Part shown: positions 1-64,000 of the stretch, in pieces
Position numbering within the stretch: the stretch's first letter is position 1
How the letters are laid out: the number at the start of each line of letters is the position of its first letter
Assembly: GCA_963733015.1 (NCBI GenBank)
Contig: CAVTBO010000003.1
Span: 44,635-108,634 of the forward strand
Length of the DNA: 64,000 bases
Direction of reading: 5' to 3'
Source: an uncultured Actinomycetes bacterium
GTDB taxonomy: Bacteria; Actinomycetota; Thermoleophilia; Gaiellales; Gaiellaceae
Position numbers and translations under genes: made by a program
The notes under the pieces: generated by a model
Database searches by the model: none
Told to the model about the DNA's origin: nothing
The model's input: the letters and a program-made list of their open reading frames with translations, nothing else

Positions 1-748
1 GCAGCTCGTCGACCGGTTGAGGAGCGACGTCGCCCCCGCCGCGACGGAAGGCGGCGACGCAGCCGTGTATGTGTCCGGCTTGAACGCGGCGTTCATCGAC
101 ATCGCCGACCGGATCATGGAGCGGCTGCCGCTCTTCCTCCTCTACATCATCGGAGTCACCTTCATCGTGCTCGCGATGGCGTTCCGGTCGATCGTCATCT
201 CGCTCACCGCCGCCGTCACGACGATCCTCTCCGCGTTCGTCGGCTTCGGCGTGCTGACCCTCGTCATCCAGGAGGGCCACGGGATGAGCCTGACCGGGCT
301 CGACCGCACCGGCCCGATCGAGACCTTCGTGCCGCCGATCGCGTTCGCAATCCTCTTCGGGCTCTCGATGGACTACATGGTGTTCCTGATGAGCCGTATC
401 CGGGAGGAACACGTCCACGGACTGAACACCCGGGATGCCGTCGAGCACGGGATCGCCGCGATCGGCCGGGTCATCGTCGCCGCCGCACTGATCATGGGCA
501 CCGTGTTCGCGGCCTTCATTCTCACGTCCGACCGGATCTCGAAGGAGTTCGGCCTCCTCCTCGCCGTGGCGATCCTTACGGACGCACTGCTCGTGAAGAT
601 GACGCTCGTACCGGCGTTCCTGACCATGCTGGGCGAGAAGGCGTGGTACATCCCCGGCTGGCTCGACCGGATCCTGCCGAACGTCACGATCGAGCCGCCG
701 CACGACGGCGAGGAGCCGGGCGGAGTCCCGGCGGAGGCGACCCGCTAA
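1..748 (+). CDS. MMPL/RND-superfamily membrane transporter, C-terminal part (5' end outside window)
   Basis: Open frame enters from left edge and stops at 748; hydrophobic TM bundle with FGLSMDYMVFLMSRIREE and LTDALLVKMTLVPAFLTMLGEKAWYIPGWLDR, as in MMPL C-termini. Confidence 0.75.
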   Translation, partial: QLVDRLRSDVAPAATEGGDAAVYVSGLNAAFIDIADRIMERLPLFLLYIIGVTFIVLAMAFRSIVISLTAAVTTILSAFVGFGVLTLVIQEGHGMSLTGLDRTGPIETFVPPIAFAILFGLSMDYMVFLMSRIREEHVHGLNTRDAVEHGIAAIGRVIVAAALIMGTVFAAFILTSDRISKEFGLLLAVAILTDALLVKMTLVPAFLTMLGEKAWYIPGWLDRILPNVTIEPPHDGEEPGGVPAEATR

Positions 749-1203
749 GGGGAGTAGTGCACTGACCTGAAGCGCCAGGTCTCGGCGAGCCAGCGCGGGA
801 TGAGCTCGCCGAGAGCGGGCTCCAAGTCGGTCCCGACGGCGTCGTCGACGACCCACCAGGTGACGACGGCGTCAGAGCCCGGCGGCGACTCGTCCTCGGG
901 CGGGTCGATGTAGACGCAGCCCAGGAGCTCGGTCTCCCCCTCGTCCAGCACTGCGTAGTTGAACGTCTCCTGCGCGGCGATCTCGCGCTCGTGGCGGGCG
1001 AGATCTTCACGGTCGGCCGCGAAGGACATGTCCGCCGGAGGCCAGCCCCAGGCTTCGCCGTACTTCTCCCACAGACGCTCACGGGAGCCCATCACCGCCG
1101 GGTAGTCGATGTCGACGTCCGCCTCGCGGATCGGACGGAGGTGATGGCCCGTGGACAGGTCGACGCGCTCGGGGTGACGGAATCCTTCGGGGAGCCAGGG
1201 CAT
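745..1203 (-). CDS. small acetyltransferase-like (GNAT-like) protein, family call tentative
   Basis: ATG at 1203 inside the 251-aa ORF; upstream part of that ORF is Arg/Ala-rich shadow sequence; 152-aa product MPWLPEGFRHPERV... has ordinary composition and high GC3. Confidence 0.5.
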   Translation of the reverse strand: MPWLPEGFRHPERVDLSTGHHLRPIREADVDIDYPAVMGSRERLWEKYGEAWGWPPADMSFAADREDLARHEREIAAQETFNYAVLDEGETELLGCVYIDPPEDESPPGSDAVVTWWVVDDAVGTDLEPALGELIPRWLAETWRFRSVHYSP

Positions 1204-1267
1204 GTCGTTCAGCCTACGAGCAGAAGTGGCTCTTCTCGCGGGACCATGACGCCGGTACGCTCCTCGA

Positions 1268-2377
1268 GTGGGCCGCACCACCGCTTCGCTCGCCGCCCTG
1301 GTGGCGGCGTCGTCGGTCGGGATCCTCGCCGACGCGTCCCCCGCCCCGGGAGAATCGCAGGCCGCGTACGCCTTTCGCCCGGTGCTTCGGGCCGCGTTCG
1401 TAACGCATGTCGCCGCACCGCGATCGGCGCCGGGACACCTGTATGTCGTCCAGCAAAACGGCCGGATCCGACTGGCGGTCGGCGGAAAGCTCCGGCGCAA
1501 GGCGTTCCTCGACCTGAGAGGCCGCGTCGTCTTCGGGCGCGAGCAGGGGATGCTGTCAATCGCGTTCCACCCCGCCTACGCGCGCAACCGCCTCGTCTAC
1601 GTCGCCTTCGTCGGCGCCGGGAACATCACGCGTGTCGCCGAGTACCGCGCCAACCGAGCGGGCACCTTCGTGCTCCCCGGAACCAGACGCCTGCTCCTCT
1701 CCGTCCCGCAGCCCGGCGACGAGCACAAGGGCGGTCAGCTCGCGTTCGGCCCCGACGGGAGGCTCTACGTGGGCCTGGGCGACGGGGAGTGCTGTGACGA
1801 TCCCGGGAACCGCGCGCAGAACGTTGCACTGCCGTTCGGGAAGCTGTTCCGGCTGGACGTGTCCGTCCGCAGGCCGGTTGCCGAGATGGTCGCGCTCGGC
1901 CTCCGAAACCCGTGGCGCTTCTCCTTCGATCGTGCGAGCGGCGACCTCTACCTCGGTGACGTCGGTGCCGGGCTCTGGGAGGAGATCGACGTGATCCCGA
2001 GAGCGGAGCTCGGAAGGCTCGTCAACTTCGGGTGGGACGTGTGGGAGGCGCGCGCGATCAAGGAGAACAAGCCGCCGAGCCCGCAAGGCCGCCTCGTCTT
2101 TCCGGTCCACGCCTACGGGCACGACGAGGGCTGCTCGATCACCGGCGGCTTCGTCTACCGCGGGTCCCGCGTTCCCGCGGCCCGCGGCCGCTACTTCTTC
2201 GGCGACTACTGCAGCGGCACGATCTGGAGCCTCAGGATGGAAAACGGCTCCGCCACCGACGTCCGGCGCGAGGGTTTCCGGATCAGAGGCTTGTCGACAT
2301 TCGGAGAGGACGCGCGCGGCGAGCTCTATGCGGCGTCCAACTCCACGGGAAGGGTCTACCGGCTCGCTTCGGTTTGA
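1268..2377 (+). CDS. PQQ-dependent sugar (glucose/sorbosone) dehydrogenase-like beta-propeller, secreted
   Basis: N-terminal signal-like segment; motifs GMLSIAFHP, HKGGQLAFGPDGRLYVGLGDG, GLRNPWRFSFD, GCSITGG typical of soluble GSDH family. Confidence 0.75.
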   Translation: MGRTTASLAALVAASSVGILADASPAPGESQAAYAFRPVLRAAFVTHVAAPRSAPGHLYVVQQNGRIRLAVGGKLRRKAFLDLRGRVVFGREQGMLSIAFHPAYARNRLVYVAFVGAGNITRVAEYRANRAGTFVLPGTRRLLLSVPQPGDEHKGGQLAFGPDGRLYVGLGDGECCDDPGNRAQNVALPFGKLFRLDVSVRRPVAEMVALGLRNPWRFSFDRASGDLYLGDVGAGLWEEIDVIPRAELGRLVNFGWDVWEARAIKENKPPSPQGRLVFPVHAYGHDEGCSITGGFVYRGSRVPAARGRYFFGDYCSGTIWSLRMENGSATDVRREGFRIRGLSTFGEDARGELYAASNSTGRVYRLASV

Positions 2378-2474
2378 CAAGGCCGATTCCGTGACTACCA
2401 TGCGGCGCTGACGAACAGGCCAGGGCCGCGCACCCGCGCGTCTTTCCGCGCAGCCCGACGTTCCTCTCTCCTCT

Positions 2475-2966
2475 ATGCCGCTCCGTTTTCGCAGCCGTCT
2501 GCTTGCGTTCGCCCTTGCCGCGATCGTCTTCGCGTGCGTGGCTCCGGCGGCCTCGGCGAAGCTCGACGGCCCCCCGCGGCGCGAGCCGCCGAAGCCGGTG
2601 CCGACGCTCGGCCAGCGCGCCGCCAAGGTCGCACTTCGTGCGGTGGGCGTTCCCTACCGCTGGGGAGGCTCGTCTCCGTCCGGCGGCTTCGACTGCTCCG
2701 GGCTCGTCTACTGGGCCTACAGCCGCCTCGGGATCTCGGTGCCGCACAGCTCGTACGCTCTGTACGGCCTCGGGAGGAACGTCGCGCGGTCTCGGCTGAA
2801 GCCCGGCGACCTCCTCTTCTTCTCCGGACTGGGCCATGTCGGCCTGTACATCGGGCGCGGCCGCATGGTGCACGCGCCGCAGTCCGGGAGGAACGTCGAG
2901 ATAGTCCCGCTCGGCCGGTCGCACTACGGCAGCCGCCTCGTCGGCGCCCGCCGCCTCGTCGCCTAG
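2475..2966 (+). CDS. NlpC/P60 (C40) family cell-wall peptidase
   Basis: Signal peptide then GVPYRWGGSSPSGGFDCSGLVYWAY ... GHVGLYIGRGRMVHAP (Cys-His catalytic pair context). Confidence 0.9.
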   Translation: MPLRFRSRLLAFALAAIVFACVAPAASAKLDGPPRREPPKPVPTLGQRAAKVALRAVGVPYRWGGSSPSGGFDCSGLVYWAYSRLGISVPHSSYALYGLGRNVARSRLKPGDLLFFSGLGHVGLYIGRGRMVHAPQSGRNVEIVPLGRSHYGSRLVGARRLVA

Positions 2967-3802
2967 GAGAGCTCCACGACCATGCCCTCGCGGGCGAGGG
3001 TTGGCCGGCCGTTCCCTTTGACGAGCTCCTGCGCGTGATCCTCGAGCCCCGAGAGGACCTCGTCCGAATGGTGCGGCTCGTGGTGGAAGAGGACGATGCG
3101 GCGCGCACCGAGGGCCTCGGCGTACGCGACCGCGTCCGACACGCTCGAATGGCCCCACCCGATCCGCGCTTGATACTCGTCCTCGAAGTACTGCGCGTCG
3201 TGGAGGAGCACGTCGACGTCCGCTGCGATCGCGGCGCCGGAGATCCAGTCTGAAGACCGTTCCTCGATGCCGGTGAGCGCCGGCTCGTGGTCGGGCAGGT
3301 ACGCGACGCTCTTTCCGTCGGCCTCGATCCGGTACCCGACCGTCGGGCCGCGATGGACGACGAGCGCTGCCGTGACCAGGGCGCTCTCCAGCTGCCACGG
3401 CTGACGCGGCGCGTCTCGAAACCTGACCGTGGCCGGCACATCGTTGAGGTCGATCGGGAAGAGCGGCGGCGAGAACGTCCGTGAGATCGTCTCCTCGAGG
3501 CTCAGGACCGTCGAGGGTGGGCCCCAGACGTCGACTGTCACATTCGCGTCGAAGATCGGCGCGAAGAAGCGCAGCCCTTCGACGTGGTCCAGATGCAGAT
3601 GCGTCAGAAGCAGATGGATGCGGCTCGTGCCTCGCTCGGCGAGATCGTCGCCGAGATCCCTGATCCCGGTGCCCGCGTCGAGCACGAGCACCGTTCCGTC
3701 GTCGAGCGACACCTCGACGCACGACGTGTTGCCGCCGCAGATCACCGTCGTCGGGCCAGGCGTCGCCATCGAACCGCGGCAGCCCCAGATCTTCAGGCGC
3801 AT
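2963..3802 (-). CDS. MBL-fold metallo-hydrolase
   Basis: LLTHLHLDHVEGL zinc motif, whole 279-aa ORF, 4-nt convergent overlap with NlpC/P60 stop. Confidence 0.8.
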   Translation of the reverse strand: MRLKIWGCRGSMATPGPTTVICGGNTSCVEVSLDDGTVLVLDAGTGIRDLGDDLAERGTSRIHLLLTHLHLDHVEGLRFFAPIFDANVTVDVWGPPSTVLSLEETISRTFSPPLFPIDLNDVPATVRFRDAPRQPWQLESALVTAALVVHRGPTVGYRIEADGKSVAYLPDHEPALTGIEERSSDWISGAAIAADVDVLLHDAQYFEDEYQARIGWGHSSVSDAVAYAEALGARRIVLFHHEPHHSDEVLSGLEDHAQELVKGNGRPTLAREGMVVELS

Positions 3803-3814
3803 AGGGCCACCACG

Positions 3815-4135
3815 TTACTCGCGCCAGAAGATCGTCATGATCCCGACGAACTCGTCGGCGTGGGCGAAGAGCGGGAACCCCGTGACCGAGATCTCGCGGT
3901 CTGCCCCGTCGGCGCCCGTGATCATGAACCGCTCGTGCGCCGCACGGCGCTCGTCGAGCGCGATCCGTGCCGGCCTACGCTCCGGCGGCAGCGGCTCACC
4001 TTCCCGCGTCCGAGGATTGAAGCCGGCCGTGAACTCGTCGACCGGCACCTCTCCGACCTCGGCGAATTGCCTGCCGAAGAGCTCTTCCGCCGCATCGTTG
4101 AAGAAGACGAGCTGACCCTCCTCGTTGACGATCAT
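3815..4135 (-). CDS. stand-alone PAS-domain protein (start uncertain)
   Basis: 106-aa ORF with PAS-like sequence (GQLVFFNDAAEELFG ... ITGADGADREISVTGFPL); sense-looking sequence continues about 60 nt upstream to a TGA without ATG/GTG/TTG. Confidence 0.55.
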   Translation of the reverse strand: MIVNEEGQLVFFNDAAEELFGRQFAEVGEVPVDEFTAGFNPRTREGEPLPPERRPARIALDERRAAHERFMITGADGADREISVTGFPLFAHADEFVGIMTIFWRE

Positions 4136-4259
4136 CGTCGCCGTTGCGAGGTTCGAGGCGAACTCGCGCGCCAGGATGAGAACGAGGTGCTTGGGACGTC
4201 GTCGTTCCAGGGCTCAAGCGTACGCCGCGACGCCGCCTGGTGGAAAGCGGCGACAACGA

Positions 4260-5417
4260 TCAATAGACCGGGGCGTCCACACGCACGTCGCATGACTCGG
4301 CTTCGCCGGCCACGAAGTCGAGCATCCGCCCGGCTTCGGCGGTCACCTCGGCCCGCTCGCGCCTGGAGAACGCTCTGTGCGGCCGGATCCCCAGAGTCAC
4401 CGCCGCCTTGCCCTCTCGCTCGAGCCACCAGGTCGCACGGAGCACGCCGTCGACGAGCACGCTGCTGACGAAGCGCCCCGGCGCCAGCATCGCCTTCCAC
4501 GGGAAGTCGGGCGGGATGATCCGCGTCCGGTCAGCGTGCCCGAGGAGGACGTTGTCGTACTCGCCCAGGAATCGGACCGGCGCTGGGACGCTTGGATCGG
4601 GCCGGGGCGCGTCGGGGAGGTCGTAGAGCTCTCTGCCGCTCTCGTCCTGGAACACGACCAGGCGGTCGCGGAGCTGCTCGAACACCTCTCTGAGCCTCGT
4701 CAAACCTGACCAGTTCTGGATGTCGGCGACCGACGCCGGACCGAACGCGCGGAGGTACCGCAGGACGAAGTCATCGACCGAGGGCTCGGGCCCGAGCTCG
4801 CGCCCCGTCCACGACTGAATCGTCGCGAGCTTCGCCTGGCCGGTCTTGCCCCACACGCCGCGTGGCGTCACCTGGACGAGCGGAAGGTGCGTGCGAGCCG
4901 CGTTGCTGATCGCCTCGGCGTCATCGCCGAACCCCCGCGCGACGAGGCGTCGACCGAGCTCCCGCCCGCCGAGCGGCTCTTCGGCCAGCAGCTCACGCGC
5001 CGTCTCCATGAGCGCCTCGATGTCGGCGCCGCCCATCCGGCGACCGTAATGACCGCCCCGGTGCTGCCGCTCCGCCACGACCTGCGTCAACGGCTTGAGC
5101 GCGAGCGCATCCCGGGTTGTGACGAGATGGATAGTCCCGCGCATCAGCCAGAGCCGCACGGCCTCACGCTCCTCGAGTAGCCGCCCGAGCTCGTGGGGGT
5201 CGAAGCCCTCGAGGCGAGACCAGAGCCCGTAGTACGGGGGCATGACGTCCTGGGCCTGGAGCCCGACGAGGTGCTCGACGGCGTCGGCGACCGGCATCTC
5301 CACCCGTCGCAAGAGCAGCTGCCGCTCCAGGAGCGCCCGGTTCAGCGCGCGGTTGCTGAGGGCCTCGGCGCTCAGTCGACGAGCTTGCGCGTCATCCCGA
5401 TGATCGCAATGCGCCAC
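4260..5417 (-). CDS. winged-helix DNA-binding protein, AlkZ/YcaQ-like (DNA crosslink glycosylase family)
   Basis: LSNRALNRALLERQLLLRRV..AVEHLVGLQAQ..YYGLWSRLEGF..LWLMRGTIHLV, typical N-terminus of this family; start set at GTG 5417, first plausible codon before this motif (CTG 5375 and ATG 5294 are alternatives). Confidence 0.65.
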   Translation of the reverse strand: MAHCDHRDDAQARRLSAEALSNRALNRALLERQLLLRRVEMPVADAVEHLVGLQAQDVMPPYYGLWSRLEGFDPHELGRLLEEREAVRLWLMRGTIHLVTTRDALALKPLTQVVAERQHRGGHYGRRMGGADIEALMETARELLAEEPLGGRELGRRLVARGFGDDAEAISNAARTHLPLVQVTPRGVWGKTGQAKLATIQSWTGRELGPEPSVDDFVLRYLRAFGPASVADIQNWSGLTRLREVFEQLRDRLVVFQDESGRELYDLPDAPRPDPSVPAPVRFLGEYDNVLLGHADRTRIIPPDFPWKAMLAPGRFVSSVLVDGVLRATWWLEREGKAAVTLGIRPHRAFSRRERAEVTAEAGRMLDFVAGEAESCDVRVDAPVY

Positions 5418-6172
5418 GTCAGGATTCCAAAGCCGACGAGGAAACCGAGGTGCGCGACGTCGACCCAGCCGGCCCAGCCGTAAAGCACGGCGTCGCGCAG
5501 GAGCTGGACGAGATGGTAGAGCGGGTTCAGCTGCGCAAGCGCCTGGAGCCAGTCCGGGAATCCGTCCAGCGGGAAGAACGACCCCGCGAGCAGGAAGAGC
5601 GGCGTCAGCACGGCACTGACCACATAGTTGAAGTTCTCGAACGACTTGGAGAAGCCGGCGACCGAGATCCCGAAGTTCGCCCAGCCGAAGCCGGCGATCC
5701 AGGCGATGAACGGCACGGCGAGCATGCCCCAGGCCGGGTCGAGCCCGAAGAACATCGCCACGATCATGGGGACGCACCCATAGACGCCGGCGCGTGTCGC
5801 GATCCAGATCGCCTCCGCGCTGACAAGTTCCTCTGTGTCGACGGGAGCGGCGAGGATCGCGTCGTAGGTGCGCTGGAACTGGTACTTGACGAACGTCCCG
5901 AACATCCCCGGGAAGGCGCTCGAGAAGAGGACGGCGGTGGCCACCGTCCCGGTGCCGACGAAGTCGACATAGGAGACGCCGTTGATCGTGCTGACGAGCG
6001 AGCCGAAGCCGAACCCGAACGCAAGAAGGTAGATCGTCGGCTCGACGGTGGACGAGAAGGTGCTCGACTTCCAGTACGAGGAGTAGTTGACGACCTCGCG
6101 GACGAGGACGCCGGTCAGCGCCCGGCGCTCGAGGCGGCCGATCCGCTTCTCACGCTGCGCAACGACACTCAT
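5372..6172 (-). CDS. ABC-2 type exporter permease
   Basis: 266-aa six-TM protein; ATGA start/stop overlap (6169-6172) with upstream ATPase gene. Confidence 0.8.
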   Translation of the reverse strand: MSVVAQREKRIGRLERRALTGVLVREVVNYSSYWKSSTFSSTVEPTIYLLAFGFGFGSLVSTINGVSYVDFVGTGTVATAVLFSSAFPGMFGTFVKYQFQRTYDAILAAPVDTEELVSAEAIWIATRAGVYGCVPMIVAMFFGLDPAWGMLAVPFIAWIAGFGWANFGISVAGFSKSFENFNYVVSAVLTPLFLLAGSFFPLDGFPDWLQALAQLNPLYHLVQLLRDAVLYGWAGWVDVAHLGFLVGFGILTWRIAIIGMTRKLVD

Positions 6173-7134
6173 TCGATCTCTTCGCCGGTGAGGAGAACGA
6201 AGACGTCCTCGAGATTTGCCGGCCGCCGGACGCCGTCGAACCCGCGAAAGCCGTCGACATCGAGGATCGAGACGCTCGTGCCGGTGCGACGGGTCCGCAG
6301 GCCCGCGCTGTCGGCCTCCGCCTCGACCTCGCGTAGGCGGTCGGGAGGCCCGTAGACCTCGAGCGCGTCGCTGCCGGCGTACTCCCGCACGAGCTCGGCC
6401 GGCGCGCCGGCGGCTACCGCCTTGCCGTGGGACATGATCATCACGGTGTCCGCGAGTCGCTGGGCCTCCTCGATGTAGTGCGTCGACATCAGGATCGTCG
6501 TTCCCTCCGAGCGGAGAGCGTCGATCAGGGCCCAGAGCTCCTGGCGAACCTGTGGGTCGAGCCCAACGGTCGGCTCGTCCAGGAGGATGAGGCGCGGACG
6601 GTGGATGAGCGCCCGCGCGATCAGCAGGCGCCGGCGCATGCCGCCGGAGAGCTTGTCCACGCGGTCGCCTCGCCTCTCCACGAGCTTGGCCATCACGAGG
6701 GCGCGCTCGATCGCCTCCTTCCGGTCACAGCGCGGGATCCGGTACAGGTGCGAGAAGACGAGCAGGTTCTGCTCGACCGTCAGCGTCGTGTCCAGGTTGT
6801 CCAGCTGCGGCGTGACGCCGAGCTGCGCGCGCGCCTGCTTCGACTCGTCGGGAAGCTTGTAGCCGAGCACCTCGATCTCTCCCTCGTCGGCGATCGACTG
6901 GGCCGTGAGGAGGCGCATCGTCGTCGATTTTCCGGCGCCGTTCGGGCCGAGCAAGCCGACGCAGGTTCCCATCGGGACATCGAGGTCGAGGCCGTCGACA
7001 GCGGTGATCGACCCGTAGCGCTTGACGGCGCCGCGGAGGCGGATGGCGAGGTCCGGCGGCACCGCCTCAGCATGCCATTCGACGGTCGGGTGGCCGACCG
7101 AGTCGGTTTGACCGTGCGTGTGGGCCGCATGCAC
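6169..7134 (-). CDS. ABC transporter ATP-binding protein (DrrA/NodI-like)
   Basis: Walker A GPNGAGKST, signature LSGGMRRRL, Walker B LILLDEPT; start placed at GTG 7134 (N-terminal part of the 375-aa ORF is non-protein-like). Confidence 0.8.
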   Translation of the reverse strand: MHAAHTHGQTDSVGHPTVEWHAEAVPPDLAIRLRGAVKRYGSITAVDGLDLDVPMGTCVGLLGPNGAGKSTTMRLLTAQSIADEGEIEVLGYKLPDESKQARAQLGVTPQLDNLDTTLTVEQNLLVFSHLYRIPRCDRKEAIERALVMAKLVERRGDRVDKLSGGMRRRLLIARALIHRPRLILLDEPTVGLDPQVRQELWALIDALRSEGTTILMSTHYIEEAQRLADTVMIMSHGKAVAAGAPAELVREYAGSDALEVYGPPDRLREVEAEADSAGLRTRRTGTSVSILDVDGFRGFDGVRRPANLEDVFVLLTGEEIE

Positions 7135-7144
7135 ACTCGCTCCA

Positions 7145-7720
7145 ATGTCAGACCTGCATGACTTCGGCGGCGACTTCGAAAGTGCGCTGGAGCGCGTCAA
7201 CGTCCCTGCGTACGTCATCGACACGAGCGGCGTCGTTCGCTGGATCAACGAGGCCGCGCGCCGGCTCGTCGGCGATGTGCGCGGCCGCCAGTTCACGTCG
7301 GTCGTCGCGCCGGAGGACCGGCGCCGAGCCCAAGACCTTTTCGCGCAGAAGGTTGCGGGAGGAGCCGAGGTGACGGACGCCGAGGTCGTGGTCCTCGACG
7401 CACAAGGCGATCGAATGGCCGTCGAGGTCAGCTCGGTCCCTTTGGAGAGGGGCGGCCACGTCTTCGGCGTCTTCGGCCAGGCATTCCAACGACCCGTCGA
7501 AGCCGCGCCCGCTCACCCCGCGCTCACGCCGCGCCAGGCCGAGGTGCTCCGCCTGCTCGAGCACGGTCTTTCGACACGCCAGATCGCCGAGGAACTCCAT
7601 CTGAGCCCCGAAACGGTCAAGAACCACGTGCGCGAAATCCTGCGGAAGTTCGGAGTGAACTCCCGGCTCGCGGCGGTCGCACACGCGCGCGACGAGACGC
7701 GTGAGCTCAAAGGTGATTAG
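7145..7720 (+). CDS. PAS-domain / LuxR-family (HTH) transcriptional regulator
   Basis: ATG 7145; C-terminal LTPRQAEVLRLLEHGLSTRQIAEELHLSPETVKNHVREILRKFGV is a LuxR/GerE HTH. Confidence 0.8.
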   Translation: MSDLHDFGGDFESALERVNVPAYVIDTSGVVRWINEAARRLVGDVRGRQFTSVVAPEDRRRAQDLFAQKVAGGAEVTDAEVVVLDAQGDRMAVEVSSVPLERGGHVFGVFGQAFQRPVEAAPAHPALTPRQAEVLRLLEHGLSTRQIAEELHLSPETVKNHVREILRKFGVNSRLAAVAHARDETRELKGD

Positions 7721-7727
7721 CGGCCAG

Positions 7728-8042
7728 ATGACGGCTCGTCTCGCCCTCGCTGCGCTGCTCGCGCTCGCGCTCGTCGGCGGTGCTCAGGCCGCGGCGGCCG
7801 CACCCGACGCTGTGCGCGACTGCAACCACTTCATCCGCTACCCGAACTCGAAGGTCTCGTCAGTTCGCAACATGACGTGTCGAGCGGCGGTCCGCGAGAT
7901 GCGCCGCTACCGGGGAAACATTCACCGGCGGTTCCGGACCCCGGGCGGCTTCGTGTGCGGACGCGTGTCGGGCGGCCCGCTCGGCGGTCAGTGGCGATGC
8001 GTCAGGGGCTCGCGCGCTTTCCGCTTCGAGTTCGGCGACTAG
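7728..8042 (+). CDS. small secreted Cys-containing hypothetical protein
   Basis: ATG 7728 followed by signal peptide MTARLALAALLALALVGGAQAAAAAP; four Cys in mature part; no family recognised. Confidence 0.5.
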   Translation: MTARLALAALLALALVGGAQAAAAAPDAVRDCNHFIRYPNSKVSSVRNMTCRAAVREMRRYRGNIHRRFRTPGGFVCGRVSGGPLGGQWRCVRGSRAFRFEFGD

Positions 8043-8619
8043 CCGCCATGGGGTACGGCGTCTCGCCCCGGCTCAACATCGAAACGAACTTCTCGATCCG
8101 TTGGGCGCGCGTCTCGGGTCGCTTCGCGTCGCTGACGCGGTAGAGGATCGCGTAGCGGTTCTGGGCGTCAAGGTGCTCGAAGAGCTCTTTCGCCTTCGGG
8201 CTCGCTTCGAGCGCCGCGAGCAACTCCGGCGTCGGCTGGATCTTGCTCGGGCTGTCGTAGGCGGCGTCCCACCGGCCGTCCGCCTTCGCACGCTCGACCT
8301 CGGCGAGGCCCGCCGGCTGCATTTTTCCCTGCTCGATGAGCCCGGTTGCCTTGTCCCGGTTGATCTTCGACCACCTACTCCGAGCCCGCCTCGGCGTGAA
8401 GCGCTGCAGGTAGTAGTCGTCGTCGAGGCTTTTCGTCTGACCGTCGATCCAGCCGTAGCAGAGCGCGACCTCGACCGCCTCCTGGTAGCTGACCGTCCTC
8501 TTTCCCGATCCCTTCTTGGCGAACTTGAGCCGGACGCCCTCGTCGTTTCCGTGGTTTCGGTCCAGCCATCGCTCCCAGGTCTCCTGGCTCGCGAAAGACT
8601 TGATGGGCGGGTCCGCCAT
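8002..8619 (-). CDS. YdeI/OmpD-associated (bacteriocin-protection) family protein
   Basis: ATG 8619; WERWLDRNH...GVRLKFAKKGSGK..SYQEAVEVALCYGWIDGQ...RFTPRRARSRWSKIN...NRYAILYRV pattern of this family. Confidence 0.7.
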   Translation of the reverse strand: MADPPIKSFASQETWERWLDRNHGNDEGVRLKFAKKGSGKRTVSYQEAVEVALCYGWIDGQTKSLDDDYYLQRFTPRRARSRWSKINRDKATGLIEQGKMQPAGLAEVERAKADGRWDAAYDSPSKIQPTPELLAALEASPKAKELFEHLDAQNRYAILYRVSDAKRPETRAQRIEKFVSMLSRGETPYPMAASRRTRSGKRASP

Positions 8620-8653
8620 CGATGATTTTTCCGCCGACCGCCCGTCATACTCG

Positions 8654-9661
8654 ATGATGAGCCAAGGAATGGCGGGAACGGGAGCCCTCACGGCGGCGCG
8701 CGCCGGCGACGAGTCGGCTTTCTCCGCGCTCGTGGAGCGTCACCGACGCGAGATCCATGTGCACTGCTACCGGATGCTCGGCTCACTCGAGGATGCCGAG
8801 GACCTCACGCAGGAGACATTCCTGCGCGCCTGGCGAAAGCGAACCTCTTTCCGAGGCGACTCGTCGTTCCGGGCGTGGCTGTACGGCATTGCCACGAACG
8901 CCTGCCTCGACGCGCTCGCCGCGCGCCCGCGGATACCGACGCCCGAGGGCGGGCGGCCGCTGGGAGAGGTTCCCTGGCTCCAGCCGTATCCGGACCGACT
9001 GCTCGAAGGGGTCGCGCCCAGCGACGAGGAGCCGGAAGCCGAGCTCGTCGCGAAGGAGACGATGGAGCTCGCGTTCATCGCGGCGATCCAGCTCCTGCCT
9101 CCGAAGCAGCGGGCAGCGCTCATCTCGAAGGACGTGCTCGGTTGGTCCGTGGCGGAGTGCGCGGCGCTCCTCGAAACAAGCGTCGCCGCAGTGAACAGCG
9201 CACTCCAGCGGGCTCGGGCGACCCTCAAGCGCCACCTCCCGGCCCGGCGCCTCGAATGGGACGCAACCGTCGATCCGAACGAGGAGGAGCGCCGGCTGCT
9301 CGAGCGGTACATGGAGGCGACCGAGAAGGGCGACCCGAACGCGGTTGCGCAGCTGCTCCGGGAGGATGCGTTCTGCTCGATGCCTCCGGACCCGAAGTGG
9401 TGGGTCGGGAACTGGGAGATCGTGGACGCCTGGGTGCAGGGCGGCTGGGGCGACGATGCCTGGGGCCGCCTGCGCTGCGTGCCGACGAGCGCCAACCAGC
9501 AGCCGGCTGTCGCCTGCTACGTCAAACGCGCCGGCGACAGCGAATACAGGCCGCTCGCGGTCGACGTGCTCCGGATCGAGGACGGCGCGGTTGCCGAGAT
9601 CACCGCGTTCTCCCTCGACGAGAAGCTGCTCGAGGCGCTCGGTCTGCCACCGACGCTCTGA
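8654..9661 (+). CDS. ECF RNA polymerase sigma factor with C-terminal SnoaL-like extension (ECF41/SigJ-like)
   Basis: Region 2 (DAEDLTQETFLRAWR) and region 4 (LLPPKQRAALISKDVLGWSVAECAALLETSVAAVNSALQRAR) followed by about 130 extra residues; start ATG 8654 (8669 possible). Confidence 0.85.
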   Translation: MMSQGMAGTGALTAARAGDESAFSALVERHRREIHVHCYRMLGSLEDAEDLTQETFLRAWRKRTSFRGDSSFRAWLYGIATNACLDALAARPRIPTPEGGRPLGEVPWLQPYPDRLLEGVAPSDEEPEAELVAKETMELAFIAAIQLLPPKQRAALISKDVLGWSVAECAALLETSVAAVNSALQRARATLKRHLPARRLEWDATVDPNEEERRLLERYMEATEKGDPNAVAQLLREDAFCSMPPDPKWWVGNWEIVDAWVQGGWGDDAWGRLRCVPTSANQQPAVACYVKRAGDSEYRPLAVDVLRIEDGAVAEITAFSLDEKLLEALGLPPTL

Positions 9662-9921
9662 TGGACGTCCCGCCCGGGTTCGAATGCCGGGCGGTCACGG
9701 TCGAGCCCGGCGGCGACCGTATTTACCACGACGGCGAGTGGAGGGACGCGCTGGTCGTCATCGCGCGGGGCGAGATCGAGCTCGAGGGCCGTGATGGGCG
9801 CCGCCTGCGCCTGACGAGCGGCGCGGTCTTCTGGCTCGCCGGCCTGCCGCTGCGGCGGATCCACAACCACGGCGCCGAGACGGCTCAGCTCGTTGCGATC
9901 TGTCGCTGTGCGGACTCGTAA
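9661..9921 (+). CDS. small cupin-like protein
   Basis: ATG overlaps sigma stop (TGATG at 9659-9663); 86 aa, beta-rich (VVIARGEIELEGRDG..LRLTSGAVFWL), fold call tentative. Confidence 0.5.
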   Translation: MDVPPGFECRAVTVEPGGDRIYHDGEWRDALVVIARGEIELEGRDGRRLRLTSGAVFWLAGLPLRRIHNHGAETAQLVAICRCADS

Positions 9922-9924
9922 GGG

Positions 9925-10392
9925 TCAGGCGGGCTTGCCGGACATCGCCCACACCGCGACGACATAGGCCGCGAGGAGGACGAGCGAGAGGATCATCGTC
10001 ACCCGCAGCAAGCCTGCGCCCTTCCCGCCTCGCAATCTGCGGATGCCGATGCCGCCGACGACGAGGCTGATGAGGAGGATGAGCCCTCCAAGGTCCGCCG
10101 CCAGGTACCCGATGCCGAGCCAGGCCGGCTCTTCGAAGTCATCGGGCAGGTCGTCCCAGCCCTGCTCCGAGTAGATCCACTGTGCCCCGATTCGCATGAT
10201 GAACCAGCCTGGGAGCGACACCGCCACCAGCGTCCAGTAGCCGAGCCGAAGCGAGCGGGCATCGCCCCGCGCCAGCGCCAGGATCGTCGACGCGCTGAGA
10301 AGCCCTCCGACGAGGATCGTCGCGCCGAGCACATGGACGAAGAGCGGGAAGTTCTGCCCGTCCGCGCGGACCGTTGCGAAGAGTGCGCTCAT
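9925..10392 (-). CDS. integral membrane protein (paralog-like partner of upstream gene)
   Basis: ATG 10392 in ATGA overlap with upstream stop; four hydrophobic segments; N-terminal 70 codons of the supplied ORF are shadow sequence. Confidence 0.6.
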   Translation of the reverse strand: MSALFATVRADGQNFPLFVHVLGATILVGGLLSASTILALARGDARSLRLGYWTLVAVSLPGWFIMRIGAQWIYSEQGWDDLPDDFEEPAWLGIGYLAADLGGLILLISLVVGGIGIRRLRGGKGAGLLRVTMILSLVLLAAYVVAVWAMSGKPA

Positions 10393-10868
10393 GCGCCCGG
10401 CTTCCAGATCATGTCCACGAGGATCAGGAGGAGAACCAGGCTCGCAAGCGACTGCAGGAGGAGCCCCTGCTGCGTCCGATTGATCGCAAGCAGCTCGGCG
10501 TTCGGCCCCTGCGCCCCGGACTGATCCAGCTCTTGAGCTTTCGTCGCGCCGGCCATGTAGGCCTGGCCAGTCCGCTGGCCGATCCCGGCGGCGACGAACC
10601 ACAAGATGAGCGCTGCGACGATCCAGGGATCCCAGATGTCGTAGTCGCCGACCGAGAAGGCGAGCCAGATCCCGAGCACGATCGTCCCGCCGGCGCCGAT
10701 CCCGATCGCAGCGTTGCCCACCTTGGTGAACGGGGCGAAGCGGAGGGTCCCTTCAGGCGTGTCCGTCCGACGGACCGCGACAATCAGCACCCAGAACAGC
10801 ACAACTCCGGCGACGTACGCGAACGCGCTCAGAACGTGAAGCGCGAGCATCCAGTCGTCGAAGGTCAC
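10389..10868 (-). CDS. integral membrane protein (DUF2269-like)
   Basis: 159-aa four-TM ORF, high GC3; family assignment from memory only. Confidence 0.6.
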   Translation of the reverse strand: MTFDDWMLALHVLSAFAYVAGVVLFWVLIVAVRRTDTPEGTLRFAPFTKVGNAAIGIGAGGTIVLGIWLAFSVGDYDIWDPWIVAALILWFVAAGIGQRTGQAYMAGATKAQELDQSGAQGPNAELLAINRTQQGLLLQSLASLVLLLILVDMIWKPGA

Positions 10869-10902
10869 CGGGGGATCCTATGAAGTCTGATAGTCCAGGG
10901 TC

Positions 10903-12117
10903 ATGCGCTTCGGGGGGATCGCCGGATGCCTCGTGCTCGCGCTCGCCGTCGCCGGCGGCGCCGCCGGTGCGGAGCCCCGCTCGCGCTCGCTCGGTCTCCC
11001 CTGGTCGGGATCCCTCGCGGGCGGCGTTCGACTCCCGCCGCAGAGCGAGCACCACTTCACGTGGGACTCCGTCCGGAAGCGCTCGCCGAGCCGCGAGTGG
11101 AGGCGGCACGGGAACGCGCGGCTCGTGCGGACGATTCTCGGTGTGCTCGCCGAGTACGCGGCGGCCCACCCGGGATCGGCGCGCGTCGGCGTCGGCGACC
11201 TCTCGCGGCCGCGAGGTGGGGACTTCGGCTCGCGCTACGGCGGGATCGGCCATGCGTCCCACCAGAACGGGCTCGACGCGGACGTGTATTACCCGCGGCG
11301 CGACAGGCGTGAGCGCCCACCGCGTGTCCCCGGGCAGATCGACCGTCCGCTCGCGCAGGACCTGGTCGACCGATTCGTCGCCGCGGGCGCGGCGAAGGTC
11401 TTCGTCGGGCCGAACACCGGACTACGCGGCCCGCCGGCGGTCGTGGAGGTGCTTCCCGCCCACCACGACAACCATCTCCACGTGCGGCTGCCCGGAGACG
11501 GTGTCTCGTCTTCGCCGGTCGGCGTCAGCACGCGGGGACTCCCGATCAGGGCCTTCACGCTCGGCTCGGGCCGGCCGCGGATCCTCGTCTTCGGGTGCAT
11601 CCACGGAAACGAGTGCGCGGGCAGCGTCGTCGCCACCCGCCTGTTGCACGCGCGTCCGCCGCGCCGCGGCTCGATCACCGTCGTCCAGGACCTGAACCCG
11701 GACGGCCACGCGTCGAAGCGGCGCGGGAACGCGCGAGGCGTCGACCTGAACCGCAATTTCCCCGGAACCTGGCGGCGCATCCCGACCGCGGGCCCCACGC
11801 CGGGCTCCGAAGTCGAGACGAGGCTCGCGATGCGGCTCGTCCAGCGGCTGCGCCCGGACGTGACGATCTGGTTCCACCAGCCGCAGGGGCTCGTGCGCGC
11901 CTGGGGGCGGAGCGTCGTGATCGCCAGGCGCTACGCGCGGCTCGCCGGGATGCGCTTTGCCCGGCTACGGCGGCCGCCCGGCGCGGCGACCGCGTGGCAG
12001 CACGGAGCCCTGCCCGCGTCGCGCGCCTTCGTCGTCGAACTGCCGCCGGGCGGGCTGGGGCTGCGTGCGGCCGGCCCGCATGCGCTAGCGACGCTTCGGC
12101 TCGCGGGCAATGGGTAG
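10903..12117 (+). CDS. secreted fusion: LAS/M74 murein endopeptidase (MepA-like) + M14 peptidase (MpaA-like murein peptide amidase)
   Basis: Signal peptide; HASHQNGLDAD and HHDNHLH (LAS zinc motifs) in N-half; HGNE, NPDG, DLNRNF, WFHQ (M14 motifs) in C-half. Confidence 0.8.
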   Translation: MRFGGIAGCLVLALAVAGGAAGAEPRSRSLGLPWSGSLAGGVRLPPQSEHHFTWDSVRKRSPSREWRRHGNARLVRTILGVLAEYAAAHPGSARVGVGDLSRPRGGDFGSRYGGIGHASHQNGLDADVYYPRRDRRERPPRVPGQIDRPLAQDLVDRFVAAGAAKVFVGPNTGLRGPPAVVEVLPAHHDNHLHVRLPGDGVSSSPVGVSTRGLPIRAFTLGSGRPRILVFGCIHGNECAGSVVATRLLHARPPRRGSITVVQDLNPDGHASKRRGNARGVDLNRNFPGTWRRIPTAGPTPGSEVETRLAMRLVQRLRPDVTIWFHQPQGLVRAWGRSVVIARRYARLAGMRFARLRRPPGAATAWQHGALPASRAFVVELPPGGLGLRAAGPHALATLRLAGNG

Positions 12118-12127
12118 CTTGAAACCC

Positions 12128-13093
12128 ATGCACGCCGTCACGAGCAACGGGCTGCGGAAGAGGTACGGGAAGGTCGAGGCGCTTCGCGGGATCGACCTCC
12201 AGGTGGAGGCTGGAAGCGTCTTCGGGCTCCTCGGTCCCAACGGGGCCGGGAAGACGACGGCTGTGCGGATCCTGACCACGTTGCTCTCGCCGGACGAGGG
12301 CTCTGCCTCCGTCGCAGGGTTCGACGTGCTCCAGCAGCCGAGCAAGGTCCGCGAGAACATCGGCCTTGCCGGCCAGTACGCCGCCGTCGACGAGAACCTG
12401 ACCGGGTGGGAGAACCTCGAGATGGTGGGCCGCCTCTACCACCTCGGCCGCCGTGCCGCCAAAGCGCGAGCCGACGAGCTCCTCGCCGACTTCGATCTCA
12501 CGGAGGCCGGCGGCAGGCTCGTCCGCACCTATTCCGGAGGGATGCGTCGCCGCCTCGACCTCCTCGCGGCGCTCGTCGCACGTCCGCCGGTGCTCTTCCT
12601 GGACGAGCCGACGACCGGGCTCGACATCCGCAGCCGCATCGGGCTCTGGGATGCGATGGAGGCGCTCGTCGCCGGCGGGACGACCGTGCTGCTGACCACG
12701 CAGTACCTCGACGAGGCCGACCGCCTCGCCGACCGGATGGCAGTCATCGACCGCGGCCTGGTCATCGCAGAGGGAACGCCGGACGATCTCAAGGCACAGG
12801 TCGGCGGCGATCGCCTCGAGGTCCATCTCTGTGACGGACGGCGCGGCGAGGAGGCGATCCCCGTGCTCGCCTCCATCGCAAGCGATCGCCCGTCGGCGGA
12901 TAACGGCCTGGTCAGCGTGCCGCTGCGCGACCGGAGCGGCGCGATCGCGGACGCCGTTCGTCGCCTCGACGAAGCGGGGATCGCGATCGACGACATCGCG
13001 ATGCGGCGACCGACACTCGACGACGTCTTCCTCAGCCTGACGGGGCGCGCCACCGAGCACGACGAGGAAGCCCAGGAGGCGGAGCGGCGATGA
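12128..13093 (+). CDS. ABC transporter ATP-binding protein (DrrA-like)
   Basis: Walker A GPNGAGKTT, YSGGMRRRLDL, Walker B LFLDEPTTGLD; ATG 12128 chosen (12110 would overlap previous gene). Confidence 0.85.
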   Translation: MHAVTSNGLRKRYGKVEALRGIDLQVEAGSVFGLLGPNGAGKTTAVRILTTLLSPDEGSASVAGFDVLQQPSKVRENIGLAGQYAAVDENLTGWENLEMVGRLYHLGRRAAKARADELLADFDLTEAGGRLVRTYSGGMRRRLDLLAALVARPPVLFLDEPTTGLDIRSRIGLWDAMEALVAGGTTVLLTTQYLDEADRLADRMAVIDRGLVIAEGTPDDLKAQVGGDRLEVHLCDGRRGEEAIPVLASIASDRPSADNGLVSVPLRDRSGAIADAVRRLDEAGIAIDDIAMRRPTLDDVFLSLTGRATEHDEEAQEAERR

Positions 13094-13863
13094 GCACCGC
13101 CCAGTACGTGCTTTCCGACACCTTCGTGCTCGCGAAGCGAAGCCTGAAGCGGATTCGGCGCCAGCCCGACCTGCTGGTCGGCTTCACGGTCCAGCCGATC
13201 ATGTTCGTGCTGCTGTTCGTCTACGTCTTCGGCGGCGCCATCGATACCGGCGACCTGGACTACGTGGACTTCCTGATCCCGGGGATCATCGTCCAGTCGA
13301 TGGTGTTCGGCGGCTTCGTGACCGCGCTCGGGCTCTCTGAAGACCTGAAGAAGGGCCTGATCGACAGGTTCCGGTCGCTGCCGATGTGGGGGCCGGCCGT
13401 GATCGCCGGTCGGATCCTCGCCGACGTCGGGACGAACGTGATCCAGCTCGTGATCATGTTCACGGTCGGGATCATTGCCGGCTTCCGCTTCGACTCCAGC
13501 TTCCCCGAGATCGTCGCCGGGATGCTGCTCCTGCTCCTGATCGGCTACGCGTTCTCGTGGGTGTTCGCGTTCATCGGGCTGTCGGCGTCCTCACCGGAGG
13601 CCGCCAACGCGTACGGCTTCACGATCCTCTTCCCGCTTACCTTCATCTCGTCGGCCTTCGTGCCGGTGGACACGATGCCGGACTGGCTGCAGCCCATCGC
13701 CGAGCACAACCCGTTCACGACCATGGTCGACGCGGCGCGGGCGCTGTTCATCGGCACACCCGCCGGGAACGACATCTGGCTCGCGATCGTCTGGTCGTTC
13801 GCGATCATCGTCGTCTTCAGCTCGCTGTCCGTTTGGCGCTACCAGCGCGCGGTCGGCCGCTAG
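13090..13863 (+). CDS. ABC-2 type exporter permease
   Basis: ATGA overlap with ATPase stop; six-TM 257-aa protein. Confidence 0.8.
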   Translation: MSTAQYVLSDTFVLAKRSLKRIRRQPDLLVGFTVQPIMFVLLFVYVFGGAIDTGDLDYVDFLIPGIIVQSMVFGGFVTALGLSEDLKKGLIDRFRSLPMWGPAVIAGRILADVGTNVIQLVIMFTVGIIAGFRFDSSFPEIVAGMLLLLLIGYAFSWVFAFIGLSASSPEAANAYGFTILFPLTFISSAFVPVDTMPDWLQPIAEHNPFTTMVDAARALFIGTPAGNDIWLAIVWSFAIIVVFSSLSVWRYQRAVGR

Positions 13864-13886
13864 GCGCGAACCGCTACCGTCCCGCC

Positions 13887-14624
13887 GTGATTCGCCTGCT
13901 CGGAGCGCTTGCGATCGCCGCCGCCCTCGGGTTGGGCGGCTCGACGGCCGAGGCCCAGCCGCCGCAGTCGCTCCGCGTGCTCTTCCTCGGGAACAGCCTC
14001 ACGGCGACGAACGACCTTCCGGCCGCCGTCGCGCGGATAGCGAGCCGCGCCGGGAGGCGGCTCGAGTACCGAACGATCGCACCGGGTGGTTACGCGCTGG
14101 AAGATCACTGGAACCTCGACGAGTCGCGCGCCGCCCTCGCCGGCGGACGCTGGGACGTCGTGGTCATGCAACAAGGACCGTCGGCCCTTCCCGAGAGCCA
14201 GGCGAACCTGCGCGAGTATGCGCTGCGCTGGTCGGCGGAGGCTCGGGCGCGCGGGGCCCGCCTGGCGTTGCTGACCGTGTGGCCCGAGTCGTATCGTCGG
14301 AGCGCGCTCACCGAGGTGATCGCGTCGTACCGCCGGGCCGCCGCGAGCGCGAAGGCCGAGCTTCTCCCCGGCGGGGACGCGTGGCGGAGAGCCTGGCACT
14401 GCGAGCCCGGCACCCCGCTGTACGGGCCCGACGGGTTCCACCCGAGTGCGCTCGGCACCTACACCGCGGCGCTGGTCGTCTACGGCCGGCTCTTCAAGGC
14501 GCCGCTGATGGGCGGCAAGCCGCCCGCAGGTGTTCGGCCGCGCACCGCCCGGCTCGTCCAGTGGGCGGCCGCGACGTCGCTCGGCCGGCGTTTCTCGCCC
14601 ACCCGGCGCTGCGGCCGCGCCTAG
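13887..14624 (+). CDS. secreted SGNH/GDSL-type hydrolase
   Basis: GTG 13887, signal peptide VIRLLGALAIAAALGLGGSTAEA, block I FLGNSLT and block V DGFHPS. Confidence 0.7.
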   Translation: MIRLLGALAIAAALGLGGSTAEAQPPQSLRVLFLGNSLTATNDLPAAVARIASRAGRRLEYRTIAPGGYALEDHWNLDESRAALAGGRWDVVVMQQGPSALPESQANLREYALRWSAEARARGARLALLTVWPESYRRSALTEVIASYRRAAASAKAELLPGGDAWRRAWHCEPGTPLYGPDGFHPSALGTYTAALVVYGRLFKAPLMGGKPPAGVRPRTARLVQWAAATSLGRRFSPTRRCGRA

Positions 14625-14627
14625 GAC

Positions 14628-15101
14628 TCAGAACCCGAAGCGCACCTCGGTGAAGTACCAGAGGCTGGACGTGCTCCAGAGCGCCACGAGGACCGTGAAC
14701 AGCGTCCCGCCGGCGACCGGGACGAGCCAGCGCGGGTGGTCGCGGTCGTGGACGTACCAGAGCTTCACTGCGAGGACGCCGTAGACGAACGACCCGAGCA
14801 GAGAGTGCGCGAAGACGCGGGCGTCCGAGGTCTGAAAGCCGAGGATGAAGATGCAGTGGAAGGCGACCGGAATCGTCGCGAGGACGGCGAGGCGCCCGGA
14901 CCAGCGGTGAATCCCGTTCACCTTCGGCGGCGCGACCGGGACGAAACGCTGCAGCTTGCCGAAGATCCGCGCGCCCGTGAGCACCTGGACGATCGCGAGG
15001 ATCGCGGCGGCTGTGGCGAACCAGGCCTTGAAGGCGATCGGCGTGGAGAACACCGAGGTGACGATGTCCGTGTAGGTGGACTCGATGCTGGCGACCGGCA
15101 C
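14628..15101 (-). CDS. integral membrane protein, 4 TM (DUF6529-like, tentative)
   Basis: 157-aa hydrophobic ORF with high GC3, diverges from cytochrome c gene. Confidence 0.6.
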   Translation of the reverse strand: MPVASIESTYTDIVTSVFSTPIAFKAWFATAAAILAIVQVLTGARIFGKLQRFVPVAPPKVNGIHRWSGRLAVLATIPVAFHCIFILGFQTSDARVFAHSLLGSFVYGVLAVKLWYVHDRDHPRWLVPVAGGTLFTVLVALWSTSSLWYFTEVRFGF

Positions 15102-15126
15102 GGCGCGACCTTATTACGATCGCGGC

Positions 15127-15489
15127 ATGTCGAGGCGCGCTCGTCTCATCGTTGTCCCGGCGATCCTGCTCGTCGGCGTCACGGCGGGCGTCTACGCGCT
15201 CGCCGAGCTTCACCTCGCCAAGGAGGAGGCCGCCGCACCGGCTCCGCCCGCTGCAACGGCCGCGGGTGACGCGACTCGCGGCGAGACGCTGTTCGCCGAG
15301 AACTGTGCGAGCTGCCACGGCGAGGACGGCTCGGGCGGCGGCGTCGGCCCGACGCTGGCCGGAAGCGGAGTCGCGCGCGAGGACGCCCAGGCGACGATCG
15401 AGAACGGCAGCGGGATCATGCCCGCCGACCTCGTGTCGGGCCAGGACCTGAGCGACGTCCTCGCGTACCTGGAGACGATCTCCGGTTAG
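15127..15489 (+). CDS. membrane-anchored c-type cytochrome
   Basis: ATG 15127, N-terminal TM anchor, haem motif CASCH and distal GIMPA Met. Confidence 0.85.
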   Translation: MSRRARLIVVPAILLVGVTAGVYALAELHLAKEEAAAPAPPAATAAGDATRGETLFAENCASCHGEDGSGGGVGPTLAGSGVAREDAQATIENGSGIMPADLVSGQDLSDVLAYLETISG

Positions 15490-15521
15490 GAGAGCAAGAG
15501 GCTGCGACCGGCCACCGGTTG

Positions 15522-16934
15522 TCAGCCTGGAAGGAGCAGCTCGGCGGCGGCTTCGAGATTCACCCGGCCGCGCCCTCGCGTCGCGACGTAGCTCACACCG
15601 GCGGGTCGCCAGACGGGAAGCCCGATCTCGACGAGGACGGCGTCGTCAGCCTGGTCGAGGATCTTCTGCGCTGCGTCCTGCTGCCATGGATGCCGGTGTG
15701 CGTCCTGTACGACGACCACCAGCTGGCTCTCCCGGTGCGCGGAGGCAAACGCCGAGGCATCCTCGGCCTCCCCCAGCCTCGCCACCTCGGCGCCGAGCAG
15801 CTCCGCGAGCCCATGGTCGGTTGGCCCGGCAGCAATCGACGGCTCGGGCAGGAGCTCGACTACGAGCGCGGCCCGGGTCAAGCCCACCTCGCCTTCAACG
15901 AGCACGGCGCGCCTGGCCGCCTGCATCCCGACGATCCGCAGGACTTCGCCGTTGCTGGGCGGTTCGATGCTTTCCGTGAGCCGCTCGACTCGGCCGGCCG
16001 CCTGTCGCAGCTGCTCCTCGGAGAGCCTTCCGGACCGGACGGCCTCGACGACCCGGGCGTGAACGCATTCGGGCCGCAGGTCGTGGCCGAGGCAAAGCAG
16101 GTCGGCACCGGCTTCGAGGGCCAAGACGGCTCCTTCCTTCTCGCCGACGGAGCCGCTGACCGCGCGCATCTCGAGGGCGTCGGTCACGACGACTCCATCG
16201 AAGCCGAGCTCATCCCGGAGGAGATCGGTGATCACCGCCCGGCTGAGGGTCCCCGGTGCGTCGTCGAGCCCGGTCACTCGGATGTGCGCGGTCATCACCG
16301 CGCGCGCGCCGGCGTCGACTGCCGCCCGAAACGGCTCGACCATCGCAGCCATCGTCTCGTCGTCGCGCTCGACCGTCGGGAGCTCGAGATGCGAGTCCTC
16401 CTCGGTGTCGCCGTGCCCCGGGAAGTGCTTCGCGCAGGCCGCGACTCCGGAGCTCTGGAGCCCGCTCACGAACGCGGCCACGTGGCGGGAGACGAGCCCC
16501 GGGTCGCTCCCGAACGAGCGGACACCGACGATCGGGTTGTCGGGATTCGTGTTCACGTCCGCGACAGGGGCGAGATCGAGGTTGATGCCCGCAGCAGCCA
16601 GCTCGGCGCCGATGGCGGCTGCGACGTGCCGCGTGAGCTCGACGTCGTCCACGGCACCGAGCGCGTGGTTCCCGGGATAGCGGCTGCCGGTCGAGGCGTC
16701 CAGCCGGCTGACGTCGCCACCCTCCTCGTCGATCGCGACGATCAGGTCGGGACGCTCGCTCCGTAGCTCGGCTGTCAGCTCTGCGAGCTGCTCGCGGCCT
16801 TCGACATTCCACGCGAAGAGGCAGACGCCGCCGAGCCCGCCCTCCAGCCAGGGCCGGACCCAGGCAGGGACACTTGTCCCCTCGAACCCGACGAGCAGAC
16901 AGCGCGCGGCGAGCCGCTCGAGCTCGGCGCTCAC
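15522..16934 (-). CDS. nagZ: glycoside hydrolase family 3 beta-N-acetylhexosaminidase
   Basis: GTG 16934 in GTGA overlap with permease stop; KHFPGHGDTEEDSH and GVVVTDALEM motifs; upstream 230 codons of the supplied 700-aa ORF overlap the permease gene in another frame. Confidence 0.85.
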   Translation of the reverse strand: MSAELERLAARCLLVGFEGTSVPAWVRPWLEGGLGGVCLFAWNVEGREQLAELTAELRSERPDLIVAIDEEGGDVSRLDASTGSRYPGNHALGAVDDVELTRHVAAAIGAELAAAGINLDLAPVADVNTNPDNPIVGVRSFGSDPGLVSRHVAAFVSGLQSSGVAACAKHFPGHGDTEEDSHLELPTVERDDETMAAMVEPFRAAVDAGARAVMTAHIRVTGLDDAPGTLSRAVITDLLRDELGFDGVVVTDALEMRAVSGSVGEKEGAVLALEAGADLLCLGHDLRPECVHARVVEAVRSGRLSEEQLRQAAGRVERLTESIEPPSNGEVLRIVGMQAARRAVLVEGEVGLTRAALVVELLPEPSIAAGPTDHGLAELLGAEVARLGEAEDASAFASAHRESQLVVVVQDAHRHPWQQDAAQKILDQADDAVLVEIGLPVWRPAGVSYVATRGRGRVNLEAAAELLLPG

Positions 16935-17788
16935 TCGCGAACGGCGCCCGCGGTGAGTCCGAAGGCGATCTTCCGGTGCACGAGCACGAAGAACACGACC
17001 ACCGGAAGCGCGGTCAGCGTGGCGCCGGCCATCAAGGGCCCCCAATCCGTCCCGCGGGAAGTCGTGAACGACGCGAGCCAGACCGTCAGCGTCTGCTTCT
17101 CCTGGTCGTTGAGGAAGACATAGGCGATCAGGAACTCGTTCCACGCCTGGATGAACGCGAAGATCGAGGTAGCGACGAGCCCCGGCGCGACGAGAGGAAG
17201 CAGGATCCGCATGAAGGCACCGAAGCGCGTGCTCCCGTCGACCATCGCCGCCTCCTCCAGCTCCTTCGGCACGCCCATGACGAAGCCTCGGAGCGTCCAG
17301 ACCGTGAACGGGAGGACGAACGTCAGGTAGGTGACGATCACCCCGCTGAGCTTGTTCAGCTGGTCTGCACGGCCGAGCGAGATGTACAGAGGAATGATCA
17401 GCGCGTTCAGCGGCACCATCTGCACCGCGATGATCAGGACGATGAACGCCCCACGCCCGTAGAAGCGGAACTTCGCGAGGGCGAGCGCCGCGAGGAACGC
17501 GACAGCGAGCGAGATCGCGACCACGGAGCAGACGATGATCACGCTGTTCTTGACGTTGTCCCAGAAGTACGGCCGATCCATGGCATCCCGGTAGTTGGCC
17601 AGGGTGGCCGGCGAGGGGAACCACTGCGGCTTGTCACTGAGGATGTTCTGGCCGGTCTTGAACGAGGTCGAGATCATCCAGTAGACCGGGAAGACCATCA
17701 CCACCAGGACCAGGAGCCCGAGGGCGTTCCACCCGACACGGCCGATGACCTTGCGACGACTGCGCCGGCGGGGCAGGACGGCGCTCAC
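16931..17788 (-). CDS. carbohydrate ABC transporter permease
   Basis: GTG 17788 (GTGA overlap); EAA loop EEAAMVDGSTRFGAFMRILLPLVAPG. Confidence 0.85.
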   Translation of the reverse strand: MSAVLPRRRSRRKVIGRVGWNALGLLVLVVMVFPVYWMISTSFKTGQNILSDKPQWFPSPATLANYRDAMDRPYFWDNVKNSVIIVCSVVAISLAVAFLAALALAKFRFYGRGAFIVLIIAVQMVPLNALIIPLYISLGRADQLNKLSGVIVTYLTFVLPFTVWTLRGFVMGVPKELEEAAMVDGSTRFGAFMRILLPLVAPGLVATSIFAFIQAWNEFLIAYVFLNDQEKQTLTVWLASFTTSRGTDWGPLMAGATLTALPVVVFFVLVHRKIAFGLTAGAVRE

Positions 17789-18774
17789 CGCGTCTCCCCG
17801 ATCCGGATCATCTGGCGGATGTAGAAGAAGGTCGCGACGAACATGATCCCGACCATCACGACGGCGATCGCCGCGCCGAAGCCGTACTCGCCGAGCCGGA
17901 ACGCCTCCACGAACGAGTAGACGCTCATCAGCCAGTAGTCCTCCTCGGGCTCGCCGTCCCGGATCAGCCAGATCTGGTTGAAGATCTGGAAGTCCCAGAT
18001 GATCGAGAGGGTGATCAGGATCACGAAGAGCGGCTTCAGGAGCGGGAACGTCACGTCGCGGAAGACCCGCCAGGCGTTCGCCCCGTCGATCGACGCGGCT
18101 TCGACGAGCTCCTCCGGTACCTGTGAGAAGCCGGCGTAGAGCATGATCGTCACGAACGGGATCGCGCCCCAGACGACGAGGGCCGTGATGACGGCGAAGC
18201 CGGTCGTCGGGTTGGCGAACCAGTCCTTGTTCAGGAAGTCGCCGACGTGCAGCTCGGTCAGCGTCCAGTTGAGGACGCCGAACTCGAAGTCGACCATCCA
18301 GCGGAAGATGTTCACGGCGACGACGACCGGCGTCGCCCAGACGAGCACGAGGCCGGTGGTCAGCAGCAGCCGCATGAAGGAGCCGAGCCGGGTCAGCAGC
18401 AGCGCGATCAGCGTGCCGAGCACCATCGTCAGGCCGACGTTCACGAACGTGAAGACGAACGTCCGAAGGACGACGGTCCAGAACTGGTGGTCGTGGAAGA
18501 GCCGCGTGTAGTTGTCCAGCCCGATCCACGGCCCCTCCTGGAGGATCAGCTCGGCGAGGCCGAACTGCTGCAACGACAGCCGGCCGAGGAGATAGAGCGG
18601 GTACCCGAGGACGGCGGCGATCACGAGCGCCGCCGGGGTGAGCAGCGCGTACGGGGTCAGCGCCCGGGCAACCGCATGGCGCGTGACACGGCGCCGCCGC
18701 CGAGGAATCGCAGTCTCGGCGGCGGCGGCCGTGAGGGCCGGGAAGCCCGTCTCGCCTCCCGGCCCGGAGCTCAC
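17785..18774 (-). CDS. carbohydrate ABC transporter permease
   Basis: GTG 18774 (GTGA overlap with SBP stop); EAA loop VEAASIDGANAWRVFRDVTFPLLKP. Confidence 0.85.
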   Translation of the reverse strand: MSSGPGGETGFPALTAAAAETAIPRRRRRVTRHAVARALTPYALLTPAALVIAAVLGYPLYLLGRLSLQQFGLAELILQEGPWIGLDNYTRLFHDHQFWTVVLRTFVFTFVNVGLTMVLGTLIALLLTRLGSFMRLLLTTGLVLVWATPVVVAVNIFRWMVDFEFGVLNWTLTELHVGDFLNKDWFANPTTGFAVITALVVWGAIPFVTIMLYAGFSQVPEELVEAASIDGANAWRVFRDVTFPLLKPLFVILITLSIIWDFQIFNQIWLIRDGEPEEDYWLMSVYSFVEAFRLGEYGFGAAIAVVMVGIMFVATFFYIRQMIRIGETR

Positions 18775-20072
18775 GTCCTTCGGTTCAGGATGTTGGTGAT
18801 CTGATTGCTCGCGCGCGTAGCGGCAGCCTGGACACTCGAGCGTCCGGTGAAGATGGACTGGAGCATCGTCTGCAGCGTGCGTGCGTTCTCGACCTGGACC
18901 CAGTTGGGCGCGGTCGGGACGAAGTAGCTGGACTTCGACGCGGCGGCGAAGGGAGCCAGCTGTGGGTTCCGTGCGTGGATCGAGGTCAGGGTCGTCGTGT
19001 TGGGGATGACCTTTCCGACCGTCGCGAGCTGACGCATCTGCGCGTTGTTCGTGAAGGCCCTGATCCACTCGTAGGCGAGCGACTTGTTCCGGCTCGTGAC
19101 GGGCACGGCCAGGTCAGAGCCGCCGAGGAAGGCAGGCATGTACTTGCCCTTGATGTGGCTCGGCATCGGATAGGCGCCCATCTTCTTGGCGAGGGACGGG
19201 TTTCCGACCTTCTTGTCGAGCGCGTAGGGCCACTCCCAGCCGTTGCCGATGAACGAGCCGACACGGCCCTTGGAGAAGACGAGCGCCTGCTGCGGGTTCG
19301 CCTCGTCACCGGTCTTGTTCGCGCGCGAGAGCGAGCCGACGACCGACTTGAGCTTCGTCAGCCCCTGAATCGCCTGCGGCGAGTTCAGGGTGCCCACCCA
19401 CCGGCCGTTCCGGAGCTCGGCGATCTTCCCGCCGTAGTCGTAGACGAACGACATGCTGGCCCAGACGTAGCGGCCCGGGAAGTAGAGCGCCGAGTAGTTG
19501 CGCTGCTTTCCGTACTTCTTGATCAGCTTGGTGCCGGCAGCCTGGAACTCGGCGAGGCTCTTCGGCGTCGACCTGATTCCCGCGGCCTTGTACTGGTCCT
19601 TGCGGTAGATGACGGCACGGGCGCCGGCGTAATACGGCACGCAGTAGAGCCGGCCCCTGTACGTGCAGGAGTCCGTGAGCGCGCCCAGCCAGGTGCGCGA
19701 GTTCGGGAAGCTGCCCTTCGACGTGGTGATGTCCTGCAGGAGGCGGGCGGCCATGTAGCGCGTCGTCTCGGTGTTCCCGAGCTCGATCACGTCCGGGGCC
19801 GTTCCGCCGGCCAGCGAGGCGTCGAACTTCGTGAGGTGGTCACCCCACGTCTGGTACTGAACGTCGACGTCGACGTCACTGTGGCGAGCCTTGAAGGCCT
19901 GGTTCGTCGCCGCGACGACGGAGGGCCAGCTCGACTCGGCGTCATTCTGGAGCCAGATCACGATCTTGGTGGCGGTCTGGCGGTCGGGGCTCGTCGTGCC
20001 GGCGGCGGCAGTCATGGCCGAAACGGTGAGTGCCGCAACGAGCGCGAGGGCTCCGATGTAGCGTCGTCTCAT
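18771..20072 (-). CDS. extracellular solute-binding protein (family 1), sugar/oligosaccharide specific
   Basis: Signal peptide MRRRYIGALALVAALTVSAMTAAAG; 433 aa; first gene of SBP-permease-permease-nagZ operon. Confidence 0.85.
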   Translation of the reverse strand: MRRRYIGALALVAALTVSAMTAAAGTTSPDRQTATKIVIWLQNDAESSWPSVVAATNQAFKARHSDVDVDVQYQTWGDHLTKFDASLAGGTAPDVIELGNTETTRYMAARLLQDITTSKGSFPNSRTWLGALTDSCTYRGRLYCVPYYAGARAVIYRKDQYKAAGIRSTPKSLAEFQAAGTKLIKKYGKQRNYSALYFPGRYVWASMSFVYDYGGKIAELRNGRWVGTLNSPQAIQGLTKLKSVVGSLSRANKTGDEANPQQALVFSKGRVGSFIGNGWEWPYALDKKVGNPSLAKKMGAYPMPSHIKGKYMPAFLGGSDLAVPVTSRNKSLAYEWIRAFTNNAQMRQLATVGKVIPNTTTLTSIHARNPQLAPFAAASKSSYFVPTAPNWVQVENARTLQTMLQSIFTGRSSVQAAATRASNQITNILNRRT

Positions 20073-20156
20073 AGAGATACCCCCAGAGCGATGCGGCGGC
20101 CGAGAACCCGATTCGACTGATCCGTGGCCTGACGGGTCATGATCGACGGGCCGCCA

Positions 20157-20172
20157 ATTGGTTTATACCACT
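20157..20172. promoter_or_regulatory. HutC/DasR-type operator-like site (ATTGGTTTATACCACT)
   Basis: TGGT-N4-ACCA inverted repeat in AT-rich island upstream of SBP gene. Confidence 0.5.
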
Positions 20173-20188
20173 TGGCCACAGTCGGGAG

Positions 20189-20204
20189 ATTGGCATAAAC
20201 CACA
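20189..20204. promoter_or_regulatory. HutC/DasR-type operator-like site (ATTGGCATAAACCACA)
   Basis: Second near-identical site 32 bp from the first; on minus strand lies just downstream of a TTGACA hexamer (20216-20211). Confidence 0.5.
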
Positions 20205-20212
20205 TCTCGTTG

Positions 20213-20956
20213 TCAAGACCCTGCGGCGGCGAGGCCCGGCGACGTCTGGCGGGCCTGTTGTGGCCTCGTCAGGTCGCTCACCAGACGATAACGATCTCCG
20301 CGGTAGATCGAGCGGACGTACTCGACGATCTCGCCTTCGTTCGAGCGCGTCGTGCGCTCGAACAGGAACGCCGGCGAGTGCAGCGGGACGCCGAGCGCGT
20401 CGGATTCGTCCTCGTTCGTCACCGTCGGCTCGATCGCCTGGGTCCCGCCGACGACGACGACCCCGAACCTGTCCTCCAGCAGCTCGTAGAAGGAGTGCTC
20501 CTCGAGGTCGGCGGCGGTCAGGCCCGGGACGAGCGACTCACGGACGTGAAGCGTCTCCATCGCCATCGTCTCGCGATCCGCGTAGCGCAGCCGCGTCACG
20601 ACGACGACCGGCTCCGACGGCGAGACGTGGAGCAGACGCCCGAGGCGTGCGCCCGCGGGAATGACCTTCAGGTCGACGGTGCGGCTCGAAGGCTCCATCC
20701 CGCGGCGCCGCATGTCCTCGGTGAAGGACGTCATCGTCAGCTCCTGGGCGATCTTCGGCTCGCTGACGAAGGTTCCGGCGCCGCGACGGCGCACGAGATA
20801 CCCCTCCCGCACGAGGTCGTCCAGGGCAGCCCGAACCGTCAGGCGCGAGAAACCGAGGTCGACGCTGAGCTGGCGCTCGGACGGGATCGCCTCGCCGATG
20901 CCCAGGCGCTCGATCAGGTCGAGGACGCGCTCCCTCGCCTCGCCTTGCTTCGTCAT
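20213..20956 (-). CDS. GntR-family transcriptional repressor, HutC/DasR-like (UTRA effector domain)
   Basis: ATG 20956 in ATGA overlap with ATPase stop; HTH AIPSERQLSVDLGFSRLTVRAALDDLVREGYLVRRRGAGTFV. Confidence 0.85.
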   Translation of the reverse strand: MTKQGEARERVLDLIERLGIGEAIPSERQLSVDLGFSRLTVRAALDDLVREGYLVRRRGAGTFVSEPKIAQELTMTSFTEDMRRRGMEPSSRTVDLKVIPAGARLGRLLHVSPSEPVVVVTRLRYADRETMAMETLHVRESLVPGLTAADLEEHSFYELLEDRFGVVVVGGTQAIEPTVTNEDESDALGVPLHSPAFLFERTTRSNEGEIVEYVRSIYRGDRYRLVSDLTRPQQARQTSPGLAAAGS

Positions 20957-22131
20957 GCGCCTGCCACGGCCACAGCCGCCTGCTGCGGCTCCAGAAGCAG
21001 GCTGGCGCCCGTCTCGGAGTCGAAGAAGTGGAAGCGGGACGGATCGACTGCGAGCAGCATCCGGTCGCCCACTCGTGCGCGCGTCCGCGGATCGACGCGG
21101 GCGCTGAACAGCGCCGTCGAGTCGGCGATGAGCGTGGCGTCGTCCTTGCCCTCGAGCGCCTCGGCCGTCACCTGGGGCGCGTTCACGCGGAAGAACACGT
21201 TCGCGTCGGCGCCGAGCTCTTCGAGGACGGCGACCTCGAGGTCGATCGTGGGCAGCTCTCGAGGCGCGAACGAGGCGTCTTCGAAGCTCTCGGGGCGGAT
21301 GCCGAGGATGATGTCGCGGTTCGTACCAACCGGCCGCCGCGCCGCGTCGAGCGGCACGCGGTACTGACCGAAGACGAGCTCGTTGCCGTCGATTCGAGCC
21401 TCCACGAGATTCATCGCCGGCGAGCCGATGAACGCGGCGACGAAGAGATCCTTCGGCTGCTCGTAGAGCTTCTGCGGCCTGTCGTTTTGGAGAATCCTGC
21501 CCTCGCGCATCACCGCAACACGCTGGCCGAGCGTCATCGCCTCGGTCTGGTCGTGCGTGACGTAGACGGTCGTGACGCCAAGGCGCTGATGGAGCTCGGA
21601 GAGTGAGGCGCGAACGCCGACTCGCAGCTTCGCGTCGAGATTGGAGAGCGGCTCGTCCATCAGGAAGGCGCTCGGCTCGCGCACGATGGCGCGGCCCATC
21701 GCGACACGCTGTCGCTGGCCCCCCGAGAGCTGGGCCGGACGGCGCTCGAGCAGCTCCTCCAGCCCGAGCATTGCCGCAACTTCCTCGACGCGGCGCCGAG
21801 CTTCTGGACGCGGAACCCGGCGGACCTTCAGTCCGTAGCCGAGGTTCTTGCGCACGCTCATGTGCGGGTAGAGCGCGTAGTTCTGGAAGACCATCGCGAC
21901 GTCGCGCCGCCTCGGTGGCGCATCCGTGACGTCCTTGCCGCCGATCTCGATCCGGCCGTTCGTCACGTCTTCCAGACCCGCGATCGTGCGCAGGAGCGTC
22001 GTCTTCGAGCAACCGGACGGGCCGACGAGCACGAGGAACTCCCCGTCGGCGACCTCGAGGTCGAGGCTGCGGATCGCGCAGAAGCCGCTGGAGAAGACCT
22101 TGGTGATGCCCTCGAGCCGGATGTCCGCCAT
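20953..22131 (-). CDS. sugar ABC transporter ATP-binding protein (MsiK/MalK/UgpC-like)
   Basis: ATG 22131; Walker [36 protein letters not shown]-terminal TOBE-like part. Confidence 0.9.
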
Positions 22132-22172
22132 GGCGTCGGCCGACAATACCACTCGCAACGGCGGAACTGAAA

Positions 22173-22188
22173 AATGGTATTGACCACC
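22173..22188. promoter_or_regulatory. HutC/DasR-type operator-like site (AATGGTATTGACCACC)
   Basis: TGGT-N4-ACCA in the 59-bp divergent region between the ATPase-repressor operon and murQ; imperfect inverted partner GACAATACCA at 22142-22151. Confidence 0.5.
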
Positions 22189-22190
22189 TG

Positions 22191-23081
22191 ATGGTCGCGG
22201 GCGTACACTCAGCTCACTTGAAGGACGGCGCCGGGATCGAGTACGACCTGCGGACGACCGCCGAGCTGGTTGACCTGATCAACCGGCAGGACCTCGCCGT
22301 CCCCTCCGCCGTGCGCCTGGCGGCACCTGCGATCGAACAGGCCGTCGACTCGATCGTGGAGCGACTGGCGCAGGGCGGGCGGCTCATCTACGTCGGCGCC
22401 GGCTCCTCCGGCCGGCTCGCAGAGCTGGACGCGTTCGAGTGTGCGGCGACGTTCGGAGTTCAGGAGGAAGAGATCCTCGCGGTCGTCGCGGCCGGCCTGG
22501 CCGCCGCACCGCTCGAGGCCGCCGCGGCGGAGGACGACGAGCAGGCCGGCGCGGCCGACGTCCTCGCCTTGACGCTGTCAGAGGCCGACGTCGTCGTCGG
22601 AGTGAGCGCCAGCGGCGAGACGCGGTACGTCTCGGGCGCGCTCTCAGCCGCCTCGCGGGCCGGCGCCTTGACCGTCGCGCTGGTCTGCACCACCGGCTCC
22701 GAGCTCGCGGCGCTCGCCGACCAGGCGATCGAGGTGTCCGTCGGACCGGAGCTCATTTCCGGCTCGACGAGGCTCAAGGCCGGCACCGCGCAGAAGCTCG
22801 TCCTGAACACGATCTCGACGGTCGCGATGATCCGGCTCGGGCGGACGTTCGGGGACCTCATGGTCGGTGTCGCCCCCGCGAACGCAAAGCTCCGCGACCG
22901 CCTGCGACGGGTCGTCGCTGCCGCGACCGGCGCACCCGAAGACCGCGTCGACGAGGCGCTCGAGGCCTCGGGCGGCGACGGGAAGGTCGCCGTCGTCTCG
23001 CTCCTCGCCGGCGTCGACACGGAGACCGCGGTCGCGCGCCTGCGCGACGCGAACGGGAACGTCCGGCAGGCCGCCCAGTGA
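22191..23081 (+). CDS. murQ: N-acetylmuramic acid 6-phosphate etherase
   Basis: SIS-domain protein with GGRLIYVGAGSSGRL and ISGSTRLKAGTAQKLVLN motifs; start codon uncertain (operator ends 5 nt before ATG). Confidence 0.8.
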   Translation: MVAGVHSAHLKDGAGIEYDLRTTAELVDLINRQDLAVPSAVRLAAPAIEQAVDSIVERLAQGGRLIYVGAGSSGRLAELDAFECAATFGVQEEEILAVVAAGLAAAPLEAAAAEDDEQAGAADVLALTLSEADVVVGVSASGETRYVSGALSAASRAGALTVALVCTTGSELAALADQAIEVSVGPELISGSTRLKAGTAQKLVLNTISTVAMIRLGRTFGDLMVGVAPANAKLRDRLRRVVAAATGAPEDRVDEALEASGGDGKVAVVSLLAGVDTETAVARLRDANGNVRQAAQ

Positions 23082-24169
23082 GGCTCGGCGTCGAGGCAGC
23101 CCTCGTCGACGGGCGACTCGTCCCGGGCGACCTGGAGATCGTCGACGGCCACATCGGCCGCCACGGATTGGCCGGCCGCAACGGACGCGGGATCGCCTCG
23201 CCGGGGTTCGTCGACATCCAGGTCAACGGCTTCGGAGGCGTGGACTTCCTGGACGCTGACAACGACGGCTACCAGCGTGCGGGGGAAGCGCTCCTCGAGA
23301 CCGGAGTCACCGCCTACCTCCCCACCTTCATCACCGCACCCGAAGAGCAGCTTCAGGCAGCACTTCGAGAGGTCCCCGTCCAGACCAACGGTGGGCCACG
23401 CATCCTCGGTGTCCACGTGGAAGGGCCGTTTCTCGCCCCGAAGCGCCTCGGCACGCATCCTCCCCTGGCGCGCCGAGACCCCGATCCGGCCTTGCTCGAG
23501 CGCCTGCTCGACTCGGATCGGATCCGAATGGTGACCGTCGCCCCGGAGCTCCCGGGGGCCGATTCCCTCATCGGCCTCCTGCTCCGGCGCGGCGTCACCG
23601 TCTCGCTCGGACACTCGGACGCGACGGCGGAGGAGGCAAACGCCGCCTTCGACGCCGGCGTGCGGACGGTCACACACCTCTTCAACGCGATGCGGCCGTT
23701 CGGCCACCGCGACCCGGGCATCGCCGGGGCCGCACTCGCCCGCCCGGACGTCGTCGTCCAGATCATCCTCGACCGGATCCACCTGGCGGCCGAGACGGCG
23801 AAGCTCGTCTGGAGCGCCGCGGCGGGGCGGGTCGCGCTGGTCACGGACGCCGTCGCGGGAGCGGGCCTGGACGACGGCTTGTACAGCCTCGGCGGGTTCG
23901 AGGTGAAGATTCGCGACGGCGTCGCGCGGGGCCCCGACGGCGTGCTCGCCGGGAGCTCACTGACCATGATCGAAGCCGTCCGGAACCTGCACGCGCTCGG
24001 CGTCCCGCTCGGCAGCGCGCTCGACGCCGCATCGTCCGTGCCTGCCCGCGTGATCGGCGAGCATGCCGGCGGTCTCGTCGCAGGCTCCCCCGCGGACGTG
24101 ACGGTCGTGGACGACAACCTCGCGGTGGAACGCGTGCTCGTCGGAGGACGAGAACGTGTCGTTGCCTGA
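23078..24169 (+). CDS. nagA: N-acetylglucosamine-6-phosphate deacetylase
   Basis: GTG 23078 in GTGA overlap with murQ stop; GFVDIQVNGFGG, GVHVEGPF, HLFNAM motifs. Confidence 0.85.
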   Translation: MRLGVEAALVDGRLVPGDLEIVDGHIGRHGLAGRNGRGIASPGFVDIQVNGFGGVDFLDADNDGYQRAGEALLETGVTAYLPTFITAPEEQLQAALREVPVQTNGGPRILGVHVEGPFLAPKRLGTHPPLARRDPDPALLERLLDSDRIRMVTVAPELPGADSLIGLLLRRGVTVSLGHSDATAEEANAAFDAGVRTVTHLFNAMRPFGHRDPGIAGAALARPDVVVQIILDRIHLAAETAKLVWSAAAGRVALVTDAVAGAGLDDGLYSLGGFEVKIRDGVARGPDGVLAGSSLTMIEAVRNLHALGVPLGSALDAASSVPARVIGEHAGGLVAGSPADVTVVDDNLAVERVLVGGRERVVA

Positions 24170-25250
24170 GCCCGAGCTCGAGCCCGAGCCGGAGCCGGCA
24201 GCCCCTGAGAGCGGCGCGACGTTTCTCGCAGAGATCCGGGAGCAGCCCGCTGCGCTGAACCGGCTCCTCGAGCGCCGGGAAGACTTTCATCGCGTCGCGG
24301 CGTTGATGCACGCCCGCGGCGCGCGCACGATCAGGATCGTGGGGCACGGCTCGTCGGACAACGCCGCGTCCTTCGGCGTCTACGCGTTCGGCCTGAGCCC
24401 ACGCTGGACCGCGTTCCGCGACTCGATCTCGCTCACCGTCCACTACGGGACCCGCCTCGACTTCAGCGGCTCGACCGTGCTCGCCCTCTCTCAGTCCGGC
24501 CGAACCCCCGACGTCCTCGAGTACGTCGAGCGCTCCCGCGCGGCGGGTGCCTTGACGGTGGCGCTCACCAACGACCCCGGCTCAGAGCTCGCGACGGCGG
24601 CCGAGGCCGTCCTGCCGCTCGAAGCCGGGAGCGAGCGGGCGGTCGCCGCAACCAAGACGTACCTGAACCAGATCGCGGCGCTCCTGCTCCTCGCCGCCCA
24701 CGTCGCCGGGACGGAGCGCCGCTACGCCGGCGGCATCCGGCTCGTCTCGGAGGAGCTGGAAGGGCTCATCCCCGACCTGGAGCGACGGGTCGTCCCGCTC
24801 GCCGCGTCCTTCGCCTTCACGGGACGGATGTTCGTCATCGGCCGAGGGGCCGAGTTCGCGACTGCTCGCGAGATCGCCCTCAAGCTCCTCGAGACGACGA
24901 GGATCGCCGCCGAGCCGCTGACGGCGACCGACCTCGCGCACGGCCCGGTAGCTGCCCTCGACCCGCTCTTTCCCGTCTGGGCCGTAGCCTCGGCCGACGA
25001 GACCCTTCCGGCCCTCCTCGAGGCGGCGGAGCGCATCCGCGCGACCGGCGCCGCGCTGATCGCGAGCGGGAGCGCCGCCGGCCGGCTCGACGCCGAGTAC
25101 TCCCTCCCGATTCCCGATCTGGGATCGCGGCTGCTCAGCCCCCTGCTGTCGGTCGTCCCGGGCCAGCTCTTCGCGTGGGCGCTCGCCCGCGCCAAGGGCC
25201 TCGACCCGGACACGCCGCGGGGGCTCAGCAAGGTCACGCTCGCCCGCTGA
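24156..25250 (+). CDS. SIS-domain sugar isomerase/deaminase (GlmS isomerase-domain-like, NagB-II type)
   Basis: GTG 24156; two SIS repeats (VGHGSSDNAA, LSQSGRTPD, AATKTY); no glutaminase domain. Confidence 0.75.
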   Translation: MSLPEPELEPEPEPAAPESGATFLAEIREQPAALNRLLERREDFHRVAALMHARGARTIRIVGHGSSDNAASFGVYAFGLSPRWTAFRDSISLTVHYGTRLDFSGSTVLALSQSGRTPDVLEYVERSRAAGALTVALTNDPGSELATAAEAVLPLEAGSERAVAATKTYLNQIAALLLLAAHVAGTERRYAGGIRLVSEELEGLIPDLERRVVPLAASFAFTGRMFVIGRGAEFATAREIALKLLETTRIAAEPLTATDLAHGPVAALDPLFPVWAVASADETLPALLEAAERIRATGAALIASGSAAGRLDAEYSLPIPDLGSRLLSPLLSVVPGQLFAWALARAKGLDPDTPRGLSKVTLAR

Positions 25251-25252
25251 GG

Positions 25253-25292
25253 GCGTTTTCGAAACGCGAAGCCGGGAACGATTTTCGAAACG
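25253..25292. repeat. two direct copies of TTTTCGAAACG (each containing palindrome TTTCGAAA), 26 bp apart
   Basis: 25256-25266 and 25282-25292, directly upstream of RBS GAGGAGG (25297-25303) of the Lys-rich ORF. Confidence 0.7.
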
Positions 25293-25308
25293 ACTCGAGG
25301 AGGCTTCG

Positions 25309-25545
25309 ATGCCCAGCAAGCGAGCCAACGTCAAGAACGAGAAGCAGTACGAGAAGCTCAAGGAGAAGGGGATGTCGAAGGAGCGCGCGGCGAAGATCGC
25401 CAACTCGCCGGGCGCGTCGAGCCGCGGCGGGAAGAAGTCCGGCTCGGGATCGAGCTCCCGCTCGAACGCCAGCCAGGGCGGCACGACGGCCCAGAAGAAG
25501 GCCGCAGGCCGCAAGGGCGGCAAGGCGACCGCGCGCAAGAGCTAA
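25309..25545 (+). CDS. small Lys/Ser/Gly-rich basic protein (DUF7218-like N-terminus, tentative)
   Basis: Strong RBS GAGGAGG 5 nt before ATG; MPSKRANVKNEKQYEKLKEKGMSKERAAKIANSPGASSRGGKK... Confidence 0.6.
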   Translation: MPSKRANVKNEKQYEKLKEKGMSKERAAKIANSPGASSRGGKKSGSGSSSRSNASQGGTTAQKKAAGRKGGKATARKS

Positions 25546-25550
25546 CCGGC

Positions 25551-25571
25551 CAAGTAACAACTTGTTACTTG
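25551..25571. repeat. AT-rich palindrome P1: CAAGTAACAA-C-TTGTTACTTG
   Basis: Perfect 10+1+10 palindrome, 7/21 G+C, starts 5 nt after the TAA at 25543-25545. Confidence 0.9.
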
Positions 25572-25573
25572 CT

Positions 25574-25604
25574 CCCCGACGCCCTCAACCTGGGACGTTC
25601 GGGG
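25574..25604. terminator. GC-rich stem-loop between convergent genes (possible bidirectional terminator, no U-tract)
   Basis: CCCCGA(25574-25579)...TCGGGG(25599-25604) with additional inner pairing. Confidence 0.4.
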
Positions 25605-25607
25605 GGT

Positions 25608-25626
25608 TAGTGACAACTTGTTACTA
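25608..25626. repeat. AT-rich palindrome P2 (degenerate): TAGTGACAA-C-TTGTTACTA
   Basis: 8 of 9 arm pairs; overlaps the TAG stop (25624-25626) of the minus-strand FAD oxidoreductase gene. Confidence 0.8.
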
Positions 25627-27126
25627 GCGTCTGAGCAGCGGTCGGAGGAGCCGCTCGACGTCCCGGCGGTACGGGTCGCCGTCGAAGGCACGCACCGGGT
25701 GCGGGTCGAGCTCGTGTTCCTCGAGCTCCCCGCCCCGGCGTACGTAGACCGCCGGATAAATCGTCCCGTTCGCGCTCATCTCCACCGCGACGGCCGCCGC
25801 GTCCGGCCCGCCGCCGCCTCCGTCCACGAAGTGCTCGAGCGGCAGGATCCCCTCGTCCCTGATCCCGTCGTCGGAGAAGGAGAGCGCATGCGCGAGGTAG
25901 CCCTTCTGGATCCAGACCTCGGGCCCACACGCCAGCTCGTGGAGCAGCAGCGGGACGACCTCGTCGGCCCCGAGCGTCGGCTTCGGCTGCTCGAACCCGA
26001 GCCGCTCGCCGATGTGCCGCGCCAGCACGCGGGCGTTGTAGCGGAACCCGTTCACCGAGCTCGAATTGGCGGCGACGCCGTCCTTTGAGAGCCCGCGCGA
26101 GGCGATCGTGATGTTCCCGGCGAAGAAGATTCCGGGCACGGACACGCTCTCCCAGAACCGCGAGAGCGCGGGGACGCGATCGTTCATCACCGTGACGACC
26201 CCGAGCTCGCGGAGGTCGCACAGCGGCACCCTGAAGCCCGTCGCCAGGATCACCTCGTCGCCCGAGAAGACGAGGCGCCCGTCCCACGAGGTCGCGTCGG
26301 CCGTCACGCGGAACCCGTCGGCCGCGCGCTCGATCCCCACGATCGACCCGTCGACCACGTAGGTGCCGGGGCTGCCGCGCACGTATTCCTCGTACGGCTG
26401 GAGGTAGCGGGCGCGCAGCGGCGAGTGCGCGAGCACCGAGATGTCCACCGGGCGCGGCGAGACGAGCGTCAGCTCGCGCGCCCACGGCAGCAGCCCGTAC
26501 GCGAGCTCGAACGCAGAGTTGCGCTTTCCGACGATCACGACGCGCTTGTCGCGGTACGAGTCGGCCGACCCGGCGTCGGCGTAGTGGGTCGCATGCTCGG
26601 AGCCCTTGAGCGGGGGTGACCAGGGCTCTGTCATCCCGATCGCGAAGACGACGACCCGGCAGCGGTACTCCCCGTCGGTCGTCTCGAGGACGAACCCCTC
26701 GTCCTCGCGCCGCGTCCCGGTCCAGCGGCAGCCGTATCGGGCCTGGATGCCAGCGCGTTCGACGAAGTCGACGATCCCCGCCTCCATCTCGCCGCGCGCC
26801 GGCACGTCGAAGCTTCGATCCATCAAACCGGCGACCAGTCCGCGCGCTTCCGGCTCGTCCGCGACGAGGCTGTTGTTGTCGAAGCACTCGTACTCGCGCG
26901 TGTGCCGCTCCCACGGCGCGTCCGGCTTCGTCCAGCTGATCAGCCGCTCGAAGACCGGAAACCTTCGGAACATTCCGCCGGGGGCGTCGTCGGCGGAGAG
27001 CACGGCGTGATTGGACACACCCGCTCGAGACAGCGAGTAGCTCGTCTGGAGGCCGGCGGGACCGGTGCCGACGACAACGACGTCGTAGTCCCCCGGCGGG
27101 AACGGGGTCAGGAGCCGCTCATCCAT
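25624..27126 (-). CDS. FAD/NAD(P)-dependent oxidoreductase (flavin monooxygenase / pyridine-nucleotide disulfide oxidoreductase-like) with about 130-aa unassigned C-terminal extension
   Basis: Dinucleotide motifs DVVVVGTGPAG and VVIVGKRNSAFE; ATGF... late FAD motif. Confidence 0.75.
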   Translation of the reverse strand: MDERLLTPFPPGDYDVVVVGTGPAGLQTSYSLSRAGVSNHAVLSADDAPGGMFRRFPVFERLISWTKPDAPWERHTREYECFDNNSLVADEPEARGLVAGLMDRSFDVPARGEMEAGIVDFVERAGIQARYGCRWTGTRREDEGFVLETTDGEYRCRVVVFAIGMTEPWSPPLKGSEHATHYADAGSADSYRDKRVVIVGKRNSAFELAYGLLPWARELTLVSPRPVDISVLAHSPLRARYLQPYEEYVRGSPGTYVVDGSIVGIERAADGFRVTADATSWDGRLVFSGDEVILATGFRVPLCDLRELGVVTVMNDRVPALSRFWESVSVPGIFFAGNITIASRGLSKDGVAANSSSVNGFRYNARVLARHIGERLGFEQPKPTLGADEVVPLLLHELACGPEVWIQKGYLAHALSFSDDGIRDEGILPLEHFVDGGGGGPDAAAVAVEMSANGTIYPAVYVRRGGELEEHELDPHPVRAFDGDPYRRDVERLLRPLLRR

Positions 27127-27527
27127 TCCGTGGTGTTCCGGAGCCGGCGTGCCTCCGCCTGGAGCATCCGGTACAGCACGCGGGGGTTCTCGAGCAGGAA
27201 GCGCTCGAACTCGGGCCCCGGGATTACGAGGCAGCGGAGCATCGACAGGGCGACGACGTCCGCAACCGGCGGCTCGCTCGTCAGCAGGGAGATCTCGCCG
27301 AAGAACTCGCCGGCCCCGAACCGGGTCACCTCCACGTCGTCGATCCGCACCACGGCCTCGCCGTCCAGGATCACGAACAAGCCCGAGCCCTTGAGGTCCT
27401 TGCGGAGGACGCGCTCGCCCTCCGGGAAGACCTCCTCGTCGAAGCGATGGGCGATCGCCTCGAGCTGCGCGGGCGGCACATCCGCGAAGAGCGAGAGGCG
27501 CGCGAGGACGTCCGGGACTTCAGCCAC
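27108..27527 (-). CDS. stand-alone cyclic-nucleotide-binding domain protein
   Basis: 139 aa; LFADVPPAQLEAIA...G..L.KDLKGSGLFVILDGEA...FGEISLL pattern; no HTH or other output domain. Confidence 0.8.
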   Translation of the reverse strand: MAEVPDVLARLSLFADVPPAQLEAIAHRFDEEVFPEGERVLRKDLKGSGLFVILDGEAVVRIDDVEVTRFGAGEFFGEISLLTSEPPVADVVALSMLRCLVIPGPEFERFLLENPRVLYRMLQAEARRLRNTTEWMSGS

Positions 27528-28449
27528 GCGCCGAGCTTAGTTCGGGCTCGGGCTCGTGGTCCCGGTCAAGGGCGGGTTGCTTCTCCGTGCTCCGGCTCAC
27601 CATCAGCGCGACGCCGACCACGATGGCGACCCCTGCGACCAACGTTCGGCCCGTGATCACCTCATCGTTGAAAGCCCAGCCGAGCAGGACGGCGATGACC
27701 GGATTCACGTAGGCGTACGTCGAGACCGTCGATGCGGGGACCGTCTTTAACAGCCAGACGTACGCGCTGAAGCCGATCAGGGAGCCGACCACGACCATGT
27801 AGGCAGTCGCGAGCAGCGCGTCCGCAGAGAATGTCGCGTCGTTCCACTCCCCTCGCCCGCCGCTGACGATCGCGAGCAGGGCGCCGCCGGCGAGCATGCC
27901 CATCGCGGCACCCAGAAGCGTGTCCTTCGGGAGCGCCGAGCGCTGCGAGTAGATCGAGCCCGCCGACCAGGCGAGCGCACCCACGACGATTGCGAGCGCG
28001 CCGATCGGCTTCGCACCCTCGTCGCCCGACGGGTCGACCAGGAGCGCGAGGCCCGCAAACCCGAGGACGAGACCCGCGAACGCTCGGCCTCCAAGCCGCT
28101 CACCCATGAAAATCCAGGCCAGGATTGCGAACCACAGCGGGATCGTCCCGACGAGAAGCGCGGCGATCCCGGACGGGACGTCCTGTTGGGCCCAAGCCAG
28201 CAATCCGTGGCCGAGCAGGAAGAGCGCGCCGCCGAAGAGGAACGCCGCCCGCCACTGGCGCCAGCCGATCGGGTCGCGGTCCCGGTGTCGGACCATCACC
28301 CACCCGAAGAGGAGCGCCCCGGCAACGAGGTGGCGCACCGACATGGCGAAAAACGGCGGGAGGTCGCGCACGACGACGGCGATGGCCAGGAACGTCGATC
28401 CCCAGACGACGTAGATCGTCCCCAGCGCGATCCAGACTTTGGCGCGCAT
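27520..28449 (-). CDS. EamA/DMT-family transporter
   Basis: 309 aa, ten hydrophobic segments, two EamA-like halves. Confidence 0.8.
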   Translation of the reverse strand: MRAKVWIALGTIYVVWGSTFLAIAVVVRDLPPFFAMSVRHLVAGALLFGWVMVRHRDRDPIGWRQWRAAFLFGGALFLLGHGLLAWAQQDVPSGIAALLVGTIPLWFAILAWIFMGERLGGRAFAGLVLGFAGLALLVDPSGDEGAKPIGALAIVVGALAWSAGSIYSQRSALPKDTLLGAAMGMLAGGALLAIVSGGRGEWNDATFSADALLATAYMVVVGSLIGFSAYVWLLKTVPASTVSTYAYVNPVIAVLLGWAFNDEVITGRTLVAGVAIVVGVALMVSRSTEKQPALDRDHEPEPELSSARG

Positions 28450-28505
28450 CCCTCTTCCTTCTAACGACGGGTGCTACGTTCCCTTCCCGACCCGAGAGAC
28501 GGACG

Positions 28506-29351
28506 ATGCTCGACCGGCAGACGATCGAAGAGCGACAGCGCGACCGGGCGGCTGCGCTCGAGGACCTCAACCGCGCCAAGCGCGAGCTCGCCCAGGCCGC
28601 CACGCGGCTCGCCGAGCGGGAGCAGAAGCTCGAGGAGCGCGAGAAACGCCTCGAAAAGCGCATGCAGCGGATCGCCCGCAAGCTGGAGGCGAGGCGCAAG
28701 CGACAGCACCGGATTTCCGCCCTGCGCGCGAAGGTGTCCGACACCGAGCTGCTGAAGGGACGCCACAAGGAGTCCGAGCTCGACCGCGGCGAGAAGCGCA
28801 TCAGCCGTCGCGAAAGCGAGCTCGAGGGGCGGACCGCCGAGCTCGCGGCGAGGGCCGCCGAGCTGGACAGTCGCGCCGAAGCGCTGATGGCGCGCGAGAT
28901 GGAGCTCGACGCGCGCGACGGCGAGTCGGGCCGCCTCAACGAGGAAGCCACGCGGATCCGCACAGGCATCGAGCAGCGCGAGAGCGACGTCGCGACGCGT
29001 GAGCAGGAGATCGCCGGCCGCGAGCAGCGCGCCGCCGAGCTCGAACGATCGGTCGGCGAGCGGGAGGACCTGGCGGCATCGAAGGATGCGGAGCTGACCG
29101 CGAAGCTCGAGGATCTCGCCGGGCGGGAGAAGCGGCTCCGAAAGGACGAGCAGCGCCGGGCGGCGGCGGCCGATCGACTCGAGCGCCATTCCGCCGATCT
29201 CGCCGAGCGGGAGCAGGCGCTCGCGCGGCTGGGCCAGAGCCTCCTCTCGCGTCGCAACGGAGAGCCCGGCCCGGTCGAGGAGGCTTCCACCTCCACGTTC
29301 GTCGAGGGCCTCGACGCCCTCAGCGGCGCCTCACGCCCGAAAACGGACTGA
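28506..29351 (+). CDS. Glu/Arg/Ala-rich coiled-coil protein, hypothetical
   Basis: ATG 28506; high GC3 in this frame; the long antisense ORF (28100-29458) is Ser/Arg-rich shadow. Confidence 0.6.
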   Translation: MLDRQTIEERQRDRAAALEDLNRAKRELAQAATRLAEREQKLEEREKRLEKRMQRIARKLEARRKRQHRISALRAKVSDTELLKGRHKESELDRGEKRISRRESELEGRTAELAARAAELDSRAEALMAREMELDARDGESGRLNEEATRIRTGIEQRESDVATREQEIAGREQRAAELERSVGEREDLAASKDAELTAKLEDLAGREKRLRKDEQRRAAAADRLERHSADLAEREQALARLGQSLLSRRNGEPGPVEEASTSTFVEGLDALSGASRPKTD

Positions 29352-29389
29352 CCGTCCGGCTGCGGCGCTAGCGTCGCCGCATCGGAAAG

Positions 29390-29464
29390 ATGTTCGTCGT
29401 CTACGTGCTCGTGATCGTGACGGGCATCGCCCTGTACACGATCGTGGGCCTCGCCCACCTGTAG
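29390..29464 (+). CDS. 24-aa hydrophobic micro-protein MFVVYVLVIVTGIALYTIVGLAHL (not in ORF track)
   Basis: All 23 sense codons after ATG end in G/C; single TM helix; stop is 2 nt before the ATG of the next gene. Confidence 0.4.
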   Translation: MFVVYVLVIVTGIALYTIVGLAHL

Positions 29465-29466
29465 CG

Positions 29467-30141
29467 ATGAGGCGCTTCGTCCGGGACAACGGCCTCTCGC
29501 TGTTCTTCCTGGCGCTCTTCCTGCTCGCCCTCGCCGGCCAGTCGATCGCCGGCTACAACGTCTACAACCAGGAACAGCTGGAGCACGACGGGCAGACGAT
29601 CAGCTACCTCCGCTTCCTCGTCAGCTCCGCCTTCGGTGCAAACGTGCTCGAGAACTGGCAGTCGGAGTGGCTGCAGTTCTGGCTCTTCGCGCTCGCGACC
29701 GTTTGGCTCGTCCAGAAGGGGTCGAACGAGTCGAAGGCGCCGGAGAGCCTCGGGCTCGAGACGGACGAGAAGCAGCGCGTCAAGGGCCACGCGCCGAAGG
29801 ACGCACCACGGTGGGCGAAGCTCGGCGACTGGCGCCTGACCCTCTATTCGTACTCGTTCACGATCGTGATGGGCGTGATCTTCCTGGCGACCTGGCTCGG
29901 CCAGTCGTTCGCGAGCCTGTCGATCTACAACGACGAGCAGGCCCAGCACGGGAAGCCCGAGTCCTCGTGGGCCACGTACGTGACCTCGTCCGACTTCTGG
30001 GAGCGAAGCCTCCAGAACTGGCAGTCGGAGTTCCTCGCGATCGGGACGATGGTGGTCTTCACGATCTATCTCCGCCAGCGCGGCTCGCCGGAGTCCAAGC
30101 CCGTCGGCGCGCCGCACACAGAGACCGCCAGCTCGGGCTGA
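29467..30141 (+). CDS. membrane protein, DUF6766-like
   Basis: MRRFVRDNGLSLFFLALFLLALAGQ...ENWQSEWLQF...ESK duplicated module pattern (recalled, unverified). Confidence 0.6.
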   Translation: MRRFVRDNGLSLFFLALFLLALAGQSIAGYNVYNQEQLEHDGQTISYLRFLVSSAFGANVLENWQSEWLQFWLFALATVWLVQKGSNESKAPESLGLETDEKQRVKGHAPKDAPRWAKLGDWRLTLYSYSFTIVMGVIFLATWLGQSFASLSIYNDEQAQHGKPESSWATYVTSSDFWERSLQNWQSEFLAIGTMVVFTIYLRQRGSPESKPVGAPHTETASSG

Positions 30142-30143
30142 GG

Positions 30144-30719
30144 TCAAGTTCTCTCGAGCGCGGCCCGAAGGTCGTTCGCGAGGTTCGCCGCAGTCAGGTC
30201 GACGCCGGGGTGGAGCGTCGAGCGCCACCGCCCCTCCGCGTCGTAGACGCGAACCGGCACGGAGTGCATGTTGCTGTTGCCCGTCTCGTGTGAGGCCATG
30301 ATCTTGAACTCCGTCCAGATAGGGCGAAGCTCGGCAACCGAGCCGTCCACGTACTGGATCTCGCCCGTCGCGCGGTTCTTCGCCAGGAAGGAGCGAATGC
30401 TCGCCGGGGTGTCGTTCAGCGGATCGACGCTGTAGGCCATGGCGAGGACTCGCCCCCGGTCCTCGCCGAGGAGCCGCATCGCCTCGGCCATCTGCGAGGC
30501 GGCGATCGGGCAGGCATCGGTGCACTGCGTGTCGAGGAACGTCACCGCGAGCGCCTTGCCGGAGACGCCCGGCGATCCCGCAACCGCCTGCGGCAGCACG
30601 AGGCCTTCGGGCGGGACGCTTCCGCGGAACGAGGGCTCGTCGCCGTCCCGCGTGATGACGAGGCCGAGAACGACGGCGAGCACGCCGAGGAGCGCGGCGG
30701 CGAGGAGTGCAATACGCAT
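30144..30719 (-). CDS. SCO1/SenC-family thioredoxin-like (copper chaperone) protein
   Basis: N-terminal anchor, CTDACP (CxxxC) motif, downstream conserved His (MHSVP). Confidence 0.75.
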   Translation of the reverse strand: MRIALLAAALLGVLAVVLGLVITRDGDEPSFRGSVPPEGLVLPQAVAGSPGVSGKALAVTFLDTQCTDACPIAASQMAEAMRLLGEDRGRVLAMAYSVDPLNDTPASIRSFLAKNRATGEIQYVDGSVAELRPIWTEFKIMASHETGNSNMHSVPVRVYDAEGRWRSTLHPGVDLTAANLANDLRAALERT

Positions 30720-30779
30720 CCCGACAGTCTGCCGACTCGCCGTTCCGCGACCCGAGCCGCGACTGCTTCAGTAGGGCAC

Positions 30780-31985
30780 ATGGCCGAGGAGCGGAGGACG
30801 CTTCGAGCGGGGATCCGCTCGCTCCCGGGCCCGGTCTGGATCCTCTGCGCCGGCTCGTTCGTCAACCGCTTCGGCAGCTTCGTCGCGGTCTTCCTCGTGC
30901 TCTACATGCGCGAGAAGGGCTACTCGATCGCAGAGGCCGGCTTCGTGGTCAGCCTCTACGGGGCGGGCAACGTGATGGCCGCCGCCGTCGGAGGCCTGGT
31001 CGCTGACCGGTTCGGACGGCGGAACGCGATCGCGATCTCGATGTTCAGCTCCGCGGCGACGTTGCTCGCGCTCTCGCAGGCGGACGAGATCGTGCCGATC
31101 GGGGTCTTGACGGTCCTCGCGGGGCTGACAGGCGAGATGTACCGGCCCGCCTCGTCCGCGCTCCTCGCCGATCTCGTGCCGGCCGGGCAGCGCCTCCCCG
31201 CCTTCGCGCTCAACCGCCTTGCGATCAACCTCGGGTTCGCCGCCGGCCCGGCGTTCGCGGGGCTCCTCGCCGACCGTTCCTTCACGTACCTGTTCGTCGG
31301 CGACGCGCTGACGTCGATCGTGTTCGGCGTCATCGCGCTCACGTCGCTCCCCGAGGGGGTCCGGACGAGCCGCGCGGACGAGCGCCGCGGCGAGGCGCTT
31401 CGCACCATCGCCCGCGACCGCGCCTTCCTGATCTTCCTCGCATCCTCGTTCCTCGGCGCCTTTGTCTACTTCCAGTCGAACGCGACCTTCCCCCTCCACG
31501 TGAAGGAGAGCGGTCTCTCGAACGCGGACTACGGCCTGCTGATCTCGCTGAACGGGCTCGCGATCGTCTTTCTCGAGCTGCCCTTCACGTCGATCACGCA
31601 GCGCTTCCCGGCGATCCCGACGATGGCCTTCGGCTCGCTCCTCGTCGGGCTGGGCTTCGCGCTGAACGCCTGGGCAGAGACGCTCGCAGCGCTCGCGTTC
31701 ACCGTGATGATCTGGACGATCGGCGAGATCGTCTTCGCGCCGGTGGCGTCTGCGTACGTCGCGGACATCGCGCCGGCGCAGCTTCGCGGCCGCTACATGG
31801 GCGCCGAGGGGCTGATGTGGGGCGTCGCGTTCATGCTCGGCCCGGGGATCGGGGCAGCGCTCTTCGCGTGGAACGGCGACGCGTTCTGGCTCTTCTGCGG
31901 CGTGCTCGGGCTGCTCTCGGCGCTGCTGTTACTGGCCGCCGCCGGTCCAGCCGCCCGCCGGGGAGGCGGCCGACCCGGCCCCTGA
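30780..31985 (+). CDS. MFS transporter
   Basis: 401 aa, 12 TM; GGLVADRFGRRN loop 2-3 motif. Confidence 0.8.
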   Translation: MAEERRTLRAGIRSLPGPVWILCAGSFVNRFGSFVAVFLVLYMREKGYSIAEAGFVVSLYGAGNVMAAAVGGLVADRFGRRNAIAISMFSSAATLLALSQADEIVPIGVLTVLAGLTGEMYRPASSALLADLVPAGQRLPAFALNRLAINLGFAAGPAFAGLLADRSFTYLFVGDALTSIVFGVIALTSLPEGVRTSRADERRGEALRTIARDRAFLIFLASSFLGAFVYFQSNATFPLHVKESGLSNADYGLLISLNGLAIVFLELPFTSITQRFPAIPTMAFGSLLVGLGFALNAWAETLAALAFTVMIWTIGEIVFAPVASAYVADIAPAQLRGRYMGAEGLMWGVAFMLGPGIGAALFAWNGDAFWLFCGVLGLLSALLLLAAAGPAARRGGGRPGP

Positions 31986-33011
31986 CTAGGAAGCGCGCCG
32001 ACGGAACCAGCGCGCGCGCTCGGTCGGCAGCTCGATGCCCTCACCGAGCGCCGTCGCCGCCGAGACGACGTCGTCGTCCGTAAGCGTCGTCAGCTCCTCC
32101 GGCCCGAGCTCCTCCAGCCGCCGGCCCGACATGCCCGCGAGCCGCAACGCCTGGGCGTTGAGCGCCTGCTCGAAGATCGTCCGCGCATACCGCGCGTTGC
32201 CGAAGCCCTCGCCTCGCACGGCGGAGTCGAACACCGAGCGCAGCGCCTCCTCGGCGCTGCCCGTGAGCTCGTACGCGTAATCGGCGGCGAACTTGTTCGT
32301 GATCGCCAGGAGCTCGTCCGTGGAGTAGTCGGGAAAAGAGATCTCGCGCGAGAAGCGCGAGCGAAGGCCCGGATTCGAGTCGAGAAAGCGGCCCATCGGC
32401 CGCGGGTAGCCGGCGACGATGACGATCAGTCGGTGACGATAGTCCTCCATCCGCTTGAGCAGCGTCTCGACCGCCTCCGGCCCGAAGTCGTGGTACGCGG
32501 CCTCCGGCGCGAGGGCGTAGGCCTCGTCGATGAAGAGCACGCCGTCGAGGGCACGGCGGATCACCCGCTCCGTCTTGAGCGCGGTCGTCCCGACGTACTG
32601 TCCGACGAGCCCGCTGCGATCGACCTCGACTAGATGCCCGCGGCGCAGCAGGCCCATGGCGCGGTACATCTGAGCCAGCAGCCGAGCGACCGTCGTCTTG
32701 CCGGTGCCGGGGTTCCCGTAGAAGACGAGGTGCTGGCTCGTCGCGACTTCGGGAAGGTCGTGCTCCTGCCGGCGTGCCTGCACCTGGAGGAACGCGACGA
32801 GCGCGCGCACCTGCTCCTTGACCGTCGCGAGCCCGACGAGCTCATCGAGCTCCGCCTGGAGCTCCTCGAGCGGCCTCGCCGGCTGGGGCCGGTTCAGCCC
32901 GAGCTGCTCCGCGACCCAGTCGAACGGCGCCTCGCGCGCGGCCGTCCTGCGCAGGCGTTGCGCCAGCTCCCTGACGTTCTCCGCCAGCTCGTCACGGACG
33001 TCCCGAGGCAT
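31986..33011 (-). CDS. AAA+ ATPase, CbbX/SpoVK/EccA-like
   Basis: Walker A GNPGTGKTT, Walker B VLFIDEAY, sensor/arginine-finger region NPGLRSRF. Confidence 0.85.
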   Translation of the reverse strand: MPRDVRDELAENVRELAQRLRRTAAREAPFDWVAEQLGLNRPQPARPLEELQAELDELVGLATVKEQVRALVAFLQVQARRQEHDLPEVATSQHLVFYGNPGTGKTTVARLLAQMYRAMGLLRRGHLVEVDRSGLVGQYVGTTALKTERVIRRALDGVLFIDEAYALAPEAAYHDFGPEAVETLLKRMEDYRHRLIVIVAGYPRPMGRFLDSNPGLRSRFSREISFPDYSTDELLAITNKFAADYAYELTGSAEEALRSVFDSAVRGEGFGNARYARTIFEQALNAQALRLAGMSGRRLEELGPEELTTLTDDDVVSAATALGEGIELPTERARWFRRRAS

Positions 33012-33052
33012 CGGGGCAACGGTACCCCGCCAGCGCCAAGCGCTAACAGGTA

Positions 33053-33090
33053 GTTAACCAGGCTAACCGATTGTCGGTAACCTGGTTAAC
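33053..33090. promoter_or_regulatory. perfect 10-bp inverted repeat GTTAACCAGG-N18-CCTGGTTAAC, probable MarR operator
   Basis: Ends 1 nt before marR-like ATG (33092); inner imperfect palindrome TAACCGA-TTG-TCGGTAA. Confidence 0.5.
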
Positions 33091-33091
33091 G

Positions 33092-33532
33092 ATGCCTGGA
33101 GCGACCGACAAGCAGACGGTGGAGATCGCCAACCGCCTGCGCCCCGCGCTGCTGAAGCTCGCGCGCGAGCTCCGGCGCGAGAGTCACGCGCTCGGCGTCA
33201 CCGGCGGACAGGTCACGCTCCTGATCCAGATCCAGAGGAACCGTGGCTTCGGCGTGAACGACCTGGCTGCGCACGAGCGGATCTCACCGGCCGCCATGTC
33301 CGGCCACGTCGACCGCCTCCAGAAGGCGGGCCTCGTGACTCGGACCCCGCACGAGACGGATCGACGGCGGCAGGTACTGGCGCTCACTGCGGAGGGCGAG
33401 CGCGTCCTGCGCTCGGTCAAGTCGCGGCGCACCGCCTGGCTCGCGGCCCGCCTGAAGCGGCTCGACCCGGCCGAGCTCGAGGAGCTCGACGCGGCAGTGG
33501 AGCCGCTCTTCCGGCTTCTGGAGGACGAGTGA
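33092..33532 (+). CDS. MarR-family transcriptional regulator
   Basis: wHTH VNDLAAHERISPAAMSGHVDRLQKAGLVTRTPHETDRRR. Confidence 0.85.
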   Translation: MPGATDKQTVEIANRLRPALLKLARELRRESHALGVTGGQVTLLIQIQRNRGFGVNDLAAHERISPAAMSGHVDRLQKAGLVTRTPHETDRRRQVLALTAEGERVLRSVKSRRTAWLAARLKRLDPAELEELDAAVEPLFRLLEDE

Positions 33533-34770
33533 CAGTCGCCTTCCGCCGCACCTTCGCGAGCCTCCGCATGCACCGGAACTACCGGCTGTTCTTCAGCGGG
33601 CAGATCGTGTCGCTCGTCGGCACCTGGATGCAGAACATCGCGCTCGCCTGGTACGTCGTCGAGCTGACCCACTCGGCGGTCGCAGTCGGCTTCCTCGCGT
33701 TCTGCAGGTTCGCGCCGTTCACGGTCTTCGGCCTCATCTCGGGGGTCGTCGCCGACCGCTTCGACAACCGACGGCTCGTCATGGTCACCCAGACCGCGTC
33801 GATGGTCGTCGCTCTGGCCCTGACGGCGCTGGCCTTCTCGGGCGCCGAGATCGTCTGGCTCGCATATGCACTCGCGGCGGCCGCCGGCACCGCACTCGTC
33901 TTCGACGCCCCTGGCCGCCACGCCCTCACCTTCCAGATGGTGGGCCGCCAGGAACTGCCGAATGCGATCGCGCTCAACGCGAGCCTCTTCAACGGCTCGC
34001 GCGTGATCGGCCCCGCCGTCGCCGGAGTGCTCATCGCGGTCTTCGGGGTCGGTGTCTGCTTCGCTGTCAACGCGCTCAGCTTCCTGGCGGTCCTGACGAG
34101 CCTCTGGCTGATGCGGGTGAGCGAGCTCGTGAAGCTCGACCGGCCCAAGGAGCACCCGACCGTGCTCCGAAGCGTGCGAGAGGGCCTCTCCTACGCCCGC
34201 CACTCGCCGCAGGTGCGGCTGGTGCTGGCGATGACGATGGTGGTGAGCACCGTCGGCTTCAACTTCCATGTGCTCGTCCCCGTCCTGACCTCGGAGACGC
34301 TCGACGCGGGACCGCGGACGTTCGGCCTTCTCTCGGCGTGCTTCGGCGCCGGCGCCTTCACCGGCGCGATCCTCACGGCGGCCCTGGGCCGCGCGAGCTG
34401 GAAGGCGCTCCTCCTCGGAGTCGGCGGCTTCAGCCTCGCTCTGCTCGCCCTCGCACCGCTTCAAACCGTTGCGGCCTGCGCACTGCTCCTCTTCGTGGTC
34501 GGGGTCTGCTTCACGCTGTGGACGGCGAACAGCCAGTCGCTCCTCCAGCTGTCGGCCCCGGACCACCTCAGAGGCCGCGTCCTCAGTCTCTATCTGTTCG
34601 CGTTCGCCGGCCTGGCCCCGCTCGGCGGGCTCTTCACGGGTTGGCTCTCAGAGGTCGGGGGCACGGAGCTCGCCTTCTTCGTCGCCGGCATCACGGGCCT
34701 CGTGATGACCCTCGCGGCCCTGCGCGAGGTGTACGGCCGTCACCACCGAGCCGTGCTTACACAGGCCTAA
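33529..34770 (+). CDS. MFS transporter (EntS/MFS_3-like)
   Basis: GTGA overlap with marR stop; 413 aa, 12 TM. Confidence 0.8.
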   Translation: MTVAFRRTFASLRMHRNYRLFFSGQIVSLVGTWMQNIALAWYVVELTHSAVAVGFLAFCRFAPFTVFGLISGVVADRFDNRRLVMVTQTASMVVALALTALAFSGAEIVWLAYALAAAAGTALVFDAPGRHALTFQMVGRQELPNAIALNASLFNGSRVIGPAVAGVLIAVFGVGVCFAVNALSFLAVLTSLWLMRVSELVKLDRPKEHPTVLRSVREGLSYARHSPQVRLVLAMTMVVSTVGFNFHVLVPVLTSETLDAGPRTFGLLSACFGAGAFTGAILTAALGRASWKALLLGVGGFSLALLALAPLQTVAACALLLFVVGVCFTLWTANSQSLLQLSAPDHLRGRVLSLYLFAFAGLAPLGGLFTGWLSEVGGTELAFFVAGITGLVMTLAALREVYGRHHRAVLTQA

Positions 34771-34861
34771 CAACTCCCCGCGAAATCCTTTCAGAAGGAC
34801 CACGGCTCCCTCACGCCGCCCGGGAAGACTCCGATCAATGTCGCCAAGGAGGTTCTCAGCA

Positions 34862-35434
34862 GTGACCAAGAAGACTCGACTCACGGTTCTCTCGCTCGCC
34901 GCGCTCCTCGCGCTCGCGATCGTGAGCGCCGCCGTCGCCCACCGCGTCGTCGTCATCAAGGGGACGAAGAACGGTGAGACCCTGACGGGCACGATCGGGA
35001 ACGACAGGATTCACGCCCGCGGCGGTGACGACACCGTCAACGCCGGGGAGGGCAACGACCGTGTGTTCGGCCAGCACGGGAACGACACCCTCAACGGTGA
35101 GGGTGGAAACGACCGCATGCGCGGTGGTCCCGGCACGGACACGCTCAACGGCGGCGAGGGCAACGACGTCCTCCGCGGCCGCTGGGGCAACGACGTCGTG
35201 AACGGCGACAACGGTGACGACCGCATCTGGGTCGGCCGTGGTGCAGACGTCGAGAACGGCGGCGCCGGCAACGACCGGATGCACGCACTTGCCCGCGACC
35301 GCATGGTCGACACGATCGACTGCGGTGCAGGCGACAGGGACGTCGTCTGGCTCAACTCCAGGGAGTCCGACGTCCACGTCAACTGCGAGATCGTCAAGAC
35401 CGTGACGACGTCGCACCCCGACGACGGGGAATAA
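34862..35434 (+). CDS. secreted calcium-binding protein with hemolysin-type GGxGxD-like repeats
   Basis: GTG 34862 nine nt after AGGAGG (34847-34852); signal peptide; repeated G-GNDxL/V-G units. Confidence 0.7.
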   Translation: MTKKTRLTVLSLAALLALAIVSAAVAHRVVVIKGTKNGETLTGTIGNDRIHARGGDDTVNAGEGNDRVFGQHGNDTLNGEGGNDRMRGGPGTDTLNGGEGNDVLRGRWGNDVVNGDNGDDRIWVGRGADVENGGAGNDRMHALARDRMVDTIDCGAGDRDVVWLNSRESDVHVNCEIVKTVTTSHPDDGE

Positions 35435-35466
35435 CAGCTCCTCTCTCTCCCTCTCTCCACGACGAA

Positions 35467-35494
35467 GCGAAGCCCGCCTTCCGGCGGGCTTCGC
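35467..35494. terminator. bidirectional stem-loop GCGAAGCCCGCC-TTCC-GGCGGGCTTCGC
   Basis: 12-bp perfect stem between convergent genes, followed by CGTTTC. Confidence 0.7.
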
Positions 35495-35499
35495 CGTTT

Positions 35500-36456
35500 C
35501 TAAGCGAGGTAGGCGATGCGTTCGTCAGCGTCGACGCGCTTCGCGCCGTCCCGCCGGACGAGGTACTCGAGATGCGCCCTGGTCTCGACCATCGCAAAGC
35601 GGCGGAGCGTCGGAGGTAGCGGCTCCGGAAACAGGGTGAGCGACACGTCGTAGGCGCTCAGCGGATCGCCGTCGAGCGCTTCGGCCGTCCGGACGAGGCG
35701 CTCGCCGTGGTGGGCGATCAACTCGCGTGCCCTGCCGGCAGGGTCCTCGATCGGCTCGCCGTGACCCGGCAGCGCCAGCCTGGGAGCGAGCTCGGCGATG
35801 CGCTCCAGCGAGGAGAGGTAGTCGCCGAGCGGGTCGGGCCTGGAGTCCGGATACAGCCCGACGTTGGGCGTGATCGATCCGAGCAGCGTGTCGCCGGCGA
35901 TGAGCGTCCCGTCCCGCAGGAACGCCAGATGGCCGTCGGCGTGGCCGGGCAGGTGCAACACCTCCCAGCCGTCGAGGTGGCCTCCCGGCTGGAGAACCTC
36001 TGGGTCGTGGGCGAACCGCACGAACTGGACGAACACCCGCCCTTCTTCGCGGAACGACTCGACATCGGCCTCCGGCGTGCCGTGCGTCCTGAGGTACTCG
36101 GGCATCCGCTCCGCCTCGCGCAACTCGCCCCAGGTCTGGACGCACTGGGCGTAGTCGTCCGCGCCCTGGAAGACCGGTGCGCCGGTCAGCTCGACCAGGT
36201 CGGCCGCTGCCCCGATGTGGTCGGGATGGAAATGCGTGAGGGCGATGCGCTCCACCGGCGCCTCCAGCTCGTCGAGCACGCGCGACCACAACTGCCGCGC
36301 GTCGGGCACTCCGAGACCCGTGTCGACCACGGTCCAGCCGCCGTCGGATGAGGGGAGGAGGTAGCAGTGGACGTGGTCGATGCCCAACGGCAGCGCGAAC
36401 GTCTGGCGCCGGATCCCACCCTCGAGCTCGACCATGGCTGTATTCAACTCCTCCAC
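35500..36456 (-). CDS. MBL-fold metallo-hydrolase
   Basis: THFHPDHIG zinc motif; 318 aa (ATG 36435 is an alternative start). Confidence 0.8.
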   Translation of the reverse strand: MEELNTAMVELEGGIRRQTFALPLGIDHVHCYLLPSSDGGWTVVDTGLGVPDARQLWSRVLDELEAPVERIALTHFHPDHIGAAADLVELTGAPVFQGADDYAQCVQTWGELREAERMPEYLRTHGTPEADVESFREEGRVFVQFVRFAHDPEVLQPGGHLDGWEVLHLPGHADGHLAFLRDGTLIAGDTLLGSITPNVGLYPDSRPDPLGDYLSSLERIAELAPRLALPGHGEPIEDPAGRARELIAHHGERLVRTAEALDGDPLSAYDVSLTLFPEPLPPTLRRFAMVETRAHLEYLVRRDGAKRVDADERIAYLA

Positions 36457-36477
36457 TCGGCTTTATGATCGCGCCCC

Positions 36478-37215
36478 GTGGCACTCCTCACAGTCGAGAA
36501 CGTGACACGGCGTTTCGGCGGGATCGTTGCACTCGACGACGTGTCGCTCGATTTGGAGGAGGGCACGATCGGCGGGCTCATCGGCCCCAACGGCGCCGGC
36601 AAGACGACGCTCTTCAACGTCGTGACGCGCCTGTACAAAGCCGATTCGGGCCGCGTTGTGCTCGAGGGACGGGACCTGCTTCGCACTCGCCCGTACCGGA
36701 TCATCCGCTCGGGTGTTTCCCGGACGTTCCAGAACGTTGTGCTCTTCCCGACCATGACCGTGGCCGAGAACGTCCTCGTTGGCGCACACACGCGCATGCA
36801 CCCCTTCGGCGAGCGCCAGGGTCGAAAGATGGCGCGCGAGACGCTCGAGTATCTGAACCTGGGACAGCACGCCGAGCGGCCTGCCGCCGGCCTGCCGTTC
36901 GGGACGCTCAAGCGAATCGAGCTGGCCAGAGCGCTCGTCTCGCGTCCGCGGCTGCTCCTGCTCGACGAGCCCGCCGGCGGGCTCAACCACGAGGAGGTGG
37001 AAGAGCTCGGTGCGCTGATCCGGCGCCTGAGGAAGGACTACGACCTCACCCTTCTGATCGTCGAGCATCACATGGCGCTCGTCATGAGCATCTGTGACCG
37101 GGTGCACGTCCTGAACTTCGGCAAGAAGATCGCCGAGGGGACGCCGGCCGAGGTCCAGCAGGATCCGGACGTGATCGAGGCCTATCTCGGAGGCGAGGAT
37201 GCCGATGCTGCTTGA
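36478..37215 (+). CDS. livG: branched-chain amino acid ABC transporter ATP-binding protein
   Basis: GTG start; GPNGAGKTT, LPFGTLKRIELARAL, LLLDEPAGGL. Confidence 0.85.
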   Translation: MALLTVENVTRRFGGIVALDDVSLDLEEGTIGGLIGPNGAGKTTLFNVVTRLYKADSGRVVLEGRDLLRTRPYRIIRSGVSRTFQNVVLFPTMTVAENVLVGAHTRMHPFGERQGRKMARETLEYLNLGQHAERPAAGLPFGTLKRIELARALVSRPRLLLLDEPAGGLNHEEVEELGALIRRLRKDYDLTLLIVEHHMALVMSICDRVHVLNFGKKIAEGTPAEVQQDPDVIEAYLGGEDADAA

Positions 37216-37900
37216 GCTGCGTGACGTGCACGCCCGTTACGGGCCGGTCCGCGCCCTGCACGGGGTCTCGCTCACGGTCGATCAGGGCGAAGTCGTCGCG
37301 CTCCTCGGCGCCAACGGCGCCGGCAAGACGACCACGCTCCGCAGCGTCTCGGGCATGGTTCGCAAGACCGGCGAGATCGTCTTCGACGGCCGCCGGATCA
37401 TGCGGCGCAGCCCGGAGTCGATCGCGCGGCTCGGCATTGCGCACGTCCCGGAGGGGCGCGGGCTCTTCCTCGAGCTGTCGGTCTGGGAAAACCTGCGCAT
37501 GGGCGCGCGGGGCCGGCTCGCTGAGGGCGAGCCCGAGCGTGTAGTCGGGTACTTCCCGTGGATCGATCGGCGTCGGAACCAGCAGGCGGCGACGCTGAGC
37601 GGCGGCGAGCAGCAGATGCTCGCCCTCGCACGGGCGCTCGTCTCGAAGCCGCGGTTGCTGATGCTCGACGAGCCTTCGCTCGGCCTCGCGCCGACGGTCG
37701 TCCGCGAGCTCTTCGGCATCGTGCGGCGACTGAACGAGGAGGACGGTCTGACGGTGCTTGTGGTCGAGCAGAACGCGACGATCGCCCTGAGCCTCGCGTC
37801 GCGGGCATACGTCCTCGAGGTCGGGAAGGTCGCGGTACACGGGACGAGTGAAGAGCTCGAGCGCCACGAAGCGGTCCGAAAGAGCTACCTGGGTTATTAG
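37199..37900 (+). CDS. livF: branched-chain amino acid ABC transporter ATP-binding protein
   Basis: GANGAGKTT, LSGGEQQMLALARAL, LMLDEPSLGLAP. Confidence 0.85.
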   Translation: MPMLLELRDVHARYGPVRALHGVSLTVDQGEVVALLGANGAGKTTTLRSVSGMVRKTGEIVFDGRRIMRRSPESIARLGIAHVPEGRGLFLELSVWENLRMGARGRLAEGEPERVVGYFPWIDRRRNQQAATLSGGEQQMLALARALVSKPRLLMLDEPSLGLAPTVVRELFGIVRRLNEEDGLTVLVVEQNATIALSLASRAYVLEVGKVAVHGTSEELERHEAVRKSYLGY

Positions 37901-37903
37901 CTG

Positions 37904-38785
37904 ATGGCCGAGCTTCTGCAACAGGTCGTGAGCGGGCTCGCGCAGGGATCGATCTACGCGAGCCTCGCGCTGGCGCTCGTCCTCATCTACCGCTCCACGG
38001 ATGTCCTCAACTTCGCGCAGGGCGAGATGGCGACGTTCACGACCTTCATCGCGTGGTCGCTGATGGGCCATGGACTCTCGTTCTGGCCCGCGTTCGCGCT
38101 CACGCTCGGGATCGCCTTCGTCGGCGGCGCCGCAGTCGAGCGAGTCCTGATCCGGCCCGTCGAGCATCGACCCGAGATCGTGATCGTGATCGTGACGATT
38201 GGCCTCCTCATCGCCTTGAACGGGCTCACCGGCTGGATCTGGGGGCCGGAGGTGAAGGCGTTCGACAGCCCGTTTCCCCTCCGGACGATCGACGTCGGCG
38301 GTGTGATCATCTCCCTCCAGGACCTCGGTGTCCTGGCCGTGTGCCTCGTCACCGTGGCGCTGCTCTGGGCTTTCTTCCGGTTCACTACCGTCGGCCTCGT
38401 GATGCGCGCCGTCGCGAACAGCCAGGAGGCGAGCCGGCTGCAGGGGGTCCGCGTCGGCTGGATGCTGGCGCTGGGCTGGGGCCTCGCCGCCGTGCTCGGC
38501 GCGGTCGCCGGGATGATGTCCGCGCCGGCGCTGACGCTCGATCCGAACCTGATGCTCGTCGTCCTGATCTACGCCTTCGCCGCCGCCGTGCTCGGCGGGC
38601 TCGACAGCCCGGTCGGCGCCGTCGTCGGCGGCCTCTTGCTCGGGGTCGTGATCAATCTGCTCGGCACCTACGTCGACTTCATCGGCGGCGAGCTGCGACT
38701 GCCGGCTGCGCTCGCCGTCCTGCTGATCGTGCTGCTGGTCCGGCCGCAGGGCTTGTTCGGCCACCCGGTGGTGAGGCGCGTCTGA
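37904..38785 (+). CDS. livH: branched-chain amino acid ABC transporter permease
   Basis: 293 aa; QQVVSGLAQGSIYASLALALVLIY start typical of LivH. Confidence 0.85.
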   Translation: MAELLQQVVSGLAQGSIYASLALALVLIYRSTDVLNFAQGEMATFTTFIAWSLMGHGLSFWPAFALTLGIAFVGGAAVERVLIRPVEHRPEIVIVIVTIGLLIALNGLTGWIWGPEVKAFDSPFPLRTIDVGGVIISLQDLGVLAVCLVTVALLWAFFRFTTVGLVMRAVANSQEASRLQGVRVGWMLALGWGLAAVLGAVAGMMSAPALTLDPNLMLVVLIYAFAAAVLGGLDSPVGAVVGGLLLGVVINLLGTYVDFIGGELRLPAALAVLLIVLLVRPQGLFGHPVVRRV

Positions 38786-39933
38786 TGCCGAAGGTCAAGC
38801 TCGCGACCGTCCTCAAGTACGTGCTCGCCCTCGCGGTCGCCGTCTTCATCGCACTGTTGCCGCGGATCTTCGACGCGCGCCTGGATCCTTCGTTGGCGGA
38901 GTTCCGGGTCGGCCAGTTCACGCTCGTCGGCATCTGGTTCGTCGCCCTGCTCGGCCTGAATGTCCTGACCGGCTACAACGGGCAGATCTCACTCGGGCAC
39001 GGAGCCTTCGTCGGCCTAGGCGCGTACGCCTCGGTGCTGCTCACGATGGGACGGCCGGGCCTCGAGCTCGCGATGCTGGAAGCGCCGAGCTGGATGCCGG
39101 TCGGCGACGGCATGCGGCCGGTCTTCACGATTCCGATCGCGGCCCTCTTCACCGGCGTCGTCGGCTTTCTCTTCGGCATTCCTGCGCTGCGGCTGGGCGG
39201 AGCTGCGCTGGCACTGGCGACGCTCGCTGTGGCTGTGTCCTTCCCGATCGTGATGAAGCGCTTCGACGAGATCACCGGCGGCGGGGGAGGCATCAGCACG
39301 AATCTGCCGAGCACGCCGTTCGGCTGGGACATCTCCACCCGCCACTGGCTCTACTACGAGACCTGGGTCACGGCCGGGATCGTGTTCGTGCTGTGCTGGC
39401 TCATGGTCCGTGGACGAGTGGGCCGCGCCTGGCGCTCGATCAGGGACGGCGAGATCGCAGCCGTATCGTCGGGCGTCTACTCCTCCTTCTACAAGGCGCT
39501 CGCGTTCGGCGTCTCCTCGGCCTTCGCCGGCGCCGCAGGAGCGCTGCTGGCGATCGAGATCGCCTACGTGAACCCGGACACCTTCCCAGTCAGCCTCTCG
39601 ATCCTGCTGCTCGCGAGCGCGGTCATCGGTGGTCTCGGCTCGCTTGTCGGCTCCCTCTTCGGCGCGCTGCTGTACGTCTTCCTGCCGATCTATTCGGAGA
39701 ACCCGCCGCTCGTTTCTTGGGACTTCTCGACCCAGGCGCCCGCGGTCGTCTTCGGCGCGTTCCTGATCGTGATCATGCTGCTCCTACCCGGTGGCGTTGT
39801 CGGCGGTCTCCGCCGGCTCGCGGCGTTCATCGCTGCGAATCTGGGGCGGCGGCCTCGCGGTCTGGTGCCTGAACCGATAACGTCGGGCGCACATGGCCAT
39901 TCAGACGGCCCCGACGAAGAGGAGAGAGTCTGA
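38785..39933 (+). CDS. livM: branched-chain amino acid ABC transporter permease
   Basis: ATG overlaps livH stop (TGATG); GYNGQISLGHGAF motif. Confidence 0.85.
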   Translation: MPKVKLATVLKYVLALAVAVFIALLPRIFDARLDPSLAEFRVGQFTLVGIWFVALLGLNVLTGYNGQISLGHGAFVGLGAYASVLLTMGRPGLELAMLEAPSWMPVGDGMRPVFTIPIAALFTGVVGFLFGIPALRLGGAALALATLAVAVSFPIVMKRFDEITGGGGGISTNLPSTPFGWDISTRHWLYYETWVTAGIVFVLCWLMVRGRVGRAWRSIRDGEIAAVSSGVYSSFYKALAFGVSSAFAGAAGALLAIEIAYVNPDTFPVSLSILLLASAVIGGLGSLVGSLFGALLYVFLPIYSENPPLVSWDFSTQAPAVVFGAFLIVIMLLLPGGVVGGLRRLAAFIAANLGRRPRGLVPEPITSGAHGHSDGPDEEERV

Positions 39934-40525
39934 CCGCACTCGTCGGCGCCAACGCCGACGAGAAGAGCTCCTCGACGTCGCTGATCGAGTCATCCAACGG
40001 CGGGGCGTCGACGTCTCCATGGACGAGATCGCGTCGGAGGCAGGCATCACGAAGCCCGTCCTCTACCGGCACTTCGGCGACAAGGACGGCCTGTACCAGG
40101 CGCTCACGGAGCGCTACGTCGACGAGCTCAAGGTCGCGCTGACGCCGGCCACAAGGGCCGACAAGCCGCGCGCCCGACTGGCGGCCGCAATCGACGCGTA
40201 CCTGTCCTACGTCGAGCGGGAGCCCTCGCGATACCGGTTCCTGCTCCATGCGTCTGAACAGCCACGGACGGCCGCGATCGTCGCCGACTTCCGCCGCCGG
40301 CACATCGCCGAGTGCGCGTTCACGGCCGAGGAGAATCTCCGCCGTGCGGGTGTCGACCCCGGCTTCGCCGAGCCATGGGCGCAGTGCGTCTCCGGCATGA
40401 TCCGAGCGGCGGGCGCCTCCTGGCTCGAGACCCGATCGCTTCCGCGAGAACGGCTCGTCGACTATTTGACGACGATTCTCTGGGACGGCTCTTCGTCCCT
40501 CCGCCGCGCGGCCGCTTCGCGCTGA
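39893..40525 (+). CDS. TetR-family transcriptional regulator
   Basis: HTH SMDEIASEAGITKPVLYRHFGDKDGLY; overlaps livM end by 41 nt. Confidence 0.85.
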   Translation: MAIQTAPTKRRESDRTRRRQRRREELLDVADRVIQRRGVDVSMDEIASEAGITKPVLYRHFGDKDGLYQALTERYVDELKVALTPATRADKPRARLAAAIDAYLSYVEREPSRYRFLLHASEQPRTAAIVADFRRRHIAECAFTAEENLRRAGVDPGFAEPWAQCVSGMIRAAGASWLETRSLPRERLVDYLTTILWDGSSSLRRAAASR

Positions 40526-40675
40526 AATCGAGGCTCACGAGGGGTTACCGTGCGTAACGTTTCGTAGTACGCTTGCCGGATATCGGGTCCGGTCCACAAC
40601 AAATCGGGTCATTCGAAGTCCTACCGGAGGCGGACGGGGAGGTCCAGTCCGGATGGCAATAGGAGGAGTGAGCAC

Positions 40676-41938
40676 ATGAGGAAAATGGTGTTGGTGGTCA
40701 TAGCGCTCGGCGCGGCGCTGACCGTAAGCCTCCCGGGCGCGCTTGCCCGGGTCCAGGCACCCAAGGCCGATCCAGGGGTCACGAGCAGGTCGATCACGAT
40801 CGGGGGCACGTTCCCGTTCAGCGGCCCTGTCTCGTCGTACGCGCCGATTGCACGGGGAATGGAGACGTACTTCCGCTTCGTGAACGCGCGGAAGGGTCCG
40901 GACGGCCGTCGTGGGGTCTACGGCCGGCAGATCATCTTCAAGACCTATGACGACGGATACAACCCGGCGAGGACCTTCCAGCTGACGAACCAGCTGGTCC
41001 TGCAGGACAAGGTCTTCGCCATCTACGGGTCGCTCGGCACCGAGCCGAACCTCGCGATCCGACAGATGCTGAACCAGCGCAGGATCCCGCAGCTCCAGAT
41101 CGCCACCGGCGCGAGCTACTGGGGCGCCCTGCACAAGCAGAACCCGTGGACGATGGGGTGGCAGACCGACTACGTCGCCGAGGGGCGGAACTACGCGAAG
41201 TGGATCCTCGCGAACCGGCGCAACGCCAAGATCGCGATCTTCTACCAGAACGACGACTACGGAAAGGACTACCTGCGGGGGATCAAGCAGGGGCTCGGTA
41301 GTCGGGCGAGCAGCATGATCGTGAACGAGCGGAGCTACGAGGTCACCGACACGAGCTACGCGTCGCAGATCTCGCAGCAACGGTCCTCCGGCGCCGATAC
41401 GTGGATCCTGCTGACCACGGCCGGCACCCCGACCGTCCGCGCACTCGCGACGGGACGGACCGTCGGATATCGGCCGCAGCAGATCATCATCAACTCGGTC
41501 GCCGCGACCGACCAGGTGATGGCCGCCGCAGCCCGGACGGTCGGCCAGGACTACGTGAACGGCATCGTCAGCTCGGGCTACCTGAAGAACAACACGAACC
41601 CGAAGTACAAGAACGACCCGGCGATCCGGTCGTTCCGCCGGATCATGTCCAAGCACGCCCCGGCGGGCGGCGTGGACATCCGGAACTCGTTCTACTTCTA
41701 CGGGGTCGCCAATGCCTGGGAGTTCGTCAAGCTCCTCTACAAGGCTGGGCGTAATCCGACGCGGGCGTCGCTGATGGCGGCTGCTCGGGCCAGGAACTGG
41801 GTCAACCCGTACACGCTTGCGGGCGTGCGGACGAAAACCGGCAAGAACGACTACTTCCCACTGGATCAGGGGAAGATCGTCCGCTACAACAACGGCAGCT
41901 TCACGGAGATCAGCCCGCTCTACAAGGGCCGGAACTAG
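40676..41938 (+). CDS. ABC transporter substrate-binding protein (LivK/type-I periplasmic binding fold)
   Basis: RBS AGGAGG before ATG; signal peptide; ITIGGTFPFSGPVSSY ... YGSLGT pattern. Confidence 0.8.
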   Translation: MRKMVLVVIALGAALTVSLPGALARVQAPKADPGVTSRSITIGGTFPFSGPVSSYAPIARGMETYFRFVNARKGPDGRRGVYGRQIIFKTYDDGYNPARTFQLTNQLVLQDKVFAIYGSLGTEPNLAIRQMLNQRRIPQLQIATGASYWGALHKQNPWTMGWQTDYVAEGRNYAKWILANRRNAKIAIFYQNDDYGKDYLRGIKQGLGSRASSMIVNERSYEVTDTSYASQISQQRSSGADTWILLTTAGTPTVRALATGRTVGYRPQQIIINSVAATDQVMAAAARTVGQDYVNGIVSSGYLKNNTNPKYKNDPAIRSFRRIMSKHAPAGGVDIRNSFYFYGVANAWEFVKLLYKAGRNPTRASLMAAARARNWVNPYTLAGVRTKTGKNDYFPLDQGKIVRYNNGSFTEISPLYKGRN

Positions 41939-41960
41939 TCTCACTGAAGACGCGAACGAC

Positions 41961-41989
41961 CGACGGGGCCGGCAACGCCGGCCCCGTCG
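41961..41989 (+). terminator. stem-loop CGACGGGGCCGGC-AAC-GCCGGCCCCGTCG
   Basis: 13-bp perfect GC stem 23 nt after SBP stop; no U-tract. Confidence 0.55.
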
Positions 41990-42010
41990 AGTCTCTCGGA
42001 GGATGCTGAG

Positions 42011-43126
42011 GTGGACCTGACGCTCACTCCCGAGCAGGAGCTGATCCGCAGCTCGGCGCGTGAGTTCGTCGACCGCGAGATCGCGCCGCACGTGCGCGAC
42101 TGGGACCGGGACGAGACGATGGACAGGGAGATCGTCGCCAAGCTGGCGGAGGTCGGCTTCCTCGCCGGCTGGGAGCTCGACACCGTCTCGTACTCCCTGG
42201 TCATGGAGGAGCTCGGCCGGGTCGACTCCTCGGTCCGGGGAATCGTCTCCGTCAACGTCGGCCTCGTCGGGAAGACGATCCTCAAATGGGGCACGGAGGC
42301 GCAGAAGGCGGAATGGATCCCGCGCCTCGGCACCGGCGAGGTGCTCGGCTGCTACGCCCTGACGGAGCCCGGAGCGGGGTCCGACCCCGGCGGGCTCACG
42401 ACGACGGCGGAGCGCGACGGCGACTCGTGGTCGATCACCGGCTCGAAGGTCTTCATCACGCTGGGCACATGGGCCGGCCTGGCGCTCGTGTTCGCGCGGA
42501 CGGGCGAGAAGATTTCGTGCTTCCTCGTGCCTACGGATGCGACCGGGTTCTCCGCGAAGCAGATCAAGGGCAAGCTCGGGCTCCGGGCGCAGGACACGGG
42601 AGAGCTGACCCTCGACGGCGTGCGAGTTCCCGCCGAGAACTTGCTCGGAGACGAGGGCGCCGGGATGAAGGTGGCTCTCTCCGCGCTCGACAACGGCCGG
42701 ATCTCGCTCGCGGCCGGCTGCGTCGGCATCGGCCAGGGGTGCCTCGAGGCCTGTCTCGCCTACACGAGCGAGCGCCACCAGTTCGGGCGACCGATCGCAT
42801 CGTTCCAGCTCGTCCAGGAGCTGCTCGCGGAGATCGCGGTCGAGACCGAGGCCGCCCGCCTGCTGACCTGGAAGGCCGCGCTCGCCGCCGACGCCGGGAC
42901 CCGGCACACGCTCGAGTCGTCGATCGCCAAGTACTACGCGAGCGAGGCCGCGGTCCGGTCCGCGAACGCTGCCGTCCAGGTGCACGGCGGCTACGGCTAC
43001 GTTGACGAGTTCCCGGTCGGGAAGTACCTCCGGGACGCGCGAGTCACGACCCTGTACGAGGGAACCAGCCAGATCCAGAAACTGATCATCGGTCGCCAAC
43101 TGACAGGAGAGAACGCCTTTGTCTGA
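42011..43126 (+). CDS. acyl-CoA dehydrogenase (short/medium-chain type)
   Basis: GTG start; CYALTEPGAGSD, FITLG, YEGTSQIQKLIIGRQL with catalytic Glu context. Confidence 0.9.
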   Translation: MDLTLTPEQELIRSSAREFVDREIAPHVRDWDRDETMDREIVAKLAEVGFLAGWELDTVSYSLVMEELGRVDSSVRGIVSVNVGLVGKTILKWGTEAQKAEWIPRLGTGEVLGCYALTEPGAGSDPGGLTTTAERDGDSWSITGSKVFITLGTWAGLALVFARTGEKISCFLVPTDATGFSAKQIKGKLGLRAQDTGELTLDGVRVPAENLLGDEGAGMKVALSALDNGRISLAAGCVGIGQGCLEACLAYTSERHQFGRPIASFQLVQELLAEIAVETEAARLLTWKAALAADAGTRHTLESSIAKYYASEAAVRSANAAVQVHGGYGYVDEFPVGKYLRDARVTTLYEGTSQIQKLIIGRQLTGENAFV

Positions 43127-44264
43127 CGCAGTCATCGTCTCGGCAGCGCGAACCCCGATCGGGCGGGCGCGGAAGGGGTCGCTCGTGGACGCCCGTCCCG
43201 ACGACCTGGCAGCGTTCGCCATCGACGCCGCGCTGAAGCAGGTCCCGGAGCTCGATCGCGGGGACATCGTCGACGTCATGCTCGGATGCGGGTTCCCGGA
43301 GCAGAAGCAGGGCATGAACCTCGCCCGGCGTGCGGCGCTCCTTGCTGACCTGCCGGCGAGCGTCCCCGGGACGACCGTCAACCGGTTCTGCGCCTCCTCC
43401 CTGCAGACGATCCGAATGGCGTTCCACGCGATCAGGGCCGGCGAGGGCGACGCGTTCGTCGCCGGCGGCGTCGAGTCGATCACCCAGGTCGACGGCTATC
43501 CGAAGGACGCCGAGGAGCTTCATCCGAAGCTGTTCGGTGACGACGCCCCGATCGCGAACGTGTACATCCCGATGGGGATGACGGCCGAGAACGTCGCCGA
43601 GCGCTGGGACGTCTCCCGGGAGGACATGGATCTTTATGCGCAGCGGTCCCAGGAGCGCGCGGTCGCCGCGCAGGACAGCGGCTTCTTCGGCCGCGAGCTC
43701 ACACCCTGGAACGGCGTGTCCGCGGACGACGGGCCGCGCCGCGGATCGACGCTCGAGAAGCTCGCCGAGCTCGAGCCGGCCTTCCGGCCGGACGGCAAGG
43801 TGACGGCCGGAAATTCGTGTCCGTTGAACGACGGAGCGGCAGCGGTCGTCGTCACCAGCGAGGAGAAGGCGGGGGAGCTCGGCGTCCAGCCGCGGGCCAG
43901 GATCATCGCGTCGGCTGTCTCGGGCGTCGAGCCCGAGATCATGGGCGTCGGCCCGATCGGCGCCGTGCGCGCCGTCCTGGAGCAGGCGGGAATGACGATC
44001 GACGACGTCGACGTGGTGGAGCTGAACGAGGCGTTCGCCGCGCAGGTGCTCCCGGTCAGCCGCGAGCTCGGCATCGATCCGTTCGGCGAGAAGCTGAACC
44101 CGCACGGCGGCGCAATCGCCCTCGGGCACCCCTACGGCATGACCGGCGCGCGGATCATGTGCACGCTGCTCAACGATCTCGAGACCCTCGACGGGACGAT
44201 CGGGCTCGAGACGATGTGCGTCGGCGGCGGCCAGGGGATGGCGATGATCGTCGAGCGCCTGTGA
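43119..44264 (+). CDS. acetyl-CoA C-acyltransferase (thiolase)
   Basis: TTG start (MSDAVIVSAARTPIG); VNRFCASSLQ, NPHGGAIALGHP, CVGGGQG. Confidence 0.9.
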   Translation: MSDAVIVSAARTPIGRARKGSLVDARPDDLAAFAIDAALKQVPELDRGDIVDVMLGCGFPEQKQGMNLARRAALLADLPASVPGTTVNRFCASSLQTIRMAFHAIRAGEGDAFVAGGVESITQVDGYPKDAEELHPKLFGDDAPIANVYIPMGMTAENVAERWDVSREDMDLYAQRSQERAVAAQDSGFFGRELTPWNGVSADDGPRRGSTLEKLAELEPAFRPDGKVTAGNSCPLNDGAAAVVVTSEEKAGELGVQPRARIIASAVSGVEPEIMGVGPIGAVRAVLEQAGMTIDDVDVVELNEAFAAQVLPVSRELGIDPFGEKLNPHGGAIALGHPYGMTGARIMCTLLNDLETLDGTIGLETMCVGGGQGMAMIVERL

Positions 44265-45217
44265 AGGCCTTCGTCGACGACGCGGCCCTCGTCGAGACCA
44301 GGGCGTTCAACGAGGACCTCAAGCTCCGCCTCGCGCAGATGCCTCCTGTGCACACCGTTCCTCCGGAGCTCGTCCGGCAGGGGAGGCGCGAGGGCAGAAG
44401 CGTGTTCCCGCCGCTCGAGTTCCTGCCGCAAGCGCGGGATATCTTCGTCCCGACGAGGGGCGGCGAGATCCGGCTGCGGGTGCTGGCGCCGGACGGTGAG
44501 GCCGCAGGCGTCTATCTGCACGTCCACGGAGGCGGCTGGGTGCTGGGCGAATGCGACGAGCAGGACGTCAGGCTCTGGTCGCTGGTCGAGGCCACCGGCC
44601 TGTGCGCTGTCAGCGTCGGGTACCGCCTCGCACCGGAGCATCCGTATCCGGCCGCGCCGGACGACTGCGAGGACGCCGCGCTCTGGCTGCTCGAGCACGG
44701 CCCGAGCGAGCTGGGGGTGCCCGAAGTGTTCACGCTCGGCGGGGAGTCGGCCGGCGCGCATCTCTGCGTGACGACCTTGCTACGGCTGCGAGACCGCCAC
44801 GGGACCACGGGCGCGTTTCGCGCGGCGAACCTCGTCTACGGTGGCTACGACCTCACGGGGACGCCGAGCCAGCTCAGCTGGGGCGACCGCTCGTTCATCC
44901 TGTCGACGCCTTCGATGGAGTGGTTCGCGCGAAGCTTCGCCGGAGACCGCAGTTTCGAGGAGCGGCGCGACCCCGACATCTCTCCGCTCTACGCCGAGCT
45001 CCACGATCTGCCGCCCGCGTACTTCTCGGTGGGCGAACTCGACCCGCTTCTCGACGATTCGCTGTTCATGTCGGCGCGCTGGCGGGCCGCCGGGAACGAG
45101 GCGGAGCTTCGGGTCTGGCCGGAGTGCGTCCATGCATTCCTCGCGTTCCCGCTCTGCATCTCCCGCCAGGCGCATGCGGAGCAGCACGACTTCCTGCGTC
45201 AGGCGCTGGCCGACTAG
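44261..45217 (+). CDS. alpha/beta hydrolase, HSL-type esterase/lipase
   Basis: GTGA overlap with thiolase stop; HVHGGGW oxyanion motif, GGESAGA nucleophile elbow. Confidence 0.85.
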   Translation: MKAFVDDAALVETRAFNEDLKLRLAQMPPVHTVPPELVRQGRREGRSVFPPLEFLPQARDIFVPTRGGEIRLRVLAPDGEAAGVYLHVHGGGWVLGECDEQDVRLWSLVEATGLCAVSVGYRLAPEHPYPAAPDDCEDAALWLLEHGPSELGVPEVFTLGGESAGAHLCVTTLLRLRDRHGTTGAFRAANLVYGGYDLTGTPSQLSWGDRSFILSTPSMEWFARSFAGDRSFEERRDPDISPLYAELHDLPPAYFSVGELDPLLDDSLFMSARWRAAGNEAELRVWPECVHAFLAFPLCISRQAHAEQHDFLRQALAD

Positions 45218-45600
45218 CTGAGGACAGCCTGGGTCTGAGTGACCTGTGCGACGCGGCGTTCTTCGGCATCTACGAGGTCGGTCTGGACGACGATGAAGCT
45301 GCGGCCAACATGGAGCGGACGCGTCACCCCCTGAACGCGGCCCTCACGGACGGCGCGGAAGAAGTTGGTCTTCGACTCGACCGTGGCCGTCGTCGTTGCG
45401 CCGTCGGGCAGGTTCAGGAACGCGCAGACGCCTCCGAGCGTGTCGGCGAACGCCATCAGCGCCCCGCCGTGCAGCACGCCGGCGACCGTGCATTTCTCCG
45501 GCGCCCAGTCCATTCCGCCGCGAACCTCACCGGGGTCAGCCTGCGTGACCTCGATGCCGAGCGTCCCGGCCAGCGGGGCGACCTCCGCCAGGTTCTCCAT
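45214..45600 (-). CDS. PaaI-family hotdog thioesterase
   Basis: ATG 45600; GVLHGGALMAFADTLGG motif. Confidence 0.8.
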   Translation of the reverse strand: MENLAEVAPLAGTLGIEVTQADPGEVRGGMDWAPEKCTVAGVLHGGALMAFADTLGGVCAFLNLPDGATTTATVESKTNFFRAVREGRVQGVTRPLHVGRSFIVVQTDLVDAEERRVAQVTQTQAVLS

Positions 45601-45611
45601 GGCCGAGGAGC

Positions 45612-46001
45612 TTACGCGGCGGCTTGCGCGGCGGCGCCGCGAGAAACGGCCTCGAGCGAGTTCCCATCGAAGTCGAGGACGCGGGCGGCGTAGTACTCGG
45701 CGTGGTACTCCCGCCGGACGCCGGGCTCCCACTCGGTGCGCGCCCCCGCGGCGATCGCCGTCGCGTAGAACGAGTGGACGGCGCCGGCGTCACGCGCCGG
45801 GAGCGCGATCTCGAGGCGGCCGGCGAGGTCCGACTCGACGACCCAGAGCGAGCTCGGCTCACCCGTTCGACCGAAGTACGCGCGACGCTCGTCCGGCCAG
45901 TCGAGCAGGCAGACGAGACCGAGCGGCGCAAGGACCTCCTCGTAGAACGGCTTGCTCGTGTCGTAGTCGCGGACGAAGACTGTGAGGTGGTCGATCTCCA
46001 T
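45612..46001 (-). CDS. VOC (glyoxalase/bleomycin-resistance) family protein
   Basis: ATG 46001; MEIDHLTVFVRDYDTSKPFYEEVL; 129 aa. Confidence 0.75.
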   Translation of the reverse strand: MEIDHLTVFVRDYDTSKPFYEEVLAPLGLVCLLDWPDERRAYFGRTGEPSSLWVVESDLAGRLEIALPARDAGAVHSFYATAIAAGARTEWEPGVRREYHAEYYAARVLDFDGNSLEAVSRGAAAQAAA

Positions 46002-46007
46002 AGCGGA

Positions 46008-46031
46008 AGAATAGAACGATCGTACTATTCT
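46008..46031. promoter_or_regulatory. 24-bp near-perfect palindrome AGAATAGAACGA/TCGTACTATTCT, probable TetR operator
   Basis: 11 of 12 arm pairs, in 57-bp divergent region between VOC and TetR genes. Confidence 0.55.
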
Positions 46032-46058
46032 GTCAAGCCGTTCTTCTATACTCCGGTT

Positions 46059-46685
46059 ATGGCAGTACTTGAAAAGCAGACGCTCGTGCTGAAAACAAAA
46101 GGCGAGCGGACCCGGCACGCGATCCTGACGCGAGCGGCGGAGCTGGCGACGCAGGAAGGGCTCGAGCCGCTTTCGATCGGTCGGCTCGCGCTCGCCACCG
46201 GCATGAGCAAGAGCGGACTCTTTGCGCACTTCGGATCGAAGGAGGAGCTCCAGCTCGCCACCGTCGACCAGGCGGCGAAGCTGTTCGTCGACGAGGTGAT
46301 CGCGCCGGCCCGCTCCGCCCCGAAGGGGCTGCCGCGGGTCTGGGCACTCTGCGACCACAAGATCGGCTACATGGAGCGCCAGGTGTTCCCCGGCGGCTGC
46401 TTCTTCGCGGCAACCTCCGTGGAGTTCAGCCATCGACCCGGCCCCGTCCGCGACCGGATCGAGGAGATGCTCCGTTCATGGCTCTCGTACCTGGAGCACG
46501 CGGTCGAGCAAGCACAGCAGGCGGGCGAGCTCGACGACGCGCTCAGCGCTCGCGAGATCACGTTCGAGCTCGACGCGTTCGCAGCCTCCGCGAACTGGCA
46601 GTTTCACCTCTTCCGTGATCCGGCGGTCTTCGGCGCCGCCCGGCGTGCCGTGCGCGAGCGCCTCGAAAGCCTGCGCACGGCCTGA
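46059..46685 (+). CDS. TetR-family transcriptional regulator
   Basis: ATG 46059; HTH SIGRLALATGMSKSGLFAHFGSKEELQ. Confidence 0.85.
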   Translation: MAVLEKQTLVLKTKGERTRHAILTRAAELATQEGLEPLSIGRLALATGMSKSGLFAHFGSKEELQLATVDQAAKLFVDEVIAPARSAPKGLPRVWALCDHKIGYMERQVFPGGCFFAATSVEFSHRPGPVRDRIEEMLRSWLSYLEHAVEQAQQAGELDDALSAREITFELDAFAASANWQFHLFRDPAVFGAARRAVRERLESLRTA

Positions 46686-46688
46686 CCA

Positions 46689-48740
46689 CTAGGGAATGAA
46701 GGCGAGGTCCTCCGGTGGCGGGCCGACCATCGGCGTCTCGAAGAACGGAGCAGCCCCGTCCGGGTCGACGACCGTCGCGCCGTCGCTCGCGAAGAACGTC
46801 GCCATCTGGGCCTGAGCAGCGAGCGCGAAGGGCGCCAGCGCGGGGTTCGCCACGGCGCCCAGGAACGAATGCGGGTTCCGCGCCAAGGCGGGATTCGCCT
46901 GGACCGCGAGATCGTGCCTGTACAGCGTCGTCTTCGAGGCAAGGTTGCCGGCGCGGATGATCGCGGAGGTCGTCGGGTTCACGACGGTCTGGTCCCCGCG
47001 TGCGAACTGGAGGATGATCTGCTTGTCCTCGACAAGCGGCGCATACGCCGCAGGATTGGCGGCCTGCTGCGCCCACTCGGAGCGATCGATGTACTGCTGG
47101 ATCGCCGATGCGCCCGGCACTGTGTCGACGACCGGAGGCAGGTTCCGCAGCGGCACGTTCTCCACGAACGACGTGAAGGTTGGGTTGGGGACGGCGTTGT
47201 AGAGCGAGGGGACGCGCGAGATGAGCGCGATTCCGACGAGCGGCCGGAAGCTCGGTGACAGCCGCGCGATCTCACTGATCGGGCCACCGGGGACGTTCGG
47301 CACCCCGGCGTGGAGCTCCCGCTCGAGACCGAGGAACGGCACACCGTAGATCCCGCCGAACGACTGTCCGGCGTAGTAGATCCGGGATCGCTCGAGGTCG
47401 CTCGCGCCGTCTCCGTCCACGTCGACGCCCTGCTCGAGCACGCGGACGAGCTGGATCAGGTCGAAGACCGTCTGGCGCAACCCGTCGCGGTTGTTGACGA
47501 GCGTCTGGGGCGGCGCCGCATTGACGCCCTCGGTCGAGTCGATCGTTCCGTTGCCGTTCTGGTCGATGCCGCGCCCGCCGGCCGGCAGGGTCACCGGCGT
47601 CGCCCCGGACCGCACGACGGTGTACGTGCCGAGCGCGCCGCCGCCGTGCCCGACGACGTTGATCGCGATCGTCGCGATCCCGGAGTGCGCGAACGAGGAT
47701 GCAACCGCCCACGGCACGCCGTTCTTGGAATCGGTGAAGCCGTGCCCGAAGATCGCGACCGGCCAGCCGCCGGCCGGCTTCGTCCCGGCCGGCACGAAGA
47801 GCGTAAACCCGATCTGGTTCGTGCCATGCGGCGTGGGCTTCCCGGTCTTCGTCCCGACGGCGGGAATGACCTTGGCAGCCGTCTGGTAGTCCGGCGACGC
47901 GTACGACCCGAACGCGACGGTGCCCACGGAACCGGGGAACAGCGACAGCACGGGAGTCGGCAGGACCGAGTTCGTGAACGTCGAGGTTCCCGTCTGGCGG
48001 CTCCACTGGATCGCGGCGATCGACGACAAGGGGAAGACCGTGCGCTCGCCGCCGGTCCCGAGCGTGAAGTTCGGCGTCGGGGGCGGGGCCTTCCGGATCT
48101 GCCTCCGGACCTTCTTGGAGATCGCCTCGATGCTCTGCGTCGTGAACAGGCTTGCCCCGACGACCTGGGTCGGGTTCGCGCCGGCGAAGATCGATGCGCC
48201 GAGCGCGAAGAGCAGCTGCGTGCGGTAGGCCTTGGTCGCCGCGGGCTCGCGCGCGAAGAGGTCGCGCCAGAAGGCCGAGCCGTCGACCCGTTGCCCGTCG
48301 GCGCCTCGAATGCCGCGAGTGGCGATGAGCAGGTACCTGGAGTGCGGCTCGAGCTGCGCGTCGCTCTCGACGTGCAGGGTGTTCGCGGCCGGCTCCCAGA
48401 CGATCTGGTTGATCCCGACCCGCCGGCCGTGCGGACCGAGCAGGAACACGGTTTGGCTGGAGACGGTGGCGACGTCGATCGGCCCCGAGAACGGGATCGA
48501 GATGCGCGGCTGGACGTTGAAGCCGTCGAGCGCGTTGAGGACGTCGATGTCGGCGCAGTCCGACGGCCGCGCTGCGCAGTCGGGCTTCGGAAGGTCGACA
48601 CGGAGGCCGGTCAGCTGCGTCCGGTCGGAAGTCGTGAAGAGGTTGCTGGGAAACGGCTGGCCTGCCTTGACTGCGGCAAGCGCGCTTCCAGGAGCGGCGA
48701 GCGAGAGCGCAATCAGACCCGCAGCGAGCACCGAACGCAT
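46689..48740 (-). CDS. large secreted alpha/beta-hydrolase-like protein (putative lipase/esterase) with N-terminal accessory domain
   Basis: Signal peptide; GQSFGG nucleophile elbow; FGHGFT; Asp/Gly-rich DQNGNGTID and DVDGDGASD loops. Confidence 0.6.
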   Translation of the reverse strand: MRSVLAAGLIALSLAAPGSALAAVKAGQPFPSNLFTTSDRTQLTGLRVDLPKPDCAARPSDCADIDVLNALDGFNVQPRISIPFSGPIDVATVSSQTVFLLGPHGRRVGINQIVWEPAANTLHVESDAQLEPHSRYLLIATRGIRGADGQRVDGSAFWRDLFAREPAATKAYRTQLLFALGASIFAGANPTQVVGASLFTTQSIEAISKKVRRQIRKAPPPTPNFTLGTGGERTVFPLSSIAAIQWSRQTGTSTFTNSVLPTPVLSLFPGSVGTVAFGSYASPDYQTAAKVIPAVGTKTGKPTPHGTNQIGFTLFVPAGTKPAGGWPVAIFGHGFTDSKNGVPWAVASSFAHSGIATIAINVVGHGGGALGTYTVVRSGATPVTLPAGGRGIDQNGNGTIDSTEGVNAAPPQTLVNNRDGLRQTVFDLIQLVRVLEQGVDVDGDGASDLERSRIYYAGQSFGGIYGVPFLGLERELHAGVPNVPGGPISEIARLSPSFRPLVGIALISRVPSLYNAVPNPTFTSFVENVPLRNLPPVVDTVPGASAIQQYIDRSEWAQQAANPAAYAPLVEDKQIILQFARGDQTVVNPTTSAIIRAGNLASKTTLYRHDLAVQANPALARNPHSFLGAVANPALAPFALAAQAQMATFFASDGATVVDPDGAAPFFETPMVGPPPEDLAFIP

Positions 48741-48799
48741 GGAACCCCCCTTTGCGTAGACCCGAAGGGCGCGATTCTGACGGACCTACGCTCTCTTTG

Positions 48800-49456
48800 T
48801 CAGGCCGGTTTGAACTCGCTCCAGAGCTCTTCCATCGTGCGCAACCGGTTGACGCGGTGCGCGAGGTCTGCCGGCACGGTGTTGACGGCGCGAACAACCC
48901 AGTCTTCGCCGACGTCGAGAACGTTGATGCAGCCCGGCGCCTGCTCGAAGTTGCCGAGGAACGCGCGGCCCCCGGTCAGGGCGTACGAGAGGATTGCGCG
49001 ATTGACCCCGCCGTGGAGCACGGCGAGGACGACGTCCCAGTCGGTGTCGGCGACCAGCCGGTCGACAGCCGGGATCACCCGGTCGAGCAGCGAACCGACC
49101 GACTCGCCGCCGAGGAACTTCGCCTCCTCGGGAACGACGTCTCGCCAGGCCTCGACGAACGATCGCTCGAGGTCGTCCTCGGGAATGTCGCCGAGCCGGC
49201 CCGACTCGATCTCGCGCAGCTCCGGCCACGACTCGACCTCGGTGTCCGGAGCCACGATTCGAGCCGTCTCGACCGTCCGCGGCAGGCCGCTCGTGATCAC
49301 GCGGTCGAACGAGACCCCGTCAAGCAAGGCGGCCGCCGCCAGGACCTCCTCGCGGCCCTGGGGCGTCAGCGGGACGTCGTGAGGCGGGAGCGGCCGGCCC
49401 TGGTCGAAGTACGCCACCCGTCCGTGGCGCATGAGGTAGATCCGGCGCCGCGTCAC
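48800..49456 (-). CDS. histidine phosphatase (phosphoglycerate mutase) family protein
   Basis: GTG 49456 (GTGA overlap); LMRHGRV catalytic RHG and later LHGG. Confidence 0.8.
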   Translation of the reverse strand: MTRRRIYLMRHGRVAYFDQGRPLPPHDVPLTPQGREEVLAAAALLDGVSFDRVITSGLPRTVETARIVAPDTEVESWPELREIESGRLGDIPEDDLERSFVEAWRDVVPEEAKFLGGESVGSLLDRVIPAVDRLVADTDWDVVLAVLHGGVNRAILSYALTGGRAFLGNFEQAPGCINVLDVGEDWVVRAVNTVPADLAHRVNRLRTMEELWSEFKPA

Positions 49457-49758
49457 TCGTACTTTTCGAGGTAGGCGGGGTTGGAGACCCGGAGCTTTCC
49501 GGCGACGTGCTCCTTCAGGAGTGCGTGCATGCCCTCGTCGACGTCGCCCGCCCGGATCCGCCGCGCAAGCTCGCGAAGCTCGTCCTCGCCCATGTCGTCC
49601 TCTCCCGCCTCGAGCTCACGGCGGGCGATGCCGAGCGCGTTCATGGCCACGAGCGTCCGGAACTTCATGCGGTGGTCGTCGAGTGTCGGGAGCAGCTCTC
49701 CCGAGAGGAACTCGAACACCGCCTCGATCAGCTCGGGTGCGGCGGGGCGATCAGGCAT
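49453..49758 (-). CDS. small DUF6285-like protein (possible kinase partner)
   Basis: 101 aa, helical; 8-nt overlap with kinase gene end; family recalled from synteny with APH-like kinases, unverified. Confidence 0.55.
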   Translation of the reverse strand: MPDRPAAPELIEAVFEFLSGELLPTLDDHRMKFRTLVAMNALGIARRELEAGEDDMGEDELRELARRIRAGDVDEGMHALLKEHVAGKLRVSNPAYLEKYE

Positions 49759-50683
49759 GTTCGATCAGATCGAGGAGCTCGTACTCCATCTCGGCCGCCA
49801 TCCTGCCGAGCACCGCGTACTCGACGCTGCGGTCGAGGCCGGTGAGGTGGCGCCTGCATTGCGTGAGGCACCCGACGCCCCACTTGACGTTGCCGAGCAC
49901 CTCCCACCAGTAGAGCTCGTCCTCGGAGATCGAGCGTCCGGTGAGCTCCGCGTAGCGCTCGAGGTACGGGCCCACCTCGCCGACGCCGCCGAGGCGCCGG
50001 TCGTCCACGCCGAAGCGCCAGGCCCGGACGAGCGGCCACGCGACGTCCTCGCGGGGATCGGAGAGGTGTGCGAACTCCCAGTCGAGGACGGATACGAGCC
50101 CTCGCTCGGAGACGGCGACGTTGCCGAGCCGGAAGTCGCCGTGTGCGACGACGTCGGGAAGCGGCTCGGGCCGGTGCTCCCGCAGCCACCAGAGCCCGTA
50201 TTCGAGGGCCGGGTGAGGGTCGCCGACCGAGTCCAGCTCGTGCTCGAAGCGCGTGACGATGTCGGCAGAGCGGAGGAAGGGCAGGCGCTCCGGCGGAATC
50301 GCGTGGATCTTCGCGAGCTCGTCGGCAAGCTGCGTCTCGAGGCCTGCGGGCGGATCGCGGACGATCCGCCGGCCGATCGTCTCGCCCTCGACGAACTCCA
50401 TTGCGAACGCCTCGCGCCCGCCGAGCTCGCCGAGGTAGGCGACAGGGTGCGGCACACTGACGCCGGTCTCCTCGGCGGCCTGGAGCACCTCGAACTCATG
50501 CTCCAGCGACAGCGTCGCCTCGTGAATCACGCCGCCGAGCGCCCGCCGAACGAGCAAACCGCCCTCGTCCGTCTCGATCGCCCAGGCCTCCTTGGACGCA
50601 CCGCCGGGCAGAAGATGCATAGCCTCGACGCGACGCCCAAGCCGGGCCTCGAGCTCGCCTGCCCAGGGGGCAGGGCCGTTCAA
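49751..50683 (-). CDS. APH-fold phosphotransferase family protein
   Basis: TTG 50683 (TTGA overlap with SDR stop); HGDFRLGNV catalytic loop, VLDWEFA metal-binding motif. Confidence 0.8.
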   Translation of the reverse strand: MNGPAPWAGELEARLGRRVEAMHLLPGGASKEAWAIETDEGGLLVRRALGGVIHEATLSLEHEFEVLQAAEETGVSVPHPVAYLGELGGREAFAMEFVEGETIGRRIVRDPPAGLETQLADELAKIHAIPPERLPFLRSADIVTRFEHELDSVGDPHPALEYGLWWLREHRPEPLPDVVAHGDFRLGNVAVSERGLVSVLDWEFAHLSDPREDVAWPLVRAWRFGVDDRRLGGVGEVGPYLERYAELTGRSISEDELYWWEVLGNVKWGVGCLTQCRRHLTGLDRSVEYAVLGRMAAEMEYELLDLIEHA

Positions 50684-51441
50684 GCCGATTGGCCTCCATC
50701 GACGACGAGGGTGTGGCCGGTCACGTACGCCGAGGCGTCCGAGGCGAGGAAGACGACCGGTCCCTTCAGATCCTCGGGCCCGCCGAAGCGCCGCAGCGGA
50801 ACCCGGCGCACGAGCTCTTCGCCGGCATGTTCGAGCACGAAGTTCGCCATGTCCGAGGGAAACCAGCCCGGCGCTATCGCGTTCACCCGGATGCCATGCG
50901 GCGCCCACTTCCACGCGAGGTCGCGCGTGAAGGCGATCACCCCGCCTTTCGTCGCGTGGTAGACGACCGTGTTCACGATCTCGGGCGGCGCGCCGTGAAG
51001 CCCGGCGACGGACGCGATGTTCACGATCGCTCCTCCGTCACCGCCGATCATCGCTCGCCCGGCTGCCTGGGAGAAGAGGAAGACGCCGGTGAGGTTGACG
51101 TCGACGACCTTCTGCCACCCCTCGAGCGGCATGTCCTCCGGAGTTGCGCCCCACACGACGCCGGCGTTGTTGACGAGGACGTCCACGCCTCCGAAGTCGG
51201 CGACGGTTCGCTCGACGACCGCCGTCACCTGCTCGGGATCGCGCACGTCGCAGCCCAGGCCGAGCGCCTTGACCCCGAGCTGCTCGAGCTCGGCGGCCGC
51301 CTGTTCGCAGCGATCGGCCTGGCGCGCGCAGAGAACGAGGTTCGCGCCCGCTTCGGCCAGGCCCTCGGCCATCTGACGGCCGATGCCCTTGCCTCCTCCG
51401 GTCACGATCGCCGTCTTGCCGGTGAGATCGAACTGCTTCAT
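50680..51441 (-). CDS. SDR-family oxidoreductase (FabG-like)
   Basis: TGGGKGIG, NNAG, YHATKGG motifs. Confidence 0.85.
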   Translation of the reverse strand: MKQFDLTGKTAIVTGGGKGIGRQMAEGLAEAGANLVLCARQADRCEQAAAELEQLGVKALGLGCDVRDPEQVTAVVERTVADFGGVDVLVNNAGVVWGATPEDMPLEGWQKVVDVNLTGVFLFSQAAGRAMIGGDGGAIVNIASVAGLHGAPPEIVNTVVYHATKGGVIAFTRDLAWKWAPHGIRVNAIAPGWFPSDMANFVLEHAGEELVRRVPLRRFGGPEDLKGPVVFLASDASAYVTGHTLVVDGGQSA

Positions 51442-52445
51442 GAGAGAGCCTCCGAGACGACGCGAAGCGTCGCCGAGTCGCGGGTCGAGATCAGGAGCGT
51501 CGTCGCACCGGAATCCTTCCAGGCGGCCAGCCGGTCGCGAATCCGGTCGGGCGGCCCGACAAGCGCAAGCTCGTCGATCAGCCGATCGGGCACGGCCGCG
51601 GCGGCATCGCGCTGCTTGCCGTCCAGGAAGAGGTCCTGGATCTCCTTCGCTTCGGCCTCGAAGCCGAAGCTCGCGACGAGATCGTTGTAGAAGTTCGCGC
51701 CGCGGGCGCCCATCCCGCCGATGTAGAGGGCGTAGTAGGGCCGGAGAACGTCCCGGGCGATCTCCACGTCGTCGATTGCCACCGCCGGTACGGCCGGTGC
51801 GATGTCGAAGCCGTCCCCTCGGGCAAAGGGCGCGGGGAACGTCTCACGGGTGCGCTCGGGCGAGAAGAAGATGGGCAGCCAGCCGTCGGCGATCTCGGCA
51901 GCGAGCTCGACCGACCGGGGCTTGAACACCGCGAGGTAGATCGGAATGTCCGCCCGCAGGGGCCGCGCCATCAGCTTGAGCGGCTTGCCCAGACCCGTCG
52001 CGTTCGGGCCGGTGTAAGGCACCTGGTACTGCGAGCCCTCGTGTTGAACTGTCTCCCGGCGCAGCACTGCGCGAACGATCTCCACGTACTCGCGCATCTT
52101 CGTGATCGGCTTGCCCCAGGGCTGGCCGTGCCAGCCCTCGACGACCTGCGGGCCGGACAGGCCTAGCCCGAGCAGGAAGCGGCCGCCCGACATCAGGTCG
52201 AGCGTCGCGGCCGTCATCGCCGTGTTCGTAGGCGTCCGGGCCGGGATCTGGAAGATCGCCGAGCCGACCTTGAGCGTCGTCGTGGTAGCAGCGAGCCACG
52301 AGAGCACGGTGGCAGCGTCCGTCCCCCACGCTTCGGCCGCCCAGGCGGAGTCGTAGCCAAGCGTCTCGGCCTCCTGCGCGAGCGCCACCAGCTCCGTCGG
52401 GTTCGTCCCGGGCGGCGCGTACCCCATGTAGAAGCCGAGCCGCAC
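51438..52445 (-). CDS. LLM-class (luciferase-like) flavin/F420-dependent oxidoreductase
   Basis: GTG 52445 (VRLGFYMGY...); ATGA overlap with SDR start; TIM-barrel LLM pattern. Confidence 0.75.
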   Translation of the reverse strand: MRLGFYMGYAPPGTNPTELVALAQEAETLGYDSAWAAEAWGTDAATVLSWLAATTTTLKVGSAIFQIPARTPTNTAMTAATLDLMSGGRFLLGLGLSGPQVVEGWHGQPWGKPITKMREYVEIVRAVLRRETVQHEGSQYQVPYTGPNATGLGKPLKLMARPLRADIPIYLAVFKPRSVELAAEIADGWLPIFFSPERTRETFPAPFARGDGFDIAPAVPAVAIDDVEIARDVLRPYYALYIGGMGARGANFYNDLVASFGFEAEAKEIQDLFLDGKQRDAAAAVPDRLIDELALVGPPDRIRDRLAAWKDSGATTLLISTRDSATLRVVSEALS

Positions 52446-52463
52446 GCGTGCGATGCTAACCCG

Positions 52464-53667
52464 GTGGCGGTGACCGAACTCGTTCCGACCGAAGAGATCC
52501 AGGAGCTGCGCGCTCGCTTTCGCGCGTTCATGGAGCAGCACGTCTATCCGAACGAGCGCGAGCTTCAGTCCGACGATGCGGACCTGATCCAGTCGCTTCG
52601 GGCAAAGGCGAAGGAGGAAGGGCTCTGGGCGCCGCACGTCCCGCCCGAAGCCGGCGGGACGGGCCAGGGCTTTCTCGCGTACGCGCACCTGAACGAGGAG
52701 ATCGGCAGGTCGACGTATGCGCAGCTCGTCTTCGGCTGCCAGGCGCCCGACGCGGGAAACGCGGAGATCCTGCACATGTTCGGAACCGACGAGCAGAAGG
52801 AACGCTGGCTGCGGCCGTTGGTCGCGGGCGAGATCCGCTCGTTCTTCTCGATGACCGAGCCGGAGGTGCCCGGCTCGGACCCGACGACCCTGCGGACGAC
52901 CGCGCGCCGGGACGGCGACGAGTGGGTGATCGACGGGCACAAGTGGTTCTCGTCCGGCGCAGACGGCGCGGCGTTCGGGATCGTGATGGCGGTGACCGAC
53001 CCGGATGCGGAGCCGCACCGCCGCGCATCGCAGATCCTGGTTCCCGCCGACACGCCGGGCGTCGAGATCGTCCGGCCGATACCCGTGATGGGCCATGCCG
53101 GAAGCGGCTGGTCGACTCACTGCGAGGTGTGGTACCGCGAGGTCCGGGTGCCGGTCGACAACACGCTGGGCGAGCCCGGCGACGGGTTCCGGATCGCTCA
53201 GAAGCGGCTTGGTCCGGGCCGGATCCACCACGTGATGCGCTGGCTCGGACAGATGGAGCGTGCGTTCGAGCTGTTGTGCTCGTACTCGTTGGAGCGAGAG
53301 GCGTTCGGCTCCCGACTGGCCGACAAGCAGACGGTTCAGAACTGGATCGCGGACTCCGCGGCGGCGATCCATGCGTGCCGTCTGATGACGTTGGATGCCG
53401 CGCACGGAAGATCGACGGGGCGACGAGGCTCGGGTCGAGGTCTCGGTGATCAAGTTCTACGCCGCCCAGGCGCTGCACGACGTGATCGATCGCGCGATCC
53501 AGGTGCACGGCGCCCGCGGTCTCACCGACGAGACGCCGCTGGCGGCGATGTACGCGACGGCGCGCGCCGCGCGGATCTACGACGGGCCCGACGAAGTCCA
53601 CCGCATGGTCGTGAGCCGGCGGATCCTGAAGGAGTTCGAGAAAGGCGGCACATGGCGGTTCTCGTGA
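52464..53667 (+). pseudogene. acyl-CoA dehydrogenase, ACAD10/ACAD11/LvaC-like, reading frame broken near 53405-53420
   Basis: N-terminal about 315 codons in frame of 52464 (QAPDAGN, MTEPEVPGSD, LGPGRIHH), C-terminal GDEARVEVSVIKFY...YDGPDEVH in frame of ORF 53395-53667. Confidence 0.75.
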
Positions 53668-54676
53668 AGACGAACAAGCGCGTCACGCTCGCGGCGCGGC
53701 CTCAGGGCTTTCCGGAGGACGCGGACTTCGTCCTGGACGAGGTCGAGGTGGGAGAGCCGGGCCCGGGCGAGGTGCTCGTGCGGACGCTCTGGGTCTCCGT
53801 CGATCCGTACCAGCGCGGCCGCATGAGCGAGGCACGCTCGTACGCGAAGAAGCTCGAGCTCGGCGATGTGATCACGTCGCAGTCTCTGGCGAGGTGGTCG
53901 TGAGCCAGGATGGGCGCTTTGAGCCCGGCGACCTGGTCGTCGGACAGCTCGGCTGGCAGGAGTATGCGGTCGCACGGGGTGGCTCGGTACGGATGGTGCC
54001 GGTGTTCCTCGACCCGCCGACGCTGGCGCTGCATGCCGTCGGCGCCACAGGCCTGACCGCCTACTTCGGGCTCCTGGACGTAGGGAAGCCGAAGCCCGGG
54101 GACACCGTCGTGGTGTCGGGTGCCGCAGGCGCCGTCGGGCAGGTCGTGGGGCAGATCGCGAAGCTCGCCGGCTGCCGCACGGTCGGGATCGCCGGCGGCC
54201 CGGACAAGTGCACGGACTGCCGCCTGTACGGCTACGACGAGGCGATCGACTACAAGGACGAGAACTTCCGCGAGGCGTTCAAGTCCGCCTGCCCGGACGG
54301 CGTCGACATCTACTTCGACAACGTGGGCGGCGGCGTGTCCGAGGGCGTCCACCGCCGTCTCAACATCGGGGCGAGAATCGTCATCTGCGGGCAGATCTCG
54401 CAGTACAACCTGGAGCGGCCGGAACCGACGTTCCATCCCGCGGCGCTGATCGTCTACCGCGCGCGGATGGAGGGGTTCCTGATCAACGACTACGCGCATC
54501 GCTTCGACGAAGCGGCAATGCGCCTGGCGCGGTGGGTCGCCGAGGGGAAGATCACGTGGCGCGAGGACGTGACCGAGGGGCTCGAAAACGCGCCATCGGC
54601 GTTCATGGGCATGCTGCGAGGCGAGAACCGCGGCAAGGCCCTGGTCAAGGTCGCCGACCGCGAGCAGGCCAAGTAA
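53652..54676 (+). pseudogene. NADP-dependent oxidoreductase (MDR, CurA/YncB/alkenal reductase-like), frame broken near 53886-53892
   Basis: MAVLVKTNKRVTLAARPQGFPEDADF...VDPYQRGRM...LGDVITSQS in one frame, GEVVVSQDGRFEPGDLV...GAAGAVGQVVGQIAKLAG... in the -1 frame. Confidence 0.75.
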
Positions 54677-54692
54677 CAAGTTGTTACTTGGC
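54668..54692. repeat. AT-rich palindrome P3: GCCAAGTAACAA-G-TTGTTACTTGGC
   Basis: Perfect 12+1+12 palindrome; contains the TAA stops of both convergent genes (54674-54676 plus strand, 54684-54686 minus strand). Confidence 0.9.
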
Positions 54693-54971
54693 TCGACGGC
54701 GGCGTCCGAGCTCGGGGACCCCGACCCCCGAGATGTGGTCGAGCACGGCTTCCGGCGGCCTGACGCGAAAGGCGACATCGGCAAGGACGCTCACGGTGCT
54801 GGGACCCCGGCGGATGCGCCGGGATTCGTGGACGAGTAGGCGAACGCGCTCGTAGCTCGGCCTGGCTACGCCGATTCGGTCGGCCTCACTGCCGACACGC
54901 CGACAGGTCTCGGCGATCGGAACGGAAGGACCGTCCGCCTTGACGAGCGCCTCGAGGAGACGGGGCGACAT
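54684..54971 (-). CDS. orphan 95-aa hypothetical protein bracketed by palindromes P3 and P4
   Basis: ATG 54971 (GTG about 54995 possible); GC3 about 79% and GC2 about 55% counted by hand, compatible with coding; no family recognised. Confidence 0.4.
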   Translation of the reverse strand: MSPRLLEALVKADGPSVPIAETCRRVGSEADRIGVARPSYERVRLLVHESRRIRRGPSTVSVLADVAFRVRPPEAVLDHISGVGVPELGRRRRAK

Positions 54972-55048
54972 TCGCGCGGCGAATCGTGGCACCACCCGAC
55001 TGTGCCTCGAAGAGGCGCGTGGAGAGTGCCAACTCAGCGCCGGATCTT

Positions 55049-55071
55049 CCAAGTAACAAGTTGTTACTTGG
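55049..55071. repeat. AT-rich palindrome P4: CCAAGTAACAA-G-TTGTTACTTGG
   Basis: Identical to P3 over 23 nt; 1 nt from the TAG of the SDR gene and 77 nt upstream of the orphan ORF ATG. Confidence 0.9.
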
Positions 55072-55072
55072 G

Positions 55073-55783
55073 CTAGAGCGGCGGGGCGACACCTTCCGCG
55101 CCCGGGACCCTGGGGCCCGGGATGCCACGGAAGCGATACGGCTCTGGCGGCCGGCCCGGCTGGACGATCCACGCCTCGCCGGTGCCCTCGCTGCGCGCCG
55201 CGAGGAGCACGGCGTCGGCGACCTCCTCCGCCCGGAGAAGCGGAAAGCCCGCCTCTTCGAGCGACGCCCGCAATTCGCCCGCGACCATCGGTGTATCCGC
55301 GAAGCCGGGGCACACCGCGTTGATCCGAATGCCGCGCTCTGTGAGCTGCGGCGCCACGGACCGAACGAAGCCGACGATCGCGTGCTTCGTCAGCGCGTAG
55401 ATCGGATCGCCTTCGACCCCCGTCAGTCCGGCGAGCGAGGCCGTGACGACGATCGCGTCGCCGTCCTCCAGCTCCCTGGCGAGCCGCCGGACCCCGTAGA
55501 CGACGCCGTCGACGTTGACGGCGACCACGCGCTGGTACTCCTCTGCGGTCAGCTCCGCAATGTCCGCCGTGCTCGTCGTGATGCCCGCATTCAGGCACGC
55601 CAGCTCCACGCGGTCGACGGACTGCCAGGCCGTCGGGTCGGAGACATCGAAGCCCGAGACGAGATCCAGCTCCAGCACCTCGACGCCTTCCCGCTCGAGC
55701 CGCTCGACGATCGCGCGACCGATTCCGCCCGCGGCGCCCGTGACGAGAGCAGTCCTAGGGAACAAGGACGACCTTGCCGACAT
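55073..55783 (-). CDS. SDR-family oxidoreductase
   Basis: TGAAGGIG, NAG, YALTKHA motifs; start ATG 55783 (TTG 55765 alternative). Confidence 0.8.
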   Translation of the reverse strand: MSARSSLFPRTALVTGAAGGIGRAIVERLEREGVEVLELDLVSGFDVSDPTAWQSVDRVELACLNAGITTSTADIAELTAEEYQRVVAVNVDGVVYGVRRLARELEDGDAIVVTASLAGLTGVEGDPIYALTKHAIVGFVRSVAPQLTERGIRINAVCPGFADTPMVAGELRASLEEAGFPLLRAEEVADAVLLAARSEGTGEAWIVQPGRPPEPYRFRGIPGPRVPGAEGVAPPL

Positions 55784-56669
55784 GGCGACGTTCCTCGATC
55801 AGCTGGTGCGCGTCAGCCGCGCGCTCGAGCGGGAACGTCGCGCCCACGAGCGGCTTGACCGCACCCGACGACCAGAGCTCGAGGAGCTCGCCGATCGCCT
55901 TGCGCACGAGGCCAGGGTTGTGGCGCATCAGGCGTCCGAGATAGAAGCCCTGCACCCCGAGGTTGCGACCGACGAGCGGCGCGGGGTCCATCGACTCCCA
56001 CCAACCGCCGGCGAACCCGATCGCGACGACGGTCCCGAGCGGGTTCAGCACCCCGAAGCTCTGCGTGAAGACATCGCCGCCGACCGGGTCGAGCACGACG
56101 TCGGCTCTCACCTTCTCGGCGAACTCGTCGTACCCGAACGCCTCGTCGGCCCCCTGCTCCAACGCGACCGCCCGCTTCTCGTCCGTACTCGCAGTCGCCA
56201 CGACGCGGGCGCCCAGATGCTTCGCGACCTGGATCGCGGCCGACCCGACACCGCCCGAACCGGCGTGAACCAGGACGACGGACCCTTCCCCGACCCGCAC
56301 CTGCCGCGTCAGCGGAATCCAGGCCGTCAGGTACGTGAGCATGAATCCGGCGCCCTCCACGAACGACGCCCCGTCCGGCAGCGGCACGACGAGGTTCTCG
56401 TCCACGGCGATGGCTTCCGCGTAGCCGCCGCCCCGGGGGAGCGCCATCACTCGACGGCCGTCCACCTCTCCCGCCACCTCGGAGCCGGGCACCGTCGGCA
56501 GCTCTGGAGGCTGCGGGTAGCGCCCCTGCCGAACGAGCACGTCCGCGAAGTTGACGCCGGCCGCCTTCACGCGCACGACGACCTCGCCGGCTCCGGGCTC
56601 CGGCTCGGGCATCTCCTCGAGCGCCAGCTGGTCCGGCGCGCCCGTCTCGCGGAGAACGACCGCTCTCAA
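55755..56669 (-). CDS. NADPH:quinone oxidoreductase-like MDR (zeta-crystallin type)
   Basis: VRVKAAGVNFADVLVRQGRY, HAGSGGVGSAAIQVAK. Confidence 0.85.
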   Translation of the reverse strand: MRAVVLRETGAPDQLALEEMPEPEPGAGEVVVRVKAAGVNFADVLVRQGRYPQPPELPTVPGSEVAGEVDGRRVMALPRGGGYAEAIAVDENLVVPLPDGASFVEGAGFMLTYLTAWIPLTRQVRVGEGSVVLVHAGSGGVGSAAIQVAKHLGARVVATASTDEKRAVALEQGADEAFGYDEFAEKVRADVVLDPVGGDVFTQSFGVLNPLGTVVAIGFAGGWWESMDPAPLVGRNLGVQGFYLGRLMRHNPGLVRKAIGELLELWSSGAVKPLVGATFPLERAADAHQLIEERRHVGKVVLVP

Positions 56670-56676
56670 GGTCGGC

Positions 56677-58281
56677 CTATGACGACGCCGGCACCTGCTC
56701 CTGCGCGAACTGCTCTCGCAGCTCCGTCTTCTTGAACTTCCCGACGCTCGTCTTCGGGATCTCCTCGACGAACTCGAAGCGATCCGGCAGCCACCACTTT
56801 GCGAACTTCGGCGCCAGGAGCTCCTTCAGCTCGTCCGCGCTCACGGTCTCGCCCTCCTTGAGGACGACGGCGGCGAGCGGCCGTTCGGCCCACTTCTCGT
56901 CGGGGATCGCGATCACCGCGGCCTCGGCCACCGCCGGGTGGGACATGATCGCGTTCTCCAGCTCGACGGACGAGATCCACTCGCCGCCGGACTTGATCAC
57001 GTCCTTCGACCGGTCCTTGATCTGGATGAAGCCGCGCGGGTGCATCGAGACGATGTCGCCCGTCTTGAACCAGCCGTCGTCGGTCCAACGGTCGGCCTGC
57101 GAGTCGTCGTTGTAGTAGCCCGCCGCAACCCAGGGCCCCCGTACCTCGAGCTCACCCATCGACTCGCCGTCCCACGGAACGTCCTCCTCGCCAGCACGAA
57201 CGCGGATGTCCACGAAAGGAAGCGGGACACCCGCCATCGCGACGAAGTCGAGCTGCGTGTCCTGGTCGGCGTCCTGAAGGTCGCCAATGAAGTCGCTGAC
57301 CGACGCGACCGGCGAGGTCTCGGTCATGCCCCAGCCCTGCACGACGCTCATCCCGTGCCGCTCCTTGTACGCGGCGATCATCGCGCGCGGCACCGCGGAG
57401 CCTCCGACCAGCATCCCCTTCATGTGGGACAGGTCCCATTTGCCGGCGTTCGCGTCGAGCATCTGCAGCATTCCCAGCCAGATCGTCGGAACTCCGGCAG
57501 TCCACGTCACCTTCTCCTGGACGAAGTCCTCCAGCAGGCTCTCGGGGTCCAGGTGCGGGCCCGGAAACACGAGCTTCGTGCCGAGCATGGCCGCGAGGTA
57601 CGGGTAGCCCCACGCGTTCGCGTGGAACATCGGAACGACGGGCAGCAGCGTGTCGCCGTGCGCGACGCGCAGGCCGAGCGGCGAGGTCGTGGCGACGCCG
57701 AGCGCGTGCAGGACGGTAGAGCGGTGCGAGTAGACGACGCCCTTGCAGCGCCCGGTCGTGCCGCTCGTGAAGCACATCGCGGCCGCCTCGCGCTCGTCGA
57801 GCTGCGGGTCCTGCCACTCGTCCGGGCTCGCTGACGCCAGCAGCTCCTCGTACGAGTCCTCGACGACGAAGACGTGCTCGATCTTCGTCCGGTCCTGGAA
57901 CTGCTCCAGGAGCGGAAGGAGGCTGCGGTCGACGATCACGGCCTTGTCCTCGCCGTGGTCCGCGACGTAGGCCAGGTCTTCGGGGTGGAGACGGAGGTTC
58001 AGCGTGTGGAGCACGTAACCGCCACAGGGGATCCCGAAGTACGCCTCGAGGTGCTGGTAGTGGTTCCAGCAGAGCGTCGCGACCCGGTCGCCGCGCTCGA
58101 GCCCGAGCTTCTGGAGCGCGACGGCCAGCTGCTTCGCGCGGCCGGCCATTTCGGCGTACGTGTAGCGATGGAAGCTCTTGTCGGGGAGCCTCGTGACGAC
58201 CTCCTGGTCGCCGAAGAACGTCTCCGCGCGCCGCAGGATCGGCGGCAGCGAAAGCTGGTAATCCATCATCAAGCCGTTCAT
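56677..58281 (-). CDS. long-chain fatty-acid--CoA ligase (AMP-binding)
   Basis: ATG 58281 nine nt after GAGGAGG; FTSGTTGRCKGV, GWGMTE, WFKTGD, KSGGEWIS motifs. Confidence 0.85.
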   Translation of the reverse strand: MNGLMMDYQLSLPPILRRAETFFGDQEVVTRLPDKSFHRYTYAEMAGRAKQLAVALQKLGLERGDRVATLCWNHYQHLEAYFGIPCGGYVLHTLNLRLHPEDLAYVADHGEDKAVIVDRSLLPLLEQFQDRTKIEHVFVVEDSYEELLASASPDEWQDPQLDEREAAAMCFTSGTTGRCKGVVYSHRSTVLHALGVATTSPLGLRVAHGDTLLPVVPMFHANAWGYPYLAAMLGTKLVFPGPHLDPESLLEDFVQEKVTWTAGVPTIWLGMLQMLDANAGKWDLSHMKGMLVGGSAVPRAMIAAYKERHGMSVVQGWGMTETSPVASVSDFIGDLQDADQDTQLDFVAMAGVPLPFVDIRVRAGEEDVPWDGESMGELEVRGPWVAAGYYNDDSQADRWTDDGWFKTGDIVSMHPRGFIQIKDRSKDVIKSGGEWISSVELENAIMSHPAVAEAAVIAIPDEKWAERPLAAVVLKEGETVSADELKELLAPKFAKWWLPDRFEFVEEIPKTSVGKFKKTELREQFAQEQVPASS

Positions 58282-58321
58282 CGAGCGGTTGCCTCCTCGG
58301 TAGACCCGGTCAAATCGTCCT

Positions 58322-58720
58322 CTATTTCTCACCGCTGGTAAAGCTCTGGCGGCGGGGCAGGTCGCGCTCCACGTCCACGAGCTGGCCGTCGCGACCGACA
58401 TAGCCGTCTTTGCCGCCGACCACGAGCATGACCAGGTCCTCGTCGCCGGGATTGGAGATCTTCCGCGGCGTCGTCGACTCGACATGGACGACGCCGCCCG
58501 GCCCGAGCTCGAACGTCTCGCCGTCGACCTCGAACAGCGCGCGCCCGCTGTGGACGAAGTAGAGCTCGTCCTGCTCGTCGTGGTAGTGCAGGAAGCCCTC
58601 CTGCCCGGGCGGGTACACGATGCCGTTGACGCCGAACGCAGTCACGTTCAGCGCCTGGCGGACTTTGCGGAACCCTGGCCCCCCGCCGAGCTCGTCCAAC
58701 GATCCCTTCGCGTAGCTCAT
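58322..58720 (-). CDS. cupin-domain protein
   Basis: ATG 58720 after AGGAGG; HYHDEQDELYFVHSGRALFEVDGE...GGVVHVES two-motif cupin pattern. Confidence 0.65.
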   Translation of the reverse strand: MSYAKGSLDELGGGPGFRKVRQALNVTAFGVNGIVYPPGQEGFLHYHDEQDELYFVHSGRALFEVDGETFELGPGGVVHVESTTPRKISNPGDEDLVMLVVGGKDGYVGRDGQLVDVERDLPRRQSFTSGEK

Positions 58721-58728
58721 CGACCCTC

Positions 58729-59535
58729 CTAGCTCTTGAGCAGCACTCGCTCGTAGATGCGGTCGCGGAGCCGGTCCGGGAGGCGCTCGAACCCCGCGCG
58801 CAGCTTCGCGTCCTTTCCCACCAGGTAGCGCGCGTGCGGCCGCTCCGCGGTGAGCGCTTCCTCGACGACCTCGGCCACGCGCCCGGCCGGGGCGCCCCCG
58901 GCGCCGCGTTTCAGCGCCACGCTCCTGAACGCAGCTACCCGATCCGCGTAGAGCTCGGCCAGCTCCGAGTCCGTCGTCGCGGCGAGATCGTCGGCGCGCT
59001 CCGCCGAGCGCGTCCAGATGGCGGTTCGAATCGACCCAGGCTCGACGATGGAGACGGGGATGCCGAACGGCTTCAGCTCCAGCCTCAACGAGTCCGCCAC
59101 GGCCTCGAGAGCGTGCTTCGACGCAGCGTAGGGCGCGAGGAAGGGGAGCGCGCTCCGTCCGGCGATCGAGCCCATGAAGACGATCCGCCCCGTGACGCGC
59201 CGCAGCGCGGGCAGCAGCGCCTGCGTCACCGCAACCTGCCCGACCAGATTGACCTCGAGCTGGTAGCGGAGCTGATCGGCCGGCACGAGCTCCAGCGGCG
59301 AGGCGAGTGCGATGCCCGCGTTGTTGACGAGACCGTGCAGCTCGTCGACACGATCCGCCGCGGCGCCGATGTGCTCGGGGTTCGTGACGTCGAGCAGAAG
59401 CTCTTCGGTTCCCTCCGGCGCGTCGCCCTCGCGGCGGACTCCGGCGAGCACGCGCCACCCCGAGCGGGCGAGCCTGACGGCGCACGCCTCGCCGATCCCC
59501 GACGACGCGCCCGTGACGATGGCCGTGCGGGTCAA
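58729..59535 (-). CDS. SDR-family oxidoreductase
   Basis: TTG 59535 (TTGA overlap); TGASSGIG, NNAG, YAASKHA. Confidence 0.8.
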   Translation of the reverse strand: MTRTAIVTGASSGIGEACAVRLARSGWRVLAGVRREGDAPEGTEELLLDVTNPEHIGAAADRVDELHGLVNNAGIALASPLELVPADQLRYQLEVNLVGQVAVTQALLPALRRVTGRIVFMGSIAGRSALPFLAPYAASKHALEAVADSLRLELKPFGIPVSIVEPGSIRTAIWTRSAERADDLAATTDSELAELYADRVAAFRSVALKRGAGGAPAGRVAEVVEEALTAERPHARYLVGKDAKLRAGFERLPDRLRDRIYERVLLKS

Positions 59536-60146
59536 TCCAGCAGCCAGGAGGCGATCCGGGCGCGGTGCACGCGGCCGTGGCCACCGTAAGCCTGGATCCA
59601 GAGTGCGCGCTTGTAGTACTCGTGGAGCACGTGCTCCCAGGTGAAGCCGATGCCGCCGTGAACCTGGATCGAGCGCTCGCACGCGGCAACCGCCGCGTCC
59701 GACGCATAGGACTTCGCCGCCGCGGTCGCGATGGGCGCCTGCTCGTCGTCCTCGGCGACGCACCACGCCGCCCAGTAGGCGAGCGAGCGCGCGAGCTCGG
59801 TCTCGACGAAGGTGTCGGCGAGCTGGTGGGAGACGGCCTGGTAGACGCCGATCTTCCGCCCGAACTGCTCCCGATCCTTCGCGTACTCGACCGCGAGGTC
59901 GAGCGCCTTCTTCCCGATTCCCACGGCCTCGAGCGCAAGCGTCGCCAGCCGCTCGTCCTCCGGCCGGTCCTCGTCGAAGAGCGACTCCCCCACCCCCGCG
60001 CGCCCCGCCTCCTCGTAGAGGACGGCCTTGTCGACGAAGCTCAGGTCGGCCGCGCCGATCTCGTCGCGCGACCACCCGCCGTTCGCCAGGGCGTCACGCG
60101 CCTCGCGGCGGAGAAGCTCTTGCTCTTCGGTGAACGCGAACTGCAC
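59532..60146 (-). CDS. truncated acyl-CoA dehydrogenase-family protein (204 aa, N-terminal helix plus C-terminal alpha domain only), possible beta subunit
   Basis: GTG 60146 eight nt after GAGGAG, 1-nt overlap with upstream TAG; FTEEQELLRREARD then DLAVEYAKDREQFGRKIGVYQAVSH...QVHGGIGFTWEH; no middle beta-barrel. Confidence 0.6.
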   Translation of the reverse strand: MQFAFTEEQELLRREARDALANGGWSRDEIGAADLSFVDKAVLYEEAGRAGVGESLFDEDRPEDERLATLALEAVGIGKKALDLAVEYAKDREQFGRKIGVYQAVSHQLADTFVETELARSLAYWAAWCVAEDDEQAPIATAAAKSYASDAAVAACERSIQVHGGIGFTWEHVLHEYYKRALWIQAYGGHGRVHRARIASWLLD

Positions 60147-61240
60147 TAGCGGCTCCTCGGCAGGCCGAGCACACGCTCGGCGATGATGTTTCGCAGGATC
60201 TCGGACGTCCCGGCCTCGATCGTGTTGCCGCGGCTCCGCAGCTGCTGGTGGCCCCAGTAGCCGTCGTCCTCGCCGTCGAGGATCTCCATGGCGAGCTTGG
60301 TCAGCCGCTGGTTCTGCTCCGACCAGTGCAGCTTCGAGCCGGAGCCTTCGGGGCCGGGGATCCCGGTCTGCATCAGCGTCGTCAGCGACCGGTAGTTCGT
60401 CATCTTCAGCGCCTGGAGCTCGATCCACTCCTGGGCGACGCGGTCGCGGATGATCGGGTCGTCGGCGGCCTTCTCCTTCGTGAGCGCGACGAGCTTGTGC
60501 ACCTGGGCCTCGAGCGCGCCGCCGAGCGCGAAGCCGAGCGTCCCGCGCTCGTGGAGGAGGGTCGTCATGGCGACCTGCCAGCCCCCGCCGATCTCGCCGA
60601 GGAGGTTCTCCTTCGGCACCTCGACGTCCGTCAGGAAGATCTCGTTGAACTCGGCCTCGCCGGTGATCTGGCGAAGCGGGCGAACCTCGACGCCGGGCGC
60701 CTTCATGTCGACGATGAGGTACGTCAGGCCGTCGTGCCGCTGCGCCTCCGGATCGCTGCGCCCGACGAGGATGCAGTGGTCGGCGATGTGGGCGAACGAC
60801 GACCACACCTTCTGGCCGTTGACGACGAACGATCCGTTTCGCGCATCGATCGAGGTTCGAACCGCCGACAGGTCGGAGCCTGCACCCGGTTCGGAGAACC
60901 CCTGGCACCAGATCTCCTCGGCCGAGAGGATCTTCGAGAGGTAGCGGCGCTTCTGCTCCTCGGTGCCGTGCGCCATGATCGTCGGGCCGGCCATGCCAAG
61001 GCCGATCACGCCCATGTGGGAGGGCGCCTCGGCGCGGGCGAACTCCTCCAGCACGATCGCCTGGTGGCTGTAGGGAGCGCTATGGCCGCCGTATTCCTCG
61101 GGCCAGGTCAGGCCTGCGTAGCCGGCGTCGTAGATCTTCCGGCTCCATTCCCGCGGCTCGCCGGCGGGCAGGTTCTCCTGGAGCCACGCGCGGACTTCGT
61201 CCCGGAAGGCAGCTTCGTCAGGGCTGTCGCGAAGATCCAC
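60146..61240 (-). CDS. acyl-CoA dehydrogenase family protein (possible alpha subunit)
   Basis: GTG 61240; WCQGFSEPGAGSD, VWSSFA, IEAGTSEILRNIIAERVLGLP. Confidence 0.85.
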   Translation of the reverse strand: MDLRDSPDEAAFRDEVRAWLQENLPAGEPREWSRKIYDAGYAGLTWPEEYGGHSAPYSHQAIVLEEFARAEAPSHMGVIGLGMAGPTIMAHGTEEQKRRYLSKILSAEEIWCQGFSEPGAGSDLSAVRTSIDARNGSFVVNGQKVWSSFAHIADHCILVGRSDPEAQRHDGLTYLIVDMKAPGVEVRPLRQITGEAEFNEIFLTDVEVPKENLLGEIGGGWQVAMTTLLHERGTLGFALGGALEAQVHKLVALTKEKAADDPIIRDRVAQEWIELQALKMTNYRSLTTLMQTGIPGPEGSGSKLHWSEQNQRLTKLAMEILDGEDDGYWGHQQLRSRGNTIEAGTSEILRNIIAERVLGLPRSR

Positions 61241-61257
61241 GGCGTTAGCCTATACCG

Positions 61258-62688
61258 GTGCTACCGGCGGTAACACAAGGCTTCGCCGACATCGTGATGG
61301 ACGTCGTCGACCCCGCGGTAGAGGAGGCCGAGCGGACACCGCCGCGGCTCCGGGCGGACGGGCGCATCGAGTTCGATCCCGCCTACCACCGGGCAGGCCG
61401 GGCGATCTGGGCCTCGGGGATCGTCGGTGCGGCCGCACCCGAGCAGGCTTCGCTCTTCTACCTCCTCGCCCATGCGGGAGAGGGCGGCCACGCCTGTCCG
61501 GTCGTCTGCACGGCGGGGCTCGTCCGCGCGCTGCGAGCGCACGCCTCCGACGAGCTGCGCGAGCTCTACCTTCCGCCGCTGCTCGAGACCGACTACGACC
61601 GTGCCGAACGAGGCGCCCAGTTCCTCACGGAGAGGCACGGCGGGTCCGACGTCGGCGCGAACCGAGTCGAGGCGATCCCGGACGGCGCCGGGTGGAGGCT
61701 GCACGGGGAGAAGTGGTTCTGCTCGGTCGCCGATGCCGACCAGTTCCTGGTCACCGCTCGACCGCGAGGGGCGGCGGGAGGCACACGCGGGATCGCGTGC
61801 TTCCTCGTGCCACGCTCCGGCGGCGGGTTCCGCATCCGCCGGCTCAAGGACAAGCTCGGGACGCGCGCTCTCGCCACCGGGGAGATCGAGTTCGAGGGCG
61901 CTCCCGCCCATCCGCTCGGTGCGCTGGAGGACGGCTTCCGCATTGCGGTCGGCGTGCTCAACACGTCCCGTTGGCTCAACGCGCTCGGCTCGGCCGGGCT
62001 CATGCGCCGCGCAGTGATGGTCGCGTCGGAGTTCGCACGGGAGCGCGAGGCGTTCGGGCGAGTCATCTCGGACTACCCGCTCGTCCGCGAGAACCTGGCG
62101 GTGATGAAGGTCGAGGCCGACGCGGCGCTCGCGTCGACGATGGAGCTGACCGCGCTCGTCGACCTGATCGACCAAGGAGAGGCCGGCGAGGACGAGGTCG
62201 CGTGGCACCGCCTGCTCGTGAACGCAAACAAGTTCGTGACGTCACTCGCGGCGACCAAGGTGGTGAGGCGCGGAATCGAGACGCTCGGAGGCAACGGGAC
62301 GATCGAGGACTTCTCGCCGCTGCCGCGGCTCTACCGCGACGCAATGGTCTTCGAGAGCTGGGAGGGAACGCACAACGTCCTCTGCGCGCAGGTGCTGCGC
62401 GACCTCGCCCGTCTCGACGCCGTCGATCTCGTCGTGGAGCGCAGCGGGGCCTCGGAGGACCTCGCCGCCCGGCTACGGCGTTCGCTCGAGGATCCCGCGT
62501 TCGGAGCGCTGCACGGACGTCGGCAGCTCGACCAGCTCGTACGGGCCCTCCAGGTCAAGGTCCTCTCTGCGAGCGACCCGGACAGCGCCGAGCTCCTCCG
62601 GCGGCGGCATCTGACTCCCGGCTGGGATCCCGAGACGGACGCCGACTACCCCGCTCTGATCGACCGAATCGTGGGAACGGGCGCCTAG
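61258..62688 (+). CDS. acyl-CoA dehydrogenase family protein, AidB-like
   Basis: FLTERHGGSDVGAN, KWFCSVADAD, LGGNGTIEDFSPLPRLYRDA; start GTG 61258 or ATG 61297. Confidence 0.75.
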   Translation: MLPAVTQGFADIVMDVVDPAVEEAERTPPRLRADGRIEFDPAYHRAGRAIWASGIVGAAAPEQASLFYLLAHAGEGGHACPVVCTAGLVRALRAHASDELRELYLPPLLETDYDRAERGAQFLTERHGGSDVGANRVEAIPDGAGWRLHGEKWFCSVADADQFLVTARPRGAAGGTRGIACFLVPRSGGGFRIRRLKDKLGTRALATGEIEFEGAPAHPLGALEDGFRIAVGVLNTSRWLNALGSAGLMRRAVMVASEFAREREAFGRVISDYPLVRENLAVMKVEADAALASTMELTALVDLIDQGEAGEDEVAWHRLLVNANKFVTSLAATKVVRRGIETLGGNGTIEDFSPLPRLYRDAMVFESWEGTHNVLCAQVLRDLARLDAVDLVVERSGASEDLAARLRRSLEDPAFGALHGRRQLDQLVRALQVKVLSASDPDSAELLRRRHLTPGWDPETDADYPALIDRIVGTGA

Positions 62689-63080
62689 CGTCCTTTCGCG
62701 GCGTCTCCCCGGAGCGCCATGTTGGTGCTCGTTGCGTGCGCGATCAGGCGCTCCTTGTCGTCGACCACACGGCACTCGGCCAGCCCCACGGTCTTGCCGC
62801 GTGAGATGACCGCGCCGTGCGCGAGGAGCCGACCCGTCCAGAACGGCCGGAGGAAGTTCATCTTCAGCTCGAGCGTCGTGAACGACTCGCCCTCCTCGAG
62901 GGTCGAGAAGAACGCCATGCCCATCGCGGCGTCGGCGAGGTCGCAGAGGATCCCGCCGTGGATCGTCCCCATCGGATTCGAGTGCTGCTCGCCGGCTTCG
63001 AGCTTCATCGTGCACGTGCCGGCGCCGGCCTCCACGACCTCGATGCCGATCAGCTCGGCGACGGGCGGCGGAAGCCTCAC
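62685..63080 (-). CDS. PaaI-family hotdog thioesterase
   Basis: GTG 63080 (GTGA overlap); GTIHGGILCDLADAAMG motif. Confidence 0.8.
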   Translation of the reverse strand: MRLPPPVAELIGIEVVEAGAGTCTMKLEAGEQHSNPMGTIHGGILCDLADAAMGMAFFSTLEEGESFTTLELKMNFLRPFWTGRLLAHGAVISRGKTVGLAECRVVDDKERLIAHATSTNMALRGDAAKGR

Positions 63081-64000
63081 AGGACGATGACCGAGCGAAC
63101 GACGTCGCCGGCCTCCATGTCCGCGAACGCCTCCTCGACGTCATCCAGTCCGATCCGCTTCGTGACCATCCCGGCGAGGTCGAGCCGGCCGTCAACCGCG
63201 AGCTCCGCGAGGCGCGGGAAGTCTTCCGCGGGGACGTGGTCGCCGCCGTGCGAGACGACGATCCGCACGCGCCGGTCGAAGGCGCTCTCGAGCGGCAACG
63301 TCGCTTCGGTCGCCGGGCTGCGGCAAGCCGATGTAGACGAGGGTCCCGGCGTGGCCGAGCATCGCCAGCCCCTGGGCCATCGTCTGCGGCAGCCCGACGA
63401 CGTCGAACACGAAGTCGAGCCGCTTGGCCTCGGCGTCTCCCGTGTGCGTGGCCCCGAACCGGCGCGCGGCCTCGAGCTTCCGCTCGTCGAGGTCGATCGC
63501 GTGGATCTCCTCGGCGCCCGCCACGCGTGCTCCCTGGACGACCGACAGGCCGACGGCTCCGCAGCCGATGACGGCGACCCGGGCGCCTTCCCAGACCTCC
63601 GCCGTCTTCAGCACCGAGCAGACGCCGGTCGCGATCGCGCAACCCAGGAGACAGGCCTGTTCGGGCGGCAGCTCCACGGGCAGGCGGACCAGCGAAGAGC
63701 CGTGCAGGACCGTCCTCGTCGCGAACGTACCGGCGCGAAAGACCCCCATCAGGTCCCGCCCGTCGCGCGAATGCATCCGCCCCACCGCCATCGGAGGCGT
63801 GCGGCAGAGATGCTCGGCGCCCCGCTGACACCACCGACACACGCCGCACGGCGACCGCCAGCCGACGACCACCCTGTCGTCCGGGCGAACGTGCTCGACT
63901 CCCTCGCCGACGGCCTCGACGACACCGGCGCCTTCGTGGCCGAGCAGCACTGGGAGCGGATGGTTGTGGCCGGTTCGCACGACGTGGAGATCGGAATGGC
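63077..64000 (-). pseudogene. zinc-dependent alcohol dehydrogenase (MDR), frame broken near 63305-63311; 5' end outside window
   Basis: GHEGAGVVEAVG, CGVCRWC, VIGCGAVG in frame of ORF 63192-63980; C-terminal TLPLESAF...GRLDLAGMVTKRIGLDDVEEAF in frame of ORF 63077-63298. Confidence 0.7.

Follow-up and report, generated by a model that had tools for sequence, protein, structure and literature searches.

An AT-rich palindrome dispersed in Gaiellaceae genomes, with a small helical protein as its candidate reader

Analysis of a 64-kb window from an uncultured Gaiellaceae genome (the window being the whole stretch of DNA analysed, 64,000 nucleotides) revealed four copies of CAAGTAACAA-S-TTGTTACTTG against a chance expectation of 0. 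Together with its copies in related genomes, this palindrome is probably, in our judgement, the cognate DNA site of a putative reader, a small helical protein encoded on the minus strand at 54684-54995. A reader that is sequence specific, trans-acting and two-fold symmetric is indicated because each genome carries one exact sequence, symmetry is kept when that sequence switches between lineages and the central base pair is fixed; the small protein is the obvious candidate because the palindrome-gene-palindrome module is self-contained. The first-pass annotation had offered three readings, namely (a) a REP/MITE-like element at operon ends, (b) a site for a dimeric protein and (c) a lineage-specific terminator. 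The second is the best supported of the three, with a candidate gene between copies 3 and 4 and homologues of that gene accompanied by lineage-specific palindromes. More tentatively, the system may represent a previously unrecognised palindrome-reader class of high-GC soil actinobacteria, combining a ~95-aa protein of a new fold family, a few dozen sites and concerted switching of these sites even inside essential genes.

Palindromes in the window

Scanning the window with the pattern AGTAACAASTTGTTACT and at most 3 mismatches gave 4 matches (0.00 expected, 100 shuffles), which form two loci separated by 29 kb. The features of these loci are:

25551-25571: P1, CAAGTAACAACTTGTTACTTG, that is CAAGTAACAA-C-TTGTTACTTG; a perfect 10-1-10 palindrome of 21 bp with 7/21 G+C
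about 25572-25607: hairpin in the P1-P2 spacer; GC-rich, -22 kcal/mol, z -3.3
25608-25626 (21-bp extent 25607-25627): P2, TAGTGACAACTTGTTACTA, with arms TTAGTGACAA-C-TTGTTACTAG; degenerate partner of P1
54669-54691: copy 3, CCAAGTAACAAGTTGTTACTTGG; a perfect 23-bp palindrome just downstream of the small ORF
54684-54995, minus strand: small ORF of ~95-103 aa, with its start at GTG 54995/54992 or ATG 54971; product Arg-rich and all-helical
55027-55032, minus strand: -35-like TTGGCA, in a conserved block (GGCGCTGAGTTGGCAC) downstream of copy 4 in an alignment of 13 loci
55049-55071: copy 4, CCAAGTAACAAGTTGTTACTTGG; a perfect 23-bp palindrome between the stop of the SDR gene (55073-55075) and the start of the small ORF

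P1 begins 5 nt past the TAA (25543-25545) of a 78-aa Lys-rich ORF (25309-25545), which has a Pfam match to DUF7218 (E 3e-12). P2, which lies 56 nt from P1 start to start and has 1 mismatch within the 17-nt core, overlaps the stop (CTA at 25624-25626, a minus-strand TAG) of a 500-aa Pyr_redox_3 FAD oxidoreductase, and its CTAG/TAA gives this minus-strand gene an in-frame TAG-TAA double stop. In sequence and coordinates, including the perfect symmetry and base composition of P1, the first-pass annotation had described the pair correctly, and the GC stem-loop that it placed between the two palindromes was borne out by folding. This hairpin may be a real terminator of the converging genes.

At the second locus, copies 3 and 4 lie 380 nt apart and bracket the small ORF. 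The TAA of copy 3 (54674-54676) is the stop codon of a plus-strand gene for an NADP-dependent oxidoreductase (ADH_zinc_N), and the TAA stop of the small ORF (54684-54686, minus strand) also falls within copy 3. The recurrence of the core at 54.7/55.1 kb had been noticed earlier and holds in the form of two perfect 23-mers, although the small gene between them had been missed; likewise, placement between converging operons is right for the 25.5-kb pair but not for the 54.7/55.05-kb pair, which flanks the small gene. Throughout the 64-kb window the half-site GTAACAA was found nowhere outside the 4 palindromes, and an Rfam search of the whole window at the gathering threshold gave no match. Consensus promoter and terminator scans at both loci returned no U-tract, no terminator-like site and no promoter.

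Two other repeated features of the window were recorded. Tandem 27/54-nt repeats with the core GGCAACGAC occur at 35031-35209 and also at 29287-29330 and 43426-43469, and resemble the RTX-type (GGxGxD) calcium-binding nonapeptide repeats of a large secreted protein. Three paralogous ABC ATPase genes (12161-12622, 36511-36984 and 37235-37687) have their Walker A and signature regions in common; those at 36.5 and 37.2 kb are neighbours and LivG/LivF-like.

Distribution among genomes

A genome scan with AAGTAACAANTTGTTACTT, using one genome per species, returned at least 118 loci. Among the matches listed, 69 lie on contigs of 64-73% GC from MAGs assigned to Gaiellaceae, Thermoleophilia or 'uncultured Actinomycetes' (38 assemblies). 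Across these 38 Gaiellaceae/actinomycete assemblies the 21-mer is near-invariant among the matches listed, with copies identical to P1 included, and has S-CAAGTAACAA-S-TTGTTACTTG-S as its consensus. Of the 108 copies among the matches listed, 58 are centred on C, 44 on G, 3 on A and 3 on T (C/G, 94%), a C centre and a G centre being the same element in two orientations. The orientation of the centre relative to gene direction was unbiased in two site sets (20:15 and 36:44), which is what a symmetric site in double-stranded DNA should show.

Genomes contain several loci each, the maximum from one MAG among the matches listed being 7 loci (9 exact copies). Within the fetched sequence blocks further independent loci were rare (~1 in 510 kb for the first set and 4 in 569 kb for the set of AG-W-CT palindromes described below), and from this density we estimate on the order of 10-40 loci per genome, or ~1 locus per 100-500 kb, an extrapolated figure rather than a complete-genome count. 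On two other contigs (L007/L033 and L051/L100), the palindrome pair around the small ORF lies 6.6-7.6 kb from a second locus with paired copies.

The 49 remaining matches of the at least 118, which are low-GC and A/T-centred, were set aside as unrelated to the Gaiellaceae element; they comprise one orthologous Microcoleus locus, a Desulfobacula-specific repeat and scattered singles in other low-GC genomes. In Microcoleus/Oscillatoriales (L004, L005, L023, L030, L031 and ~20 more) an A/T-centred 19-mer, AAGTAACAAWTTGTTACTT, sits in one conserved flanking context and probably represents one orthologous locus with an operator or hairpin that is conserved but unrelated. Desulfobacula sp. PL25b_bin.1 (43-50% GC; L034, L040, L059, L065, L066, L083) carries at least 6 copies of a repeat with the common sequence ...TTCATTA-AAGTAACAANTTGTTACTT-AGAAG, a separate family that contains the same palindrome by chance. 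Viral contigs yielded no exact copies of the palindrome and no relatives of the small protein, and a literature search on the motif and on Gaiella palindromes found nothing relevant.

Position relative to genes and stop codons

Many sites bear a close relation to stop codons, as was seen when ORFs of coding-type GC3 leading straight into a site were examined. For the first set (108 sites), 33 ORFs end at the TAA of the palindrome (...C AAG TAA), 2 end at the CTAG variant and 17 read through; for the second set (163 sites), the corresponding numbers are 70, 10 and 16. About a third or more of the copies, therefore, donate the stop codon of a neighbouring gene, as P2 and the copy at the ADH_zinc_N gene do in the window. 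Read-through copies, 10-16% of the total, lie in frame inside coding sequences, 4 to 490 codons ahead of the stop. The frame used reads SNxLLL in 28/33 cases, as opposed to QVTxCYL, and the copies in purL, coaBC and accC read SN(N/K)LLL. The host proteins are PurL (one or two copies), CoaBC (in the inter-domain linker), AccC (at the C-terminus) and a 102-aa protein.

Other copies precede genes, including some that lie 19-25 nt ahead of an ABC-F gene (four species) and three tandem copies upstream of another gene (L024), and converging genes typically have one copy against each of the two stop codons. No functional theme was apparent among the neighbouring genes (SDR, ADH, acyl-CoA dehydrogenase-like, thioesterase, PurL, CoaBC, AccC/NusB and ABC-F); for this reason, and because most sites are 3' or intragenic rather than at promoters, a classical regulon is unlikely. 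As a description, the REP/MITE-like element of the first-pass annotation fits in part, the palindrome being multi-copy, lineage-wide, present or absent inside purL and frequently overlapping stop codons. It is not confined to operon ends, however, since copies also lie inside coding sequences and upstream of genes, nor is it a MITE or a member of the REP/RAYT family (see below).

Selection on the DNA sequence within purL and coaBC

Whatever its context, the 21-bp element keeps its nucleotide sequence from species to species. At the purL site common to 6 species, flanking third-codon positions are 68% identical in pairwise comparison whereas the 6 third positions within the core show 100% identity even though they fall in the rare codons TTA, CTT and AGT, which argues that the DNA sequence itself is selected; at this site the centre flips between C and G, resulting in an Asn to Lys change. 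A second purL site, present in two species and absent in four, corresponds to a net +18-nt in-frame insertion, from which it follows that copies can be inserted. No target-site duplication was seen at this purL insertion.

At the coaBC site, 119 of 120 close CoaBC homologues align at one linker position without an indel, of which 96 have a recognisable SN..L-type peptide and 23 a variant or decayed one. Depending on the lineage, the same codons contain GTAACAA-S-TTGTTAC, GTAACAG-T-CTGTTAC or GTAACAC-T-GTGTTAC. When an orthologous site changes type it thus does so symmetrically, both arms together, and this switching is the strongest single piece of evidence in the analysis.

The small gene and its palindromes

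The frame of the small ORF is conserved in 13 syntenic Gaiellaceae loci, all of which show the order SDR, palindrome, ORF, palindrome, NADP-dependent oxidoreductase. The family comprises 333 close homologues and, on clustering at 50% identity, 380 representatives, all ~95 aa and unannotated. Comparison of the small protein with Pfam, PDB sequences and, by Foldseek, PDB structures gave no significant match (best Foldseek E 2.4). By Pfam, no ParBc or HTH match was obtained for the ~95-aa protein, and Spo0J appeared in Foldseek only at E ~9; such weak matches as were seen are scattered among HTH and winged-helix proteins, with Pfam HTH at E of at least 0.01 in 1-2 of 44 members. Y1_Tnp was likewise not detected by Pfam in the window ORF (E up to 0.01) or in 44 family members (E up to 5), and the His-hydrophobic-His motif is absent from the invariant columns of the family. 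The AF2 model is all-helical, with a pLDDT of 75 overall and >90 at residues 11-60, and contains a confidently predicted three-helix core to which Foldseek and Pfam matches are non-significant.

In the alignment of the 13 loci, TTGACA directly adjoins the palindrome in other species at the position where the window has TTGGCA. We infer that this hexamer serves as the promoter -35 of the small gene, although the consensus promoter scan gave no match there, and copy 4 is a candidate autoregulatory operator of the gene. At one locus (L007:6199-6602, MAG MFD09206.bin.2.167) the small ORF loses the family frame after RPSYERV while both flanking palindromes are intact; this frameshift points to a pseudogene or, alternatively, to an error in the long-read assembly.

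Nine diverged homologues (33-50% identity) were placed on contigs by exact-protein look-ups. Their neighbours differ, yet each is flanked by two palindromes 350-520 nt apart, so that the palindrome-gene-palindrome arrangement is kept in every one of the 10 lineages examined while the genes around the module change (SDR/ADH, LplA, glycosyltransferase, DUF480, integrase and hydrolase). In one diverged lineage (L130:159-1514) the module, with two copies of CAAGTTGCAACTTGCAACTTG, lies immediately upstream of a tyrosine recombinase gene whose product contains Phage_int_SAM_1 plus Phage_integrase and is XerC/D-like. Over the 10 lineages the palindromes fall into nine 7-1-7 types, each lineage-specific:

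GTAACAA-S-TTGTTAC, the type of the window clade
GTAACAC-W-GTGTTAC
GTAACAG-W-CTGTTAC, in two lineages
GTGACAM-Y-TTGTCAC
GCAACAG-A-CTGTTGC
GCAACAA-C-TTGTTGC
GTTGCAA-C-TTGCAAC
GTKACAC-A-GTGTYAC
GTGGCWC-W-GAGCCAC

The third of these, the AG-W-CT type, is also dispersed, with at least 120 metagenome loci, all of those listed being of 65-76% GC. The small gene was found at 9 of the at least 120 AG-W-CT loci listed. These loci show the same overlap with stop codons, the same in-frame copies and the same paired copies, and their centre is 99% A/T among the matches listed. Inspection by eye found no residue of the small protein that tracks palindrome type.

Spacing of paired sites

Many sites occur in pairs, and 50 pairs less than 125 nt apart were collected. 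Their start-to-start spacings are 41-42, 53-56, 65-67, 75-80, 88-90, 100 and 110 nt, a distribution with a period of ~11-12 bp (Rayleigh R 0.65, a value attained in 0/5000 simulations), to be read in the knowledge that some of the 50 pairs are orthologous and thus non-independent. The best-fit period of ~11.7 bp is greater than 10.5 bp and depends mainly on the 55- and 67-nt classes. At orthologous loci the spacing differs by 12 nt (55 vs 67) or by 21 nt (56 vs 77). This quantised spacing suggests that dimers on neighbouring sites would be in contact on one face of the helix.

The usual pair consists of one perfect copy and one recurrent variant (CTAG...CTAG, GTGAC or ...ACAAG), the combination of a perfect with a CTAG/GTGAC-type copy being repeated at many loci; P2 is a copy of the variant kind. 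A few pairs are of mixed type, for example GTAACAC-T-GTGTTAC beside GTAACAA-G-TTGTTAC (L020:3053-3148, L029:5234-5331, L223:4552-4631), which could reflect relaxed recognition of inner positions or two paralogous readers per genome.

Spacers between paired copies are unrelated in sequence from locus to locus, and folding of the spacers of the 50 pairs gave a mean z of ~0 relative to shuffles, with z below -2 in 2/50. Since 48/50 spacers are unstructured, the GC hairpin of the window is local to P1-P2, and a 'palindrome, hairpin, palindrome' module was rejected on the same count. The palindromes themselves, when transcribed, would form hairpins of -10 to -17 kcal/mol (z -4 to -6).

Proposed model and alternatives

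We propose that each palindrome would be bound by the small protein as a dimer and that dimers on paired sites would touch, giving rise to the ~11-bp spacing steps and to the pairing of a strong with a weaker site. The upstream copy, beside the -35-like hexamer, would autoregulate the small gene, and the downstream copy may close a loop of ~380 bp. On this model the remaining sites, a few dozen per genome and mostly located against stop codons and between converging genes, would be marks of bound protein. Their position suggests a role as transcriptional roadblock, insulator or chromosome-structuring point, although which role they might have is a guess. New sites would arise rarely, by templated insertion of an 18-21-nt unit, and would survive where they are harmless, such as in intergenic DNA, at a C-terminus by means of their own TAA or in linkers where they are read as SNxLLL.

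A rather unlikely alternative, which partly overlaps the binding-site model and with which that model is non-exclusive, is that the palindrome or the pair is a non-autonomous mobile element of the REP/REPIN kind. In this case the flanked single-copy gene would copy or homogenise the palindrome, and conservation would stem from copying or gene conversion instead of host function. The architecture resembles that of RAYT genes, which have their REPs on both sides, are inherited vertically and persist for long (PMC3116915, PMC3337134, bioRxiv 10.1101/2021.07.10.451892), and the +18-nt difference at the second purL site has the form of an in-frame insertion that is present or absent. The existence of paired copies, the capacity of P1, spacer and P2 to fold as one long hairpin (-47 kcal/mol) and the many ORFs ended by a copy's own TAA, with others interrupted in frame, as if insertion were followed by filtering, point the same way. 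Conversion from a master copy would also produce type switching over a whole genome more readily than a series of independent symmetric mutations. Against this, the ~95-aa protein lacks a Y1_Tnp/HUH match or motif, the density of loci is low, many sites are orthologous across species rather than polymorphic, the purL insertion shows no target-site duplication and the pair is not copied as a unit, as its unrelated spacers indicate. That a different trans-acting protein, such as a larger regulator or a nucleoid protein, reads the palindrome, with the small ORF merely the most conserved gene to be bracketed, is improbable. The small protein is tied to the palindrome by association, neither a DNA-binding family match nor a specificity-tracking residue was found, and lineage differences in the palindrome could come from common ancestry. 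However, the architecture of the module is constant in 10 lineages while its neighbours change, which is what a self-contained unit of protein plus site predicts.

Two further alternatives place the function in transcripts. A 9-12-bp RNA hairpin at mRNA 3' ends, which stabilises transcripts or is bound by an RNA-binding protein and is the same for both converging genes, would account for the stability of the transcribed hairpins, for the placement directly at stop codons and for symmetric arm changes that preserve pairing between lineages. We nevertheless regard it as very improbable: structure alone leaves one exact sequence per genome and a fixed S or W centre pair unexplained, the recurrent partner variants (CAAG...CAAG) break the outer pairing without compensation, some sites precede genes and others flank the small gene, and the spacing of pairs points to DNA geometry. 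A lineage-specific intrinsic terminator module made up of palindrome, GC hairpin and palindrome, which was option (c) of the first-pass annotation and is suggested by the hairpin at the converging gene ends of the window, is scarcely credible. Neither locus of the window has U-tracts or a terminator-like site, the hairpin is missing from 48/50 pair spacers, and copies are found ahead of genes as well as within essential genes, at a depth of 76-490 codons; an obligatory terminator could not sit where the purL and coaBC copies do.

If the palindrome is read by the small protein, the latter would define a new DNA-binding family, unannotated and comprising at least 380 clusters when grouped at 50% identity, and the lineages would provide a ready set of naturally matched proteins and sites from which a new recognition code might be worked out. 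If the broader palindrome-reader class also exists, it would imply either that bound protein acts as a roadblock marking off transcription units at stop codons or that a 21-bp palindrome is copied or converted across a genome by a new, non-HUH mechanism; the former would be a possible protein-based means of delimiting transcription units in GC-rich genomes without canonical terminators. Selection at the nucleotide level outweighs codon choice inside purL, coaBC and accC, and a repeat that donates stop codons to about a third of neighbouring genes switches its sequence genome-wide in concert.

Comparison with known systems

MITEs have a conserved internal sequence bounded by terminal inverted repeats and are accompanied by target-site duplication; a MITE was rejected because the spacers of paired copies are unrelated and no duplication accompanies the purL insertion. 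Intrinsic (Rho-independent) terminators are GC-rich stem-loops followed by a U-tract at the transcript end, whereas the palindrome is AT-rich and followed by GC-rich sequence. Mycobacterial TRIT terminators are sequence-conserved inverted repeats at gene ends and resemble the palindrome in this respect, but the latter has no U-tract and no terminator signal. DNA uptake sequences (DUS/USS) are short oriented motifs that are hugely over-represented as single copies. An uptake sequence was rejected, given that the half-site is restricted to the 4 palindromes of the window and that copy number is far lower than for such sequences. Rickettsia palindromic elements (RPE), reportedly described by Ogata et al. 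in 2000, are said to be inserted in frame into protein-coding genes and tolerated there as an extra peptide. The in-frame copies found here are similar in being palindromic repeats inside protein-coding genes, but RPEs are 100-150 bp long and are not known to have a flanked protein gene or to show letter-for-letter purifying conservation.

Dispersed palindromes read by one protein are also known from chromosomal protein-site systems. The parS/ParB, matS/MatP and NBS/Noc systems have a few to a few dozen palindromes of 13-16 bp, often in coding sequences and conserved across species, and each set of sites is read by one dedicated dimeric protein, the gene for which is sometimes beside a site. 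The Gaiellaceae palindrome is likewise dispersed, often intragenic and conserved across species, and the gene for its candidate reader adjoins two of the sites, but its sequence and the protein family are unrelated to those of the known systems, and we know of no parS, matS or NBS site that has been inserted or that supplies a stop codon. Membership of the parS/ParB family in particular was rejected: parS is a 16-bp TGTTNCACGTGAAACA-type site read by ParB, an HTH plus CTPase protein, and here the site sequence differs and Pfam gave no ParBc or HTH match. The paired sites recall lac O1/O2/O3 and gal OE/OI, which are paired palindromic operators with helical-phase dependence and a strong and a weaker site, and which, like the second locus of the window, include an operator downstream of the promoter and ~400 bp away. 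For lac, the efficiency of looping with auxiliary operators reportedly varies with helical phase, the in vivo period being ~11 bp (a result attributed to Mueller, Oehler and Mueller-Hill, 1996). In contrast to the present sites, which are dispersed and mostly not at promoters, lac and gal operators serve one operon and bind a large LacI/GalR tetramer. More generally, a two-fold symmetric site with arms that change together (nine types in 10 lineages, and coaBC) is like that of a generic dimeric HTH operator system.

The closest known architecture is that of REP/REPIN sequences and their RAYT genes in E. coli and Pseudomonas (PMC3116915, PMC3337134, bioRxiv 10.1101/2021.07.10.451892). As in those systems, the palindrome is short, dispersed, often at gene 3' ends or between converging genes, frequently paired, lineage-specific in sequence and long persistent, and a single-copy, vertically inherited gene has its own palindrome on both sides, here in 13 syntenic loci and 9 diverged homologues. 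Nevertheless, RAYT is a Y1 HUH tyrosine transposase (Pfam Y1_Tnp, PF01797), whereas the protein found here is helical, ~95 aa long and without a Y1/HUH domain. The repeats differ as well: REPs are imperfect, have a 5' GTAG/GTGG head and number hundreds of extragenic copies, whereas the present palindrome is perfect, AT-rich, headed CWWG-GTAAC with a one-base centre and present in tens of copies (an estimate from fetched blocks), many of them in frame inside genes or supplying stop codons, and its paired copies have unrelated spacers of quantised length. How and why short palindromes persist so long in bacterial lineages is a question raised by REPIN-RAYT systems, and a second, unrelated protein partner would make it testable. 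The present palindrome is not a REP/RAYT member, as it has neither a Y1/HUH domain nor a GTAG head and its estimated copy number is low.

Follow-up and report, generated by a model that had tools for sequence, protein, structure and literature searches.

What does a conspicuous palindrome do at the ends of genes, and why do two identical copies of it lie on either side of one small open reading frame? The question is raised by a 64,000-nucleotide stretch of DNA from an uncultured Actinomycetes bacterium (GCA_963733015.1 CAVTBO010000003.1:44635-108634), which is called the window here and is numbered from its first letter. The features that bear on it are the following.

25550-25572, no strand: palindrome P1, the consensus member of a dispersed doublet, 5 nt past the stop of a gene for a 78-aa basic protein
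25607-25627, no strand: palindrome P2 (TTAGTGACAACTTGTTACTAG), the degenerate member of the doublet, 56 bp centre to centre from P1
53894-54676, plus strand: 3' part of a Zn-ADH-like oxidoreductase gene, with its last two codons and stop within P3
54668-54692, no strand: palindrome P3 (GCCAAGTAACAAGTTGTTACTTGGC), the downstream bracketing copy of the small gene
54684-54992, minus strand: small-protein gene (102 aa), delimited by comparison with its family, with its stop TAA in the right arm of P3
54999-55004, minus strand: -10-like hexamer CACAGT, 6 nt before the GTG start of the small gene
55049-55071, no strand: palindrome P4 (CCAAGTAACAAGTTGTTACTTGG), the upstream bracketing copy of the small gene
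55073-55783, minus strand: SDR gene, the last of seven co-directional genes, ending 1 nt before P4

The palindrome is a perfect unit of 21 bp with the core CAAGTAACAA-S-TTGTTACTTG and a centre of a single nucleotide. Allowing up to three mismatches, the window holds four copies (P1 to P4), where dinucleotide shuffles of the same DNA give an expectation of 0. With a GC content of about 69% in the window, the AT-rich element is conspicuous. P1 and P2 are located between convergent genes, and P2 overlaps the stop of a minus-strand FAD oxidoreductase (25624-27126). P3 and P4 are identical over 23 nt with their centres 380 bp apart; the original prediction had described them in this way, and both coordinates and sequences were confirmed. 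It had also taken a GC-rich self-complementary stretch beside P3 (54711-54732) to mirror a GC hairpin at the P1/P2 locus near 25.6 kb. That stretch is coding sequence of the small gene and specifies the conserved motif SGVGVPEL, and because the doublet interiors are moreover generally unstructured, the likeness is coincidental. For the same reason we do not count a GC hairpin among the regular components of the element: 41 doublet interiors are on average no more structured than shuffled sequence (mean z = 0), the P1/P2 interior (z = −3.5) being an exception among them.

A scan of positions 54500-55250 returned 0 terminator-like sites and no match to a simple sigma-70 promoter consensus; there is no T run or U tract, and the palindrome stem is AT-rich. 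Rfam gave no match at a permissive threshold, the palindrome pattern had 0 matches in viral contigs, and a literature search for Gaiella palindromes or six core sequences found nothing relevant.

Both genes that converge on P3 end inside it. The oxidoreductase reading frame, whose N-terminal part lies in another frame at about 53664-53903, terminates as GCC AAG TAA at 54668-54676 in the left arm, and the small gene on the minus strand terminates as GCC AAG TAA in the right arm (stop 54686-54684). One palindrome thus gives Ala-Lys-stop to two converging genes, a prediction confirmed here from both ORF ends. P4 was likewise correctly placed 1 nt beyond the stop codon of the SDR gene (55073-55075), which closes a run of seven minus-strand genes.

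Whether the palindrome adapts to gene ends or makes them can be read from orthologues. The oxidoreductases share a common core ...GENRGKALVKVA[D/E]R. Those abutted by the palindrome read into it and end in xK-stop (EQAK, EHAK, ERAK, DQAK, EHPK, EQGK, SAGPRDGK, PSEPK), and those without an abutting palindrome end in SG, GA, GG, RA or SERPA, 15-350 nt before the palindrome centre. For the small gene, the family comparison likewise found both C-terminal endings, ...RRRRAK and ...LRR. In the alignment of orthologues the AK-stop ending was not found without the palindrome, and therefore it is the element that sets these termini: it replaces native C-termini and so creates gene ends. The proposal that it creates termini is borne out by the C-termini of both the oxidoreductases and the small protein. 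The accompanying suggestion of a modular terminator is not supported: a U tract is lacking, no terminator-like site was detected, and 47 of 167 copies lie in frame within genes. Taken as a whole, the interpretation offered in the original prediction is partly supported.

The reading frame between P3 and P4, previously regarded as an orphan, is a real, conserved gene of an undescribed protein family. The second GTG, at 54992, is proposed as its start by comparison with the N-termini of the family (MPxxAPRI...). The protein is basic (pI about 11.6) and is predicted to be all-helical, with five helices (pLDDT 85). The family comprises 288 clusters at 90% identity and 378 representatives at 50% identity (E ≤1e-3), nearly all of them proteins of 60-185 aa that stand alone. 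Its core R..RPSYExVR is invariant, and alignment and predicted structure together place P-S-Y-E-x-V-R at the start of a helix; P-S-Y and several arginines do not vary across the family. No match to the small protein was found in Pfam, PHROG, NCBIfam or PDB sequences. Foldseek against PDB and BFVD returned nothing significant, the best hits being winged-helix domains (E = 0.5-3), and the few Pfam helix-turn-helix families that match do so at E > 0.03; a helix-turn-helix assignment is weak. Low-E profile matches to PDB entries were to designed helical repeats and were judged spurious. The protein is probably DNA-binding.

The -10-like hexamer lies at a fixed offset from the start codon and reads NACAGT, CATAGT or GACACT at the same offset in relatives, which suggests a leaderless transcript. 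About 68 nt separate the centre of P4 from the start codon, and across the family the upstream palindrome is centred about 65-100 nt before the start. Simple promoter occlusion by this copy is unlikely, because it sits far upstream of the putative -10 and not over it.

The bracketing of a conserved gene by P3 and P4, which the original prediction had missed, recurs throughout the family. A scan of one genome per species for exact 19-mers listed at least 118 loci carrying AAGTAACAASTTGTTACTT, about 105 of which belong to Gaiellaceae, Thermoleophilia or 'Actinomycetes' MAGs (64-74% GC, from short and long reads and from several groups). Among the matches listed, 16 loci, the window included, have two copies 372-384 bp apart, and all 16 pairs enclose a homologue of the window ORF with 37-93% identity. 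Fifteen of these 16 cassettes have the same two neighbours, a Zn-ADH-like oxidoreductase gene on one side and an SDR/quinone-oxidoreductase gene on the other, the exception being the most divergent one (L013). DNA of more distant family members was taken from 80 metagenome loci and single look-ups. The pattern GTAACA-N3-TGTTAC, with at most two mismatches, stands on both sides of the gene in 73/74 family loci with both flanks available, and in the remaining locus (L195) each flank carries a symmetric variant, CCAAGTTGCAGTCTGCAACTTGG. Where sequence was available, the upstream copy was present in 81/82 loci and the downstream copy in 78/79, against a background of 3 matches to the same pattern in 253 kb of the same loci. 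The spacing of the bracketing copies is 346-423 bp and shows no 11-bp phasing by inspection. The cassette has at least 10 different genomic neighbourhoods, and three of these are found among proteins that share more than 70% identity.

The sequence of the palindrome is kept across proteins that are only 35-45% identical. Three inner-triplet types are found: ACAA-S-TTGT in the clade of the window, ACAG-W-CTGT in most others and ACAC-A-GTGT in two loci (L204, L205). A single syntenic locus (SDR, gene, oxidoreductase) can carry any of them: the window has the first, L121-125 the second and L205 the third. A change of type always affects both arms and both flanking copies, so that arms and copies change in concert; further symmetric variants are seen in L195 and L143. 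Within clades the residues after PSY can be matched to bases, ER going with A:T, EQ or QQ with G:C and QR with C:G. A simple code relating Arg/Gln after PSYE to the base at ±1 agreed with 190/195 site counts and was abandoned, as it is broken by L206; the covariation is confounded by phylogeny, with about three independent switches and this one exception.

Away from the small gene the unit is again the whole palindrome, since 839 kb of high-GC loci contained 0 solo half-sites and all half-sites lay within full palindromes. The same count led us to reject DNA uptake sequences (DUS/USS) as an explanation, since these are short motifs without dyad symmetry that abound as single copies and form inverted-repeat pairs only in some cases. 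Conservation and complementarity end at about ±10-11, with S at ±11, and no conserved tetranucleotide, GTAG or CGTC tag was found at ±11 to ±16. The idea that the flanks form an extended, co-varying hairpin was dropped, as counts gave only a weak excess at positions 11-13.

A codon log-odds gene caller trained on these loci, a heuristic, was used to assign gene contexts to 167 sites. Convergent gene pairs enclose 63 of them, tandem pairs 42 and a divergent pair 1; a further 47 are inside genes and in frame, and 14 are at locus edges. Further copies at gene ends had been anticipated, and they were found. A stop codon (TAA) lies inside a palindrome arm for 43/178 gene 3' ends flanking intergenic copies, and 33 further 3' ends are 0-5 nt from a copy, giving 76/178 that overlap or lie within 5 nt. 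Intragenic copies always use one of two stop-free frames, coding xSNN/KLLLx or QVTT/SCYL. Their hosts include PurL, with two sites, and CoaBC, in whose interdomain linker the site is flanked on either side by sequence that aligns to PDB 6tgv. Three species carry PurL site 2, and in four others it is missing as an in-frame gap of 15-18 nt, with a few resident bases replaced; in a DUF6285-like gene the palindrome replaces a resident segment of similar length. Palindrome copies are thus gained or lost as discrete units, and the occupied and empty alleles of purL and the DUF6285-like gene showed no target-site duplication.

Orthologous positions are occupied in 398/405 comparisons while the adjoining DNA diverges, and at least 16 match blocks, corresponding to at least 18 site groups, were counted in a single MAG (SMAG_U5975); copy numbers and occupancy rates are biased, because the loci were ascertained on exact 19-mers and from a part of the matches. 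Other clades have few dispersed copies within the limited flanks available, dispersal there amounting to one doublet (L204), and two members of the type-G clade (P0121, P0145) are represented by short contigs only.

At least 20 independent genomic contexts contain doublets of the P1/P2 kind, and the spacing of these is quantised at about 55, 67 or 78 bp. The centre-to-centre distances fall into classes of 55-56 bp (10 loci), 66-68 bp (8 loci) and 75-78 bp (8 loci), with few others (41/42, 48, 53, 103, 122), and one orthologous locus has 55, 67 or 78 bp according to species. The interiors are not conserved. The 11-bp step between classes differs from the 10.5 bp of relaxed B-DNA.

The closest parallel is with REPs, palindromic repeats of 20-40 bp with many copies per genome. 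They are found mostly between convergent or tandem genes and no more than 20 nt from a stop codon, which they sometimes provide themselves; some sit in frame within genes, and they often form dimers in which the length of the spacer is kept and its sequence is not (PMC3733652). The element described here is a palindrome of 21 bp present in many copies, although its count in one MAG, at least 18 site groups, is low for a REP. It shares with REPs the convergent and tandem placement, the supply of stops, the in-frame copies and the doublets of fixed length. The two published REP superfamilies carry an unpaired GTAG or CGTC tag at one end (PMC3733652), whereas our element has no such tag. It is a perfect palindrome around a centre of 1 nt, AT-rich against a genomic GC content of 69%, and it occurs in tens of copies and not, like classic REPs, in hundreds. 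RAYT genes are single-copy genes flanked by two copies of a dispersed repeat (PMC3733652). The small gene is flanked in the same way (73/74 loci), the 16 Gaiellaceae cassettes being mostly syntenic, but its product is an all-helical protein of about 100 aa and not an HUH/Y1 transposase; Pfam, NCBIfam and PDB gave no match to an IS200/IS605-type HUH/Y1 domain. Because the terminal tag is absent and the protein is not an HUH/Y1 transposase, we do not file the element under REP/RAYT; we regard it as a REP-like family whose associated protein is new and unrelated.

Other known elements were compared in the same manner. A MITE, in which terminal inverted repeats enclose a conserved non-coding core, was rejected, as the doublet interiors are not conserved and no target-site duplication is seen, and an intrinsic (Rho-independent) terminator was rejected in view of the AT-rich stem, the missing T run and the 0 scan matches. 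Rickettsia palindromic elements (RPE) lie in frame within genes and add residues to conserved proteins (PMC3733652). Our element behaves like them in its in-frame insertion in purL, coaBC and other genes (47/167 sites), the likeness being one of behaviour only, with length and sequence unrelated. Its unit is 21 bp and codes for 7-8 residues, unlike that of RPEs, which are roughly 100-150 bp long and for which we know of no dedicated protein.

Sites of the parS/ParB, matS/MatP and NBS/Noc systems are perfect or near-perfect palindromes of 13-16 bp, numbering few to tens per chromosome and often lying inside genes or at gene ends. The proteins that bind them are small dimers, and the genes for these proteins are often adjacent to a site. 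Such sites are not known to occur as discrete inserted blocks or systematically on stop codons, and no relation of the small protein to ParB, MatP or Noc was detected in sequence or fold. The palindrome is a candidate operator of a dimeric DNA-binding protein: a dyad-symmetric site adjoins the gene of the putative regulator itself and switches type in concert, and the residue-base covariation is phylogenetically confounded and has one exception. The small repressor of mycobacteriophage L5 has many dispersed sites, the stoperators, which lie at gene ends in the short gaps between genes; bound to them, it blocks elongating RNA polymerase. Stoperators are asymmetric, orientation-dependent 13-bp sites restricted to the phage genome, unlike our palindromic site with its lack of matches in viral contigs.

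We propose, giving it about an even chance, that the palindrome is the cognate double-stranded DNA site of the small protein it brackets and that it has spread in a REP-like manner. A dimer would bind duplex DNA, each subunit contacting one 10-bp half-site (CAAGTAACAA), and the gene that encodes the protein would be controlled or insulated by the two copies that bracket it. Binding by a dimer is favoured because the dyad is perfect with 10-bp half-sites, because the sequence, and not merely its pairing, is kept across proteins 35-45% identical, because both arms and both copies change in concert, because the protein is basic and helical with an invariant motif at a helix start, and because the spacing of doublets is constrained while their interiors are not. 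In the Gaiellaceae the same site would have been multiplied, REP-like, to tens of other places; the copying mechanism itself we infer. Copies would persist only where they do little harm, behind the stops of convergent or tandem genes or in frame, the in-frame ones (ASNNLLLG or QVTTCYL) being tolerated in permissive protein segments. A copy that meets the reading frame as xxC-AAG-TAA would make the protein end in Lys-stop, which is why P3 can terminate both converging genes. The dispersed sites may act as roadblocks or boundaries, may help to organise the nucleoid, or may do nothing and be tolerated passengers.

Copying is the part of this proposal that is challenged if the small protein is an autoregulated transcription factor or nucleoid protein of the parS/ParB or matS/MatP kind, whose sites arose in place and form a functional network, for example of roadblocks at operon ends. 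The universal bracketing of the gene and the presence of only tens of sites per genome would be expected of such a system, as would the retention of 398/405 orthologous positions amid diverging DNA, a figure biased by the choice of loci, and the quantised doublet spacing fits cooperative binding. We nevertheless consider it rather unlikely. At 69% GC, a perfect AT-rich palindrome of 21 bp would hardly have arisen repeatedly by point mutation, and comparison of PurL site 2 with empty orthologues shows a discrete block of 15-18 nt. Between divergent genes, where regulators usually act, there is only 1 of the 106 classified intergenic sites, and 47 sites add or replace 7-8 codons within genes. 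The palindromes might instead act at the RNA level, as hairpins that end transcription or shield the 3' ends of mRNAs, as REPs are thought to do (PMC3733652), the link with the small protein then being incidental. They do lie directly after the stops of convergent and tandem genes and would be stable when transcribed (−13 to −19 kcal/mol, z −3 to −4). For such a role structure alone would be needed, yet the sequence is near-invariant in very distant lineages and complementarity stops at ±10-11. Neither a U tract nor a terminator-like match is present, 47 copies are within coding sequence, and the family-wide bracketing, the doublet spacing and the copy upstream of the small gene would be left unexplained; we therefore hold this explanation to be distinctly unlikely.

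The RAYT-like arrangement, with the gene flanked by two copies of a dispersed repeat (PMC3733652), could also mean that copying or movement of the palindromes is catalysed by the small protein itself, which would then be a RAYT analogue of unrelated fold that uses its invariant Ser-Tyr and arginines. The invariance of P-S-Y and several arginines and the occurrence of the cassette in at least 10 contexts, three among proteins more than 70% identical, are compatible with this. The S-x-x-E pattern, however, resembles a helix N-cap, and an all-helical protein of about 100 aa that lacks both an HUH motif and an acidic metal-binding cluster, and that matches neither Y1 transposases nor any recombinase family, is a poor candidate; target-site duplications were likewise not seen in the purL and DUF6285-like comparisons. 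We regard an enzymatic role as very unlikely. A related notion, of a second and independent REP-type replicator in which a perfect 21-bp palindrome is maintained and copied by or with a dedicated non-HUH protein of about 100 aa, bracketed by the two founding copies, and in which new copies are placed at fixed distances of 5, 6 or 7 helical turns of 11 bp from those already present, seems to us quite doubtful. Chance similarity or an assembly or adapter artefact is excluded: no point was found in its support, 0 chance matches are expected, and among the matches listed the element is present in short- and long-read MAGs from many independent studies and in one lineage only.

To our knowledge, REP-like repeats are poorly known outside Proteobacteria, and the RAYT transposase is the only protein so far tied to REPs. 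The case described here pairs a REP-like repeat with a different, unannotated small protein in an abundant and largely uncultured soil lineage (Gaiellaceae, Thermoleophilia), and among the hundreds of members of the family there is hardly any departure from this pairing. The small protein is thereby a directly testable candidate for a reader of such repeats, and an orphan protein family receives its first functional context. The repeat also changes how proteins end at the C-terminus, and in essential enzymes such as PurL and CoaBC it introduces 7-8 internal residues. For genome annotation, it accounts for spurious N- and C-terminal extensions (QVTxCYL, xSNNLLLx) and for the common xK-stop endings.

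In the region upstream of the small-protein gene, the interval between the upstream palindrome and the hexamer resembling a −10 box (window 55021–55047 on the minus strand, and its counterpart in the comparison loci L121–L206) contains short sequence elements of its own. GGCAC or GGCGC, lying about 8–10 nt past the upstream palindrome, is kept in most family loci, and a second element, GGCAC or CGTGAC, is present in the same interval in many of them. Both are candidates, either for one more protein site or for part of the promoter.

The database gene calls of several family members (P0190, P0165, P0260 and P0225) read through the flanking palindromes, so that the called proteins carry artificial extra residues at the N or C terminus, with QVTRCYL, PCNRLLLA or NVTVCYLA in them. 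In some Gaiellaceae species the oxidoreductase stop and the downstream bracketing palindrome lie further apart, with an additional stretch of about 300–350 bp between them. In three comparison loci our codon log-odds gene caller placed a minus-strand ORF within this stretch that likewise terminates within the palindrome.

Additional stretch between palindrome and oxidoreductase stop
L003:668–1039, minus-strand ORF predicted by the gene caller
L062:2148–2519, minus-strand ORF predicted by the gene caller
L032:2645–2970, minus-strand ORF predicted by the gene caller

Elsewhere in the window, the gene ending just ahead of palindrome P1 (25309–25545) encodes a 78-residue, very basic protein of low complexity (MPSKRANVKNEKQYEKLKEKGMSKERAAKIANSPG...) for which no Pfam match was found.

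Two adjacent genes (window 52464–53903) carry apparent frameshifts. The acyl-CoA dehydrogenase is split between two frames, one for residues 1–313 and another for the C-terminal part (53395–53667). In the oxidoreductase, the N-terminal domain (≈53664–53903) and the C-terminal part (53894–54676) also lie in different frames. Both genes are intact (400 and 339 residues) in relatives, locus L205 among them. The frameshifts are either indel errors of long-read assembly or the mark of pseudogenes.

A single contig, L204, holds a bracketed cassette of type C (ACAC-A-GTGT) and, about 6.5 kb away, a type-G doublet (ACAG-A-CTGT) belonging to the dispersed copies, its members spaced 55 bp; hence, more than one palindrome type can coexist per genome.

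Features of L204
3367–3443 and 9925–10363, type-G doublet and cassette with type-C brackets

Copies resembling type C also adjoin type-A copies (ACAA-S-TTGT) in loci L015, L022 and L076.

Outside the high-GC lineage, the same 19-mer, AAGTAACAASTTGTTACTT, was found in at least five loci of one low-GC Desulfobacula sp. MAG (L034, L038, L046, L077, L111), often close to a second common motif, GCTGTGTCGTGTGYCAA, and in a Clostridiales MAG contig (L016:1165–1215), where it lies between TTGACA and TATAAT in a placement like that of a classical operator. These copies may be sites of unrelated regulators that have the core in common.
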